64,000 nt of DNA from contig CAWFXA010000002.1 of NCBI GenBank assembly GCA_963819655.1, positions 480,001-544,000 of the forward strand. Reading direction: 5' to 3'. A program made the position numbers and the translations under genes. Below the pieces are notes generated by a model. That model had not been told where the DNA came from and searched no databases. It saw nothing but the letters and a program-made list of their open reading frames with translations. Source of the DNA: an uncultured Chloroflexia bacterium (GTDB lineage: Bacteria; Chloroflexota; Limnocylindria; Limnocylindrales; CSP1-4). Shown one piece after another: positions 1 through 64,000 of this stretch (position 1 is its first letter; each line of letters starts with the position of its first letter).

Positions 1-281
1 GGGAGCCGCTCGGCCCGTCGGGAGACGACGCCGCTGGACAGATCCGCCAAGCCCCGCCGACCGTCGCGGCCCACGAGAGCGAGCGCATCCAGATCGCGGT
101 CAGGAACACCTCCCAGCGTGTCGTCCGCGTATCCAGCCACTACCCGTTCGAGCGGGTGAATCGACGGCTCGAGTTCGATCGCGCCGCGGCCGCGGGGTGC
201 CGTCTCGACCTCGAGGCGGGATCCACCGAGCGCTGGGCTCCCGGAGAGACGCGGACCGTACGCCTGGTACGCGTCCGATGA
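1..281 (+). CDS. ureB: urease beta subunit-like domain, 5'-truncated by window edge (possibly gamma/beta fusion)
   Basis: Own translation ...RIQIAVRNTSQRVVRVSSHYPFERVNRRLEFDRAAAAGCRLDLEAGSTERWAPGETRTVRLVRVR* matches the urease beta pattern; TGA overlaps ATG of next gene (ATGA 278-281). Confidence 0.85.
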   Translation, partial: EPLGPSGDDAAGQIRQAPPTVAAHESERIQIAVRNTSQRVVRVSSHYPFERVNRRLEFDRAAAAGCRLDLEAGSTERWAPGETRTVRLVRVR

Positions 282-1942
282 CACGCCTCTCGCCGGACGA
301 GCGGCTGGCCCGCTACGGCCCCACGACCGACGATCGGGTCCGCCTCGGCGACACCGACTTGTGGGTGCGTGTGGCGGAAGACCGTCAAGCCCTCGGCGAC
401 GAGCCCATCTGGGGCTATGCCAAGACGATCCGGCCGAGGTCGGCCCAGGGCGGGGCGTCGCCGTCGGAGCTCGATACAGTCGTCGCCGGGGTGCTCGTCC
501 TCGATCCGGTCATCGGCGCGGTCAAGGCCGACATCGGGATCAAGGATGGGCGGATCGTCGGCGTCGGCCGGGCCGGCAACCCGGCCATCAGCGACGGCAT
601 CGATCTTGCGATCGGCCCGCACACCCAGCCCATCATGGGCTACGGCCTCATCGCGACGCCCGGCGCGATCGACAGCCACGTGCACCTCATCTCGCCCGAG
701 CTGTTGCCAGCCGCGCTCTCGGGCGGCGTCACGACGCTGATCACGGCCGGCTTCGAGGAGCCGCCGTGGGCGATGGCCCGGACGCTTGCCGCCGTCGCCG
801 ATTGGCCGCTCAACGTTGGCCTCCAGGCGTGCGCTCGCGCCGAGGACGACGGACCGCTCGACGCACTGCTCGAGGCTGGGGCGTGCGGCTTCAAGATCCA
901 CGAGGACTACGGCGCGTACCCGGAGCTCATCGACCACGTCCTCCGCTATGCCGACACGCGCGACGTCTCGGTCGCGCTCCACACCGATGGGCTGCACGAG
1001 AGCGCCGAGCTCGAGGACACGGTCGCGGCCATCGACGGGCGGACCGTGCACGCGTACCACGTCGAAGGCAGCGGTGGCGGCCACGTGCCCGATGTCATCG
1101 GCCTGGTCCGCGAGCCGAACGTCATCTGCTCATCGACCACGCCGACCGTCCCGTTCGGGGTGAATGCGGCCGCCGAGCAGGTCCCGATGATCGTCCTCAA
1201 TCACGGGGCGTCGTTCACGATCGAGGATGACCTCGCACTCGTTCGCGAGCGCGTCCACCCCGCGACGATGGCCGCCGAAGGGCCGCTCCACGAGCTCGGA
1301 GCGATCGCGATCGTCAATTCTGATTCGCAGGGGATGGGCCGGATGATGGAGACGGTCCGGCGGACGTTCCAGATGGCGCATGTCATGGGCTCGTGGTCGG
1401 GCAGCTCGCCTGCCGCGGACCCCTTCGATTCGACGGTGCGCGTCCTGCGCTACCTCGCGAAGGTCACCATCGAGCCGGCGATCACCCACGGCATCGCCGA
1501 CCACGTCGGATCGCTGAGGCGTGGCCGCCTCGCTGACATCGTCCTGTGGGAGCCGGCCTTCTTCGGCGTCAAACCGGCCCTCGTGCTGAAGGCCGGGGTG
1601 CCGGCGTGGGGCCCGCTCGGTGAGGGCAACGCCACGGTGGAAGGCGCCGAACCGACGCGTTACAGGCCCGACTGGGGTGGCCGGCCGAGGGCGGCCGCAT
1701 CGCTGTCGGCGACGTTCGTGTCGCGTGCCGCGACAGGGTCGCCCGAGCTGCGTCGCCACGGTCGGGAGCTCATCGCGGTCCGTGGGACACGTCGGCTGAC
1801 CCGCGACTCAATGGCACGGAACCGCAGCGTGGCCGCGGTCGAGGTGGACGTCGCGGACGGCCGCGTCACGCTCGACGGGCAGCCACTCGCGATCGACCCG
1901 GTCGCGGAGGTGCCGCTCAGCCGCCGTTACCTGCTGCGCTGA
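278..1942 (+). CDS. ureC: urease alpha subunit-like metallo-amidohydrolase (divergent)
   Basis: YGPTTDDRVRLGDT N-terminus; metal ligands IDSHVH, GFKIHEDYG, HTDGLHES, HAYHVEGSGGGH, NSDSQGMGR; C-terminal PLSRRYLL; start placed at ATG 278. Confidence 0.9.
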   Translation: MTRLSPDERLARYGPTTDDRVRLGDTDLWVRVAEDRQALGDEPIWGYAKTIRPRSAQGGASPSELDTVVAGVLVLDPVIGAVKADIGIKDGRIVGVGRAGNPAISDGIDLAIGPHTQPIMGYGLIATPGAIDSHVHLISPELLPAALSGGVTTLITAGFEEPPWAMARTLAAVADWPLNVGLQACARAEDDGPLDALLEAGACGFKIHEDYGAYPELIDHVLRYADTRDVSVALHTDGLHESAELEDTVAAIDGRTVHAYHVEGSGGGHVPDVIGLVREPNVICSSTTPTVPFGVNAAAEQVPMIVLNHGASFTIEDDLALVRERVHPATMAAEGPLHELGAIAIVNSDSQGMGRMMETVRRTFQMAHVMGSWSGSSPAADPFDSTVRVLRYLAKVTIEPAITHGIADHVGSLRRGRLADIVLWEPAFFGVKPALVLKAGVPAWGPLGEGNATVEGAEPTRYRPDWGGRPRAAASLSATFVSRAATGSPELRRHGRELIAVRGTRRLTRDSMARNRSVAAVEVDVADGRVTLDGQPLAIDPVAEVPLSRRYLLR

Positions 1943-2015
1943 GGAGTCGGTGTCGCACTGGATCGCGTGCGCCGCAGCGACACCGACGCGGATGAGCGCC
2001 CGCGTCGAACGGGAC

Positions 2016-2477
2016 TTAGCGTCCTCGCTGGACGTCGGCCAGCTCGCGCGCGATATCGCGCTTCGCGTCGCGGTCGGCGATGTCGCGCCGGCGGTCGTGG
2101 AGCTGTTTGCCACGCGCCAGCCCGAGCTCGATCTTGGCCTTGCCGCGGCTGAGGTAGAGCCGGAGAGGGACGATCGTCTGGCCCTTCTGCTGGGCGCGCC
2201 CAAGCAGCTCGTCGATCTCGCGCCGGTGGAGCAGCAGCTTGCGGTTCCGCTTCGGGTCGTGGTTATACCGATTGCCCTGCTCGAAGGGTGCGATGTCGGC
2301 GCCGATCAGCCATGCCTCACCCTTCTCGATGCGCGCGTAAGCATTGGCGATGTTCACCTTGCCGGCGCGGACCGACTTGATCTCGGTGCCGGTCAGGACG
2401 AGACCGGCCTCGAAGGTCTCGTCGATCGTGAATTCGTGGCGGGCTTTTCGGTTGAGGGCGATGGTCTGGTCGGACAT
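2016..2477 (-). CDS. smpB: SsrA-binding protein SmpB
   Basis: NRKARHEF...EAGLVLTGTEIKSVR, RKLLLHRREI, GKQLHDRR motifs. Confidence 0.98.
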   Translation of the reverse strand: MSDQTIALNRKARHEFTIDETFEAGLVLTGTEIKSVRAGKVNIANAYARIEKGEAWLIGADIAPFEQGNRYNHDPKRNRKLLLHRREIDELLGRAQQKGQTIVPLRLYLSRGKAKIELGLARGKQLHDRRRDIADRDAKRDIARELADVQRGR

Positions 2478-2513
2478 GAGAGCGCCTCGTGGCGTGCCTG
2501 TGCTGGATTCGCA

Positions 2514-2544
2514 CGAACGCCGGTCCTATGCGGACCGGCGTTCG
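2514..2544 (-). terminator. perfect 13-bp hairpin, putative terminator/attenuator of the mini-gene transcript
   Basis: cgaacgccggtcc-tatgc-ggaccggcgttcg; only a weak U-tract follows on the minus strand. Confidence 0.6.
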
Positions 2545-2572
2545 AGTTGCTTACCACCCACAGGGTGTCCGA

Positions 2573-2623
2573 CTAGACGGCCATCTCCTGCGAGGTGGTG
2601 CAGCTACGCGTACTGTCGATCAC
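2573..2623 (-). CDS. putative 16-aa peptide MIDSTRSCTTSQEMAV
   Basis: GTG start 5 nt after AAAGGAGGTGAT (2629-2640); TAG stop; own promoter and downstream hairpin. Confidence 0.55.
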   Translation of the reverse strand: MIDSTRSCTTSQEMAV

Positions 2624-2651
2624 TGCACATCACCTCCTTTCGTTCCGCGAA

Positions 2652-2680
2652 ACCGTACCCGAAGGCCAGCGTGAGCGCAA
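2652..2680 (-). promoter_or_regulatory. sigma70-like promoter for the mini-gene/smpB
   Basis: TTGCGC-17 nt-TACGGT on minus strand. Confidence 0.5.
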
Positions 2681-2687
2681 GGAGCCG

Positions 2688-4017
2688 TCAGCGGCGTCCG
2701 CCGGCCGGTATGACCGCACCTGCGCCGAGGACGTCGAGCGCCCTCTCGAGCACCGGATCGTGGCTCGGGACGCCGACGGCCGGGAGCTCGACCGCCACGT
2801 CGGGCTCGATGCCGACATCGTGGATCCAGCGCTTTGTCGGGGTCAGCCAACGGGCGATCGTGAGGCGGAACGCGCCGCCCTCGCCGGCCAGTTCCTGCCA
2901 CTGCTGGACCGTGCCCTTGCCGAACGAGCGCTGCCCGACGAGCGTCGCCCGGCCGCTGTCCTGGAGGGCCGCGGCGACGATCTCGCTGGCCGACGCGCTG
3001 CCACGATCGATGAGACACACGACCTCGATGGCGGGATCCGTGGCGGCCCCGCCCGGGATGGCGTCGGTGGCGGTCTGCCCGCCCTTTGCATCCTGCTCCC
3101 AGAAGATCGGGCCCGAGCCGATGAACTGGCTCGCGATCATGCGAGCGGCGGTGACGTAGCCGCCCGGGTTCCCGCGCAGATCGAGGATGAGCTTGGTGCG
3201 CCCGGCATCCACGTGAGCGCGCACGACCTGGGCCAGGTCCTCGGCGGAGTGATCGGAGAAGCCCTCGAGCCGGATGTAACCGACAGCGCCTTCCACGAGC
3301 TCCTTGGATTCGACCTCGCGCTCCTGGATGACGTCTCGCACGATGCGCAGGACGAACGGCACATCTTTGCCGCGCTGGATCCGCAGCTCGACCGTCGTGT
3401 CCTTGGGTCCGCGCATCCGTTCGCGCGCTACGTCGACGGTCAGGCCATCGAGCGCCACCCCGTCGGTGGCGAGGACGAGGTCGCCGGGCTTCAGGCCGGC
3501 CTTCTCGGCCGGCGACCCACCGATCGGGGCGACGATGACCAGCCGACACACTGGGCCCGAGCGTCGCGCAGCCCTGGGTCCCATCGGCGGCCTGCGTGGC
3601 GATCTCCGCGCCGATGCCCTCGAACTGCCCGCTGATCCCCTGCAGGTTCGAGCGGTACTGATCCGACGTCAGGTACGAGGAGTAGGGGTCCTCCAGGGAG
3701 TCGATCATCCCGCGGATGGCGCCCTGGACGACCACGTCGCGATCGACCTCACCGCCGGCGTACCGGTCCTGGATCGTGTGGTAGGTGTCCCAGAACGGCC
3801 GGAACGCCGTCCCGTCGGTGGCCGGGGTGCCCGGTTCGACCGCGCTCTGGCGGCCCATCGAGTAGCCGCTCACGAACAGCGCGCTGCCGGACAGCAGCGC
3901 GACGACGGTCACCGCGACCGACAGGATCGGGACCCGCCGGGATGGCTTCAGGACGGGATCGACCGGCGCGACGGACACCGCCTGCCGATCCTGCTGATCG
4001 AACTCACCTGAGTGCAT
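2688..4017 (-). CDS. ctpA: S41 family carboxyl-terminal processing protease (PDZ), apparent 1-nt frameshift near 3550
   Basis: N-part GMIDSLEDPYSSYL...FEGIGAEI in one frame; PDZ, LILDLRGNPGG, SASASEI, SFGKGTVQ in another. Confidence 0.88.
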
Positions 4018-4155
4018 GGCGGTATCCGGTTCCCCTCGAATCGAGCTATGACGGCGCCGCGTGACGGGCGCGACTGGGAACCAGAATGTACATCGACTAC
4101 CGATCGCGGGCCCCGGGTCGAAGGTACGGCCGACGGGGGCGACCCCCGCGGGTGC

Positions 4156-5046
4156 CTAGCGGATCAGGTAGGTCCGGACCGACACCCAGGAGCCGAGGAT
4201 GCCGAGACCGACGCCGGCGCCCATCACCAGCGTCACGAGGTCCCGCGTCAGCGAGCCGATCTGGAGCGGCAGGACGCGGAAGAACTCGACCAGGAAGCCG
4301 TTCAGCGGCTCGGCGGCGCCGGCCAGGATCGCCAGCGTCACGGCGGCCCCCAGGAAGCCGACGAAGGCCCCTTCGAAGACGAACGGCCAGCGGATGAACG
4401 CATCCGACGCGCCGACCAGCCGCATGATCTCGATCTCCTCGGCCCGGGCGACGACCGCCAGGCGGATCGCGTTCACGATGATGAACAGCACGATCAGCCC
4501 GACGGCCACCAGTAGGACGGTGCCGGCGGTGCGCAGGATGTTGGTCACGGTCAGCAGCCGGTCGACCAGGTCCTCGATGTTGATGACGTTGCGGACGATC
4601 GGATGCTCGCTCGGATCGAGGGCGTCGCCGACGACCTTGAGGGCGGACGGGTCGGTCAGTTTGACCTCGAGGCTCGCGTACAGCGGGTTGCTGTCCAGTT
4701 GAACGGTGAGGTCGGTTCGGCCCTGCGCCTCCATCGATTCCCGGAACCGCTCGAGCGCCTTGTCGCGGGTGACGACCTCGACCGATTCGACGTCGGGTCG
4801 CTGCTCGATCTCGGCCGCGAGCGCGTTGATCTGCGACTCCGTCGCGTTCTGGTGCAGGTAGGCGACCACCTCCACCTTCTGCTCGGTGAACTCGAGACCG
4901 GCCAGCAAGCCGGTCTGGATGATCCAGAAGCCGGCGAGCAGCAGCAGCATGAGGACCATCGTCGCGGTGGCGGCCAGGCTCATGAGCGCGTTGCGCCAGA
5001 AGCCCTCCCACGCGCGTTTCAGGCTGAAGAAGAGGAAGGCCAGCAC
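4156..5046 (-). CDS. ftsX: cell division permease FtsX
   Basis: NAIRLAVVARAEEIEIMRLVGASDAFIRWPF motif, TM helices, downstream of ftsE. Confidence 0.95.
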   Translation of the reverse strand: MLAFLFFSLKRAWEGFWRNALMSLAATATMVLMLLLLAGFWIIQTGLLAGLEFTEQKVEVVAYLHQNATESQINALAAEIEQRPDVESVEVVTRDKALERFRESMEAQGRTDLTVQLDSNPLYASLEVKLTDPSALKVVGDALDPSEHPIVRNVINIEDLVDRLLTVTNILRTAGTVLLVAVGLIVLFIIVNAIRLAVVARAEEIEIMRLVGASDAFIRWPFVFEGAFVGFLGAAVTLAILAGAAEPLNGFLVEFFRVLPLQIGSLTRDLVTLVMGAGVGLGILGSWVSVRTYLIR

Positions 5047-5052
5047 GCTCGG

Positions 5053-5874
5053 TCAGTCCTCGCGGTGGTAGGCGCCACCGACCTCGTCGCGGATGACGCG
5101 ACCCTCCTCGAGCGCGACGACGCGCTTGCGCAGGGCCGTGACGACCTCGGCGTTGTGGGTCGCCATGAGCACAGTGACGCCGAGCTCGTTGATGCGCAGA
5201 AGCAGCTGCAGGATCTCCCAGCTGATCAGCGGGTCGAGGTTGCCGGTGGGCTCGTCGGCGATGATCAGGCGCGGGTCGTGGACGAGGGCCCGCGCGATCG
5301 CCGTCCGCTGCTGCTCGCCACCTGACAACTGAGCAGGGGTCTGCTTCGACTGGGCGGTGAGACCGACGATCGCCAGCACGCGGTCGACTGCCGGTCGGAT
5401 CAGCCGCCGCGGATGGCCGGTGACTTCGAGCGCGAACGCGACGTTCTCCCAGACCGTCTTGGTCGGCAGCAGCTTGAAGTCCTGGAAGATGATGCCGATC
5501 TTGCGGCGCATGCGCGGCACCTGCCGGCGCGGGAGGCGCGCCAGGTCCTGGCCGTCGAGGACGACCTCACCGCGACTCGCGACCTCGTCGCGGATGAGCA
5601 GCTTGATGAGCGTCGACTTGCCGGCACCGGACGGTCCGACGAGGAAGACGAAATCGCCTTCGGGGATGACGAGATCGACGTCGCGCAGGGCGATCTTCCC
5701 GTTCGGGTACTGCTTCGTGACGTCGTGCAGCACGAGGACCGCGCGATCCGGGGCGGCCTGATCACGGCCGCGATCCAGGAACCGACGACGGAGCGAGCGC
5801 GCCGCCGATGGCGCTGGGGCGATGGTCACGGGCGACTCCGCGGGCGAGAGCGGGTGGCGATCGACTGTCGCCAC
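5053..5874 (-). CDS. ftsE: cell division ATP-binding protein FtsE (start uncertain)
   Basis: GPSGAGKST Walker A, FQDFKLL, LSGGEQQR, ADEPTGNLDP. Confidence 0.93.
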   Translation of the reverse strand: MATVDRHPLSPAESPVTIAPAPSAARSLRRRFLDRGRDQAAPDRAVLVLHDVTKQYPNGKIALRDVDLVIPEGDFVFLVGPSGAGKSTLIKLLIRDEVASRGEVVLDGQDLARLPRRQVPRMRRKIGIIFQDFKLLPTKTVWENVAFALEVTGHPRRLIRPAVDRVLAIVGLTAQSKQTPAQLSGGEQQRTAIARALVHDPRLIIADEPTGNLDPLISWEILQLLLRINELGVTVLMATHNAEVVTALRKRVVALEEGRVIRDEVGGAYHRED

Positions 5875-6013
5875 CGGGATTGCTTCGGTTCGACCCCGTC
5901 CGCGGGCACTGCAGCGGGAACCACGTCGGCCCCGAGGCTATCACCGCCCCTTCGGGCGGGCAAACGTACGGGCGGCCTACCGGGACCCGGACGATGGTCC
6001 GGTCCGGTCGGGT

Positions 6014-6982
6014 CTAGAGGAGTCCGGGAGAGATCGGCACATAGCGCGACAGGTCGACGAACGGCCGGTCCCAGCACAGCAGGACAGGGAACGGCCCGAG
6101 GCGGAATCCCGCCTGCAGAGCGCCGATCACGGCCCGATCCGCGGTCCCGGGCAGCCACACCGCGAAGGCTCCGCGCGGCGTCACCTCGGTCGTGAGATGG
6201 CCGAGGATCGGGGCGAGCAGGTCGGGATCGCGGCTCGCGACAGGACCGACGCGGCCCGCCTCGGTCGCGTAGCCGTACGCCAGCGGCGTGCCATCCGGTC
6301 CGGCGTAGAGCCAGCCACGTCGGTTCTCCTGGCGCAGATAGCCGTGGTCGATGGGATGGCTGACGCCGAGGGTCTCGCGATCGAGCGCGTCGACGACCGT
6401 CACGAGCTCGTCGTGCCCATCGGCCGCCACGCGCTCGAACGACGTGGCGCGGATGCCCGCCGGCAGCGGGCCGAAGGCGTCCGGGCGCGCCGGCAGGCCG
6501 ATCAGGTCGAGCAAGGGGACGCGGGGCAAGATCCCGAGGGACGCATACAGGGCGTTGCTGATGGGCTGGGCGCTGTCCGTGCCGGTCGCCCGGACCGTGG
6601 CGGCGTCCGCGGGCGGCGCGATCCGCGCGAGGAGGGTCCGGCCGACGCCGCTGCCCTGGGCCTCGGGCAGCACGAAGCACATCGACAGGAACCATAGCCG
6701 CTCGCGGACGACGGCCGCGGCGAACGCCACGATCCGCTCGCCTCCTTGCGCCTCTGGGTCCGGTCGGGTGGCGACGACGAACCGCTCGGGATCGGTCGAC
6801 TGGAGGTGGGCATAGAGGCGGACGAGTGGCGCATTCTCGGCCTGCATGTCCGGTTGGTTCAGCCGGCCGATGTAGTCGTTGATCGACACGCGCCATACGT
6901 CGGCGCACGCATCGAGCTCGTCAGGGCGGACAGGCCGATACGAGAGCGCGCCCCGGACCGCGGGCTCAGGGCGCACGGTCAC
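6014..6982 (-). CDS. GNAT family N-acetyltransferase
   Basis: FVLPEAQGSGVGRTLL acetyl-CoA motif; GTG start overlaps prfB stop (GTGA). Confidence 0.85.
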   Translation of the reverse strand: MTVRPEPAVRGALSYRPVRPDELDACADVWRVSINDYIGRLNQPDMQAENAPLVRLYAHLQSTDPERFVVATRPDPEAQGGERIVAFAAAVVRERLWFLSMCFVLPEAQGSGVGRTLLARIAPPADAATVRATGTDSAQPISNALYASLGILPRVPLLDLIGLPARPDAFGPLPAGIRATSFERVAADGHDELVTVVDALDRETLGVSHPIDHGYLRQENRRGWLYAGPDGTPLAYGYATEAGRVGPVASRDPDLLAPILGHLTTEVTPRGAFAVWLPGTADRAVIGALQAGFRLGPFPVLLCWDRPFVDLSRYVPISPGLL

Positions 6983-8110
6983 GCAGCGTCGCCCTCCGGG
7001 TCGCTGACGCGCCACTCCCCGCCGGTCGCGAGGCGCTCGAGCTCGGCCTGCATGAACGCGTCAAGGTCGCCGTCGAGGACCGCCGTGGTGTTGCCGGTCT
7101 CATGGCCCGTGCGCAGGTCCTTGACCATCTGGTACGGGTGCAGGACGTAGCTCCGGATCTGGTTGCCCCAGCCGGCTTCGACGTGCTCACCCTTCAGGGC
7201 GCGAAGCTCCGCCTCCTTCTCCTCGAGGGCACGCTCGAGCAGGCGTGACTTGAGGACCTTGATCGCGTTCTCCTTGTTCTGGGTCTGCGATCGCTCGTTC
7301 TGGCTCTGGACGACGATCCCTGTCGGATTGTGCGTGAGGCGCACCGCCGAATCGGTCTTGTTGACGTGCTGGCCGCCGGCGCCCTGGGCGCGATACGTGT
7401 CGACCCGGATCTCGTCCCAATCGAGCTCGATCTCGACGTCGTCGTCGGCTTCCGGAAGGACCTCGACCAAGGCGAATGTGGTCTGGCGTCGGTTCTGTGA
7501 GTCGAACGGGCTGATGCGAACGAGTCGATGGACTCCGCGCTCGGCGCGCAGCCAGCCATACGCGCGCCGGCCGTCGACCTCCACGGTCACGCTCTTGAGC
7601 CCGGCCTGCTCGCCCTCCTGCTGGTCGATGATCTCGGTCTTGAAGCGGTGGCTGGCGGCCCAGCGCAGGTACATCCGCAGCAGCATCTCGGCCCAGTCGG
7701 TCGCCTCCGTGCCACCGGCGCCGGCGCTGATCGACAGGATCGCCGAGCGCTCGTCGTGTTCGCCGGAGAACAGGAGCGCGGTCCGCTCTCGTGCGAAATC
7801 CTTCTCGAGCGCGGCGGCATCCCGTTCGAGCTCGGCCTCGAGCTCGGCGTCGGCGCTCTCGTTGAGCAGCTCGAGGGCCGCCTCGAGGTCGTCGGCGCGG
7901 GCCAGCAGCCCATGCCACATCTCGATCTCGGAGCGGAGGCCGTCGGCCTCCCGGAGGACCCTCTGGGCGCCGCGCTGGTCGTCCCAGAACCCGGGTTCCG
8001 TCGTCAGCGCATCCAGCTCTGCGACGCGTTGTTGCTTGGCGTCGAGGTCAAAGACGCCCCGACGTCGACCGGATCCGTTCGGCCAGGCCGCGGATGGCGG
8101 ACGCGTCCAC
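6979..8110 (-). CDS. prfB: peptide chain release factor 2 with programmed +1 frameshift
   Basis: SPF and GGQ motifs; 20-codon first frame from GTG 8110 ends ...GGG CGT CTT TGA C, continuing +1 as DLDAKQQRVAELDALTTEPGFWDD. Confidence 0.97.
8047..8062 (-). promoter_or_regulatory. prfB autoregulatory frameshift site
   Basis: TCGGGGCGT CTT TGA C: internal SD-like G-run plus canonical CTTTGAC slippery site. Confidence 0.93.
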
Positions 8111-8335
8111 CTAGTTCCGGCCCTGGAGATCCTGGAGCAGGATCGGGCGCAGCTCGATGAGCCGCAGCGCCGTCTTGCTTCTGGCGACGACGGGGTTCAC
8201 GCAGGGGCAATAGCCGTTGTGCGGACAGACGCCACAATTGCCGTCACAGTCCAGAGCAGCCGCGTAGCTGCAGGTCCGGCAATCGCGTTCGCACGCGATG
8301 AGATCGACGAACGCGGCATCCTCGGCCTGCTTCAA
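8111..8335 (-). CDS. 74-aa Cys-rich hypothetical protein
   Basis: TTG start after GGAGGGAG; MKQAEDAAFVDLIACERDCRTCSYAAALDCDGNCGVCPHNGYCPCVNP...; stop abuts prfB start. Confidence 0.72.
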   Translation of the reverse strand: MKQAEDAAFVDLIACERDCRTCSYAAALDCDGNCGVCPHNGYCPCVNPVVARSKTALRLIELRPILLQDLQGRN

Positions 8336-8419
8336 TGGACTCCCTCCAATTGCGACGCTGGGCACAGGCGGCGGGGCTGGGAGACCTGCCGGGGGACACG
8401 GGCGGTCCCGGGATCGGCC

Positions 8420-8457
8420 GGTTGGCCCAGTATAGGCGGCCAACCCTTCAGCGCCAA
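8420..8457 (-). promoter_or_regulatory. sigma70-like promoter with inverted repeat straddling the -10 box
   Basis: TTGGCG-17 nt-TATACT; GGTTGGCC-N10-GGCCAACC at 8420-8445. Confidence 0.6.
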
Positions 8458-8491
8458 GAGGGTACTTTCGAAGCGCTCGCTTCAGTGGCCT

Positions 8492-9085
8492 CTACGGCGA
8501 TCCGCCGGTCACGAAGTAGATCGCCAACGCCCCGAGCTCGTGGACGATCGCGTCGACGCGCCGGAGGGCGTCGTGTTCCAGCGGGCTCGTGCGCGTCGGC
8601 GACCCATAAGCCGTGATCCCCTCGTCGGATGCCATCCGCAGCACGCGCAGCATGTGGCTCGGGTCGGATACGAACACCGCGGTCTCGAGTTCGCGGTCCG
8701 CCATGACCGCGGCGACCTGGCGGATCGACTGGAGGGTCGTCCGGCTCTGGTCCTCGGACAGGATCGAGGCTTCCGGGACGTCGGCCTGGATCGCGTAGGC
8801 CCGGGCCGCCGCCGCCTCGGTCGTGCGGTCGCCCTCGGCCTTGCCGCCGGTCACGATCAGCCACGGCGCGAGGCCATCGTGGAAGAGCTCGATCGCGTGA
8901 TCGAGCCGCGCCTTGAAGATCGGTGACGGGCGGCCGTCGTACTGGGCGGCGCCCATCACGATGATCGCGTCGGCGGTCGGCCGCTCGTCGCGGTTGCCCT
9001 GGTCCCAGATCCGGTACGCCGCGTAGCCCATGAGCGCCGCCACGGCGATGAGACCCGCGAGGATCAGTCGAGCGAGGGCGCGCAC
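8492..9085 (-). CDS. YdcF/ElyC/SanA (DUF218) family protein
   Basis: N-terminal TM, DAIIVMGAA, ARLDHAIEL, VTGG, EDQSRTT, VSDPSHMLR. Confidence 0.9.
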   Translation of the reverse strand: MRALARLILAGLIAVAALMGYAAYRIWDQGNRDERPTADAIIVMGAAQYDGRPSPIFKARLDHAIELFHDGLAPWLIVTGGKAEGDRTTEAAAARAYAIQADVPEASILSEDQSRTTLQSIRQVAAVMADRELETAVFVSDPSHMLRVLRMASDEGITAYGSPTRTSPLEHDALRRVDAIVHELGALAIYFVTGGSP

Positions 9086-9100
9086 CGTTGCCTCAGCCGC

Positions 9101-12100
9101 TCAGCGGCCGTGGCACTTCTTGTATTTGGCCCCGGAGCCGCACCAGCACGGATCGTTGCGCCCGATGCGGGCGCCCGTCGGCGTGTAGCCCTGGCGGACT
9201 CCTGCGCCACCGCCCCGCCCCACCGCGCCACCACCCGCACCGTCACCGCCGAGCACAGGCCCGTCGCCGACCGACTCTCGGACGTTCCGGGCCAGGGGCG
9301 CGGCCGGGAGCGAGCCACGGACGACCGCCGAGCCAGGCGCGCGAGCCGCGCCGGACGTAGCGGCTCCGGCCGCCGCGGCCCCCGCCAGCGCTGGCTGCTG
9401 CAGGACGCCCGCGCCATTGCCGCTGGCTGGGCTCGTCAGCGCTGCGGCGCCCCGCGCCAGGGACTGGCCGAGTGCTGCGTCGGGCGGAGGCTGCTTCTGG
9501 ACGCTGACCCGGAAGATCGACGAAGCGACGCCGTGGCGGATGAGCCCGCGCAGCTCCTCGTACATCCGGAACGCCTCGCGCCGGAACTCGTTGAGCGGGT
9601 CCTGCTGCGCATACCCGCGCAAGCCGATGCCGCGGCGCATGTCGTCGACCTCGGTGAGGTGCTCGACCCACAGGGAATCGATCGTGCGCAGCAGAACGAT
9701 CCGCTCGACCTGCGCCCAGTCCTCTTCGCCGACCTCCGCCTCGCGTGCGTCCAGGCGATCATCGGCGAGCTCGCGCACGTAGTCAGCGATGTCATCGCGG
9801 CCGCCCTGGTCCCACAGCGTGTCGACGGACGTCTCAGGACCGCCGAGACCCATCGCGGTCAACGCGGCCGACAGGCCATCGACGTCCCAGGCGTCCGCGT
9901 CCTCGCCGGCGAGGTGGCCCTCGACGAGCGTATCGATCTCCTCGTCGAGGAACGCCCGCACCGTCTCAGTCAGGTCCTCGTTCTTGAGGACCTTGTCGCG
10001 CTCCGCGTAGATCGTCTCGCGTTGCTTGTTGATGACGTCGTCGAACTCGACGACGCGCTTGCGGATGTCGAAGTTGAAGCCCTCGACGCGGCTCTGGGCG
10101 CTCTCGATGGTCTTCGAGACGAGGCGCGATTCGATCGCGACGTCCTCCTCGAGCCCGAGCCGTTCCATGAGGCCGGTCACGCGGTCCGACGCGAAGCGCT
10201 TCATCAGGTCGTCGTCGAGCGACAGGTAGAACCGCGACGACCCGGGGTCGCCCTGGCGGCCGGCGCGGCCGCGCAGCTGGTTGTCGATCCGCCGCGAGTC
10301 GTGGCGCTCGGTGCCGATGATATGGAGCCCACCGGCGTCCACGACCCGGACATGCTCTTCGTCGGTGAGCGCCTTCGCCTCGTCGAGCGCCTCCTGGTAG
10401 GTGTCCGAGTCGACTTCGGCCGGGTTCAGCCCCTTGCGATGGAGCGCCTCTGATGCCAGCCCCGCCGGGTTGCCGCCGAGCAGGATGTCGGTTCCGCGGC
10501 CGGCCATGTTCGTGGCGATCGTCACCGCGCCGGTCCGACCGGCCTGGGCCACGATCCCCGACTCCTTCTCGTGGAACTTGGCGTTCAGCGTCTCGTGCTT
10601 GATGCCGCGGCGCTTGAGCATCGCCGAGAGGATCTCGGACTTCTCGACGCTGATCGTGCCGACGAGGACCGGCCGGCCGGCCTCCTGCACCTCGACGATC
10701 TCGTCGATCAGCGCGTTGAACTTGGCCTTCTCGTCGCGGAACACGAGGTCCGCGTCATCGTCGCGGATCATGTCGCGGTGCGTCGGGATCGCGACGACCT
10801 CGAGCTTGTAGATCTTGTGGAACTCCTCGGCCTCGGTCATCGCGGTGCCGGTCATGCCCGACAGCTTGTCGTAGAGGCGGAAGTAGTTCTGGAACGTGAT
10901 CGTGGCGAGCGTCACGCTCTCGCGCTGGACGCGCAGGCCCTCCTTCGCCTCGATCGCCTGATGGAGCCCTTCGCTCCAGCGGCGGCCCGGCATCTGACGC
11001 CCGGTGAACTCGTCGACGATGACGATCTCGCCGTCCTTGACGATGTAGTCGCGGTCGCGCTTGTACAGCGCGTGGGCGCGCAGCGCCTGCTCGAAATGGC
11101 GGGCAAGCCGCGGGTCCGCGTCGTACATGTTCTCGACGCCGAGGAAGCCCTCCATCTTGTGGATGCCCTCTTCGGTCGGGCTGACGGCGCGGTCCTTCAG
11201 GTCGATGAAGTAGTCGCCGCCTTCCTCGTCCCCCTCGGGCCGTTCCTTGAGGCGCGGGACGAGCCTCGCGAACGTGAAGTAGAGATCGGCCGACTCCTCG
11301 GCCTGACCCGAGATGATCAGCGGGGTCCGTGCCTCGTCGATGAGGATGTTGTCGACCTCGTCGACGATGGCGAAGCTGCGCTCGCGCTGCACGCGCTGCG
11401 TCAGGTCGACCACCATGTTGTCGCGCAGGTAATCGAACCCGAACTCGTTGTTCGTGCCGTACGTCACGTCCGCGGCATACGCCTCGCTCCGCTCGACCGG
11501 GCGGAGGTTGATGAGCCGCTCGTCGGATGTCGGGTAGCCGGGCTCGAACAGGTACGACGCGTCGTGCGTGATCATCCCGACGCTGACGCCGAGGAAGTCG
11601 TAGATCGGGCCCATCCACTGTGGGTCGCGGCGGGCCAGGTAGTCGTTGACCGTGACGATGTGGACGCCCCGCCCGGTCAGCGCGTTGAGGATCGCGGCCA
11701 GGGGTGCGACCAGCGTCTTCCCCTCGCCGGTCCGCATCTCCGCGATGCGGCCCTGGTGGAGCACCGCGCCACCGATGAGCTGGACGTCGAAATGGCGCAT
11801 GTCGAGCGTCCGCTTCATGGCCTCGCGGGTCATTGCGAAGACCTCGGGCAGGACGTCGTCGAGCGCCTTCTGCAGGCGTTCGTTCTCTCGCGCGCGGCGC
11901 GCCTTGGTCAGCTCGCGGCGGCGCTCGAGGTCCTCGTGGTGGAGCTCGTCGTCGGACGGCTCCTCGGGCTCGGCGGCCGCGCGCACCTCGTCGCGGATCT
12001 CGCCGATCTGGGTGCGGATCTGCTCGGGCGACATGCCCTCGAATTCGGCTTCGAGCGCATTGGCCTCGTCGACCCAGGGTTGGATGCGTCGGAGCTCGCG

Positions 12101-12136
12101 GTCGTTCGAGTCGACGAAACGGGAAAGGAACTTCAT
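9101..12136 (-). CDS. secA: preprotein translocase ATPase SecA
   Basis: MRTGEGKT, DEVD, ATNMAGRGTDI, QLRGRAGRQGDPG, C-terminal GRNDPCWCGSGAKYKKCHG; start at ATG 12136. Confidence 0.98.
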   Translation of the reverse strand: MKFLSRFVDSNDRELRRIQPWVDEANALEAEFEGMSPEQIRTQIGEIRDEVRAAAEPEEPSDDELHHEDLERRRELTKARRARENERLQKALDDVLPEVFAMTREAMKRTLDMRHFDVQLIGGAVLHQGRIAEMRTGEGKTLVAPLAAILNALTGRGVHIVTVNDYLARRDPQWMGPIYDFLGVSVGMITHDASYLFEPGYPTSDERLINLRPVERSEAYAADVTYGTNNEFGFDYLRDNMVVDLTQRVQRERSFAIVDEVDNILIDEARTPLIISGQAEESADLYFTFARLVPRLKERPEGDEEGGDYFIDLKDRAVSPTEEGIHKMEGFLGVENMYDADPRLARHFEQALRAHALYKRDRDYIVKDGEIVIVDEFTGRQMPGRRWSEGLHQAIEAKEGLRVQRESVTLATITFQNYFRLYDKLSGMTGTAMTEAEEFHKIYKLEVVAIPTHRDMIRDDDADLVFRDEKAKFNALIDEIVEVQEAGRPVLVGTISVEKSEILSAMLKRRGIKHETLNAKFHEKESGIVAQAGRTGAVTIATNMAGRGTDILLGGNPAGLASEALHRKGLNPAEVDSDTYQEALDEAKALTDEEHVRVVDAGGLHIIGTERHDSRRIDNQLRGRAGRQGDPGSSRFYLSLDDDLMKRFASDRVTGLMERLGLEEDVAIESRLVSKTIESAQSRVEGFNFDIRKRVVEFDDVINKQRETIYAERDKVLKNEDLTETVRAFLDEEIDTLVEGHLAGEDADAWDVDGLSAALTAMGLGGPETSVDTLWDQGGRDDIADYVRELADDRLDAREAEVGEEDWAQVERIVLLRTIDSLWVEHLTEVDDMRRGIGLRGYAQQDPLNEFRREAFRMYEELRGLIRHGVASSIFRVSVQKQPPPDAALGQSLARGAAALTSPASGNGAGVLQQPALAGAAAAGAATSGAARAPGSAVVRGSLPAAPLARNVRESVGDGPVLGGDGAGGGAVGRGGGAGVRQGYTPTGARIGRNDPCWCGSGAKYKKCHGR

Positions 12137-12218
12137 GGGAGCGTGAGTATAGGCCGAGTAGGGCTGGATCCCGGTTCGGGGCACCGGATCGGGCTCGGGC
12201 CGGGCTCGGGCCGGTCGC

Positions 12219-12530
12219 CGATGTCACTCCCAGATGCACATTTATGACGAATGAGCACGGCGGACTGCCGGATTCGACAGTTTCTGTCGATTCTTGGGGT
12301 CGACCGTGCACGTTCGTCTGAAAACCGTCACTCACAGGAACACACGGTCGAGTCTTCCTTCGAGCCCGGCTCGGCGACCCCGCTCAGCGGCCTTTTCGGA
12401 ACCCAGCGATGTCACCCTGAGACACACGTCTGGACCGAATGAGCACGCGCCGATCGCTCAGGATGCGCCTTTCGTGACGTCTGGGCGATCGATCGTGCAC
12501 GGCTGTGCGAATCGCGTGTCTGACACAGAC
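12219..12530. repeat. two degenerate ~120-bp palindromic elements, period 188 bp
   Basis: GATGTCAC-N20-CGAATGAGCACG-N41/42-CGA(C/T)CGTGCACG at 12220 and 12408. Confidence 0.6.
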
Positions 12531-12569
12531 AGCGCCCGGTCGGTCAGACCGGAGTTCGCGGTCGGAGGA

Positions 12570-12836
12570 TCAGCTCCCGACGGGAGTGACGGACCAGAAC
12601 CCGGTGCCGTACCCGATGACGAGGATGGCGAACGTCAGGACGGCCAGCCCGAGCCAGAACATGACCGCCATGAACCGCGACGTCGGGTTCATCTCGGGGT
12701 TCTTGAGGTCCGGCAGGCGACGTCGGCGGAGACCGCTGCCCCAACGCGGCGAGCGGAGCTGGGCTTGCCAGTCGGGCTCGGACGGCTGTGGCTCGAGACC
12801 GCCTTCGTCGTCGCGTCGGTGGAGCTGCAGGCTCAT
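12570..12836 (-). CDS. small membrane hypothetical protein (88 aa)
   Basis: ATG overlaps prs stop; one C-terminal hydrophobic helix (MAVMFWLGLAVLTFAILVIGYG). Confidence 0.7.
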   Translation of the reverse strand: MSLQLHRRDDEGGLEPQPSEPDWQAQLRSPRWGSGLRRRRLPDLKNPEMNPTSRFMAVMFWLGLAVLTFAILVIGYGTGFWSVTPVGS

Positions 12837-13951
12837 CGGTCGGATGGTACGGCCGCGGCGAGGGTGCCTGTTGAGGGCTCCCCGTCGTCTGCGCCGCCGT
12901 CGTCCGACGTGGGAGGTCCGCCAGGGCCGTCGGAGCCCTCGTCCCAGAGCAGCATCTCCTGGGTGAACGACACCTCGCTCGAGAACAGCGCCCCGACCGA
13001 CTCGCCACGGTGGATGCGCTTGATCGCCTCGCCGATGAGCGGTGCGACCGACAGCGTCGTCAGCTTCGGGATGCGCTTCGATGGCGCGAGCGGCACGGAG
13101 TCGGTGACGACGACCTCGCGCAGCGAGCTCTCGCGGATCCGCTCGATGGCAGGATCGCTCAGCACGCCGTGCGTGGCACAGGCGTACATCTCGGTCACGC
13201 CTTCGCGTTCGAGCGCGCGGACGATCTCGACGAGCGTGCCCGCCGTGTCGATCTCGTCGTCGACGATGATCGCCCGCTTGCCGCGGACCTCGCCGATGAC
13301 GTTCATGAGCTCGGCGCGGTCGAGGTTGCCGATCCGGCGCTTCTCGATGATCGCCAACGGCGCGTCGAGCAGCTCGGCAAAGGCGCGCGCCCGCTTGGCG
13401 AACCCGAGGTCGGTCACGATCACGAGGTCGTCGAGCCGCTTGTCGATGAAATAGCGCGACAGCATGTGGACGGCGGTGAGCTCGTCGACCGGGATATTGA
13501 AGAAGCCCTGGATCTGACCCTGATGGAGGTCCATCGACAGCACCCGGTCGGCGCCGGCCACCGTGATCATGTCGGCGATCAGCCGGGCCGTGATCGGGAC
13601 ACGCGGCTGGTCCTTCTTGTCCGACCGGCCGTACGCGTAGAACGGGATGACAGCCGTGATCCGGCCGGCCGACGCCCGCTTGAACGCGTCGATCATGATC
13701 AGCAGCTCCATGATCGACTGGTTGACCGGGTGCGACGTCGGCTGGACGAGGAATACGTCCTTCTCGCGAACGTTGTCGAGGATCTTGACGAAGATGTTCT
13801 CGTTCGCGAACTGGAAGACCTCGGCCTTCCCGCATTCCATGCCCAGATAGCGCGCGATCTTGCGCGCGAGGTCGGGGTTGGCGTTGCCGTGGTAGATCTC
13901 GAACTGGTCCGCGTACAAGGACGCCGCCTCCCGCTGGCCGAAGACCGTCAC
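12833..13951 (-). CDS. prs: ribose-phosphate pyrophosphokinase
   Basis: [47 protein letters not shown]. Confidence 0.97.
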
Positions 13952-16518
13952 ACCGCGCCGCCGTTCGGGCCTGCCTGACCGGGGCCACCCGTTTCGGGGG
14001 CGTCATCGTCGCCCATGCCGTCGCGGTCCGCAAGTCCGGGGCTGAAGGCTGCGATGGCGGCCACGCTGTCGCCCTCGGCCAAGCGCATCACGATGACGCC
14101 ACGTGCCTGCGACGAGTAGCGGTTGATGGTGTTGGTCTCGGTCCGGATGACCTGGCCGCCCTGCGAGATGAGCACGAGCTCCTCGTCCTCCTCGGTGACC
14201 TGCTGGACGGCCGCCACGAGACCGGTCTTGCGACCCTCGAGAGCGATCAGCCGGACGCCCTGGCCGCCACGGTGCTTCCGCCGGAAGTCGCCGATCGCGA
14301 CGCGCTTGCCGTAGCCGGTCTCGGTCAGGACGAGCAGGTCCGCCTCCGGCTCGACGACGCTCATCGCCACCACACTGTCACCCTCGCGCTTGAGCAGCCG
14401 GATGCCGATGACACCTGCCGCATCGCGGCCCATCGGTCGTACCTCGTCCTCCTCGAAGCGGGCGAGCATCCCCTGCGCCGTCGCGATGATGATGTCGTCA
14501 CCCCCGCCCGAGACGTCGACCCAGGCGAGCTCGTCATCGTCGTTGATGGTGATCGCCCGGATGCCGGTCGAGCGGACCCGCTCGAACTGTTCGAGCGGCG
14601 TCTTCTTGATGATGCCCTTGCGGGTGGCCATGACCAGGAAGTGCCCGGGCTCGAAGTTCGGGAGCACGATCGTCGCCACCGGTACCTCACCCGCTTCGAC
14701 CTGGACGCCCGGCAGATTGATGATCGCCATGCCCTTGGCCTGCCGGGAGGCGTCGGGGATGGCATGGACCTTGGCGCTGAAGACGCGGCCGCGATTCGTG
14801 AAGAACAGGGCATAGTCGTGGGTGTTCGCGACCAGGAGGTGCTCGACGGCGTCCTCCTCGCGCGTGACGTGACCGATGATCCCCTTGCCACCGCGATGCT
14901 GGCGGCGGTAGGTCGCGACCGGCTGGCGCTTGATGTAGCCGCGCCCGGAGATCGTCACCACGACGTCCTCGTCGGCGATCAGGTCCTCGTCGGTCATCTC
15001 GCGGCTCGAGTCGTCCGCGACGCGGGTCCGGCGCTCGCCCGCGTACTTGCGCTTCAGCTCGGTGAGCTCGTCCTTGATGATCGTGAGCACGCGTGCCGGA
15101 TTGGCGAGGATGTCCTCGAGCTCGGCGATGAGCTGGATGACCGCGAGGTACTCGTCCTCGATCTTCTTGCGCTCGAGTGCGGCGAGGCGGGCTAGGCGCA
15201 TGTCGAGGATCGCCTGGGCCTGCAGCTCCGACAGGTCGAAGCGCGCCATGAGGTTGTCCCGCGCGACGTCGACGTCGGCCGACTCGCGGATCGTCTTGAT
15301 GACCGCGTCGAGGTGGTCGAGGGCGATCTTGAGGCCCTCGAGGATGTGCGCCCGCGCGCGCGCCTTGCCGAGGTCGAACTCGGTGCGCCGGCGGACGATC
15401 TCCTTGCGATGCTCGACGTAGTGCTCGAGCACGCTGCGCAGGGGTAGCGTCTGCGGCTGCCCGTCGACGAGCGCCAGCATGTTCATGTTGAAGGCGAGCT
15501 GCATCGGGGTGTGCTTGAACAGGTTGTTCAGCACCTTGTGCGGGTTGGCGTCGCGCTTGATCTCGACGTAGATGCGCATCCCGTCACGGTCGGACTCGTC
15601 GCGCAGGTCGGCGATGCCGTCGATGCGCTTGTCCTTGACGAGGTCGGCGATCTTCTCGAGCAGCGCCGCCTTGTTCACCTGGTACGGCAGCTCGGTGACG
15701 ATGATCGCCATCCGATCGCCACGGACCTCCTCGAACGCGACTTGCGCACGCATCACGACCCGCCCGCGGCCGTGCGCGTACATCTGCCGGATCGCGTCGA
15801 CGGTCTCCCATTCGCCGGTCAGGACGTTGCGCTGCTTCTCGAACCGGAAGATTGTGCCGCCGGTCGGGAAGTCCGGTCCGAGCACGAACTTGCACAGGTC
15901 GTCCGAGGTCAGCTCGGGGTCGTCGAGCAGGGCGATCGTCGCGTCGACGATCTCGCCGAGATGGTGCGGCGGGATGTTCGTCGCCATCCCGACGGCGATC
16001 CCGGTCGAGCCGTTGACGAGCAGGTTGGGCAGCTTGGCCGGCAGGACCGACGGCTGCTTCTGCGTCCCGTCGTAGTTCTCGACGAAGTCGACCGTCTCCT
16101 TGTCGATATCGGCGAGCATCTCCGACGCGATCGCCGTCAAGCGAGCCTCGGTGTAGCGCATCGCCGCGGCGTCGTCGCCGTCGACCGACCCGAAGTTGCC
16201 CTGCCCATCGACGAGCGGGTAGCGCATCGAGAAGTCCTGGGCGAGGCGCACGAGGGCGTCGTAGATCGCGCCATCGCCGTGCGGGTGGTACTTGCCCATG
16301 ACCTCGCCGACGACCGCCGCGCACTTGCGGAACGAGCTGGTCGATGACAGGCCCATCTCGCCCATCGTGTAGAGGATCCGGCGGTGGACCGGCTTGAGGC
16401 CGTCGCGCACGTCCGGCAACGCGCGGGAGACGATCACGCTCATCGCGTAGTCGAGGTACGAGACGCGCATCTCGTCCTCGATCCGGATGGCTCGGACGTC
16501 GCCCAGGTCGTCGGTCAC
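13948..16518 (-). CDS. gyrA: DNA gyrase subunit A
   Basis: [23 protein letters not shown], GyrA-box QHRGGKG, pinwheel repeats. Confidence 0.98.
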
Positions 16519-16534
16519 GGTCGGCTACTCCTGA

Positions 16535-17514
16535 TCAGGTCAGCGGGGGTTCAGGGTGGTGGGCGGGGTCCGGCAACCCACCGAAGCGGGACGCGACGTC
16601 GGCGGCGGCGGACGTGGACGGAGCGCCGGGCCGTCGGCGGATCCCGGCTAGGCGGGCGCGGATGTCGTCGGCGTCGCTGGCATCCAGTTTGGACAGGCTG
16701 TCGCGGATGACCCATGCGCGGTGGCCATCGTCGCTGGCCGCGGCCCGGTCCGCCTCGGCACGGAGGACTGCAGTCGTTCGCTCACGGTCGATCTGCGCGA
16801 GCGAGCGATACGCCCACGACAGGGCCTTCTGGACGTCGGGCTCGGCGTCGCCCATCAGTTGCCCGAGCAGCGGCAGTGCATGGTCGACGACTTCGGGACC
16901 CCGGCCGGATCGCCGGTTGCCGTGGGTCATCGTCGCGATCGTCGAGCCGACGAGGCGGCGCTCCCAGCGCGACGGGGAGAAGACGAGCTGTTCGAGCTCG
17001 GCCCAGCGATAGGGCTCGGCGGCGATGCCGGTGCCGTACGGATGGGCCAGATCGTCGACGGTGATCCAGTCGGCAGCCTCGCGGGCAGCGCGGCGGAGGA
17101 GCTGCCACGTCCGCTCTGGCTCGGACGCGAGCGTCCGTTCCAGGATCGCGAAGGCGAACCAGCGGGCTTCGAGGTGCTCCTCGCGGAACAGGCGATCGGC
17201 GACGAACAGCAACGGGGTCGGGCGGTCGCGGCGGGTCGCCTGCCGGAAACCGCGGATGACGGCCGCGAGCAATGGCCAGCGGACACCGTATGTCGTGCCC
17301 AGACCCGGCGCTACGAACTGTTGGCCCGCGAGGTACTCGGGATCGGCCAGGGTGGCGAGGCCCTCGCGGAGCGCGTCGGCGAGCGCATCCGGATCCTGGA
17401 GGTCATCCGCCAACCTGACACCGAGAGCCTCGGCGGCCGGTTTGTGGTCGGCGACGAATGCGACGGCGCGGGCCGTCGTGGGGCTTGTCGGCCGCGCGGC
17501 CTCGCTGACGGCCG

Positions 17515-17518
<4 letters not shown>
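16535..17518 (-). CDS. DNA alkylation repair (AlkD-like HEAT repeat) protein
   Basis: ADWITVDDLA, SRWERRL, DAEPDVQKALSWAYR motifs. Confidence 0.75.
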
Positions 17519-20858
<3,340 letters not shown>

Positions 20859-20862
<4 letters not shown>

Positions 20863-21689
20863 GAGAGCACCGCCATGTCCCGCTCGAGCATCACGGGGAT
20901 CCCAACGAGATGGTCGGCCATGTGCCGGGCGTTGCGTGCCCGGAACTCTGATGCCAGTGCGGCGTACGCGAGACCGCCTCGCGACTCGGGCGCATATGTC
21001 GCGATCGACCGGCCGTGACTGGGCGCCTCGGACAGGCGCACGCTGCGCGGGATGACGGTGTCGTACACGGTCCCTGTCAGATGCCGTCGCACCTCGGATT
21101 CGACATCGGCGGAGAGATTCGTCCTGGCATCGGCCATCGTGAGGACGACGCCGTCGATCGCCAGTCGCGGATTGAGGTGGTCGCGAACGAGGTCGATGGT
21201 GGCCAGCAACTGGGTCAATCCCTCCAGGGCGTAGTACTCACATTGGAGCGGGATGAGAACCGCATCGGCGGCGGTCAAGGCGTTCACGGTCAGCAGACCG
21301 AGAGATGGCGGGCAATCGATGAAGATGACGTCGTAGTCGTTGCTGAGCGGCTCGAGGAGCCGACGTAGCCGGCGTTCCCGTGCCGAGGTCCCGGCGAGCT
21401 CGACCTCCGCACCTGCCAACGCGATGGCAGACGGGACGACGTCGACCCCCTCCGATGATCCACGGACGATCAGGTCGCGCAGGCCGACACCATCCATGAT
21501 GCCGTCATACGACGAACGCTCGAGAGTCGATCGGTCGATCCCGATACCACTTGTTGCGTTGCCCTGGGGGTCGAGATCGATGAGCAGGACCCGGTCGCCC
21601 GAGAGCGCGAGCAGGCTCGCCAGGTTCACCACCGTGGTGGTCTTACCGACGCCGCCTTTCTGGTTCGCGCACGCGATCGTCCGCCCCAC
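20859..21689 (-). CDS. parA: ParA/Soj ATPase
   Basis: NQKGGVGKTTT, DLDPQGNAT, IDCPPSLG, QCEYYALEG, RLSEAPSHG. Confidence 0.96.
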
Positions 21690-21839
21690 TCAGCGATCCG
21701 CTCGGAACAGTTTCACAGGTATCGATTCTACCATTGACGCCCGTTCGACCTCGGCTCGGAAGGGCCTTTGGCGGGAGGTCCGCAAGCGTGCCAGACGACG
21801 CGTAGCTGCCACTTATCGTGCGGGCCCCCCAAAAGGTTC

Positions 21840-21855
21840 CGTTTCACGTGAAACA
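21840..21855. promoter_or_regulatory. parS: parS centromere-like site
   Basis: CGTTTCACGTGAAACA, 15/16 match to consensus TGTTTCACGTGAAACA, 150 bp upstream of parA. Confidence 0.92.
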
Positions 21856-22029
21856 GGCTCGGGCGACGCTCGAGGCCCGGTGATCGGAGGGTCGCGAGGG
21901 GTCGTTGCCCGTTCGAGGACTCCGTGGGATACTCCGCCGAGACGTCGCCGCCGAATTGGTCGTGATGAAGAGCCGGGCAGGTGGGCGCGCGACCCTTCTG
22001 GCCGCTTCGCCGAGGAAACGACCCGTCCG

Positions 22030-22530
22030 ATGACCTTGCTCCTCGCTGCGGTCGGGGCGGTGGTGACAGCCCTGATCGAACTCACCGTGACCCCATACCT
22101 TCGGATCGGGTCGGCTCAACCCCACCCCGTTCTCGTGCTGGCGGTCATCGTCACGATCGCCGTCGGCCTCGAGGCCGGTATCGTCTGGGCCTTCGTGGGA
22201 GGGCTCGCACTTGATGTCCTTGCACAAAGACCACTCGGCTCGACCGCATTCGCCCTTTTGCTCTGCGTCGGCGGGGCCTCGCTTCTCGCGCGCTCCCTCG
22301 CTCACCTCCGACCGATCGTGCCGATCGTGGCCGTCTTCCTGCTCAGTCTCGGGTACTCGATGATCCTTTTCGCGACCTTCCGAGCCCTTGGTGCTCCGCC
22401 GCCCCCCACAGACCCGCTCACGATGGTGTTCCCGAGTGCCGTGTACGACGCGGTCCTGGGCGCGATCATCGGGCCGTTGACCGTCGCCGTGCATGATCGG
22501 CGGATAGAGCAGGAACGGGTCGACTGGTGA
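22030..22530 (+). CDS. mreD: rod shape-determining protein MreD
   Basis: Hydrophobic 166 aa, WAFVGGLALDVL..RPLG motif, directly upstream of mrdA. Confidence 0.88.
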   Translation: MTLLLAAVGAVVTALIELTVTPYLRIGSAQPHPVLVLAVIVTIAVGLEAGIVWAFVGGLALDVLAQRPLGSTAFALLLCVGGASLLARSLAHLRPIVPIVAVFLLSLGYSMILFATFRALGAPPPPTDPLTMVFPSAVYDAVLGAIIGPLTVAVHDRRIEQERVDW

Positions 22531-24422
22531 ACACGTACATCGACGGGCGTCCAGCGGAACGACGGTTCTCGCGGTTCGTCGTGTTCGGGCTGGCGGTCGT
22601 CCTGGCACTCGGCACGCTGACAGCTCGACTGTTCTACCTCCAGATCACCAATGGGACCGAGTTCAGCGCCATTTCGGACCGCCAGCGCACCGTCGACGAG
22701 CCGATCCCCGCGCCACGCGGGTACATGTACGACCGGAACGGCCGGCTGCTTGTCACGAACGTGCCGACGTTCGCCGTCAAGGTTCGGCCGGCGGACCTCC
22801 CCGACTCGATGCGAGATGACGTCGTTGCTCGACTCGGGGCATTGCTGTCGATGGATCCGGCCGAGATCAACGCGACGATCGACGGGAACCCTGGCTCGGC
22901 CTTCGATCTCGTCCGTGTGGCACAGGACGTGGACCGCGAGACCGCCCAGTTGATCTCGGAGGCCGGCTACGAGCTGCCCGGCGTCGAAGTCGCCGTCGAG
23001 GCACGCCGCGAATACACCGATGGGGCATTGATGTCCCAGCTCCTCGGGTACACGGGTCCGGTCTCGGCCGAACAGCTACCCGACCTGCGCGAGAAGGGCT
23101 ATCAACCGGATGACCTGCTCGGACAGGTCGGGCTGGAGGCACAGTACGAAACGGAGCTCCGCGGCACGTACGGCGTCCAGACCGTGGCGCGCGACAAGAC
23201 CGGCCGGCGGACGCAAGTGCTGCAGACCGTCAGTGACGCCGTCCCCGGCGCCTCACTCACCCTGACGGTCGATACCAAGACCCAGAAGAACGCCCAGAAG
23301 GCCCTCAAGTGGGCGATGGACAAGGTCGGGATGACTCGTGGTGTCGTGATCGCGATGAACCCCCAGACGGGTGAGATCCTCGCGATGGTGAGCCTCCCCA
23401 CGTACGACAACAACAAGTTCGCGCGTGGCATCAGTGCGGCCGAGTACAAGAAGCTGCTCAAGAACAAGGACAAGCCGTTGCTGAATCACGCGATCCAGGC
23501 GCACTACGCGCCCGGGTCGACCTACAAGCTCGTGACCGGCACGGGCGGCCTGGCGGACCGCGAGATCACCGAGTCGACCCGAGTCCTGACGAAGGGCTTC
23601 CTGACGCTCGGCGATACGAAGTTCTACGAGTGGAACCGGCGTGGCTGGGGTCCGTGCGACATCTATTGCGGATTCGGTCATTCGAGCGACACGTTCTTCT
23701 ACCAGGTCGCCGGGATGCTCGGGATCGACCGGCTGGCCTACTGGGCACGGCAATACGGGTTCGGCGCCCCGACCGGCGTGGACCTTCCTGGTGAAGTCGA
23801 AGGTATCGTCCCGGACAACGCATGGAAGCAGGATGTCCTTGGTGCGCCAGTGTTCCCGGGCGAGACATACCAGGCCGGCATCGGCCAGGGCTACGACGCG
23901 GTCACACCGCTGCAGCTGATCAACGCGTATGCCGCACTGGCGAACGGCGGGAAGCTCTACCAGCCGCAGATCGTGCGCGACGTCATCGGCCCGAATGGCG
24001 AGATCGTGCGTCCGTTCAAGCCGAAGGTGCTCCACAAGCTCAAGGTGAAGTCGGGCGTGCTGCGCACGATGAGGCTCGCGGCCCGCGAGACCGTGACGCT
24101 GCGCCACACGTACAACCTGGTCGACCTGCCGATCAAGATCGCCGGAAAGTCCGGGACGGCTGAATTCGGGACCCCGGACTCCAAGGGCCGCCTGCCCTAC
24201 TCATCGTTCTTCGTCGGGTTCACGCCGAAGGACGCGCGCCACGGCTCTTTCGCCGACCATGATTCCCAGCTCATCGTGATGGCATTCGCGCACGACTCCC
24301 GCACGAAGGGCAATGCCGCGACAGAGATCGTGAAGTACTTCTTCCAGCTCCACTACGGGATCGACAAGGATTACCGTCTCTCGGAGAACATGGAGCGCAC
24401 GAACTTCTACTCGAACGACTGA
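22527..24422 (+). CDS. mrdA: penicillin-binding protein 2
   Basis: RLFYLQI, APRGYMYDRNG, PGSTYK (SxxK), SSD, KSGTAE. Confidence 0.95.
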   Translation: MNTYIDGRPAERRFSRFVVFGLAVVLALGTLTARLFYLQITNGTEFSAISDRQRTVDEPIPAPRGYMYDRNGRLLVTNVPTFAVKVRPADLPDSMRDDVVARLGALLSMDPAEINATIDGNPGSAFDLVRVAQDVDRETAQLISEAGYELPGVEVAVEARREYTDGALMSQLLGYTGPVSAEQLPDLREKGYQPDDLLGQVGLEAQYETELRGTYGVQTVARDKTGRRTQVLQTVSDAVPGASLTLTVDTKTQKNAQKALKWAMDKVGMTRGVVIAMNPQTGEILAMVSLPTYDNNKFARGISAAEYKKLLKNKDKPLLNHAIQAHYAPGSTYKLVTGTGGLADREITESTRVLTKGFLTLGDTKFYEWNRRGWGPCDIYCGFGHSSDTFFYQVAGMLGIDRLAYWARQYGFGAPTGVDLPGEVEGIVPDNAWKQDVLGAPVFPGETYQAGIGQGYDAVTPLQLINAYAALANGGKLYQPQIVRDVIGPNGEIVRPFKPKVLHKLKVKSGVLRTMRLAARETVTLRHTYNLVDLPIKIAGKSGTAEFGTPDSKGRLPYSSFFVGFTPKDARHGSFADHDSQLIVMAFAHDSRTKGNAATEIVKYFFQLHYGIDKDYRLSENMERTNFYSND

Positions 24423-25582
24423 TGGGCGTCATCCGAACCGAGCCGGCGCGCATGACGGACTGGGCGGCACGGTCCGTCGGGGCCGCATGGCGCGCGTTCG
24501 ACCTGCAGCTTGCGACCTACGCCGGTCTTCTCGTCGCGATCGGCCTTGTGATGGCCTACACGAACAGCGTGGAGAATGGCTCAACGCCGCTCGAGGCCGG
24601 CACGACATTCACGCGCGGTCTGATGTGGGCGGGGATCGCTGGTGTCGTGTTCGTGCTCGCCACGGCATTCGACTACCGCTGGTTCAAGACACTGTCCTGG
24701 CCGGTCTACCTGCTCCAGCTCGGCCTGCTGGTGCTCACGCTGGCCATCGGCGATGGGGTCGGGAATTCGGCTCGCTGGATCACGATGGGTCCGCTGACCT
24801 TCCAGTTCAGCGAGCTCGCGAAGGTCTTGATGATCATCGTTCTCGCGAACTACCTCGCGAGCCGACATCACCGACTCGACTCGCTGAGAACGGTCCTCGG
24901 GGCGTGCGTGCTCGTCGGCCCACCGTGGCTGCTCGTCATGCTGCAGCCCGACCTCGGGACGTCGCTCGTGTTCATCGGCATCCTGGCCGGAATGCTCTGG
25001 ATGTCCGGGGCGAGCATGAAGTGGCTCGCGGTCCTGGCGGGTGCAGTCATCGCGATGGTCCCGATCGCGTGGACGTACGTCCTGCGCGACTACCAGAAGG
25101 AGCGACTGACCTCGTTTCTGAACCCGACCCCCGACATCTCGGACTCGGGCTACCAGCTCTACCAGTCGCAGATCGCGGTCGGCTCGGGCGGCTGGTTCGG
25201 GCGCGGCCTCACGAACGGCACACAGGCCCAAGGTGACTTCCTTCCCGTGCAAACCACCGACTTCGTCTTCTCGGTCCTCGCCGAAGAGCTCGGGTTCCTC
25301 GGAGCCATGGTGCTGTTCGTGTTGTTCGCCCTGCTGCTGTGGCGCGTCATCGTCGCCGCCTGGCGATCACGCGACCCGTTCGGGACGCTGTTCGCGTCCG
25401 GGATCGCATCGATGGTGCTATTCCAGCTGTTCGTCAATGTCGGGATGGTCATGGGCATCATGCCGATCACCGGGATCCCGCTGCCGTTCGTGACCCACGG
25501 CGGAGCCTCGCTCGTCAGCATCGCGATCGGGCTCGGCATCATCCAGAGCATCAACATCCGCCAGACCCGCGCCGAGTGGTAG
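24422..25582 (+). CDS. rodA: SEDS glycosyltransferase RodA
   Basis: FQFSELAK, LQPDLGT, GYQLYQSQIAVGSGG, TDFVFSVLAEELG, PITGIPLPF. Confidence 0.95.
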   Translation: MGVIRTEPARMTDWAARSVGAAWRAFDLQLATYAGLLVAIGLVMAYTNSVENGSTPLEAGTTFTRGLMWAGIAGVVFVLATAFDYRWFKTLSWPVYLLQLGLLVLTLAIGDGVGNSARWITMGPLTFQFSELAKVLMIIVLANYLASRHHRLDSLRTVLGACVLVGPPWLLVMLQPDLGTSLVFIGILAGMLWMSGASMKWLAVLAGAVIAMVPIAWTYVLRDYQKERLTSFLNPTPDISDSGYQLYQSQIAVGSGGWFGRGLTNGTQAQGDFLPVQTTDFVFSVLAEELGFLGAMVLFVLFALLLWRVIVAAWRSRDPFGTLFASGIASMVLFQLFVNVGMVMGIMPITGIPLPFVTHGGASLVSIAIGLGIIQSINIRQTRAEW

Positions 25583-25651
25583 AGGCCGGCTAGACGACCG
25601 CTGGTCAAGCGAGTCGCCCGGCCGCGTGGACAGCGCGCACGATCGCGTTCG

Positions 25652-26281
25652 TCAGCGCCGCCGGAACAGGCCCCGTCGCTCGGTCGCGTCTGCGTCGGCC
25701 GAGCGTCGCCGACCCGCGCTGCGCAGGATCGCGTCGACCTCGTCGCGGTACTGCCGGCCGATCGGCGTTCGATCGAGCCACTCGATGTACTCGATATCCG
25801 TTCGCGCGATCTCCCCGAGCGACCAGCCCACGAAGCGCCCGAAGTTCAGCACGCTTCCGGACGGATTGCCAGGAGGTGGTCCGGCGGCGCCGGCGCCGTC
25901 GGCGGTGTGCATCGATGGGTCGTATCCGCCGCCGACCGAGGAGCGCCCGCTCGACCAGTCGCGCGAGACGGTCTCCGGCGGTGTGGGCGACCTCGGCGCG
26001 GACCGCCCGGCGGCAGACCCGGCTGTGACACCCGCATCGCCGCGCCGTGCCATCGCCGCCTCGATGGCGCGCTCTCGATCGAACGCCGCACGCTGGACCG
26101 GGTCGCCGATCTGCTCCCAGGCGACGTTGAGCGCGGCCATGCGCCGGGCGGACTCGGCTCCGGTGGCCACGTCGGGGTGGTATTTGCGGGCCAGCCGTCG
26201 GTAGGCCGCGGCGATGACCTCGTCCTCGGCCTCCGAGTCGACCTGGAGCGTCTTGTACGGGTCGGGCGCCTTGTCTGTCAC
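25652..26281 (-). CDS. J-domain protein with small C-terminal domain
   Basis: DPYKTLQV...AYRRLARKYHPD; C-terminal LNFGRFVGWSLGEIARTDIEYIEWL; GTG overlaps upstream stop. Confidence 0.85.
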   Translation of the reverse strand: MTDKAPDPYKTLQVDSEAEDEVIAAAYRRLARKYHPDVATGAESARRMAALNVAWEQIGDPVQRAAFDRERAIEAAMARRGDAGVTAGSAAGRSAPRSPTPPETVSRDWSSGRSSVGGGYDPSMHTADGAGAAGPPPGNPSGSVLNFGRFVGWSLGEIARTDIEYIEWLDRTPIGRQYRDEVDAILRSAGRRRSADADATERRGLFRRR

Positions 26282-27552
26282 GGCCTCGACCTGCCAGGGA
26301 TGCCCGGGTGGACGTCCAGCCCGAGGCCGGCGATCGAGGCTGCCAGGGCCTCCGGCGCGTCCGGGCTGAGGCGTCGGAAGAGGTAGCGCGTGACATCGCG
26401 CATGGCCGCAGCTACCGGCAAGGCGAGGATCGCGCCGAGCAAGCCTCCGAGTGACCCGCCGATGACGATCGCGAACATCACGAGGGCGGGATGCAGCTCG
26501 ATGGCGTCCCCTTGGATCTTCGGCACGAGGAAGTTGTTCTCGATCTGCTGCACGAGCGTGTACAGGACGAGCGCTGCGATCACCGCCTCGAGACCGGCGG
26601 TCGCAGCGAGCAGCACGGCTGGGACCGCCGCGATGATCGGCCCGATGATCGGCAACAGCTCCAGGATCCCGGCCGTCACGGACAGCAGGACGGCGTACCG
26701 ACCGAACACGGGATCGACGAATCGGCTGAGCAGCAGCAGGCCGATGAACGTGAACACTCCGACCGTGACGCCGAGGACCACCTGCGCCCGGACCCACTGG
26801 CCGAAGAGCCGCCGGATGATCCGCATGACCGCCCAGACGTCGAACCGCCACGCGGCCGGCAGGCTCCGGTCGAACTGCTGCGTCAGCGACACCCGGTCCT
26901 TGAGCAGGTAGAACACCCACACCGGCAACAGGATGTAGCCGAAGATCGCACCGACGATGCTCGTGGCCCCTGTCAGGATAGGCAAGAGGGAGGTCGGATC
27001 GAACGATGCTTCACCGCCCGGACCCTGTCCGAGCGACGCGATCATCGAGTCGATCCATTCGCGGACGGCGTCCGGAATGGCGAGTCGCGCGTAGATCTCC
27101 GAGAGCCGGTCGAGCTGCGCCTGCAGCTGCGTCGCGAGACCTGGCAGATCCTGCAGGAACTGGACGATCTCGCTGATCAGGGGTGCAAGCGTGAAGTTGA
27201 GGAACTCGACGATCAGGACGACCGCGATCACGTAGACGATGAGGATCGCCACCGTCCGGCGCACGCCGTGGCGCGCGAGCCAGCGCACTGGCGGATCGAG
27301 CAGATAGACGAGCAGCAGGCCCACGACGAACGGCCGGACCGCGTCGCGGGCCATCCACAGGATGATGCCGATGACGATCGCCGCCACGATCAGGACGGCG
27401 ACCCGCGGCGAGATCGGTGCGAACCGAGGGCCGGCGGGGCTCGAAGCCGGATCGACGAACGGGGGAGGGGGCAGCTGCGGGACCCACTCTGTCGCCGGCT
27501 CCGAGCCGGGCCGTTCAGGCTCGCCGGGAGTGGGCCGATCCGGCTCGTCCAT
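26278..27552 (-). CDS. AI-2E family transporter
   Basis: YLLDPPV, LELLPIIGP, VQQIENNFLVPKIQG, LHPALV, GAILALP. Confidence 0.92.
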   Translation of the reverse strand: MDEPDRPTPGEPERPGSEPATEWVPQLPPPPFVDPASSPAGPRFAPISPRVAVLIVAAIVIGIILWMARDAVRPFVVGLLLVYLLDPPVRWLARHGVRRTVAILIVYVIAVVLIVEFLNFTLAPLISEIVQFLQDLPGLATQLQAQLDRLSEIYARLAIPDAVREWIDSMIASLGQGPGGEASFDPTSLLPILTGATSIVGAIFGYILLPVWVFYLLKDRVSLTQQFDRSLPAAWRFDVWAVMRIIRRLFGQWVRAQVVLGVTVGVFTFIGLLLLSRFVDPVFGRYAVLLSVTAGILELLPIIGPIIAAVPAVLLAATAGLEAVIAALVLYTLVQQIENNFLVPKIQGDAIELHPALVMFAIVIGGSLGGLLGAILALPVAAAMRDVTRYLFRRLSPDAPEALAASIAGLGLDVHPGIPGRSRP

Positions 27553-27572
27553 CGTCCGGCAGACTAGCAGAC

Positions 27573-28319
27573 GTGTCCCGCCCACCCGAGCACGGCGAGC
27601 AGCCTGCGGCTGAGCCTGCGACCGCCCGAGCCCAGCCCGCGCCTGTCGCCGAGCCGCGCCAGCGCTGGCGTCTGGTCGTCGCCCGGTCTGCCGACGCGCC
27701 CGCGCTCGCGCAGCGGGAGGTCGGCGAGGCGTGGACGGCCGCGCTCGAGGGCGCGGGGCTCCCCCTCGTTCGCGCCGACAGCAGCACCCGCACCCGACCG
27801 CGGATCTCGTTCGGGGCGCCGCTGCCGGTCGGCATGGCCGCTGAGGGCGAGCTGATCGATGTGGTCCTTGTCGAGCGCTGGCCGATCTGGCGAGTCCGCG
27901 AAGCCTTGACCGGTCGCCTGCCGGTCGGTTGGCGCCTGGTCGACTTGTTCGACGTGTGGCTGGCGGGTCCGCCGCTCGCGGGCCGGGTCGGTGCCGCCGA
28001 CTATCGGATCACGCTGGCGTCCGCGCCGGACCCGGGCGGCCTCCAGCGCGCGGCCGAGGACCTGCTCGCCACCGAGCGTCTACCACGCGAGCGGGCCAAG
28101 GGAGGCGGCACCGTCACATACGACCTCCGGCCGCTGCTGATCGACCTCGCGATCGAGCCCGGCCCACCGGCGCTCGTCCGGACGCGCACGCGATTCCACC
28201 CCGAGCTCGGCACCGGCCGCCCCGAGGAGGTCGTCGCGGCTCTGCGCGACATGTTCGGCGCGCCTCTCGAGATCGACTCGATCGTCCGTGAGCGCCTTGT
28301 CCTCGTCGACGACCTGTGA
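27573..28319 (+). CDS. radical SAM-associated protein (TIGR03936/DUF2344-like), start uncertain
   Basis: PRISFGAPLPVGMAAEGE, TYDLRP, GRPEEV motifs. Confidence 0.8.
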   Translation: MSRPPEHGEQPAAEPATARAQPAPVAEPRQRWRLVVARSADAPALAQREVGEAWTAALEGAGLPLVRADSSTRTRPRISFGAPLPVGMAAEGELIDVVLVERWPIWRVREALTGRLPVGWRLVDLFDVWLAGPPLAGRVGAADYRITLASAPDPGGLQRAAEDLLATERLPRERAKGGGTVTYDLRPLLIDLAIEPGPPALVRTRTRFHPELGTGRPEEVVAALRDMFGAPLEIDSIVRERLVLVDDL

Positions 28320-28590
28320 CGATCGACGATCGACCGCAGCGGGATCGGACGTCGCTCCTCCGGCTCGCCGTCGCCCTGTCCGTCCTGAGCATCGGGATCA
28401 ACGGGGTCCTCGGCGGGACCGCCGTTACTTGTCGGCCTGGCGAGCGACAGCCTGTCGCTGCTCGGGTTCGGCCTGGATGCCGCGATCGATTCCGTCAGCG
28501 TCGGTGGCGCTCGTCTGGCGCTTCCGGACCGAGGTGCGCGAGCCGCATCGCGCAGAGCGGATCGAGGCCGTTGCCGAGACCGTGGCGTCG
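28316..28590 (+). pseudogene. cation transporter (CDF-like) 5' fragment, two frameshifts, truncated
   Basis: Removing single A at ~28427 and ~28497 gives ...GLASDSLSLLGFGLDAAIDSVASVALVWRFRTE...AERIE; recognisable similarity stops ~28590. Confidence 0.7.
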
Positions 28591-28627
28591 AGACGAAGTG
28601 CCCCGCGCCACCACTTCGCTCATGGCG

Positions 28628-28771
28628 CCAGGTGACATCCCGTCCATTGAACAAGGGGTTGCCCGAGTCCACGACGTAGCTCTCGATTGACGACCACCAC
28701 GCCCGATGCGCACGCTGGAACTCCGGCGTCTGCTCCATCTCGCCGTGGGCCAGGAATACGAACTTCTTCAT
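28628..28771 (-). pseudogene. YciI-like protein 5' fragment
   Basis: GGAGG SD; MKKFVFLAHGEMEQTPEFQRAHRAWWSSIESYVVDSGNPLFNGRDVT then loses resemblance at the islet junction. Confidence 0.55.
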
Positions 28772-28785
28772 GATGCCTCCTCCGC

Positions 28786-29112
28786 TTAGGGTGGGTCCCG
28801 ACGTAGAGCGTCGACGTAGTTCTCCAGGGTCTCGCCATCCGTGCCCCACCATGGATGGAACTGGCCCGTCCAGGCCTGCAGACGGCTGAGTGGCTCCCGC
28901 TCGAGCGCCAAGAGGTTCGTCCGCCCGAGCTTGCGTCGGCTGACCATCGCAGCCTCCTCGAGCACGCGGACGTGTTTGTGAATCGCCGGCAGCGACAGTC
29001 CACGGAGTTCCGCCAGCTGGCTGATCGACCGCGGCTGAGGAGCAAGAAGCCGGATGATCTCGCGCCTGTGCTCGTTTGCCAGAGCATCGAACACCCGGCT
29101 CAAGCCGTCCAT
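28786..29112 (-). CDS. ArsR/SmtB family transcriptional regulator
   Basis: VFDALANEHRREIIRLL, SLPAIHKHVRVLEEA, RRKLGR. Confidence 0.9.
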   Translation of the reverse strand: MDGLSRVFDALANEHRREIIRLLAPQPRSISQLAELRGLSLPAIHKHVRVLEEAAMVSRRKLGRTNLLALEREPLSRLQAWTGQFHPWWGTDGETLENYVDALRRDPP

Positions 29113-29126
29113 GGTCGCCACCGAAG

Positions 29127-29144
29127 GTTCACCACATGGTTAAC
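29127..29144. promoter_or_regulatory. putative ArsR autoregulatory operator
   Basis: Imperfect AT-rich palindrome GTTCACCACATGGTTAAC just upstream of the ArsR start. Confidence 0.55.
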
Positions 29145-29414
29145 TGTGGACCGCAGAACACGCGCCCGTCAAATCGGCGCACTAGGGGGCCTTGGCTGCT
29201 GAGGCGTCTAAGCCAAGGGGCGCTCCTGTATTCTGTGACGGTCATGGATGCATGCGAGAAGATGAACGTGGCCCTCGGGCACACGTCGCTGGTGGTGGCG
29301 GCCAGCGACGGCCCTGGTGGATAGGCACGACCGAACCACCCTCCCACGTTCTCGCGCGACTGACACACCGAGTGATCTAGCCGGGCCCTCGCGCGCCCGC
29401 TGCGTGTCCTGACC

Positions 29415-30680
29415 ATGGACGTCCTGCTGGCTGGCGGCATCTTCGTCGTCGCCTACGCCCTGATCGCCTCCGAGCGCTTCGACCGCACGCTGGTCGCCCT
29501 GCTGGGCGGGCTGCTCGTGGTGGTCCTCGGGATCATCGACCAGGAGGAGGCGTTCGCCGGGATCGACTTCAACGTCATCTTCCTGCTGGCCGGGATGATG
29601 ATCCTCGCCGGCGGACTGAGTAAGACCGGCTTCTTCGAGTACGTCGCCGGACTGGCCATCCACCGCTCGCGCGGCGAGCCGTTCCGGCTGCTCGTGATGC
29701 TCGCGCTCGCGACCGCGCTGCTCTCGGCGGTCCTCGACAACGTGACGACGGTGGTGCTGCTGACACCAGTGACTCTGTCGATCGCGAGGACGCTCAAGGT
29801 CTCTCCGTTCCCGTATCTCATCAGCCAGATCTTCGCGTCGAACATCGGGGGAACGGCGACCCTCATCGGCGACCCGCCGAACATCCTCATCGGCTCGGCG
29901 GCCGGGCTCGACTTCGCCGACTTCCTCGTCAACCTAGCGCCGGTGGTCCTCGTGATCATGGTCGTCTTCCTCGGGATCCTGCGGCTGTGGTTCCGCCGCT
30001 CGCTGCAGGACGACGAGGACCGGCTGGACGTGATGGCAGCGCTGGACCCAGCGGCGGCGATCACCGATCGGCCGCTGATGATCCGGGCACTGGTCGTATT
30101 GGGTCTGACCCTTGTCGGCTTCCTCTTCCATTCCGTGATCGGCGTGGAGGCGGCGACGATCGCCCTCCTCGGAGCGACCGTCCTGATGATCGTCGGCCCG
30201 CTTGACCCGCACGAGTCCCTGCGCGACATCGAGTGGAGCACGCTGTTCTTCTTCGTCGGCCTGTTCATGCTCGTCGAGGCGGTCGTTCACGTCGGGATCG
30301 TTGGCACGGTCGCCACTGCCCTGGCCGACGTGGTTGATGGACGCCTCGGTGTCGCGACGATCGGCATCCTGTGGGTGTCCGCCTTTGGCTCCGCGATCGT
30401 GGACAACATCCCGTACACGGCAACGGCGATCCCGATCGTCGAGGAGTTGATCGCCACCGGGCTCGACGCCGAACCCCTCTGGTGGGCGTTGGCTTTGGGT
30501 GCGTGCCTCGGCGGCAATCTCACCATCGTCGGCGCCTCGGCCAACATCGTCGTGGCCAACCTCGCTGCCCGCGACGGACACCCGATCACGTTCGGGCAGT
30601 TCCTGCGTTACGGCTCGGTCGTGGTGCTGATGTCGCTCGCGATCTCGACCGCCTACCTGTGGCTCCGCTACCTGGGGTGA
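29415..30680 (+). CDS. ArsB/NhaD (P-protein-like) ion transporter
   Basis: IDFNVIFLLAGMM, DNVTTVVLL, SNIGGTATLIGDPPN, DNIP, GGNLTIVGASAN. Confidence 0.92.
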   Translation: MDVLLAGGIFVVAYALIASERFDRTLVALLGGLLVVVLGIIDQEEAFAGIDFNVIFLLAGMMILAGGLSKTGFFEYVAGLAIHRSRGEPFRLLVMLALATALLSAVLDNVTTVVLLTPVTLSIARTLKVSPFPYLISQIFASNIGGTATLIGDPPNILIGSAAGLDFADFLVNLAPVVLVIMVVFLGILRLWFRRSLQDDEDRLDVMAALDPAAAITDRPLMIRALVVLGLTLVGFLFHSVIGVEAATIALLGATVLMIVGPLDPHESLRDIEWSTLFFFVGLFMLVEAVVHVGIVGTVATALADVVDGRLGVATIGILWVSAFGSAIVDNIPYTATAIPIVEELIATGLDAEPLWWALALGACLGGNLTIVGASANIVVANLAARDGHPITFGQFLRYGSVVVLMSLAISTAYLWLRYLG

Positions 30681-30889
30681 TGGCGATGCACGACGACGGA
30701 GAGCCGATCAGCCGCGGTCAGGTGGATCGGCGTGCGCAAGACAGACGCGCGTTAGGGAACGTCCTGTGGTTCGTTGCCCACTTCGCGGGGGCTGTGCTCG
30801 TCAACGGCGTCCTCGCGATCCTCGGGATCGGAGCCCTTCAGGAGCTTGGCGTATGGCGGACGCCTGAGGCTTCACCAAATGCCCCGTAG
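30680..30889 (+). CDS. small membrane hypothetical protein (69 aa)
   Basis: ATG overlaps upstream stop; one hydrophobic segment. Confidence 0.45.
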   Translation: MAMHDDGEPISRGQVDRRAQDRRALGNVLWFVAHFAGAVLVNGVLAILGIGALQELGVWRTPEASPNAP

Positions 30890-30949
30890 CGGATCAGTCG
30901 CTCGCACAGCTGGTCGTCGTCGTGCGAGCCGCTCACGACGCCGACGGAT

Positions 30950-31900
30950 ATGGCGACGCCCGTGAGCGACTTCGCGATCGCTACGACCGGCCTGAGCAAG
31001 CAGTACCGAGGCGGTGTGCTGGCGGTCGATCAGGTCGACCTACGCGTCGCGTACGGCGAGATCTACGCCTTCCTCGGTCTGAACGGAGCCGGCAAGTCGA
31101 CCACGATCCGAATGCTTCTCGGGATGATCCGACCCACGGCTGGGCACGCGGAGCTGTTCGGTGAACGGGTGGCCAGTGGAGCAACGGACCTGTGGCGGCG
31201 CGTCGGTCACCTCGTCGAGTCGGCGACGGCCTACCAGGAGCTCACCGTTCGAGAGAACCTCGACGTCGCCCGTCGATTGGCCGGAACACCCGACGCCTCG
31301 GGGATTGATCGAGTCCTCGAGCGGCTGGCACTCCAGCCATACGCAGATCGGCGAGCCGGCACGCTTTCGCTTGGCAATCTGCAACGGCTCGCCCTTGCCC
31401 GTGCGCTGCTCCCGTCGCCAGAGATGCTCGTCCTCGATGAACCGGCCAATGGGCTGGATCCAGCTGGTGTGATCGAGATCCGGGAGCTGCTCAGTAGCCT
31501 CGCCGACGAGGGCGTCACGGTCTTCATGTCCAGCCACATCCTCGGTGAGGTCGATCGGCTGGCGACCAGGGTCGGGATCGTCCATCGTGGCCGGCTGGTG
31601 GAGGAGCTGGATCACGACGCCCTGGAGGCGCATCGTGACCTCCGGCTCGAGGTGGAGGCCCGGGACCTCGCGGGTGCCGAGGTCGCGTTGCGGGCGGCGG
31701 GCTTGTCGCCGCGACGGCGCGCGGCAACTGGCGGACCAGCCGTCCTCGAGCTGCGCGAGCCCGGTGCCCGGGCGTCGCCCGACGAGGTCGCAACGCTGCT
31801 CGTCGCCGCGGGCACGCCGCCGACGCGCCTCGCGGTCGCTCGCGAGTCACTCGAGGATCACTTCATCCGCTTGACCACTGGCGACGGCGGGGAACGGTAA
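30950..31900 (+). CDS. ABC transporter ATP-binding protein (BcrA/lantibiotic-immunity-like)
   Basis: GLNGAGKST, LSLGNLQRL, LDEPANGLDPAG, SSHILGEV. Confidence 0.9.
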   Translation: MATPVSDFAIATTGLSKQYRGGVLAVDQVDLRVAYGEIYAFLGLNGAGKSTTIRMLLGMIRPTAGHAELFGERVASGATDLWRRVGHLVESATAYQELTVRENLDVARRLAGTPDASGIDRVLERLALQPYADRRAGTLSLGNLQRLALARALLPSPEMLVLDEPANGLDPAGVIEIRELLSSLADEGVTVFMSSHILGEVDRLATRVGIVHRGRLVEELDHDALEAHRDLRLEVEARDLAGAEVALRAAGLSPRRRAATGGPAVLELREPGARASPDEVATLLVAAGTPPTRLAVARESLEDHFIRLTTGDGGER

Positions 31901-32688
31901 TGAGCGGTCTCGTGGCTGCCGTGCGGACCGAGATGCTGAAGGCGCGGCGCTCGCGCATCCCGTGGGGCGTAGCCATCGGCTTCTCGCTTGCGCCTCTTGT
32001 CATGGGCCTGTTCATGGTCATCCTGAAAGACCCCGAACGAGCCCGAACGCTGGGGCTGCTGGGCGCGAAGGCGCAGCTAACCGCGGGGACCGCCGATTGG
32101 CAGACGTACCTCAACCTGCTCGGCCAGGCGGTAGCGGTCGGCGGGGCGATCCTGTTCGCATTCCTGACCGCGTGGGTCTTTGGACGCGAGTTCGCGGATA
32201 AGACCGTTCGTGGACTGCTCGCCAATCCGACGTCAAGGGGCACGATCGTGCTCGCCAAGGCGATCGTTGTGGCGACCTGGGGTCTCGTGATTACTGCCTG
32301 GGTCCTGGCACTCGGACTACTCATCGGTGTCCTGGTGGATATTCCGGGTTGGTCGTCATCCGGTGGGATGGCGACCGTGATGGCCATCGCGCTCGCCGCG
32401 TTCCTGACGATCGCCTTGCAGGGTTGGGCAGCGTGCTTCGCCAGTATCGGCCGCGGCTACATCGCGCCACTCGCTTGGACTGTGGCGATGGTCGCGCTAT
32501 CCCAGATCCTGACTGTCCTCGGATGGGGTACGTGGTTTCCGTGGGCCGTGCCAGCGCTGCTTACCGGAGCTGGCGGTGCGGCAGTTGAGCCGGTGAGGGC
32601 TGCCGGCGTGATCCTGGTGCTCATCGCCGCGACAGCTGGACTCCAAGCCACGATCACTTGGTGGGGCCACGCAGATCAGACCGGATAA
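31900..32688 (+). CDS. ABC-2 type permease
   Basis: EMLKARRS start, WVFGREFADKT, several TM helices, TAATG coupling. Confidence 0.88.
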   Translation: MSGLVAAVRTEMLKARRSRIPWGVAIGFSLAPLVMGLFMVILKDPERARTLGLLGAKAQLTAGTADWQTYLNLLGQAVAVGGAILFAFLTAWVFGREFADKTVRGLLANPTSRGTIVLAKAIVVATWGLVITAWVLALGLLIGVLVDIPGWSSSGGMATVMAIALAAFLTIALQGWAACFASIGRGYIAPLAWTVAMVALSQILTVLGWGTWFPWAVPALLTGAGGAAVEPVRAAGVILVLIAATAGLQATITWWGHADQTG

Positions 32689-32902
32689 GTAGTGGACGAA
32701 ACGAGGATCGAGGTCTCAGCGAACCAAGCCCTGGTATTCGACCGGCGAGACGTTGGTGTGTAGGGAGTTTCAGTCGGCTCAGGGGCGAGTGACGCCCAGG
32801 AAGACAGGTGAGCAGGTGAGCACGTCATCGAGGGTCTTGTGCATTCCACCGGAGGTGCCGTGCCTCACGGTGGATCGTCGCACCAGGCAGGAGCTGCGAA
32901 CC

Positions 32903-33226
32903 ATGTCAAAGGGACGCATCGCCTTCATCGACTACGTCGCATATGCGGGCACCCGGGGCCTCCGGGTCGGGCGCGTTTGGCTCCGTTGGCTCGACGGGTC
33001 TGCGCCGATCCCTGATCACGTTGTCCGTGTGTCCGGATCCGATCAGCCCGTCCTGATCCGGGCGGAGCTTGCCCCGGTGATGGTTCGAGAGCACGCCGCC
33101 CTCAGGGTCTGGGGGCTACGACTACCGCGCCGATTTCGACGCTTGACCATCGCCATTGCTGACGGGGGCCCTTGGCTCGCCTTCGTGGACGCGCGAGCAA
33201 CGCCGTTTGGGTGGCGTGCGCGATAG
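32903..33226 (+). CDS. hypothetical protein (107 aa)
   Basis: ATG preceded by AGGAG; no recognisable motif. Confidence 0.45.
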   Translation: MSKGRIAFIDYVAYAGTRGLRVGRVWLRWLDGSAPIPDHVVRVSGSDQPVLIRAELAPVMVREHAALRVWGLRLPRRFRRLTIAIADGGPWLAFVDARATPFGWRAR

Positions 33227-33238
33227 GTGCGGCCACAG

Positions 33239-33478
33239 ATGACGCAGCCTGCCTTGGCCATCTATCCCCGAACAGACCTGGAGTTCGTCGCGATGGTCTA
33301 CGCCCTGCTCGTCGACCATGCGGATCCGGCCGAACTGCAGGCGCGGCTCCGTGAGACCTACCCACTCGCGGTCGTGCGCCCGCGGGTGATCAGCTCCGAG
33401 CCAACGTCCTTGTGGTACGTCTACCGCGATGGGCGATGGAATCCCGATCTCCCGCCCGATGGCTTGCCGCCCGCATGA
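33239..33478 (+). CDS. hypothetical protein (79 aa)
   Basis: Protein-like composition; LQARLRETYPLAVVRPR...WYVYRDGRW. Confidence 0.6.
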   Translation: MTQPALAIYPRTDLEFVAMVYALLVDHADPAELQARLRETYPLAVVRPRVISSEPTSLWYVYRDGRWNPDLPPDGLPPA

Positions 33479-33545
33479 GTGGGAATGACCGTCCCGCGCT
33501 CGAAAGCGACTCCCCAACGATCCGAGGGGCAACTGTGGATCGACT

Positions 33546-33577
33546 CTTGACATTGGACCGACTCCAAGGTCTACGTT
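33546..33577 (+). promoter_or_regulatory. MerR-type promoter/operator
   Basis: TTGACA-19 nt spacer containing dyad TTGGA-N5-TCCAA-TACGTT; ATG 7 nt after -10. Confidence 0.8.
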
Positions 33578-33584
33578 TCGCGTC

Positions 33585-34673
33585 ATGGCAGTGACACCCG
33601 AGACCGGCTTCCTGGTCCTCGCCGATCTGACCGGCTACACCGCGTACCTCTCCGGGAGCGAGATCGAGCACGCGCCAGCCATCGCCGGCGACCTCCTGGA
33701 GACGATCGTCGGACGCCTGGAACCGCCGTTCCGATTGGTCAAGTTCGAGGGCGATGCGGCCTTCCTGTTCGTCGAGGACGGGCGCGCCGACGGGTCGTTG
33801 CTCCTCGACGCGATCGAAGCGGCATACCTCGCCTTCCGGCGTCGGCTGCGGAGCATCGACCAGGCGACGTCCTGCGACTGCAACTCGTGTCAGCTAGCGC
33901 CGAGGCTCGACCTCAAGGTGTTCGTCCACCACGGGGCCTTCGTCTGGAGTCGCATCGCCGGGCGCGACGAGCTGGCGGGAACCGACGTCATCGTCGCGCA
34001 CCGGCTGCTGAAGGGCGCTGGCGCCGCGGAGGCGCGTGCCAACGGCTTCGCGCTGTTCACGGCCGCCGCCGTCGACGCTCTGGGTCTCGACGCCGATGCC
34101 CTGCAGCTCCGGGCGGGCGCGGAGGAGATCGAGCACCTCGGCCGGGTCGACACGTTCACGTTGGACCTCGAGACCCGCTGGCAGGACGAGAGCACCATGC
34201 GCCGGCTCGACATCGCCGACACCGATCTCGCCTTCGACATCGAGGCCACATTCACAGCAGACCCGTCGGTGATCTGGGCGCACCTGACGTCGCCCGCCCT
34301 CCGAACGCGTTGGGAAGGACCGATCGTCATCGAGGAGACGTCGGCCGGCGGGCGCCGCGGCGTGGGGACCACGGCCCAGTGCGTGACCGGACGGCTGGCG
34401 ACACTCGAGGAGATCGTCGACTGGCAGCCCTACGACCGCGTCGCCTGGCGGCTGGCGGTGCCAGGCGTCGGTCCGGTCGCGGCCACCGCGGATCTCGCCC
34501 CGGCCGAGAGCGGGACGCATCTCCGGCTTCGCTGGGGCTACCTGGGCCGAGGGCCCGCGGAGGCTGACGCGGTCGAGTTGTTGCGGGTCGACAAGGAGGC
34601 CGGATACGCGCGCCTCGCAACCGTCATCGCCGGCGACTTGCCGGTCGTCGAGCAGAGGGAGGTCGTGAGGTGA
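33585..34673 (+). CDS. DUF2652 (class III nucleotide cyclase-like) plus SRPBCC fusion protein
   Basis: LADLTGYT, KFEGDA, CDCNSC, KVFVHHG, GTDVIVAHRLLK; C-terminal IWAHLTSP...EEIVDWQP. Confidence 0.85.
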   Translation: MAVTPETGFLVLADLTGYTAYLSGSEIEHAPAIAGDLLETIVGRLEPPFRLVKFEGDAAFLFVEDGRADGSLLLDAIEAAYLAFRRRLRSIDQATSCDCNSCQLAPRLDLKVFVHHGAFVWSRIAGRDELAGTDVIVAHRLLKGAGAAEARANGFALFTAAAVDALGLDADALQLRAGAEEIEHLGRVDTFTLDLETRWQDESTMRRLDIADTDLAFDIEATFTADPSVIWAHLTSPALRTRWEGPIVIEETSAGGRRGVGTTAQCVTGRLATLEEIVDWQPYDRVAWRLAVPGVGPVAATADLAPAESGTHLRLRWGYLGRGPAEADAVELLRVDKEAGYARLATVIAGDLPVVEQREVVR

Positions 34674-35128
34674 TCCCGTTCCGGAGCGAACAGACGATTG
34701 ATCGATCGGCAATGGAGGTCTGGGAATACGCCGCCGACATCGACCGCCATCCGACATGGATGAGCGTGCTCGACGCACGCATCGTGGAAGGGCGGTCGAC
34801 GGAGGTCGGCGCCCGAGCGTTCGAGAACGTCAAGATCGGCCCACGACGACAGACCATCGAGTTTGAAGTCGCCGAGGCAGAGCCAGGACGTCGGCTCGCG
34901 TACCGTGTGCTGTCGGGCCCGATGCGCGGCCAGGTGGCGATGGACCTCGAGGCCACCGGGCCGGGGAGCACGAAGGTGGTCTGGGCCGGGTCGCTCGGCC
35001 TGACCGGGCTGATGCGGCTCCTCGAGCCGCTGTTTGCAGGCGAGATCCGAGCGGGTGAGGCCGCAGAGCTGGTCCGCCTCAAGGAGCGGCTCGAGGCGGC
35101 CCCGGCCGCGGCGACGGCGATGTCGTGA
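34670..35128 (+). CDS. SRPBCC/polyketide cyclase-like protein
   Basis: IDRSAMEVWEYAADIDRHPTWM, EAEPGRRLAY, LKERLE. Confidence 0.85.
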   Translation: MIPFRSEQTIDRSAMEVWEYAADIDRHPTWMSVLDARIVEGRSTEVGARAFENVKIGPRRQTIEFEVAEAEPGRRLAYRVLSGPMRGQVAMDLEATGPGSTKVVWAGSLGLTGLMRLLEPLFAGEIRAGEAAELVRLKERLEAAPAAATAMS

Positions 35129-35517
35129 CGACGTTGAGCAAGTTCCCGATCAGCGCCAGGGCCGCGGCCGTCGACCTCGGACGGGCGCGCCGCTGGTACG
35201 AGGAGAAGCTCGGCCTCGTGCCCGAGCACGAGGATCCGGGCGGCGTCTGGTATCGCTTCGGCGGCGAGACGTGGCTCTACCTGTACGGGACCCCATCAAC
35301 CGGGACGGCCCAGAACACCATCGCCGGCTGGGCAGTCAGGGACATCGAGTCGGTGATGGCCGGACGGCGCGAGCGTGGCGTGTCGTTCGAGGAGTACGAC
35401 CTCGGCGAGATCCAGATGGTCGATGGACTGGCCGACTTCGGGATAGCGAAGGCCGCCTGGTTCAAGGACAGCGAGGGCAACACGTACGAGTTGACGGAAG
35501 TCCGCCGGGACCCTTGA
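35125..35517 (+). CDS. VOC/glyoxalase family protein
   Basis: DLGRARRWYEEKLGL, WAVRDIE, RGVSFEEYD, AWFKDSEGN. Confidence 0.9.
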   Translation: MTTLSKFPISARAAAVDLGRARRWYEEKLGLVPEHEDPGGVWYRFGGETWLYLYGTPSTGTAQNTIAGWAVRDIESVMAGRRERGVSFEEYDLGEIQMVDGLADFGIAKAAWFKDSEGNTYELTEVRRDP

Positions 35518-35538
35518 CATCGGAGCCACTCCAAGGTT
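35513..35538 (+). promoter_or_regulatory. second MerR operator box upstream of merR
   Basis: CTTGACATCGGAGCCACTCCAAGGT, 22/25 identical to the box at 33546. Confidence 0.78.
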
Positions 35539-35548
35539 TGCTGCCCGC

Positions 35549-36013
35549 GTGAGGATCGGAGAACTCGCCGACGCGGTCGGCGTGTCGACGGACACGGTGC
35601 GCATCTACGAGCGTTCCGGATGGCCTCCGCGAGCGAGTCGGCGAGACAACGCGTACCGGGACTACGGGCCGGCCGACGTCGAACACCTGCGCCTGATCAT
35701 CGACCTGCGCCGCCTCGATCTGCCACTCGAGGATGCCGCCCGGATCGCGGGTTGGTGCCACTCTGGGCATTGCGTGGACTCGACCGCCACCCTGCCCCGC
35801 CTGATCGAAGAACGGCGCGCCGACGTTGCCGACCGGATCGTGAGGCTGCAGGCGCTGGACGCACGGCTGGCCGGACTGCTCGGGCATCTCGGGCGCCCAC
35901 GCCCTTCTCTCGCGGTGCTCGATGGTCCGTGTTGCGAGGCTGCCGACGTTGTCGTCGGAGCCGCCGAGGGCGGGTGTTCGTGCTGTTCAACCATGCCGGA
36001 GATGGCCAAGTAG
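35549..36013 (+). CDS. MerR family regulator with Cys-rich C-terminus
   Basis: MRIGELADAVGVSTDTVRIYE HTH; WCHSGHC, GPCC, CSCC. Confidence 0.9.
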   Translation: MRIGELADAVGVSTDTVRIYERSGWPPRASRRDNAYRDYGPADVEHLRLIIDLRRLDLPLEDAARIAGWCHSGHCVDSTATLPRLIEERRADVADRIVRLQALDARLAGLLGHLGRPRPSLAVLDGPCCEAADVVVGAAEGGCSCCSTMPEMAK

Positions 36014-36189
36014 GTCCAGCGGGCGTCGAATGTCCTTAGGTCAGGAGATCCGGCGATGACCAGCCGACCGGACCAAACCCGATCCGCCAGCCGCCCCGCC
36101 GACGGGCGTCCTTCGCACGCTCCTGGGACTGCCCGACCACCTCTATCTCGTGGCCGGTCGATCGCGTCTGGTACGTGTCCGGCGGGCCG

Positions 36190-37110
36190 TCATCCGGCCA
36201 GCTCGACGTACATCTCGGGAGACTCCCAGGGCATCACGTGGCCGACGCCATCGATCCTGCGGGAGCTCCAGCTGGGATGTGCCGCCTCGACCTCGTCGAT
36301 GAGACGCTGCGGGATCACCCGGTCGTCGGCACCCCAGAGCAGCATCGTCGGGGCGATGATCGAGTCGAGCGCCTTGCGAGTCCTGGCTTCATCGACGGTC
36401 AGCGCGCGGAGGACCGAGATGGCAGCGTCTACGGCTCCCTCGACGCGCCATGGGAGCACGAGGCGCCCGACCTCCTCTGCCGCGAGGGACAGCAGCTCGG
36501 GCGACATCCGGGACACCTCCGGCCCGAGGCGAGGGTCCCGATCATCCACCCGGCGACGCCACGCGTCGGCCTTCACGCGGAGACCGGCGCCAACAAGGAC
36601 ATCAGCAAACGGCCGCACGACGCGAAACCCGACACGCCATGCACCGGGGAACGGGGGCGGGTCGGGGAGGCCGGGCAGGGGCGCGGACGTGAGGACGAGG
36701 CGTTCGACACGATCGCGGACCCTTCCAGCGAGCAGGCCACCGACGAGGCCGCCCAGCGAATGCCCGTGCACGATCATGCGCTCGATCCGGAGCGCCGTGG
36801 TGAAGTCATCCAGGAACTCGGCGCCTTCGAAGGTGTCGCCAGCGCCACGCCGCAGCGGGCGGCTCCGGCCGGATCCCGGCAGGTCGGGTGCGATCACCAG
36901 CCCCTTCCGGGAGAGCGGGCCGATCACGTCCATCCACGACCAGGCGCCCGTGCTCATCGGGTGGACGAGCAGATGGATCTGACCGTTGACCTCGGTGCCG
37001 GCGCGCAGGTAGTGGACGCGGGTACCACCGATGTCCACGACCCTGCTGGTGATGCCCACCCACCGTGGCGTTCGTTGTCCCCAGTCGTATCCCGGCCCGA
37101 TCCGCATCAC
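36190..37110 (-). CDS. alpha/beta fold hydrolase
   Basis: APDLPGSGRS, GHSLGG nucleophile elbow, WGADDRVI, GVGHV. Confidence 0.88.
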   Translation of the reverse strand: MMRIGPGYDWGQRTPRWVGITSRVVDIGGTRVHYLRAGTEVNGQIHLLVHPMSTGAWSWMDVIGPLSRKGLVIAPDLPGSGRSRPLRRGAGDTFEGAEFLDDFTTALRIERMIVHGHSLGGLVGGLLAGRVRDRVERLVLTSAPLPGLPDPPPFPGAWRVGFRVVRPFADVLVGAGLRVKADAWRRRVDDRDPRLGPEVSRMSPELLSLAAEEVGRLVLPWRVEGAVDAAISVLRALTVDEARTRKALDSIIAPTMLLWGADDRVIPQRLIDEVEAAHPSWSSRRIDGVGHVMPWESPEMYVELAG

Positions 37111-37235
37111 GCAGGCAGCATACGGGCGCGATCGACTAGGGCGGCTGTGCCCTCCGGCCGCTCGTCGCCATGGTCCCGCAGGCCTAGCACGCCGGGCGAA
37201 TAGACCGCGCCAGCCGCCCACCCGACAATTCGCGG

Positions 37236-37613
37236 GTGAAGCTGTGCACGGTCTGTGGTGTCGTCACGAGCCGCGCGGGCAATCGGTGCAGGGAGCACGC
37301 CCGCCAGTCCAACCGCAGCCGGCACAACGCCCTCTACAGCACGCGGGCCTGGCAACGTCTCAGCGCCCGCGTCCTCCGTGCCTGGCGTGGCGAGCACGGC
37401 AACTGGTGCCCGGGCTACCAACGCAGCGCCCATCGTGCGGGCGATCTCACCGTCGATCACGTCACCTCGCTCGCTGCGGGCGGTGCGCCGTTCGACATCG
37501 CCAACTGCGCGGTGCTGTGCCGCTCTTGCAACTCGAGCAAGGGTGCGGCGACCGACCGGGGTGGGGTAGCCCATGTGGCGACGTCGATGCCCGCAGACCG
37601 CGCCCGGCGATAG
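37236..37613 (+). CDS. HNH endonuclease, phage-type
   Basis: CxxC..RC..H N-terminus, YSTRAWQRL, TVDHVTSLAAGG, NCAVLCRSCNSSKG. Confidence 0.85.
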   Translation: MKLCTVCGVVTSRAGNRCREHARQSNRSRHNALYSTRAWQRLSARVLRAWRGEHGNWCPGYQRSAHRAGDLTVDHVTSLAAGGAPFDIANCAVLCRSCNSSKGAATDRGGVAHVATSMPADRARR

Positions 37614-37786
37614 TGTGCGCACGGCCGAGTTTCGCGAACTGTCCCGGTCACTGATCGGAGATCGGGCGAGGTGCGCCCGTGGGCACCCACGTTGGCCCAC
37701 GTGCCGCGATGAGCCCGACCGTGGCCACACCCGCGGCCGAACGCAGAAGGGCCTCGCTGGCGCTCGAGGAGCTCGTTCATGTCACC

Positions 37787-37888
37787 TGGGGCGACGCTGC
37801 CGGTGCTCTTGTCATCGCGCTGATCATCGCCCGCGAGGGTTGGGCGTCCGTGCAGGTGGCCCGCTCGAACGCTTCACACAGGCCCTGA
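37787..37888 (+). pseudogene. cation transporter 3' fragment
   Basis: WGDAAGALVIALIIAREGW resembles the terminal W.D....LVI....REG helix of the family whose 5' part is at 28316. Confidence 0.55.
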
Positions 37889-37900
37889 GCGTGGCTGCGA

Positions 37901-37930
37901 TTGACCGAGATCCCCGTTCGGCCGTACACT
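37901..37930 (+). promoter_or_regulatory. sigma70 promoter of rplU-rpmA
   Basis: TTGACC-18 nt-TACACT. Confidence 0.65.
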
Positions 37931-38028
37931 CCACCGTCCGCGTCCCGGCTCCGCCGGGCGTCATCCCATGTCCGACAGCCCGATCGCTACGCGCGTCGCC
38001 CGCCGTCGTCAAGAAGTCCTGAGGATCC

Positions 38029-38757
38029 ATGTACGCAGTCATCGAGACCGGCGGAAAGCAGTATCGCGTCGAGGTCGGCACCGAGCTCGACGTCGAGCTG
38101 CTCGACGCTGAGCCCGGCAAGACCGTCACGCTCGCCCGCGTGTTGTTGGTCGCCGACGGAGACGACGCATCGATCGGTCGCCCGCTGGTCGAAGGCGCCG
38201 AGGTCAGCGCCGAGGTCGTCCGTCAGGGACGGGGCGAGAAGCTCATCGTCTTCAAGTACGGCCCGAAGACGCGACGCCGGGTCAAGAAGGGTCACCGCCA
38301 GGAGCTGACCACGCTCCGGATCAGCGACATCAGGCTGAACGGCAAGAGCGCCGCGAAGTCGGCTGCAAAGGCCGCCACGGATGCCAAGACCGAGCGTCAG
38401 CGCCTCGAGGAGGCCGCAGCCGCCCAGGCAGCGAAGGACGCCGAGCTCGCCGCGAAGCTCGCGGCGGCGACAAAGGCCGACGCGAGGAAGGCCGAGGCAA
38501 AGCCGAAGCCGACGGCAGCGGCCACGAAGGCCGAGGCGAAGACCGGGGCCAAGACCGAACCCAAGGCAGACACGAAGGCGGACACCAAGGCGACCGCTGC
38601 CAAGGCCGCACCTGCGAAGAAGCCCGCGACGCGAGCCAAGGCGGCAGGGGCCGCGGACGCCAAGGCAGCCACGAAGACGGACACCAAGGCGGCGGTTGCC
38701 AAGCCTGCCCCGAAGAAGCCGGCCGCCAAGCCGCGCGCCACAAAGAAGGACGAGTAG
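38029..38757 (+). CDS. rplU: 50S ribosomal protein L21 with long Ala/Lys-rich tail
   Basis: [23 protein letters not shown]. Confidence 0.97.
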
Positions 38758-38761
38758 CGAG

Positions 38762-39037
38762 ATGGCTCACAAGAAGGCCGGCGGCAGCGTCAAGAATGGC
38801 CGCGACAGCGTCGGCCAGCGGCTCGGGGTGAAGATCGGCGACGGCCAGACCGTGAACGCCGGCGGGATCATCGTCCGCCAGCGTGGCATGACGTTCGCCG
38901 CGGGCCCAGGCACAGGCCTCGGCAAGGATTACACCGTGTTCGCGACCGTCACCGGGACGGTCAAGTTCGAGCACGCGACCAAGACCAAGAAGCGCATCCG
39001 GGTCGAGGCGGTCGAAGCCGCCCCGACGACCGCCTAG
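38762..39037 (+). CDS. rpmA: 50S ribosomal protein L27
   Basis: [23 protein letters not shown]. Confidence 0.98.
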
Positions 39038-39126
39038 GCCGCATCGGCGGCCTGGGACCGGAGTAGCCGGCGATCACCGGCTGGGCGATGGCCCGGCGCG
39101 GAAGACGTCGGAGGAGAAAAGAACTC

Positions 39127-39339
39127 GTGAAGCCCGACATCCATCCCAAGTACTACGAAGCGAAGGTCCACTGCGGCTCGTGCGGCCGCGAATGGACGGT
39201 CGGCTCGACCCGACCGGAGCTGCGCGTCGATGTGTGCAGCAACTGCCACCCGTTCTTCACGGGCACGCAGAACATCATCGACACCGCCGGACAGGTCGAG
39301 CGCTTCCAAAAGCGCCTGGACCGCCAGGTCCGCAGCTAG
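39127..39339 (+). CDS. rpmE: 50S ribosomal protein L31 (Zn-binding type)
   Basis: GTG start after GGAGGAG; KPDIHPKY, CGSC, CSNCHPFFTG, GQVERF. Confidence 0.97.
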   Translation: MKPDIHPKYYEAKVHCGSCGREWTVGSTRPELRVDVCSNCHPFFTGTQNIIDTAGQVERFQKRLDRQVRS

Positions 39340-39360
39340 ACGCACTCGGTTCGACACCTC

Positions 39361-39387
39361 GACGGCCGGCCTTTCGGGCCGGCCGTT
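39361..39387 (+). terminator. GC-rich hairpin after rpmE
   Basis: ACGGCCGGCC-TTTCG-GGCCGGCCGT. Confidence 0.65.
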
Positions 39388-39454
39388 CGGATTCCGGGTA
39401 CCGGTACCGATGGGCGGACCCTGTTCCCAGCCATCGCCGGTAGACTTGCCCGTG

Positions 39455-40494
39455 ATGTCAGCGCAACCGGCTCCGCTGGCGGCGGACGGCGGCCGTCGCG
39501 GCGGACCTCCCTCGTTCGCCTACGGAGGCCAGGCCCTCATGGAGGGCGTCCTCATGCGGGGTCGCAACGCGATCGCCGTCGCGCTGCGCCATCCGGACGG
39601 CCGGATCGTGACCTCCACTGAGCGTCTCGAGTCGCGGATGCATACCTCACGCGTCGCGAAATGGCCACTGGTCCGCGGCCTGGTCGTCCTCTACGAGACC
39701 CTGGTGATCGGCACGCGCTGGCTCATCCGCAGCGCCAACGTCCAGGCCGAGGACGACGACGTCCACCTCGGCAAAGGCACGATCCTCGTGACCCTCCTGA
39801 TCACGTTCGGGGTGGCCATCGCGGTCTTCAGCCTGCTGCCGCTGTTCGTGTCGAGCGTCGCCACGTCCGGCGCCAGCCAGGGCTGGGCGCAGCCGGCGCT
39901 CGAAGGTCTGATCCAGGTCGGGCTCTTCCTGGCGTACCTGACGTTCGTGTCGCGCACGCCGGACATCTTCCGGGTCTTCCAGTACCACGGCGCCGAGCAC
40001 ATGACGATCCACGCCCTCGAGGCCGGTGATCCGCTGACTGTGAACGAGGTCCGCAAGTACCCGACCGCCCACCCCCGCTGCGGCACCGAGTTCCTGGTGA
40101 TCCTCGTCCTGCTCTCGATCTTCGCCTTCTCGTTGGTCGGCAAGCAGGAGCCGCTCGTCATGGTCGCGAGCCGGTTCCTCGGCATCCCGGTCCTAGCGGC
40201 CGTGGGCTATGAGGTCCTCAAGCTCGGCGCGCGGTTCCGCCACATCCGGGTCGTGCGCGCGATCATGTTCCCCGGGATCCTCGTCCAGATGATCACGACG
40301 AAGCGTCCCACCGACGACATGATCGAGGTCGCCATCTCGTCGATGGAGGAAGCGCTCGAGGCCGACGGGAACCCGATCCCCGCGGGCTCGACGGTATTCG
40401 AGCGGCATCCGCTGGAGCTGCCGTCGACCGACGCCCCGCCCGAAGCGACCGATCCGGTCGTCGCCGCCAGCCCGGGCGAGCCACCAGCCCTCAC

Positions 40495-40498
<4 letters not shown>
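39455..40498 (+). CDS. DUF1385 membrane protein
   Basis: [27 protein letters not shown]; usual position between rpmE and prfA. Confidence 0.92.
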
Positions 40499-41578
<1,080 letters not shown>

Positions 41579-41592
<14 letters not shown>

Positions 41593-43861
41593 CACGGCGC
41601 CTGTCCGGTACCTGCCCGCGCGAGCGGCGCCCATCGTGAAGGCGACCGACCTGGGCTCGGTCCAGGTCCTCAAGCACGGCAACCGGTTCCTGCTGACCGA
41701 TTCATTCGGCGACATCCACCCGGATTCGCGCGGGCTCGGCCTGTATCACGGCGATACGCGCGTCCTGGCCTGCTCTGTGCTGCGGGTCGGCGGCAGCCGT
41801 CCGGTCCTGCTCCAGACGTCGGTCGGTGCCAACTATCGCGGCGGCATCCAATTGACCAACCCGTCGGCCGACCGGAACCCCGACGCGAAGGTCCACCCGG
41901 TCGATGGGCTGGTCGGGCGGACGATCGGGATCAGCCGCGAGCGGCTCATCGGCGCCGACGGTGTCTCGGAGCGCGTGAAGATCGTCAACCACGCCGGGAG
42001 CCCCGCGGCCGTGCCGGTCGATCTCGAGCTGGGCGCCGACGGCGCCGACATCTTCGAGGTGCGGGGCTATCCGCGCCGCGGTCGAGGTCGGCTCCTGCCG
42101 CTTGCGGCGACCGATCGGCGCATCACCTTCCGCTACGTCGGCCTCGACGACATCGAACGGTTCACCCACATCGCCTTCTCGGAGCCTGCCGCATCGGTCG
42201 AGCCGATCGATGACAGCTCGCCCGGGGGGTCGGATCGGGGCGCAGCGGTTCGCCTCGGCTGGACGCTGTCGCTCGGGCCCGGCGAGACACGCGTGTTGAG
42301 CTGGATCGTCTGGTGCACGGATCGCCCAGCCCCGCCGGACGCCACCGATGAGCCGTTCCGGCCGGCCGACCAAGCGGCTTTGTTCCCCGCGATCCCGCGC
42401 GTGTCCGCCGACGAGGGTGCCGCGGCGTATCACGCCTGGGAGCGCGGAACAGCGTCGGTCGTCAGCGACCACGAGCTGTTCAACCTCGTCATCAAGCGCT
42501 CCGTGTCCGACCTCCGACTGCTCGTGAATGACGGCCCGGGCGAGGACCAGCGCTACATCTCGGCGGGCGTTCCCTGGTTCACCACGCTGTTCGGGCGCGA
42601 TTCGCTGATCTCTGCCTTCCAGGCGCTGGCGTTCCGGCCGCAGATCGCAGTCGAGATCCTCGACGTGCTCGCGGCATACCAGGCGACGGAGGACGACCCG
42701 TTCCGGGACGCCGAGCCGGGCAAGATCCTGCACGAGCTGCGGACGGGCGAGATGGCACGTTCCGGGGAGCTGCCGCATACGCCGTACTACGGCTCGGTCG
42801 ACTCGACGCCGCTGTGGCTGATCCTGCTCGGCGCCACATTCGACTGGACCGGCGACCGCGCGATGGTCGATCGATTGTGGCCGAACGCGCTGGCGGCACT
42901 GTCCTGGATCGACACCTACGGCGATGCCGACGGCGACGGCTTCGTCGAGTACGAACGCCGCTCGGAGCGGGGGCTGCTCAACCAGGGCTGGAAGGATTCG
43001 AGCGACGCCATCCGCGACCGGAGCGGTCGGGAGGCCATCCCGCCCATCGCCCTTGCCGAGGTCCAGGGTTATGTCTTCGACGCGAAGCGGCGGATGGCGC
43101 GCCTCGCCGGGATGCGGGGCGAGATCGAGCTGGCCGCGCGCCTCGACGCCGAGGCCGACCAGCTCTCGACGCGCTTCGAGTCGGCGTTCTGGATCGAGGA
43201 CCGCCGGTTCTACGCCATCGGCCTCGACGCCGACAAGCGGCAGTCCGACGCGATCGGCAGCAATGCCGGCCAGTGCCTTTGGTCGGGCATCGTGTCGCCC
43301 GAGCGGGCGCCCGACGTCGTCGAGCAACTGCTCAGCCCGTCGATGTTCTCTGGCTGGGGCGTCCGCACATACGCCGCCGACCAGCCCGGCTACAACCCGA
43401 TCGGCTACCACACCGGGACGGTCTGGCCGCACGACACATCCCTGATCGCCGCGGGCTTCAAGCGGTACGGCTTTGACGATGCGTCGAACCGTCTCGCGAG
43501 CCAGATGATGGAGGCAGCGCAGGGCTTCCAGGACTACCGGCTGCCGGAGCTGTTCTGCGGCTTCGATCGCACCGATGCCCACATGCCGGTCCCGTACCCG
43601 GTCGCCTGTTCCCCGCAGGCGTGGGCCGCGGGATCGTCGTTCCTGTTCCTCGAGACCATGCTGGGTCTCCGCGCGCATGCCGACCGGAACGAGCTTGAGC
43701 TGCTCCACCCGCACCTCCCCGACTGGCTCGGCAAGGTCACGCTGACCGACCTGCGCATCGGCGACGCATCCGTCGACCTGCTGTTCCATCGGTGGCGCGG
43801 CACGACCAGCGCCGAGGTGCTGCGCAAGGTCGGCGACCTCGCCGTCACGATCCGACTCTGA
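41579..43861 (+). CDS. amylo-alpha-1,6-glucosidase / glycogen debranching family protein
   Basis: [56 protein letters not shown]. Confidence 0.92.
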
Positions 43862-43869
43862 CGCGCCCG

Positions 43870-44783
43870 ATGACCGCGACCCGCGCGCTGGTGGAAGCCG
43901 GCACCGAGCGCCTACGCGCGGCAGGATCCGACACGCCGCGTCTGGATTCCGAGCTCCTGCTCGCGTTCGCGATCGGCGTCGACCGGACGGCCGTCATCGC
44001 CCACGCCGACGCGCCGGTCGGGGTCGACGCGGAATCGCAGTACCTGGCCCTGATCGATCGGCGGGAACTGGGCGAGCCGGTGGCCTACCTGCGCGGCATC
44101 AAGGAATTCCACGGGATCGCGTTGTCGGTGGACGCGCGAGCGCTCATCCCGAGGCCAGAGACCGAGTTGCTCGTCGACCGGGCGATCGCCGAGGTCATGG
44201 CCGGCCTGACCGGCGGGGTCGACAGAGCCGGCCCTCTTCGCGTCGTCGACGTCGGGACCGGCAGCGGCGCGGTCGTCGTTGCGTTGGCGGTCGCCCTGCG
44301 CGCACGGCGGGTGCCTCCGACCGACATCGAGATCACCGCGGTCGACATCTCGATGGACGCTCTCGATCTGGCGCGCGAGAACGCCGTAGTCCATGGGGTC
44401 GGAGACCGGATCGCGTTCGAATCGGCCGACCTGCTGCCGCCGGCCGCGCGGTCGAATCCCTATGACCTCGTCATTGCGAACCTTCCGTATGTGAGGACCT
44501 CGGAGCTCGACGCGCTCGCCGGGCGGCCCGTCAGCACGACGTTCGAACCGCGGCTCGCGCTCGACGGCGGCGCCGACGGACTGGCGGTCATCGGGCGCCT
44601 CCTCGACCAGCTGCCGTGGGGACTCGCCGACGACGGCGAGGCCCTCCTCGAGATCGGCGCGGACCAGGGCCCGGCGATCGCGGCACTGACAGCCGAGAGC
44701 GTCTGCCGGCATGGTCGTGCGACATCGTCCCGGACCTCGCCGGCCTGCCGCGGGTCGTCGCGCTCCGTCGGGGCGCGACGTGA
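43870..44783 (+). CDS. prmC: release factor glutamine methyltransferase, apparent frameshift near 44697
   Basis: LIPRPETE, DVGTGSG, ANLPY, ALDGGADG; DLAGLPRV C-terminus in shifted frame ends TGA 44783 overlapping next GTG. Confidence 0.9.
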
Positions 44784-45754
44784 CGCTGACCGCCGCGGGC
44801 ACGTCGCTGCTGCCGGCGTCCCTGCCCGTGACGCCGGATCCGGCGTTCCCGATCCGGCTCATCGCGCTCGATATCGACGGCACGATCATCGGCGACGACC
44901 AGGAGATCACCACGCGGACGATCGAGGCTGTCCGCCACGCGATGGAGCGAGACGTCGCGGTCTCGCTGGTGACGGGCCGGATGGTGTCGTCGGCGATGCG
45001 GTTCGCCGCGGAGCTGGGCCTCACTGGCCCCATCGTCGGCTACCAGGGCGGCCTCATCCGCGCCATGCCGATGCCGGATACCCGTCGCCTCGGCAAGTTG
45101 CTCCTCCATACGCCGCTCCCCGCGGACGCGGCACGGGACATCCTGACGTGGACCCAGGCCCACGGCCTCGATCCGCACGTCAACCACCTGGAGCGCTTCA
45201 TCCTGCGCGCCGACGACCCACGCGCCGACGACTACTCGGCGTTCATGGGGGCGAGGGCCGAGCTCGTCCCCGACCTCTTCGAAGCGATCGACCATCCCGT
45301 GACGAAGATCCTCGCCGTCGGGGAGCCGCCGGTGCCGGTCGATATCGCGCCGCTCGCCCGGGCCGAGTTCGCGGGCAGGGCCGATGTGACGATCTCCCAC
45401 CCGCGGTTCCTCGAATTCGTGGCGCCCGGCGTCTCGAAGGGCCGGGCCGTCCGCTTCCTCGCCCGTCGCCTGCGCATCGCGCTGGCTGCGACGCTCGCGA
45501 TCGGCGACCAGTGGAACGATCTGGAGATGCTCGCCGAGGTCGGACACGGGACGGCGATGCCGAGCGCGCCGCCTGAGGTGCGCGCCACGGCCCGCTATGT
45601 CGCCCCACCCCTCGCCGATGATGGTGCCGCACGCATGATCGAGGACCTCGTCCTGGCCTCGCCGCGGGACATCATGGCGAACGCCGACCGCCTCGAGCGC
45701 GCCTCGCTGGAGGCGGCCGCTGGAGGCGACCCGATGATGGACGTGGCCCGATGA
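44780..45754 (+). CDS. Cof-type HAD-IIB hydrolase
   Basis: LIALDIDGT, VTGR, SKGRA, IGDQWNDLEML. Confidence 0.92.
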   Translation: MTLTAAGTSLLPASLPVTPDPAFPIRLIALDIDGTIIGDDQEITTRTIEAVRHAMERDVAVSLVTGRMVSSAMRFAAELGLTGPIVGYQGGLIRAMPMPDTRRLGKLLLHTPLPADAARDILTWTQAHGLDPHVNHLERFILRADDPRADDYSAFMGARAELVPDLFEAIDHPVTKILAVGEPPVPVDIAPLARAEFAGRADVTISHPRFLEFVAPGVSKGRAVRFLARRLRIALAATLAIGDQWNDLEMLAEVGHGTAMPSAPPEVRATARYVAPPLADDGAARMIEDLVLASPRDIMANADRLERASLEAAAGGDPMMDVAR

Positions 45755-46398
45755 CGGCCCGCGTACTGCGCGACGATGCGGCCGGACGCGACGCGGCGAT
45801 CGAGGTCCTGCGCGGCGGTGGCATCGTTGCCCTGCCGACCGACACCGTCTACGGCATCGCGGTCGCGGTCGCGACGCCGGGCGGCATCGAGCGGCTGTTC
45901 GAGGTCAAGGGTCGACCGCCCGACAAAGCGATCATGCTGCTCCTCGACGATGCGACCCAGGCGGCGCGTGCCGGCGTGATGACTCCGGCGGCCGCGGCGC
46001 TCGCCGCCGCGGCCTGGCCAGGCGGGCTGAGCATCATCGTCGCGCAGCGGTCCGACGTCCCGTGGCCGTCAGTGCTGACAGGCGGGGCGGCCACGATCGG
46101 TCTGCGGGTGCCCGACCACGATGCCCCGCGAGCCCTCGCGCGCGGCGTGGGACCGCTGCCGACGACGTCGGCGAACGTGTCCGGTCTGCCGGTCGTCAGC
46201 GATGCTGCCGGGATCGTGGAGCAGCTCGGGGACGCTATCGACCTCGTGCTCGACGGCGGGAAGGCGCACGGTGGCCCGGCCTCGACGATCGTCGATTGCA
46301 CCGGCGCCGTGCCGGTCGTCGTGCGGGTTGGCGCCGTCCCTGTCATCGACGTCGCCGCGATCCTCGATCGGGCCGGCGTCGAGCACGACCTCACCTAG
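45751..46398 (+). CDS. tsaC: L-threonylcarbamoyladenylate synthase (TsaC/Sua5)
   Basis: PTDTVYG, KGRP, WPGGL, GLRVPDH, TTSANVSG, STIVD. Confidence 0.93.
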   Translation: MTARVLRDDAAGRDAAIEVLRGGGIVALPTDTVYGIAVAVATPGGIERLFEVKGRPPDKAIMLLLDDATQAARAGVMTPAAAALAAAAWPGGLSIIVAQRSDVPWPSVLTGGAATIGLRVPDHDAPRALARGVGPLPTTSANVSGLPVVSDAAGIVEQLGDAIDLVLDGGKAHGGPASTIVDCTGAVPVVVRVGAVPVIDVAAILDRAGVEHDLT

Positions 46399-46407
46399 GC
46401 GAGACGC

Positions 46408-47532
46408 CTACCCGTTCCTGCCGCGGGCGTCGACCGGCCACGTGCCGGCAAGCTCGCCGCCCCGGACGACGAGGAACGAATCGACGAGGTTCACGACCGG
46501 GCAGATGTGGTTCGGGATCACGGTCACGACACGACCGACCTCCGGCATCCGATCCCCCGGGGCGATGTCCACGATCCCGTGATAGTCGGCGACGCGCGCG
46601 ACGACCGCGCCGCCGAGCTCCGGGATCTCGCCGTGGCCGGGCATGTAGGACGCGACGTCCTTGCCCAGGATCTTGCCCCCGGCGTCGAGCACGAACCGGT
46701 GTTCGGCTTCGTTCACGCTGACGACCCGGGCGGCCACGACCGCCGCGACGGCATCCGGCTCGATCGACCCCAGGACGACCTGTTGCCGGTCGCCGAACAC
46801 GTACGTCCCGGGACGCTCCTCCGTGACGGCGCCGCGCGCCGAGTCGACCGCGGTCGGGGTCGACCCGGCGCTCACGACCCGCGCCTCCACGCCCACAGTG
46901 TTGAGAGAGCTCGCGGCCGCGGTCAGCGATCGGACCTCGTCGTCGGCGGCGTCCGCCCGAGCGTCCGGGCCGGCATAGCCGTGGCCGCCGTGCGTGAAGA
47001 CGCCGATGACCGTGAGCCCGAAGTCGCTCGCGATCCGTGCGACCTCTGCGGCGCCCGACGGCGCCACGCCGCTGCGCCGCCCGCCGGAATCGATCTCGAT
47101 GAGCAGCTCGACTGCGTCACGATCCGGTCCCAAGGCGTCGGCGACCGCTCGGACACCGCCCGCCGAATCGACGCCGACCCGAATGCGACTGCGGCGCGCG
47201 AGCGCCCTCAACCTGGCCGCCTTCGGTCCGCGCGGCACGAGCGGATACGAGATGAACAGGTCGTCCAGTCCGGCGTCGGCGAAGACCTCGGCCTCGCCGA
47301 TCGTCCCGACCGTCAGTCCGGCGGCCCCTGCAGCAAGCTGGCGGCGGCCGACCTCGATGCTCTTGTGGGTCTTGGCGTGCGGCCGGAGGTCGACGCCGCG
47401 GTCCGCCATGACAGCCGCCATCCGCCCGACTGCGGCGTCCAGCCGATCGAGGTCGACGACGACCGCAGGCGTATCGATGGCCTCGCGCGTCTGCGTTGAC
47501 AGGGACGGGGCCTCGATCGTCGGAGTTGGCAT
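46408..47532 (-). CDS. DSD1/D-threonine aldolase family PLP enzyme
   Basis: DTPAVVVD, RPHAKTHK, EIDSGGRRSG, GSTPT, ERPGTYVFGD, PNHIC. Confidence 0.9.
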   Translation of the reverse strand: MPTPTIEAPSLSTQTREAIDTPAVVVDLDRLDAAVGRMAAVMADRGVDLRPHAKTHKSIEVGRRQLAAGAAGLTVGTIGEAEVFADAGLDDLFISYPLVPRGPKAARLRALARRSRIRVGVDSAGGVRAVADALGPDRDAVELLIEIDSGGRRSGVAPSGAAEVARIASDFGLTVIGVFTHGGHGYAGPDARADAADDEVRSLTAAASSLNTVGVEARVVSAGSTPTAVDSARGAVTEERPGTYVFGDRQQVVLGSIEPDAVAAVVAARVVSVNEAEHRFVLDAGGKILGKDVASYMPGHGEIPELGGAVVARVADYHGIVDIAPGDRMPEVGRVVTVIPNHICPVVNLVDSFLVVRGGELAGTWPVDARGRNG

Positions 47533-47654
47533 CGGACTTCGGGTCGACCTCGTGCTCGATGGGGTGACGTTCGTGGGAAGATACCCCGAGCGTGCCGCCG
47601 AGCGGGGTGGCCGCCGGGTGGGGGCGCTCGCGGGCAGGAAGGAGCCGGCAACGC

Positions 47655-48983
47655 ATGACCATCTCCCAGGGGCGCGGGCTCGCGCTCGAGTCGATCGCCG
47701 AGATCGATCCAGCGCTGTGGGAGGCGATGCAGGGCGAGCGGCGCCGTCAGCACGACAACATCGAGCTCATCGCAAGCGAGAACTACGTCTCGGCCGCGGT
47801 CATGGAGGCGCAGGGCAGCTGGCTCACGAACAAGTACGCCGAGGGGCTGCCCGGGAAGCGCTACTACGGCGGCTGCGAGTTCGTCGACATCGCCGAAACG
47901 CTCGCCCAGGAGCGGGCACTGGCGCTGTACCCCGGCGCGGAGCACGTCAATGTCCAGCCGCACTCGGGCGCACAGGCGAACATGGCGGCCTATTTCAGCG
48001 TGCTGCAGCCGGGCGACCCGATCCTCGGCATGAACCTCGCGCACGGTGGTCACCTCACGCACGGCATGGCCCTCAACTTCAGCGGCAAGCTGTACCAGGT
48101 CCACGCCTACGGTGTCCGCCAGGACGACGAGCGCATCGACTACGACGCGATGGAAGCCCAGGCGAAGGAGGTTCGCCCCAAGCTCATCGTGGGGGGTGCG
48201 AGCGCCTACCCGCGGCTGTGGGATTTCGAGCGCATGGCGGCGATAGCGCATGGCGTGGGGGCGCTACTGTTCGTCGACATGGCGCACGTCGCCGGGCTGG
48301 TCGCGGCAGGCGTGCATCCGAGCCCGTTCCCGTACGCCGACATCGTCACGACCACGACCCACAAGACGCTCCGCGGGCCGCGCGGCGGCATGATCTTCGC
48401 GCGCGCCGGGCTGCCTGACGGCATCGACCCCGCGAACTTCCCGGCGCTCAAGGGAGCGCTCGGTCCCGCGGTCGACAAGACGGTCTTCCCGGGCGTCCAG
48501 GGCGGGCCGCTCATGCACGTCATCGCCGGCAAGGCCGTCGCGTTCAAGCTCGCGGCCGAGGAGCCGTTCCGCGAGGACCAGCACCGCACGGTCCGGAATG
48601 CCGCCGTCCTTGCCGAGACCGTCGCGGAGCAGGGTGCCCGCGTCGTGTCGGGCGGCACGGACAACCACCTGATGCTCGTCGACGTGACGCCGCTCGGCGT
48701 GACTGGCAAGGAGGCGGAGCACCTGCTTGACGAGATCGGGATCACCGTCAACAAGAACGGCATCCCGTTCGATCCGCTGCCGCCCAACACGGCCTCGGGC
48801 ATCCGGCTGGGCACGCCGGCCACCACGTCCCGTGGCTTCGGCGAGGACGAGATGCGCAGCGTCGGGCGCATCATCATCGAGGCCATCCGTTCCCGCGACG
48901 ACGACGCGGTCCAGCGTCGGCTTGCCGGCGAGGTCGCCGACATCGTCGCGCGCTTCCCTGTCCCGGGGCTGCCGGCAGCGTGA
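47655..48983 (+). CDS. glyA: serine hydroxymethyltransferase
   Basis: [44 protein letters not shown]. Confidence 0.98.
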
Positions 48984-49008
48984 TCAACGCGCGCTCGGCC
49001 GCCCGGTC

Positions 49009-50142
49009 GTGACGTTCATCGAGGGGGTCGGCGAGAGCTTCCTGCCCATCGTCGCAGTCTTCGTCCTCTCAACCCTCGTGGCGCTCCTCTTGACGCCGCT
49101 CGTCCGTCGCACGGTGCGGCGCTATGGCATCGTCGATCGGCCGGATGCGCGGCGCGTCAACACCCGGCCGATCCCGCGCGCCGGTGGGATCGCGATCGCC
49201 GCGGCCTTCCTCGGCGTCGCGGTCCCGTTCGTTGCGCTCAACGAGGCGAATGGCTGGGTGCCGACGCCGCTCAACATCAAGCTGGGCGACCTGGCCGCCC
49301 TGTTCGTCGGCGGCCTCGCGGCAGCGATCATCGGCGTCCTCGACGACCTGTACGACCTCCGGGCGCGCTGGCAGCTCCTGGGCCAGGTCGGGCTCGCGCT
49401 CGCGGCCGCCGCCCTCGGCATCGGCATCGCCCTCATCAACAACCCCCTCGGAGCGGGCGTCATCCCGTTCAACCCGGCCTTTTCGGTCGGGTTCACGGTG
49501 TTCTGGATCGTCGGGATGATCAACAGCATCAACTGGATCGACGGTCTCGACGGGCTGAGCACCGGGGTCGCCCTGATCGCGTCCGTGACGCTGGGCCTGA
49601 TCAGCCTCACCACGCAGGTCAGCCAGCCGCTCATCGCGGTGCTGTGCTTCGCGTTGGCGGGCGCACTGGCCGGGTTCCTGCGCTGGAACTTCTACCCGGC
49701 CAAGATCTTTACCGGGACGACCGGCGTGCAGTTCGTGGGTTACACGCTGGCCGTGCTGGCGATCCTCGGCTCGGCCAAGGTCGCGGTCGCCCTGCTCGTC
49801 CTCGGCGTGCCGATCATCGACACGTTCTGGATCATCGTCGGGCGCGTGTCACACCGTCGCTCGCCGTTCACCCCTGATCGGTCGCATATCCACCACCGCC
49901 TGCTGGACCTCGGGCTGTCGCACCGCAATACGGTGCTGTTCATCTACGGGATCTGTGTGGGGCTCGCGATCCTGGCACTGCTCGTCCAGGAGGTCGCGCA
50001 GGCCTACGCGTTCATCAGCCTGTTCATCATCGCCGGGCTGATCCTGTTCGGACCGACGCGCGGGGCATTCCAGCGTCCCGATGAACTCGAGGCCGAGGCA
50101 TACGAGGGGGCCGTGGACGACACGATGCGAGGTGGCGCCTAG
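49009..50142 (+). CDS. MraY-family (WecA/TagO-like) undecaprenyl-phosphate sugar-1-phosphate transferase
   Basis: DRPDARR...PRAGG, GVLDD, NWIDGLDGL, WNFYPAKIF, HIHHRL. Confidence 0.92.
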   Translation: MTFIEGVGESFLPIVAVFVLSTLVALLLTPLVRRTVRRYGIVDRPDARRVNTRPIPRAGGIAIAAAFLGVAVPFVALNEANGWVPTPLNIKLGDLAALFVGGLAAAIIGVLDDLYDLRARWQLLGQVGLALAAAALGIGIALINNPLGAGVIPFNPAFSVGFTVFWIVGMINSINWIDGLDGLSTGVALIASVTLGLISLTTQVSQPLIAVLCFALAGALAGFLRWNFYPAKIFTGTTGVQFVGYTLAVLAILGSAKVAVALLVLGVPIIDTFWIIVGRVSHRRSPFTPDRSHIHHRLLDLGLSHRNTVLFIYGICVGLAILALLVQEVAQAYAFISLFIIAGLILFGPTRGAFQRPDELEAEAYEGAVDDTMRGGA

Positions 50143-50231
50143 GAGTCGCCGACCCCGGGGCGCGCGCGCAACGCCACGTCCCGTGTCGGTGTCGGCGCGG
50201 CACCCGGCCGGTGCTAGCATCGAGTCGACGA

Positions 50232-50786
50232 ATGCCCATCGATCTGCCTGTCGTCCTCCTCATCGCGGCCGTCGCGCTGGTCGTAGCTTCGACCGTCGCG
50301 CAACGGGCCGGCGCCCATGCCGATCGAGAGGCCGGCCGCCTTCGCGTCGCGCACGCTGATCGGCGTGGGCCGATCGGTGCGGTCGTGGACGTCCTGGACA
50401 AGTCGGTGGCCGCCTACACCGTGCGCACGCGCCTCGGCCTGTCGACCATGACGCGGGAAGAGCGTCGGGCAGCCGATCAGCGAGCGGCCGCCATCGCCCA
50501 TGCCGAGGACATCAGGCGAGTCCGCATCGGTGCGCCGAAGCGGTTGGTCGTGGCCGGATCGGCGGGACACGGGGCGCCGGTCGGGACGCCCGCGCGCTCT
50601 ACGCTCTCGGTCGAACTGCTGGCCGCCGGTCTCGGCCTCGTGGTCGTCGTCGGGATCGTCATCGGGATGTGGCCGCAAGAGCGTGGCGGGGTCCTGTCGG
50701 CGACCGGCGCGCCGGCCGTGTCGGCCGCTCCGAGCCCCGTTGCGACACCCTCGCCGACGGCGTCTCCGGAGCCCGCTGCGACCTGA
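50232..50786 (+). CDS. hypothetical membrane protein
   Basis: Two hydrophobic helices, Pro/Ser/Thr tail. Confidence 0.6.
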   Translation: MPIDLPVVLLIAAVALVVASTVAQRAGAHADREAGRLRVAHADRRGPIGAVVDVLDKSVAAYTVRTRLGLSTMTREERRAADQRAAAIAHAEDIRRVRIGAPKRLVVAGSAGHGAPVGTPARSTLSVELLAAGLGLVVVVGIVIGMWPQERGGVLSATGAPAVSAAPSPVATPSPTASPEPAAT

Positions 50787-50814
50787 CCTTCGTTGGCGAC
50801 CGAAGTCGCGCAGA

Positions 50815-50823
50815 TGCTACAAT
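50815..50823 (+). promoter_or_regulatory. extended -10 promoter of atp operon
   Basis: TGCTACAAT (TGnTANAAT) 23 nt upstream of the first atp gene. Confidence 0.55.
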
Positions 50824-50846
50824 CCGGCTGCCTTGACAGGTCGTCG

Positions 50847-51068
50847 ATGATCGAGCCCGGCCGGGGTGGGGCGTACATCGTCCTCTTCTCGGAGATCGGG
50901 ATCTCACTCCTGATCACGACCCTGCTCGGCGTACTCGTCGGCTATTGGATCGACCAGCAGCTCGGGACGATTCCGATCTTCGTACTCGTCGGTTTCTTCG
51001 TCGGCGCCGGAGGGGGCGCGCTGACGACCTACAGACTGGTCATGAGGTTCCTCAAGTCGATGGAATGA
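50847..51068 (+). CDS. AtpZ/AtpI family protein
   Basis: GYWIDQQLGTIPIFVLVG motif, first in atp operon. Confidence 0.85.
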   Translation: MIEPGRGGAYIVLFSEIGISLLITTLLGVLVGYWIDQQLGTIPIFVLVGFFVGAGGGALTTYRLVMRFLKSME

Positions 51069-51143
51069 GGTCGGGCCAGCCGGCCGGAGAGAGGTAGCGA
51101 GCGCGGCGGAACGCCGCGCTCCTGTGTGTGGAGCGGAGGAAGT

Positions 51144-52160
51144 TTGTCGAGCGAGCAGGTCGTCCCCCAGGACCCTGAAGCCCTGCCGGCGCCGCGAGGG
51201 CGTGGGCTGTCGTCGCGCTGGTTCGCGTTGATCGGACTGGTGATCGTGGGGAACATCGTCGCCTTCATCCTCGTTCCGCCCTTCCCGCGTGGGGGCCAGC
51301 CTGGCGAGGCGTGCGCGTACCCCGTCTGCTTCATCAATGGCACACTCGAGTTCCCCGCGCCGCACACGGTCATCGGCCCCCACGCCCCGGCCGACCAGCT
51401 CGTCACGTTCACGCCGAGCATCAGCTCCACGATCCTCACGATGTGGATCGTGATGGCGATCGTGCTCGTCGCGGTCATCTTGATGACCCGGGGTCGCCAG
51501 CTCTTGCCTGGGCGGGCGCAGAACGCCTTCGAGTTCCTCTACGAATTCATGGGCGACTTCGGGGTCAGCATCGCCGGGCAGGCGGCCCGCCCGTACATCC
51601 CGCTCTTCATCGCGTTCTTCATCCTCATCCTGTTCTCGAACTGGAGCGGCCTCATCCCGCCGGTCGGCCGCGTCGAGCAGCTCCGCGCCCCGACGAGCGA
51701 CGTGAACGTCACGATCGGCCTGGCGCTCGTGAGCTTCGTCTACTTCGAATTCCAGGGGTTCCGCCGCCTCGGCGTCCGCGGCTATCTGGGCAAGTTCTTC
51801 CCGCTCTACGAGTTCCGCAACGGCATCGCGGCGGGCGGCATCGCCCTCTTCGTCGGTCTGGTCGAGCTTATGCTCGAGTTCGTCAAGCCCGTCACGCTCT
51901 CGATGCGACTCTTCGGCAACATCTACGGCGGCGAGGTCGCGCTCGGCGTGATCACCGCCCTGACCGTCGCCTTCGTCCCCGTGGCGTTGCTCGGGCTGGA
52001 GGTCATGCTCAACGCCATCCAGGCGCTGATCTTCTCCGTCCTGACGCTCATCTTCATCACCCTCGCGATCGAGAGCCACGAGCATGAGGAGGGGCACGTC
52101 GCCGAGGAGGCGATCGACGTCATCGAAGGTGAGGGTCATAAGCTCCAGCCAGCCCATTGA
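51144..52160 (+). CDS. atpB: ATP synthase Fo subunit a
   Basis: PGRAQN, PTSDVN, LSMRLFGN, IQALIF; TTG start after GGAGG. Confidence 0.95.
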   Translation: MSSEQVVPQDPEALPAPRGRGLSSRWFALIGLVIVGNIVAFILVPPFPRGGQPGEACAYPVCFINGTLEFPAPHTVIGPHAPADQLVTFTPSISSTILTMWIVMAIVLVAVILMTRGRQLLPGRAQNAFEFLYEFMGDFGVSIAGQAARPYIPLFIAFFILILFSNWSGLIPPVGRVEQLRAPTSDVNVTIGLALVSFVYFEFQGFRRLGVRGYLGKFFPLYEFRNGIAAGGIALFVGLVELMLEFVKPVTLSMRLFGNIYGGEVALGVITALTVAFVPVALLGLEVMLNAIQALIFSVLTLIFITLAIESHEHEEGHVAEEAIDVIEGEGHKLQPAH

Positions 52161-52230
52161 CGGGTCCGACCACCAACGGTCCCAACAACTTTCCGGTCGA
52201 TAGGACCGGGCAGTAGGAGGAAGTCACGAC

Positions 52231-52449
52231 ATGGATTACTTCGGCGCCGGACTCGCCGCCCTTGGGGTGATCGGCCCAGGCATCGGGGTCGGCATCATCG
52301 GCGGCCTCTCCGCCCAGGCGATCGGTCGCAACCCTGACGCCGCGGGCCAGATCCGCGGCATCGCGATCATCCTCGCGGCGTTCGCCGAGGGCCTTGGCGT
52401 CCTCGCCATCGTGGTCGGCCTGCTGGCGATCTTCATCCAGCCCGCGTAG
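52231..52449 (+). CDS. atpE: ATP synthase Fo subunit c
   Basis: GxGxG, RNP loop, essential Glu in AFAEGL. Confidence 0.96.
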   Translation: MDYFGAGLAALGVIGPGIGVGIIGGLSAQAIGRNPDAAGQIRGIAIILAAFAEGLGVLAIVVGLLAIFIQPA

Positions 52450-52473
52450 CCCTTCCGGCAGGGAGAGACCATC

Positions 52474-53046
52474 GTGGATGTCCTCGCCGTCGCGTCCGAA
52501 GTCGGTCGCGCGGCCGCTCAGCTGACCGCGGAGGAAGGTGGGGCTGCGCTGTTCCAGGTCAACCTGTTCTGGGTGATCGTCAGCGCGCTGAACTTCATCG
52601 TCTTCTTCGTGCTCATCTGGACTTTCGCGTTCAAGCCCGTCTCGAAGATGCTCGACGATCGGCGCGAGCGGATCGAGCAGGGGCTCAAGGATGCCGAGCA
52701 GGCGCGCCGCGATCGGGAGAGCGCCGAAGCCGAACGCGTCGCCACCCTCGCGGAAGCCCGCAAGGAGGCGAACGACATCCTGGCGCGAGCCCAGAAGGTC
52801 GCCCAGGAGACCCGCGATGCCGACCTGACCGCGACCCGTGCCGAGTTGGAGCGGATACGTGAACGGGCGGCGAGCGACATCGAAGCGGAGAAGCAGCGAG
52901 CGATCGCCGAGCTCCGCGGCGAGGTCGCCGATCTGGCCCTGGCCGCCGCTAGTCGCGTGCTGGGCGAGTCGCTGACCGACGATCGCCAGCGCCGGCTGGT
53001 GCGTGACTTCCTGGCATCACCCGATGTCGGGGATTCCAAGAACTGA
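52474..53046 (+). CDS. atpF: ATP synthase Fo subunit b
   Basis: TM then FKPV..MLDDRRERI coiled coil. Confidence 0.95.
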   Translation: MDVLAVASEVGRAAAQLTAEEGGAALFQVNLFWVIVSALNFIVFFVLIWTFAFKPVSKMLDDRRERIEQGLKDAEQARRDRESAEAERVATLAEARKEANDILARAQKVAQETRDADLTATRAELERIRERAASDIEAEKQRAIAELRGEVADLALAAASRVLGESLTDDRQRRLVRDFLASPDVGDSKN

Positions 53047-53591
53047 TGGCGCGCCGCAGCAGCACCGGGCGCCGCTACGCGGAAGCCGCGTTCGAAGTCG
53101 CCACGCGCGACGGGACGCTGGAACGGTGGCGCGCCGACCTCGACCTCGCGGCCGGCCTGGTCGGCGATGAGCGTGTGCTCCACGTCATGGCCAACCCGTC
53201 CATCCCCGTCGAGAAGCGGGCAGCGGCGCTCGACGAGATGGTGGGAGACCGCCTCTCGAAGCCCGTCACGAACCTCATCCAGTTGATGCTCCGCCGAGGC
53301 CGTATCGAGGACATGCGCCGCGTCGCCGCGGAATTCCGGCGTCTCGATGACGCGCAGCAAGGCATCACCCACGCCACCGCCACGTCCGCAGCCGCGCTGA
53401 CCCCGGACGAGGTCCAGGCCCTCACCGCGCGGTTGGAGCAGTCCACCGGCGGCCGCATCGCACTCGACGTCGAGGTCGACCCCAGCCTGTTGGGCGGCCT
53501 GATCGTGCGCGTCGGCGATCGCCTGATCGACGGGAGCGTCCGAGGTCGCCTCGAGCGGCTGCGGAACCAGCTCATCTCGGGCGCCCTCTAG
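53046..53591 (+). CDS. atpH: ATP synthase F1 delta
   Basis: RRYAEA, VDPSLLGG, DGSVRGRL. Confidence 0.96.
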   Translation: MARRSSTGRRYAEAAFEVATRDGTLERWRADLDLAAGLVGDERVLHVMANPSIPVEKRAAALDEMVGDRLSKPVTNLIQLMLRRGRIEDMRRVAAEFRRLDDAQQGITHATATSAAALTPDEVQALTARLEQSTGGRIALDVEVDPSLLGGLIVRVGDRLIDGSVRGRLERLRNQLISGAL

Positions 53592-53603
53592 GAGATCCGC
53601 ACC

Positions 53604-55328
<1,725 letters not shown>

Positions 55329-55349
55329 CGACGGCGTGCGGACGGCCTG

Positions 55350-55445
55350 GCGGCCCAGGGCAAGGCGGCGGCGAGCACGTGAGCGAGCGTGGCCTGAGCC
55401 ACGTGAGCGAGCGCGCGCAGCCGACAACGCCGCCATGGGCCGAGC
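55350..55445. repeat. REP-like intergenic element between atpA and atpG
   Basis: CACGTGAGCGAGCG direct repeat at 55376 and 55400 enclosed by complementary flanks GGCCCA..GGCGGCG / CGCCGCCATGGGCC. Confidence 0.5.
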
Positions 55446-55465
55446 AGGGCGGTCGCTGAAGTCCG

Positions 55466-57761
<2,296 letters not shown>

Positions 57762-57822
57762 CATCGCAACCCACCGAGGCCCGAGGTCAAGCTCCGCGGG
57801 CCCTCGGTCCGAGGTTTTCCTG

Positions 57823-58251
57823 ATGCCTCTCCAACTCGAGATCGTCACGCCCGAGCGGCTCGCCTACTCGGACACGGTCGACTCGGTCCAGCTGCCGGGG
57901 TCGGAGGGCGAGCTCGGGGTGCTGCCGCACCACGCGCCGCTGATCTCGACCCTGGGCGTCGGTGAGCTGCGGATCCGCAAGGGTGGGCAGGAGGAGTCAT
58001 TCGCCATCGTCGGCGGCTTCCTCCAGGTCCGCCCGGACAAGGTCGTCGTGCTCGCCGAGACCGCGGACATGTCGAGCGAGATCGACCTCGAGAAGGCACA
58101 GGAGGCCCGGCGCGAGGCGGAGAAGGCGCTCGAGTCCGGCTACCACGAGGGTGCCGATCTGGCCGCGGCGCGAGCCGCCCTGCAGCAGGCGCTCCTTCGG
58201 ATCCGCGTCGCAGAGCGGCGATACCGAGAAGGTCCACGGCATCGGCCGTAG
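57823..58251 (+). CDS. atpC: ATP synthase F1 epsilon
   Basis: EIVTPE, GELGVLPHHAP, GGF. Confidence 0.96.
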   Translation: MPLQLEIVTPERLAYSDTVDSVQLPGSEGELGVLPHHAPLISTLGVGELRIRKGGQEESFAIVGGFLQVRPDKVVVLAETADMSSEIDLEKAQEARREAEKALESGYHEGADLAAARAALQQALLRIRVAERRYREGPRHRP

Positions 58252-58337
58252 ATCCGTGCCGGTCATAACGGATCGCCACGCTCGAATCCTCAGGCCGATG
58301 GCTCGCCGTGGCGTCGCCTCGGCCTTCGGAGCGTTCC

Positions 58338-59684
58338 ATGGCTGATGCACGTCCCTTCCACTGGGAGTACGTGCCCGAACCCGTGACCCGGGAGGTCTTC
58401 CGGGTCGAGGGCGGGCGGCCGCTGTCTGGGTCCGTGGCCATCAGCGGCGCCAAGAACGCCGCTCTCAAGATGCTGGCTGCGGCGACCCTGACCGGCGAGC
58501 GCTGCCGGATCACGAACGTGCCCGAGATCGAGGACGTGCGGGTCATGGCCCAGACGCTCACCGAGATCGGCGTCGTGGTCGACCATCCCGAGGACAACAC
58601 CTACGAGGTCGCCGCCGGCGACGTCGAATGGCAGTTCGTGCCGCTCGAGGCCGCCGCCAAGATGCGCGCCTCGTTCATGCTCCTCGGCCCGCTGCTGGCG
58701 CGCTTCGGTCGCGTGATCATCAGCAACCCGGGAGGTGATCGGATCGGCCGCCGACCGGTCAACCTGCACGTCGAAGCGATGCGCGCACTCGGTGCCCAGA
58801 TCGAGTACCGCAACGGCTACTACTTCGCCACTGCGCCCGGTCGGCTGCGTGGCGCGGAGGTCCGCTTTCCCTTCGTGTCGGTCATGGGCACGGAGAACGC
58901 GATGCTCGCGGCGACCCTGGCCGACGGCCACACGGTGATCCGCCCCGCCGCCCAGGAACCCGAGGTCGACGACCTCATCGCGTTCCTCCAGAAGATGGGC
59001 GCGGAGATCGAGCGAACATCTCCCGACACGATCGAGATCGATGGCAAGCGGCGACTGCGCGGTGCCGACCACCGCGTCATCCCCGATCGCATCGAGGCCG
59101 GTACGTTCATCGTCGCCGGCGCCGTGACGGGTGGCCGCATCACGCTCACCGGCGCACCATGCGAGCACCTCGGGGCCTTCGTCGATGCGGTCGGGCGAGC
59201 CGGCGTGGGGGTCAGTTGCGGCACCGACACGATCGAGGTCGACGGCACGGCACTCCACGAGCCGGGCTTCCGGGCTGTCGACATCGAGACGGGGCCGTAC
59301 CCGGGCCTCGCGACGGACCTCCAGCCACCCACCTCGGTGCTGCTGACCCAGGCGCGCGGGGCGTCACGCGTCGACGAGACGATCTTCGAGGACAGGCTCG
59401 AGTGGATGTCCGAGCTGCGGCGCATGGGCGCGCAGATCGACATCGTCGACCCGCATCGAGCCGTCATCACGGGTCGCTCGCAGCTCCACGGCGCGCACGT
59501 CGAGATCGGCGATCTCAGGGCCGGTGCCTCGCTGATCCTCGCCGCGCTCGCCGCCGACGGGCCGACCGTGATTCGCGGTGCGCATCACGTTCATCGGGGC
59601 TATGAGAACATCGAGGCGAAGTTCCTGGAACTCGGGGCCAGGATCGAGCGCCTCGCAGAAGGGAACGACACCACCTCCCCATGA
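58338..59684 (+). CDS. murA: UDP-N-acetylglucosamine 1-carboxyvinyltransferase
   Basis: [43 protein letters not shown]. Confidence 0.96.
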
Positions 59685-60679
59685 AGATCGGCATCGACCT
59701 CGGCACGGCCAACGTGCTCGTGTACGTCAAGGGCAAGGGCATCGTCATCACCGAGCCATCGGTGGTGGCCGTGTCGGACGACAACCGCATCGTTGCCGTG
59801 GGCGAGGAGGCCCGCGAGATGATCGGACGGACGCCCGGCAACATCCAGGCCATCCGGCCCATGAAGGACGGCGTCATCGCCGACTACGTCATCACCGAGG
59901 CGATGCTCCGGTTCTTCATCGCCAAGGCGACGAAGGGGCGCATTGGATTCAGCCGGCCCGAGGTGATGATCAGCGTGCCGGCCGGGGTGACGTCGGTCGA
60001 GAAGCGCGCCGTGCGCGACGCCGCGCTCAAGGCGGGTGCCAAGGACGCCTATCTGATCGAGGAGCCGCTCGCCGCGGCGATCGGGGCGAACGTCCCGATC
60101 AGTGGACCGTCCGGGAACATGATCATCGACATCGGCGGCGGGACCAGCGAGATCGCGGTCATCTGCCTGGGCGGGATCGTCGTGTCGCACTCGTTGCGGG
60201 TCGGCGGCAACAAGTTCGACGAGGCGATCGCAACGTACATCCGCAAGAAGTACAACCTCATGATCGGCGAGCGAACGGCCGAAGAGGTCAAGATGCAGAT
60301 CGGGACCGCCCTGCCGCTCGAGCGTGAGCTCACGATGGAGGTCCGCGGCCGCGATCTCATCGCCGGTCTCCCGCGGACCATCCCGATCACCTCGTCCGAG
60401 GTCATGGAGGCCATCGAGCAGCCTCTCCAGCAGCTCGTCGCGGCAGTTCGATCCGTCCTCGAGCAGACTCCGCCCGAGCTGTCGTCGGACATCATCGACA
60501 AGGGCATGGTCATGTCGGGCGGCGGCGCACTGCTGCGGAACATCGACAAGCTGCTCACCCAGGTGACCGGGGTGCCGTGTCACGTCGCCGAGAACTCGCT
60601 CGATTGCGTCGCGCTCGGGACGGGGCTCGCCCTGGAACACTTCGACTTCTTCAAGAAGTCCCTGGTGCAGCAGATCTAG
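59681..60679 (+). CDS. mreB: rod shape-determining protein MreB/Mbl
   Basis: [36 protein letters not shown]. Confidence 0.96.
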
Positions 60680-60764
60680 AGATGGTCCCGCGCGGGGAGA
60701 TCGACACCGCGCGAGCCCTCGGGCCGATGGCGTCGCGGGGCTCCGCCTCGGACCTCGGAGCGCG

Positions 60765-61484
60765 ATGGACGGCATGACCGTCGAGGGTGCCAGCACCAGA
60801 TACTTCGTCGATCTCCATTGCCATACCTCGGCGTCGTTCGATTCGCTGGCGGATCCGGTGAAGGTGGCACGTGCCGCCGCCGAGCGCGGCCTGACCCACC
60901 TCGTCATCACCGACCATGACCGCATCGACGGGGCGCTGCGCGCGCGTGACGCGGCCCCCGACGGGCTGACGGTGATCGTCGGGACGGAAGTCCGGACATC
61001 CGACGGCGACCTCATCGGGGCATTCCTCCTGCGTCCGGTCCCGCGTGACCTGCCCGCCCTCGAGACGATCGCCGCGATCCGCGACCAGGGCGGGCTCGTC
61101 GGGATCCCGCACCCGTTCGACCGGTTTCGGGGCTCGCTCATGCGCGACGCTCGCATGGCGTCTCTGGCGCCGCTCGTCGACTGGGTCGAGGTCCACAACG
61201 CGCGGCTTGTCGGCTCCGGCAACGAGCGCGCGGTGGAGTTCGCGGCCGAGCATCGCCTGCCGGGCGTGGCCGTGACGGACGCGCACACTGTCATGGAGGT
61301 CGGCGTCGCGTACACCGTCCTGTCGGGCGATCCCTCGACAGCCGCCGGGATGCTCGCGGCGTTGGCCGACGCGGAGCTCGTCAGGGGCCGCGCGACCTAC
61401 GCGGTCCGCCTCTGGACGCCGGTCGCCAAGCTCCTGCAGCGGGCCGCCGGCAACGGGCGGGGCGCACGCGGAGCGGGAGCGTGA
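60765..61484 (+). CDS. PHP domain metal-dependent phosphoesterase
   Basis: DLHCHT..S.D, ITDHD, PHPF, EVHN, DAH. Confidence 0.9.
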   Translation: MDGMTVEGASTRYFVDLHCHTSASFDSLADPVKVARAAAERGLTHLVITDHDRIDGALRARDAAPDGLTVIVGTEVRTSDGDLIGAFLLRPVPRDLPALETIAAIRDQGGLVGIPHPFDRFRGSLMRDARMASLAPLVDWVEVHNARLVGSGNERAVEFAAEHRLPGVAVTDAHTVMEVGVAYTVLSGDPSTAAGMLAALADAELVRGRATYAVRLWTPVAKLLQRAAGNGRGARGAGA

Positions 61485-62695
61485 GCGAGCCCCGGCAGGA
61501 CCATCGACCGATGGCCGGTGGGACCGACGAAACCGTAGTGTCGACGACGATGGAGGCCACGCCCGCGATCCCACCGCGCACCGCCGTGACCGGCGCGTCC
61601 GTGGGGGCGCGGCCAGCGCAGCCGGACGTCACATCGCCCGGTGGGACCGAGCCCGATGCCGAGGGCATGTCCCTGGCGCGACGCCTGCGTCAGCCGCGGA
61701 CCATCGTGTCGATCGCGGTTCCGATCGCCATCATCGCGGCGTTCGTCGGGATCAACGGCTCCCAGCTCTCGAGTGTCCCGAGTCTCATCCTCGCGGCCGA
61801 CCCGGTGCTTGTCCTGGCGGCGTTCCTGGTCTTCTACGCCGGGTTCCCGTTGCGCGGTCTGCGCTGGGCGATCCTGCTGCGCGGGACCGGCCAGAACGTC
61901 TCCACCAAGGACTCGACGGAGATCATCTTCCTGTCGTGGCTGGTCAACTGCGTCGTCCCGGCCAAGCTCGGCGACGTCTATCGCGCCTACCTCCTCAAGA
62001 TCAACAGCACCACGGCCTCGATGTCGCGGACACTCGGGACCGTGTTCATCGAGCGAGCCCTCGACGTCTTCGCCATCGCTGTCCTCGGGCTCGCCGCCGG
62101 CTACTGGAGCTTCAGGAGCGGGATGCCGCCGGCCATCCAGATCGTGTTCGGTGTCGGCGTGGTCGTGGTCGTGATTCTCGCGTTCGCCCTGCTCACGATG
62201 CGCAACTTCGGTCGGCAGATCATCGTCGCACTCCCGCTGCCGCATCAGATCCTCGAGCTGTACGACCGGTTCGAAGAGGGCGTCTTCGGAGCGCTCGTGG
62301 CGCGCCATCTGCCGAAGCTCGGCCTGTTGACCGGTCTGATCTGGATGACCGAGGGACTGCGCCTGTTCCTCGTGGTCCAGGCGCTCGGCTTCGACGATGT
62401 CTCGCTCGGGCTGTCGGGCGCGGTCTTCGTCGCCCTCATCGGTTCGCTGCTCACCGCGGTGCCCCTCAGCCCGGCCGGGCTCGGGATCGTTGAGGCCGGC
62501 GTCGTGGGTGTGCTCCACGTCGCGTATGGCGTGCCCCTCCCCGAGGCGACCGCCATCGCCCTCCTCGATCGCGTCATCAGCGTGTTCTCGATCATCGTCT
62601 TCGGCTCGATCGTCTACGCGTTCTCGTCGAAGCCGCGTGGCCTCGGGCGGATCGACAGTCCCGCTGACACATCGGCTGCGTCCACGCCGGCGTGA
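61481..62695 (+). CDS. lysylphosphatidylglycerol synthase TM-region (UPF0104, flippase-like) protein
   Basis: LRW, NCVVPAKLGDVYRA, ERALD, PAGLGIVEA, LDR. Confidence 0.88.
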   Translation: MSEPRQDHRPMAGGTDETVVSTTMEATPAIPPRTAVTGASVGARPAQPDVTSPGGTEPDAEGMSLARRLRQPRTIVSIAVPIAIIAAFVGINGSQLSSVPSLILAADPVLVLAAFLVFYAGFPLRGLRWAILLRGTGQNVSTKDSTEIIFLSWLVNCVVPAKLGDVYRAYLLKINSTTASMSRTLGTVFIERALDVFAIAVLGLAAGYWSFRSGMPPAIQIVFGVGVVVVVILAFALLTMRNFGRQIIVALPLPHQILELYDRFEEGVFGALVARHLPKLGLLTGLIWMTEGLRLFLVVQALGFDDVSLGLSGAVFVALIGSLLTAVPLSPAGLGIVEAGVVGVLHVAYGVPLPEATAIALLDRVISVFSIIVFGSIVYAFSSKPRGLGRIDSPADTSAASTPA

Positions 62696-63017
62696 CCCTG
62701 CGTCCGGTCGGCACGCCGCCGCTCGGGCTCCCGGACGGCGGTCGGCAACGTCATTCGCACCACCTTTCACGCGGCCTGCGAGGCGTGCCTGAACCAGAAG
62801 GCGTACCTTCGTACCATCCGCCGGGCGTCGGAGGACCCCATCCGACCGACGATCACCCCACCCCTCCCATCCGTTCCCGCACCGCGCCGCCGCGGAGCCG
62901 ACCGGTACCAACGGGTGATACAGGCGCGCTGCCGCCCTCCGCATCATCGTGGCATCGAGGCACCGGACGAGCGGGACTTGACCGCACGCGGCACGCCCCT
63001 AGGAGCGCCCAGGCAGC

Positions 63018-63587
63018 ATGACCACTCAGAACGGCCGAGCGTTCAACGAATGGCTTCGGGCCCAGCTCAAAGCCAAGAAGATGTCGCAGCGGCAACTGGC
63101 CCAGCAGTCGGGAGTCGATCACTCGACCATCTCCCGGTTGATCCGTGGTGACCGTATGCCGTCGCTCGGCACGGCGACCAAGCTGGCCCGCGGTCTGCGT
63201 GAGTTGCGCGACGATGCGGACACGCCGCAATACCTGGGGCTCGTCGCCGCGGGCGCGACCAATCCGACCGCCCGTGTCGAGTACGCCTTGCGCGCGGACG
63301 ACCTTTTGTCCGAGCCGCAGGTCCGTCAGATCATGGAGTACTACCTGGCGGTGCGGATGCGCCGCTTCGGTCGCGCCTTCCCGAGCGGCGGTTCCACGGG
63401 GACGGGCACGACCGGCGAGCGCAGCAACGAACGATCCGATCGCCCGATGGGCGCGTCGGTCGGTGGCCGCCCGATGTCGACCGGTCGAGTCGGTGGTCTG
63501 GGCCCGACCGGCCAGGTGGGTGTGACCGCCGTCAGCACCGTCCGATCGGTCACGCGAGGCACGGGCCGGAACCCCGGCCGCTTCTAG
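63018..63587 (+). CDS. XRE-family HTH transcriptional regulator
   Basis: MSQRQLAQQSGVDHSTISRLIRGDRMPS; AGGAG upstream. Confidence 0.88.
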   Translation: MTTQNGRAFNEWLRAQLKAKKMSQRQLAQQSGVDHSTISRLIRGDRMPSLGTATKLARGLRELRDDADTPQYLGLVAAGATNPTARVEYALRADDLLSEPQVRQIMEYYLAVRMRRFGRAFPSGGSTGTGTTGERSNERSDRPMGASVGGRPMSTGRVGGLGPTGQVGVTAVSTVRSVTRGTGRNPGRF

Positions 63588-63707
63588 AGAGAATCTCAGG
63601 GCACGACCCGGATCGCCCTCCACCGTCCGGGTCTCGGGGACAGCGAACGCCGGCGTCTGGGGCGCCGGCGTTCGCATATCCAGCGTCCCTCGGCCGTCGG
63701 CCCTCCG

Positions 63708-64000
63708 TCAGTCGACCGGCGCGTACGCCGACACCCAGCGACCCGGCGCCACCTCGAACCGGTCGAGCAGCACGCCCCAGTCCGGTCCGCCGGCATCCGG
63801 AGCCACGGCCGATTCGGCCGGACCGCCACAGTCGGCGCCGATCGCGTCGCGGAACAGCTGGTCGCACAGCAGGACGAGCCCTCCGGGACGCGTGGGCGGT
63901 GTCACGCCGCCATCGGGCGCGATGCCATCCGGTGTCTCGGCAAGCACGGCTCGACCCATGCGGACGAGGGGGTACGCGACGGCTTCGGTCGACTTGAAGT
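63708..64000 (-). CDS. C-terminal part of a protein running off the window edge, function not determinable
   Basis: Open frame FKSTEAVAYPLVRMG...LVLLCDQLF...CGGPAE...AYAPVD* with GC-rich third positions. Confidence 0.6.
   Translation of the reverse strand, partial: FKSTEAVAYPLVRMGRAVLAETPDGIAPDGGVTPPTRPGGLVLLCDQLFRDAIGADCGGPAESAVAPDAGGPDWGVLLDRFEVAPGRWVSAYAPVD

Follow-up and report, generated by a model that had tools for sequence, protein, structure and literature searches.

A conserved leader of smpB in Limnocylindria as a probable Chloroflexota member of the rre-type ribosome-docking small mRNAs

The window, meaning the whole 64,000-nt stretch of DNA analysed here, derives from an uncultured Chloroflexia bacterium of the class Limnocylindria. 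A short element lies in it on the minus strand, ahead of smpB (Table 1), whose product scores 209.6 bits against NF003843 (cut-off 130). A sequence-only reading, made without database searches, had described a promoter, an unusually strong ribosome-binding site, a 16-codon frame and a hairpin, and all of these were found in place on the minus strand when the window was re-read. That reading also placed a tail-specific protease upstream; an S41/PDZ gene does lie there, but it is frameshifted in this assembly.

Table 1. Features of the element and its downstream gene, in window coordinates and in transcript order
Feature	Positions	Strand	Basis or remark
-35-like box TTGCGC	2675..2680	-	Sequence read; CTTGC[GA] kept in a 30-locus alignment and in distant families
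-10-like box TACGGT (TAnnnT)	2652..2657	-	17 nt past the -35 box
Predicted transcription start, G	2646	-	6 nt past the -10 box; near-invariant sequence from here on
Extended Shine-Dalgarno (SD) GAAAGGAGGTGAT	2629..2641	-	13-nt perfect complement of the 16S rRNA 3' tail
P1 5' strand GAGGTG..GTGCAGT	2622..2636	-	SD core, spacer and part of start codon; RNAalifold consensus
Short open reading frame (sORF), GTG + 15 codons + TAG (MIDSTRSCTTSQEMAV)	2573..2623	-	Frame kept across relatives
P1 3' strand GCTGCACCACCTC	2592..2604	-	Internal anti-SD, a 16S-tail mimic in codons 7-11
Helix 2:3 5' strand CCACCT, C bulge, GCAGG	2587..2598	-	Constrained folds, 8 families
Inner hairpin CCG-TCTAGT-CGG	2569..2580	-	Stop codon in loop; comparison of lineages
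Helix 2:3 3' strand CCTGT GGGTGG (anti-anti-SD)	2554..2564	-	3' of the stop codon
13-bp GC-rich hairpin CGAACGCCGGTCC-GCATA-GGACCGGCGTTCG, then TGCG	2514..2544	-	Putative leaky terminator or 3'-end hairpin
smpB (SsrA-binding protein)	2016..2477	-	PF01668, E 7.9e-60; 36 nt past the hairpin

The proposed promoter holds up in part. Both boxes and their 17-nt spacer are in place and conserved, but a consensus scan called no promoter at the element, and TTGCGC agrees with TTGACA at only three of six positions. Relatives carry TAATGT, TAGGCT, TACTCT, TATCTT or TAGCAT as the -10 box, with the initial T-A and the last T kept and a variable middle. Thirteen runs on record as RNA contain the stretch, in the form of assembled contigs that cannot prove ends, strand or level and may include DNA carry-over; zones lacking such cover (e.g. 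2676-2740) were left out of the evidence. Contigs end at the predicted start in record 19 of the study coded X3 (at 2646) and in records 23, 25 and 26 of X9 (at 2645-2646), and these ends in two studies give a weak hint of where transcription begins. One X1 contig extends to 2675, 29 nt upstream of the predicted start, while record 3 of X1 and record 10 of X2 cross the hairpin into smpB.

The ribosome-binding site had been described as a 12-nt complement of the 16S tail, AAAGGAGGTGAT at 2640-2629. G2641 extends the perfect match to 13 nt against the 16S 3' end of the same genome, which reads ...GGATCACCTCCTTTCT. The exact 13-mer has two copies in the 3.49-Mb genome, one in the element and one antisense to the 16S gene. 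With up to two mismatches it has one match in the window; since 53 of 100 shuffled windows give at least one match, this count alone is not significant. What is decisive, at the level of sequence, for the case that the element exceeds chance is its conservation. The 13-nt complement, for instance, is unchanged in 87/87 aligned sequences of the family coded f1, except A16.

A search of related genomes, which the sequence-only reading had proposed as a check, found the element upstream of smpB across the class Limnocylindria. The stretch is present in 36/36 genomes of the same genus, and the element in 79 of 80 SmpB-anchored loci, the lone exception having no upstream DNA. A covariance model, with only the top copy of each genome counted, matches 105 of 151 class genomes (44/44 in family f1, 6/6 in f2, 49/50 in f4, 4/49 in f3 and 1/1 in f5). 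The phylum census rests on a model of family f1 and misses divergent copies such as those of f3, a family that does carry the element despite its few matches (loci L163 and L164). Of 158 Limnocylindria loci, 156 have smpB downstream on the same strand, the two exceptions being an inverted element (L068) and a contig end (L132). The same gene lies downstream in 20/20 distant family representatives and is kept in five loci that lack the upstream S41 gene. The spacer from hairpin to smpB start has a median of 50.5 nt over 126 distinct sequences and shrinks to 16-24 nt in eight lineages, where a promoter of smpB's own would not fit.

The reading frame, with its GTG at 2623-2621 and its TAG at 2575-2573, is intact in 100 of 102 loci (L006 and L036 have a +1 frameshift). 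In a wider set of 129 distinct elements, every one has a start codon 8-11 nt past GGAGG (9 nt here) and an in-frame stop, and the frame spans 13-28 codons. The codon types switch between versions, with GTG in 117 and ATG in 12 at the start, and TAG in 97, TAA in 21 and TGA in 11 at the stop. In most of the 129 elements the two alternative frames run into a stop within 0-5 codons, and in several lineages the frame differs in length by 3-nt steps.

These observations bear on the idea that the element is a non-coding regulatory RNA, either a trans-acting sRNA whose anti-SD segment would cover ribosome-binding sites on other mRNAs or a decoy for the 30S subunit, with the frame a by-product. Nucleotide conservation far above that of the flanking coding DNA, with no wobble pattern, would suit such an RNA. 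The related CC2171 is likewise filed as a non-coding sRNA and was detected by Northern blotting in two alphaproteobacteria (bioRxiv 10.1101/2022.01.24.477521, in the part available). A by-product frame, however, would not be expected to keep its start and stop through changes of codon type or to shift in 3-nt steps, and overexpression of rreB, an alphaproteobacterial relative, did not slow growth in the available text of Hahn et al. (PMC5711450). We consider the non-coding reading improbable.

Conservation of the frame does not extend to its product. The peptide varies widely between families; the few kept residues are T-T and E, and their codons are pairing segments of the RNA (the anti-SD and helix 2:3). 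A further pattern, M-x-D-S / M-S-S-S at the N-terminus, recurs across families and is located in the P1 loop. A C-terminal degron (-MAV, or E-x-A-V) had been suspected, yet the last residue can be R, H, Q, S, T, A, V or L depending on the family, with examples such as ...EAVR, ...EAVH, ...EVIAS and ...GKVS, and this suggestion is not supported. Judged by sequence comparison, the 16-codon frame is real and conserved as a frame, whereas the peptide is not conserved.

The conserved features of the RNA include two predicted alternative folds. In the RNAalifold consensus, GAAAG is free and GAGGUG..GUGCAGU is predicted to pair with GCUGCAC.CACCUC, forming P1 and leaving the first 5 nt of the 13-nt complement unpaired. 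Compensatory changes occur in 7/7 inner P1 pairs, and the SD-core pairs are 92% paired in the phylum-wide alignment. The 5' strand of helix 2:3 overlaps the anti-SD, so P1 and helix 2:3 are mutually exclusive. Helix 2:3 has its own compensatory variants, including GCAGG/CCTGT, ACAGG/CCTGT, CCCGG/CCGGG, CTGGG/CCCAG and CTCGGG/CCCGAG. Over 84 distinct combinations its predicted median energy is -25.5 kcal/mol with native partners against -21.2 kcal/mol with swapped ones. The inner stem changes by lineage as well (CCG/CGG, GCTC/GAGC, CGAC/GTCG, CCGC/GCGG), with the in-frame stop staying in the loop. Across 101 distinct leaders, the median difference in predicted energy between the two folds is -0.4 kcal/mol. 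The RNA is thus, as modelled, a switch between two covarying helices of nearly equal predicted energy.

The hairpin ahead of smpB was correctly reported as a perfect 13-bp stem, running from 2544 to 2514 and followed by 36 nt to the smpB ATG at 2477. Compensatory changes are seen in all 10 of its modelled pairs. Taken together, P1 and the hairpin have 95% of cells paired, compared with 78.8% in shuffles and 33-49% in slid controls, and 17 of their 23 pairs show changes on both sides. A consensus terminator scan called none at the element, because the hairpin has no T-run. A T-count 3' of the hairpin, comparing smpB-linked with free-standing copies, gave no information, since long A/U-extended stems displace the window in which the Ts are counted.

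The layout of promoter, short frame, hairpin and gene recalls the trp and whiB7 leaders, and raises the question of a ribosome-mediated attenuator, in which a stall in the leader would favour an antiterminator and thereby open the terminator before smpB. There is precedent in the whiB7 uORF attenuator of mycobacteria, which responds to ribosome stalling (bioRxiv 10.1101/2025.10.10.681568, in the part available). Unlike those leaders, the element has no antiterminator overlapping the hairpin: among 14 representatives, pairing of the stop-to-hairpin segment with the 5' arm was no better than in shuffles. The alternative folds govern the ribosome-binding site instead, and under constrained folding the hairpin is intact in both, so that the models show no structural means by which the switch could bring about read-through. 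Between stop codon and stem there are 19-31 nt, and a terminating ribosome would therefore not cover the stem. By eye, neither the G-rich segment 3 nor the anti-SD showed a pairing with the start region of smpB that was consistent between species. An attenuator would also always precede the gene it controls; the 156 of 158 Limnocylindria loci accord with this, but 9/9 elements in other Chloroflexota do not, the same unit standing there alone, strongly terminated and lacking a partner downstream. Attenuation of this type is accordingly a very remote prospect.

Among known RNAs, the element's nearest relatives are the rre small mRNAs of Alphaproteobacteria (rreB/rreR, Rfam CC2171). These comprise rreB in Bradyrhizobiaceae and rreR in Rhodobacterales, with analogues elsewhere in the Alphaproteobacteria (Hahn et al., RNA Biol 14:1353, PMC5711450). 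According to the available part of that paper, rreB has its own promoter and terminator, an extended SD of which only the 5' end is single-stranded, and a GTG-started sORF (14-18 codons for the rre type). It binds 30S subunits and is weakly translated, and its transcript is stabilised once the start codon is removed. It was also bound weakly by E. coli 30S.

The element shares much of this architecture. It has a long 16S-tail complement of which only the 5' nucleotides are predicted to be unpaired, the remainder lying in a conserved predicted hairpin, and a GTG-started sORF of similar size (16 codons). Conserved -35 and -10 boxes, contigs that end at the predicted start and a covarying terminal hairpin would fit a small transcript with its own promoter and terminator, as in rre, but the hairpin has no U-run and is crossed by contigs. 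Peptides are dissimilar between clades and there is a single copy per genome, again as in rre, and in 72 of 80 alphaproteobacterial rre/CC2171 loci examined the best partner of the SD lies inside the sORF, as it does in the element. However, the complement of 13 nt falls short of the 16-17 nt that define rre and ends 5 nt before the start codon, whereas that of rre takes in the start codon's first base. The element further differs in its host phylum, Chloroflexota (the available text of PMC5711450 reports Alphaproteobacteria only), in a covarying third segment, the anti-anti-SD, that places the stop codon in a loop, and in a terminal hairpin without a U-run past which RNA continues into smpB. 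In the literature seen, 30S binding, weak translation and start-codon-dependent decay are demonstrated for rreB only.

Over positions 1-8000 of the window Rfam returned four weak matches, none near its gathering score, and the sole family touching the element (2517-2649, minus strand) is RF01867, the Caulobacter sRNA CC2171, whose 16 bits (E 5.9) are far below the gathering score of 75. Aligned parts are the 5' GAAAGGAGGUGA, the start region and the hairpin at the end, and the middle of the model is left unmatched. A motif drawn from the CC2171 consensus retrieves alphaproteobacterial loci with conserved sORFs, including a 14-codon frame in Bradyrhizobium as for rreB. The element was also considered as a tmRNA or a piece of one, and this was rejected. 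ARAGORN called none in the window, and the genome's tmRNA lies at contig 2 478835-479210 (RF00023, 120.9 bits). The stop-codon hairpin resembles tmRNA helix 5 (CCGU-CUAG-UCGG and GCCGC-UUAG-GCGG), and UCGACAG is common to the element and the tmRNA D-loop; both similarities were judged by eye to be at chance level.

Another system with a near-5' SD-like stretch is the STAB-SD of Bacillus thuringiensis cry3A mRNA, which base-pairs to the 3' end of the 16S rRNA, where a 30S subunit may become parked (PMC4113751, in the part available). By analogy, the element could be a mere 5' stabiliser of smpB mRNA, in which a parked 30S and a 5' hairpin block decay without sensing anything. Its strong SD 5 nt from the 5' end and the stable hairpin that follows fit this. 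However, the STAB-SD has no translation start in the published text available, whereas start codon, frame and stop-in-loop are all conserved here, and the anti-anti-SD helix and the pre-gene hairpin would be superfluous to simple stabilisation. The start codon of rreB, moreover, shortens the life of its transcript rather than lengthening it (PMC5711450, in the part available). Stabilisation alone therefore seems a poor prospect.

Outside Limnocylindria, the element occurs in other Chloroflexota as a free-standing gene apart from smpB. Thirteen phylum-level matches were fetched, of which four (L185, L187, L188 and L189) were judged by eye to be hairpin-only false positives. smpB was not found downstream of any of the nine verified elements, within the roughly 115-1000 nt of flank fetched. 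Their neighbours are unrelated genes and their terminators are strong and U-rich. In Alphaproteobacteria, the CC2171-type gene lies at least 81 kb from smpB in 5/5 genomes. The unit is thus primarily a free-standing gene, and the link to smpB could be the gene order of one class.

Such contexts would suit a free-standing micropeptide gene, whose folds only tune synthesis and whose adjacency to smpB is incidental. The frame kept in all 129 distinct elements speaks for this, as does the recurrent N-terminal pattern, which pairing does not explain. The peptides themselves speak against it, differing widely between families with 13 to 28 residues, their most widely common residues being those encoded by the anti-SD and helix 2:3. 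In addition, RreB and RreR made as synthetic peptides had no structure, and growth was unaffected by a construct that should have overproduced RreB, as far as the available text of PMC5711450 goes. Adjacency to a ribosome-rescue gene also recurs in a second lineage. On balance, a micropeptide gene is rather unlikely.

Of the three readings offered from the sequence, the evidence favours a combination of the smpB leader and the 30S-binding small RNA over the micropeptide, the frame being kept and the peptide not; contig depths give no ranking by which its proposed high expression could be judged. The short spacers of 16-24 nt, the contigs that run into smpB and the collinearity with that gene argue for joining the leader to the rre-like reading. 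The element is probably a Chloroflexota representative of the rre-type ribosome-docking small mRNAs that acts as the 5' leader of smpB in Limnocylindria. In this reading, the conserved promoter would give an RNA starting at about G2646, with the 13-nt 16S-tail complement 5 nt on, followed by the GTG and the 16-codon frame. Codons 7-11, the copy of the 16S tail, would fold onto the SD and start codon as P1, leaving about 5 nt of the complement unpaired, on which the 30S subunit could gain a toehold. The segment just 3' of the stop may then capture the 16S-tail copy as helix 2:3, which would free the ribosome-binding site and place the stop codon in a loop. The GC-rich hairpin with its poor U-tract would let some transcripts continue into smpB. 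Of all this, the analysis itself establishes the anatomy, the conserved frame and helices, the closeness of the two predicted energies, expression as seen in RNA contigs, the collinear position of smpB and the free-standing homologues elsewhere in Chloroflexota. By analogy with rreB, a docked ribosome would be held or slowed and then either be rescued or persist, and its fate may set the lifetime of the leader-smpB transcript. If so, the supply of SmpB would follow the demand for ribosome rescue.

Trapping, cleavage and rescue were already suggested for rreB by Hahn et al. (PMC5711450, in the part available). More tentatively, rre-type mini-mRNAs in general could act as ribosome-trap sensors by which the supply of rescue factors is set. 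The over-long SD would hold a ribosome at the start of the tiny frame. With ample rescue capacity, the trapped complex would be resolved and the cleaved transcript would decay; when capacity is short, the parked ribosome would shield the 5' end and more of the co-transcribed rescue gene product would be made. In Limnocylindria the rescue gene so controlled would be smpB and in Rhodobacterales arfB; an Smr-domain gene may have this place at one Methylomirabilis locus. Free-standing copies would be the ancestral or a trans-acting form.

To our knowledge, no mechanism that matches SmpB or ArfB levels to the load of stalled ribosomes has been established. The rre/CC2171 RNAs are known to be conserved and to be expressed. 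A literature search found no later paper on them, and none on an smpB leader or uORF. The present reading would extend the rre type to Chloroflexota, with a three-part switch of SD, internal 16S-tail mimic and anti-anti-SD, and would place an rre-type RNA as smpB leader across a whole class. Together with the adjacency of rreR and arfB, it would offer the first gene-context argument that the purpose of rre is a coupling to ribosome rescue, a hypothesis directly testable in culturable Rhodobacterales, for which genetics is available. The new evidence for the sensor view is that such RNAs lie next to a rescue gene in two phyla, and next to a different one in each. The ribosome-rescue gene arfB lies directly 3' of rreR, on the same strand, in 14 of the 15 Rhodobacterales loci with downstream DNA, making a functional link between rre-type RNAs and ribosome rescue plausible. 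The four ArfB products tested score 179-191 bits against NF006718 (cut-off 100).

The mini-mRNA encoded ahead of smpB is conserved and expressed. It has a ribosome-binding site that masks itself and is complementary to the 16S tail, and a tiny frame that looks translated, and it is collinear with smpB throughout the class Limnocylindria. This identity and design are, in our judgement, reasonably probable. Boxes, Shine-Dalgarno (SD) stretch, GTG frame and hairpin lie where the sequence-only reading had placed them. The source genome's own 16S rRNA ends in ...GGATCACCTCCTTTCT, so GAAAGGAGGTGAT complements the tail perfectly over 13 nt; its sole other copy in the 3.49-Mb genome is antisense of an rRNA gene. 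Simple promoter and terminator scans made no calls at the element, and the count of 16S-tail-complement motifs within the window is not significant by itself; the case for the element rests on conservation.

Features of the element and its flanks (window coordinates)
Feature	Position	Strand	Remark
Element	between the S41/PDZ protease gene stop (2690-2688) and smpB (2477-2016)	minus	sequence reading
S41/PDZ protease gene	2688-4017	minus	break near 3559
Promoter-like boxes TTGCGC, 17 nt, TACGGT	2680-2652	minus	sequence reading
13-nt 16S-tail complement GAAAGGAGGTGAT	2641-2629	minus	
SD stretch AAAGGAGGTGAT	2640-2629	minus	sequence reading
Short ORF (sORF), frame MIDSTRSCTTSQEMAV	GTG at 2623, TAG at 2575-2573	minus	sequence reading
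Perfect 13-bp hairpin	2544-2514	minus	smpB ATG 36 nt further on
smpB	2477-2016	minus	confirmed with Pfam and NCBIfam

The tail-specific protease proposed upstream was borne out at the level of its S41/PDZ domains, checked with Pfam and NCBIfam, but the gene is split over two frames here, with CtpB_N in the frame starting at 4017 and PDZ and S41 in the frame ending at 2688. Compared with 4/4 aligned relatives, a G/C run of this gene is one base longer in the window; the split would be a genuine frameshift or else a homopolymer error of long-read sequencing.

The SmpB-anchored relatives, most of them from soil, are Chloroflexota MAGs assigned to Candidatus Limnocylindrales/Limnocylindria. Counted from the -35 box through the hairpin end, the unit of SD, short ORF and hairpin, which the sequence-only reading had proposed to look for in relatives, is kept in 36/36 same-genus genomes and 79 of the 80 SmpB-anchored loci, the remaining one being without upstream DNA. 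It is near-invariant, in contrast to the wobble-position variation of flanking coding DNA. A covariance model was made from family f1, with 87 distinct sequences, and gave a single top match in each of 105 genomes out of the 151 in the class (102/148 without three unpublished genomes, G141, G150 and G175, all matching). By family, matches were found in 44/44 genomes of f1, 6/6 of f2, 49/50 of f4 (46/47 without the unpublished genomes), 4/49 of f3 and 1/1 of f5. The low f3 count reflects a limit of the model's reach, since both f3 loci examined hold a longer, divergent version of the element. Among 158 loci with an SD core, smpB lies downstream on the same strand in 156 and an S41 gene upstream in 151, and five loci without the S41 gene still have smpB. 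The exceptions to smpB linkage are L132, which ends at a contig edge, and L068, in which the element alone is flipped between the S41 gene and smpB (988-1124), a small inversion or assembly artefact.

Among the strict-anchor matches, the frame from GTG is intact over 14-17 codons in 100 of 102 loci; a +1 insertion in L006 and L036 extends it to 24 codons. Each of the 129 distinct elements from all Chloroflexota loci gathered has its start 8-11 nt past GGAGG (GTG in 117, ATG in 12) and an in-frame stop (TAG 97, TAA 21, TGA 11), giving sORFs of 13-28 codons, and in most the remaining two frames are closed within 0-5 codons. Start type (GTG or ATG) and stop type (all three) change between lineages, where the surrounding sequence differs too. 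Length changes within the frame are 3-nt steps in several lineages, while indels after the stop are 1-2 nt. To judge from these sequences, the reading frame is real. Codon-level conservation, which the sequence-only reading had proposed to test, was thus found for the frame with its start and stop but not for the peptide, which is poorly conserved between families. Examples are MIDSTRSCTTSQEMAV and MLDKSCCTTSRESLA in f1, MSNGSCTAASHEVSA in f2, MSSSCHATTEAVR in f4, a 28-residue f3 peptide ending ...MHKTEVIAS, and MSDQPIGITSGKVS, MNDSSHCSITEGLL and MIDSSYLSTAVAPLLDSFR from other classes. The common T-T and E residues are encoded within RNA pairing segments. The idea of a C-terminal degron fails because the last residue varies (V, A, L, R, H, Q, S, T).

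In the RNAalifold consensus, GAGGUG..GUGCAGU (SD core, spacer and start) pairs with GCUGCAC.CACCUC in codons 7-11, forming helix P1, and GAAAG at the 5' end is unpaired. The partner segment inside the frame (CACCACCUC, or AUCACCUC in another family) effectively copies the 16S tail. Pairs were counted over 33 distinct sequences in a phylum-wide alignment fitted to the model, which leans to the model's structure; the paired share of cells was 95%, where shuffles gave 78.8% and slid partners 33-49%. In this alignment, each of the 7 inner P1 pairs and each of the 10 hairpin pairs has changes on both sides; none of the 6 SD-core pairs does, because the SD is fixed. Alternatively, the internal anti-SD and the following codons can pair with a post-stop segment (CCUGU-GGGUGG here, GUGGUG elsewhere). 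This helix 2:3 has many compensatory variants and surrounds a small hairpin, with the stop codon always in its loop; its predicted stability is firmer in native than in swapped combinations (median -25.5 vs -21.2 kcal/mol, 84 combinations). Across 101 distinct leaders, the predicted energy gap between the two folds has a median of -0.4 kcal/mol, and the predicted SD-core pairing probability a median of 0.61. As modelled, the element RNA is a two-state switch. Since a search for an antiterminator found none and the hairpin before smpB is intact in both predicted folds, the switch would control the ribosome-binding site and not the terminator.

Comparable RNAs are described by Hahn et al. (PMC5711450). 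In their account rreB, an mRNA of 165 nt, has a promoter and a terminator of its own, and its 17-nt 16S-tail complement reaches into the GTG start of a 14-codon sORF; the complement is free at just its five 5' nucleotides, the remainder lying in a conserved hairpin. The RNA shows strong binding to 30S subunits and weak translation, and start-codon removal stabilises it. The authors found rre analogues in Alphaproteobacteria only and call their function elusive, suggesting a trapped ribosome, cleavage and rescue (PMC5711450). CC2171 is the sole Rfam family touching the element, at 16 bits against a cut-off of 75. A search with the CC2171-consensus motif yielded alphaproteobacterial loci in which sORFs of 14-30 codons are conserved, and in 72/80 loci the best partner of the extended SD lies inside the sORF, a design common to these loci and the element. 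Membership of the rre group was rejected on complement length and taxon: the complement is 13 nt and ends 5 nt before the start, whereas in the account cited that of rreB runs 17 nt into GTG, and the element belongs to Chloroflexota, not Alphaproteobacteria. By analogy, the element would work like an rre RNA, and it is not filed as a member.

The element is not a tmRNA, because the genome has a normal one-piece tmRNA gene ~0.8 kb before window position 1 (G000 contig 2, 478835-479210, plus strand; 120.9 bits). Rfam called this gene and ARAGORN missed it; it is encoded on the strand opposite to smpB at a distance of ~2.8 kb, and a urease alpha-subunit gene (window 2-1942, plus) separates the two.

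The stretch is present in 13 runs recorded as RNA, from soil, rhizosphere and groundwater. In four of these, contigs were placed on the element; they give no proof of ends, strand or level, and DNA carry-over is possible. Record 19 of study X3 covers 2481-2646 with zero mismatches and contig records of X9 end at 2645-2646, so that contig ends from two studies coincide with the predicted transcription start, a weak hint; an X1 contig extends 29 nt upstream of that start. In X3 record 19, sequencing-adapter letters are joined at 2481; this point, 32 nt beyond the hairpin and 4 nt short of the smpB ATG, could be a processing site or a place where fragments repeatedly end.

The proposal that the element is an smpB leader is supported by contigs that cross the hairpin into smpB (X1 record 3, 2440-2675; X2 record 10, 2459-2583) and by spacing. 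The hairpin-to-smpB-start spacer is 16-275 nt (median 50.5, 126 distinct loci) and only 16-24 nt in 8 lineages, which leaves no promoter room, so there smpB transcription must, on this spacing, pass through the hairpin. Against an exclusive leader role, the unit also occurs away from smpB. The f1-built model matches other Chloroflexota families, where the unit is complete in 9 of 13 examined loci, with SD complement, a frame of 13-21 codons, SD:anti-SD hairpin and U-rich terminator; the other four, with the hairpin only, were rejected as false. Neither smpB nor the S41 gene was present in the DNA examined around these nine units, whose neighbours are unrelated (murI, moeA, a LysM gene, ybjN, a methyltransferase and biotin ligase). 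The unit is not solely an smpB leader.

Some species have an extra ~45-nt inverted repeat of the CCTCGG...GGCCTCC...CCGAGG type in the spacer (L017, L018, L064, L085), which may be a small mobile hairpin. In f4 (L152-L162), smpB starts in a conserved GACCGATGCC context with no recognisable SD; f1 has AGGAG there.

CC2171-type genes lie far from smpB in 5/5 alphaproteobacterial genomes checked. A scan for rreR-type leaders yielded 120 loci from many phyla, 80 with flanks. In 14 of the 15 Rhodobacterales-type loci with downstream DNA (18-codon MHHEVLE... frame), a ~140-residue RF-1-domain gene follows on the same strand, starting 87-442 nt past the start of the search-pattern match; NCBIfam assigned 4/4 tested to ArfB (179-191 bits, cut-off 100). 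RNAs of rre-like design therefore stand directly before two different ribosome-rescue genes, smpB and arfB, in two phyla. By analogy with rreB, the element RNA might dock and slow ribosomes, and in Limnocylindria the fate of the docked ribosome would set the amount of leader-smpB transcript. Such a rescue-sensing loop is a tentative proposal that we consider rather doubtful.

Elsewhere in the scan, an Smr-domain gene occupies the corresponding position in one Methylomirabilis locus, with NCBIfam scores under the cut-offs, and the remaining lineages have unrelated neighbours. In Bacteroidota (Flavobacteriia-type; L311, L317, L339, L349), an 18-nt 16S-tail complement and GTG lie within a nusG-like frame or at its end, with rplK (L11) immediately downstream, which is a different use of the extended SD. 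Short frames behind a complement of at least 18 nt also occur in Planctomycetota, Betaproteobacteria, Myxococcota, Krumholzibacteriia, Binatia and others (L312-L390), and several of these end in ...GEVV.. or ...CEVI.., a second GAGGUG within the frame.
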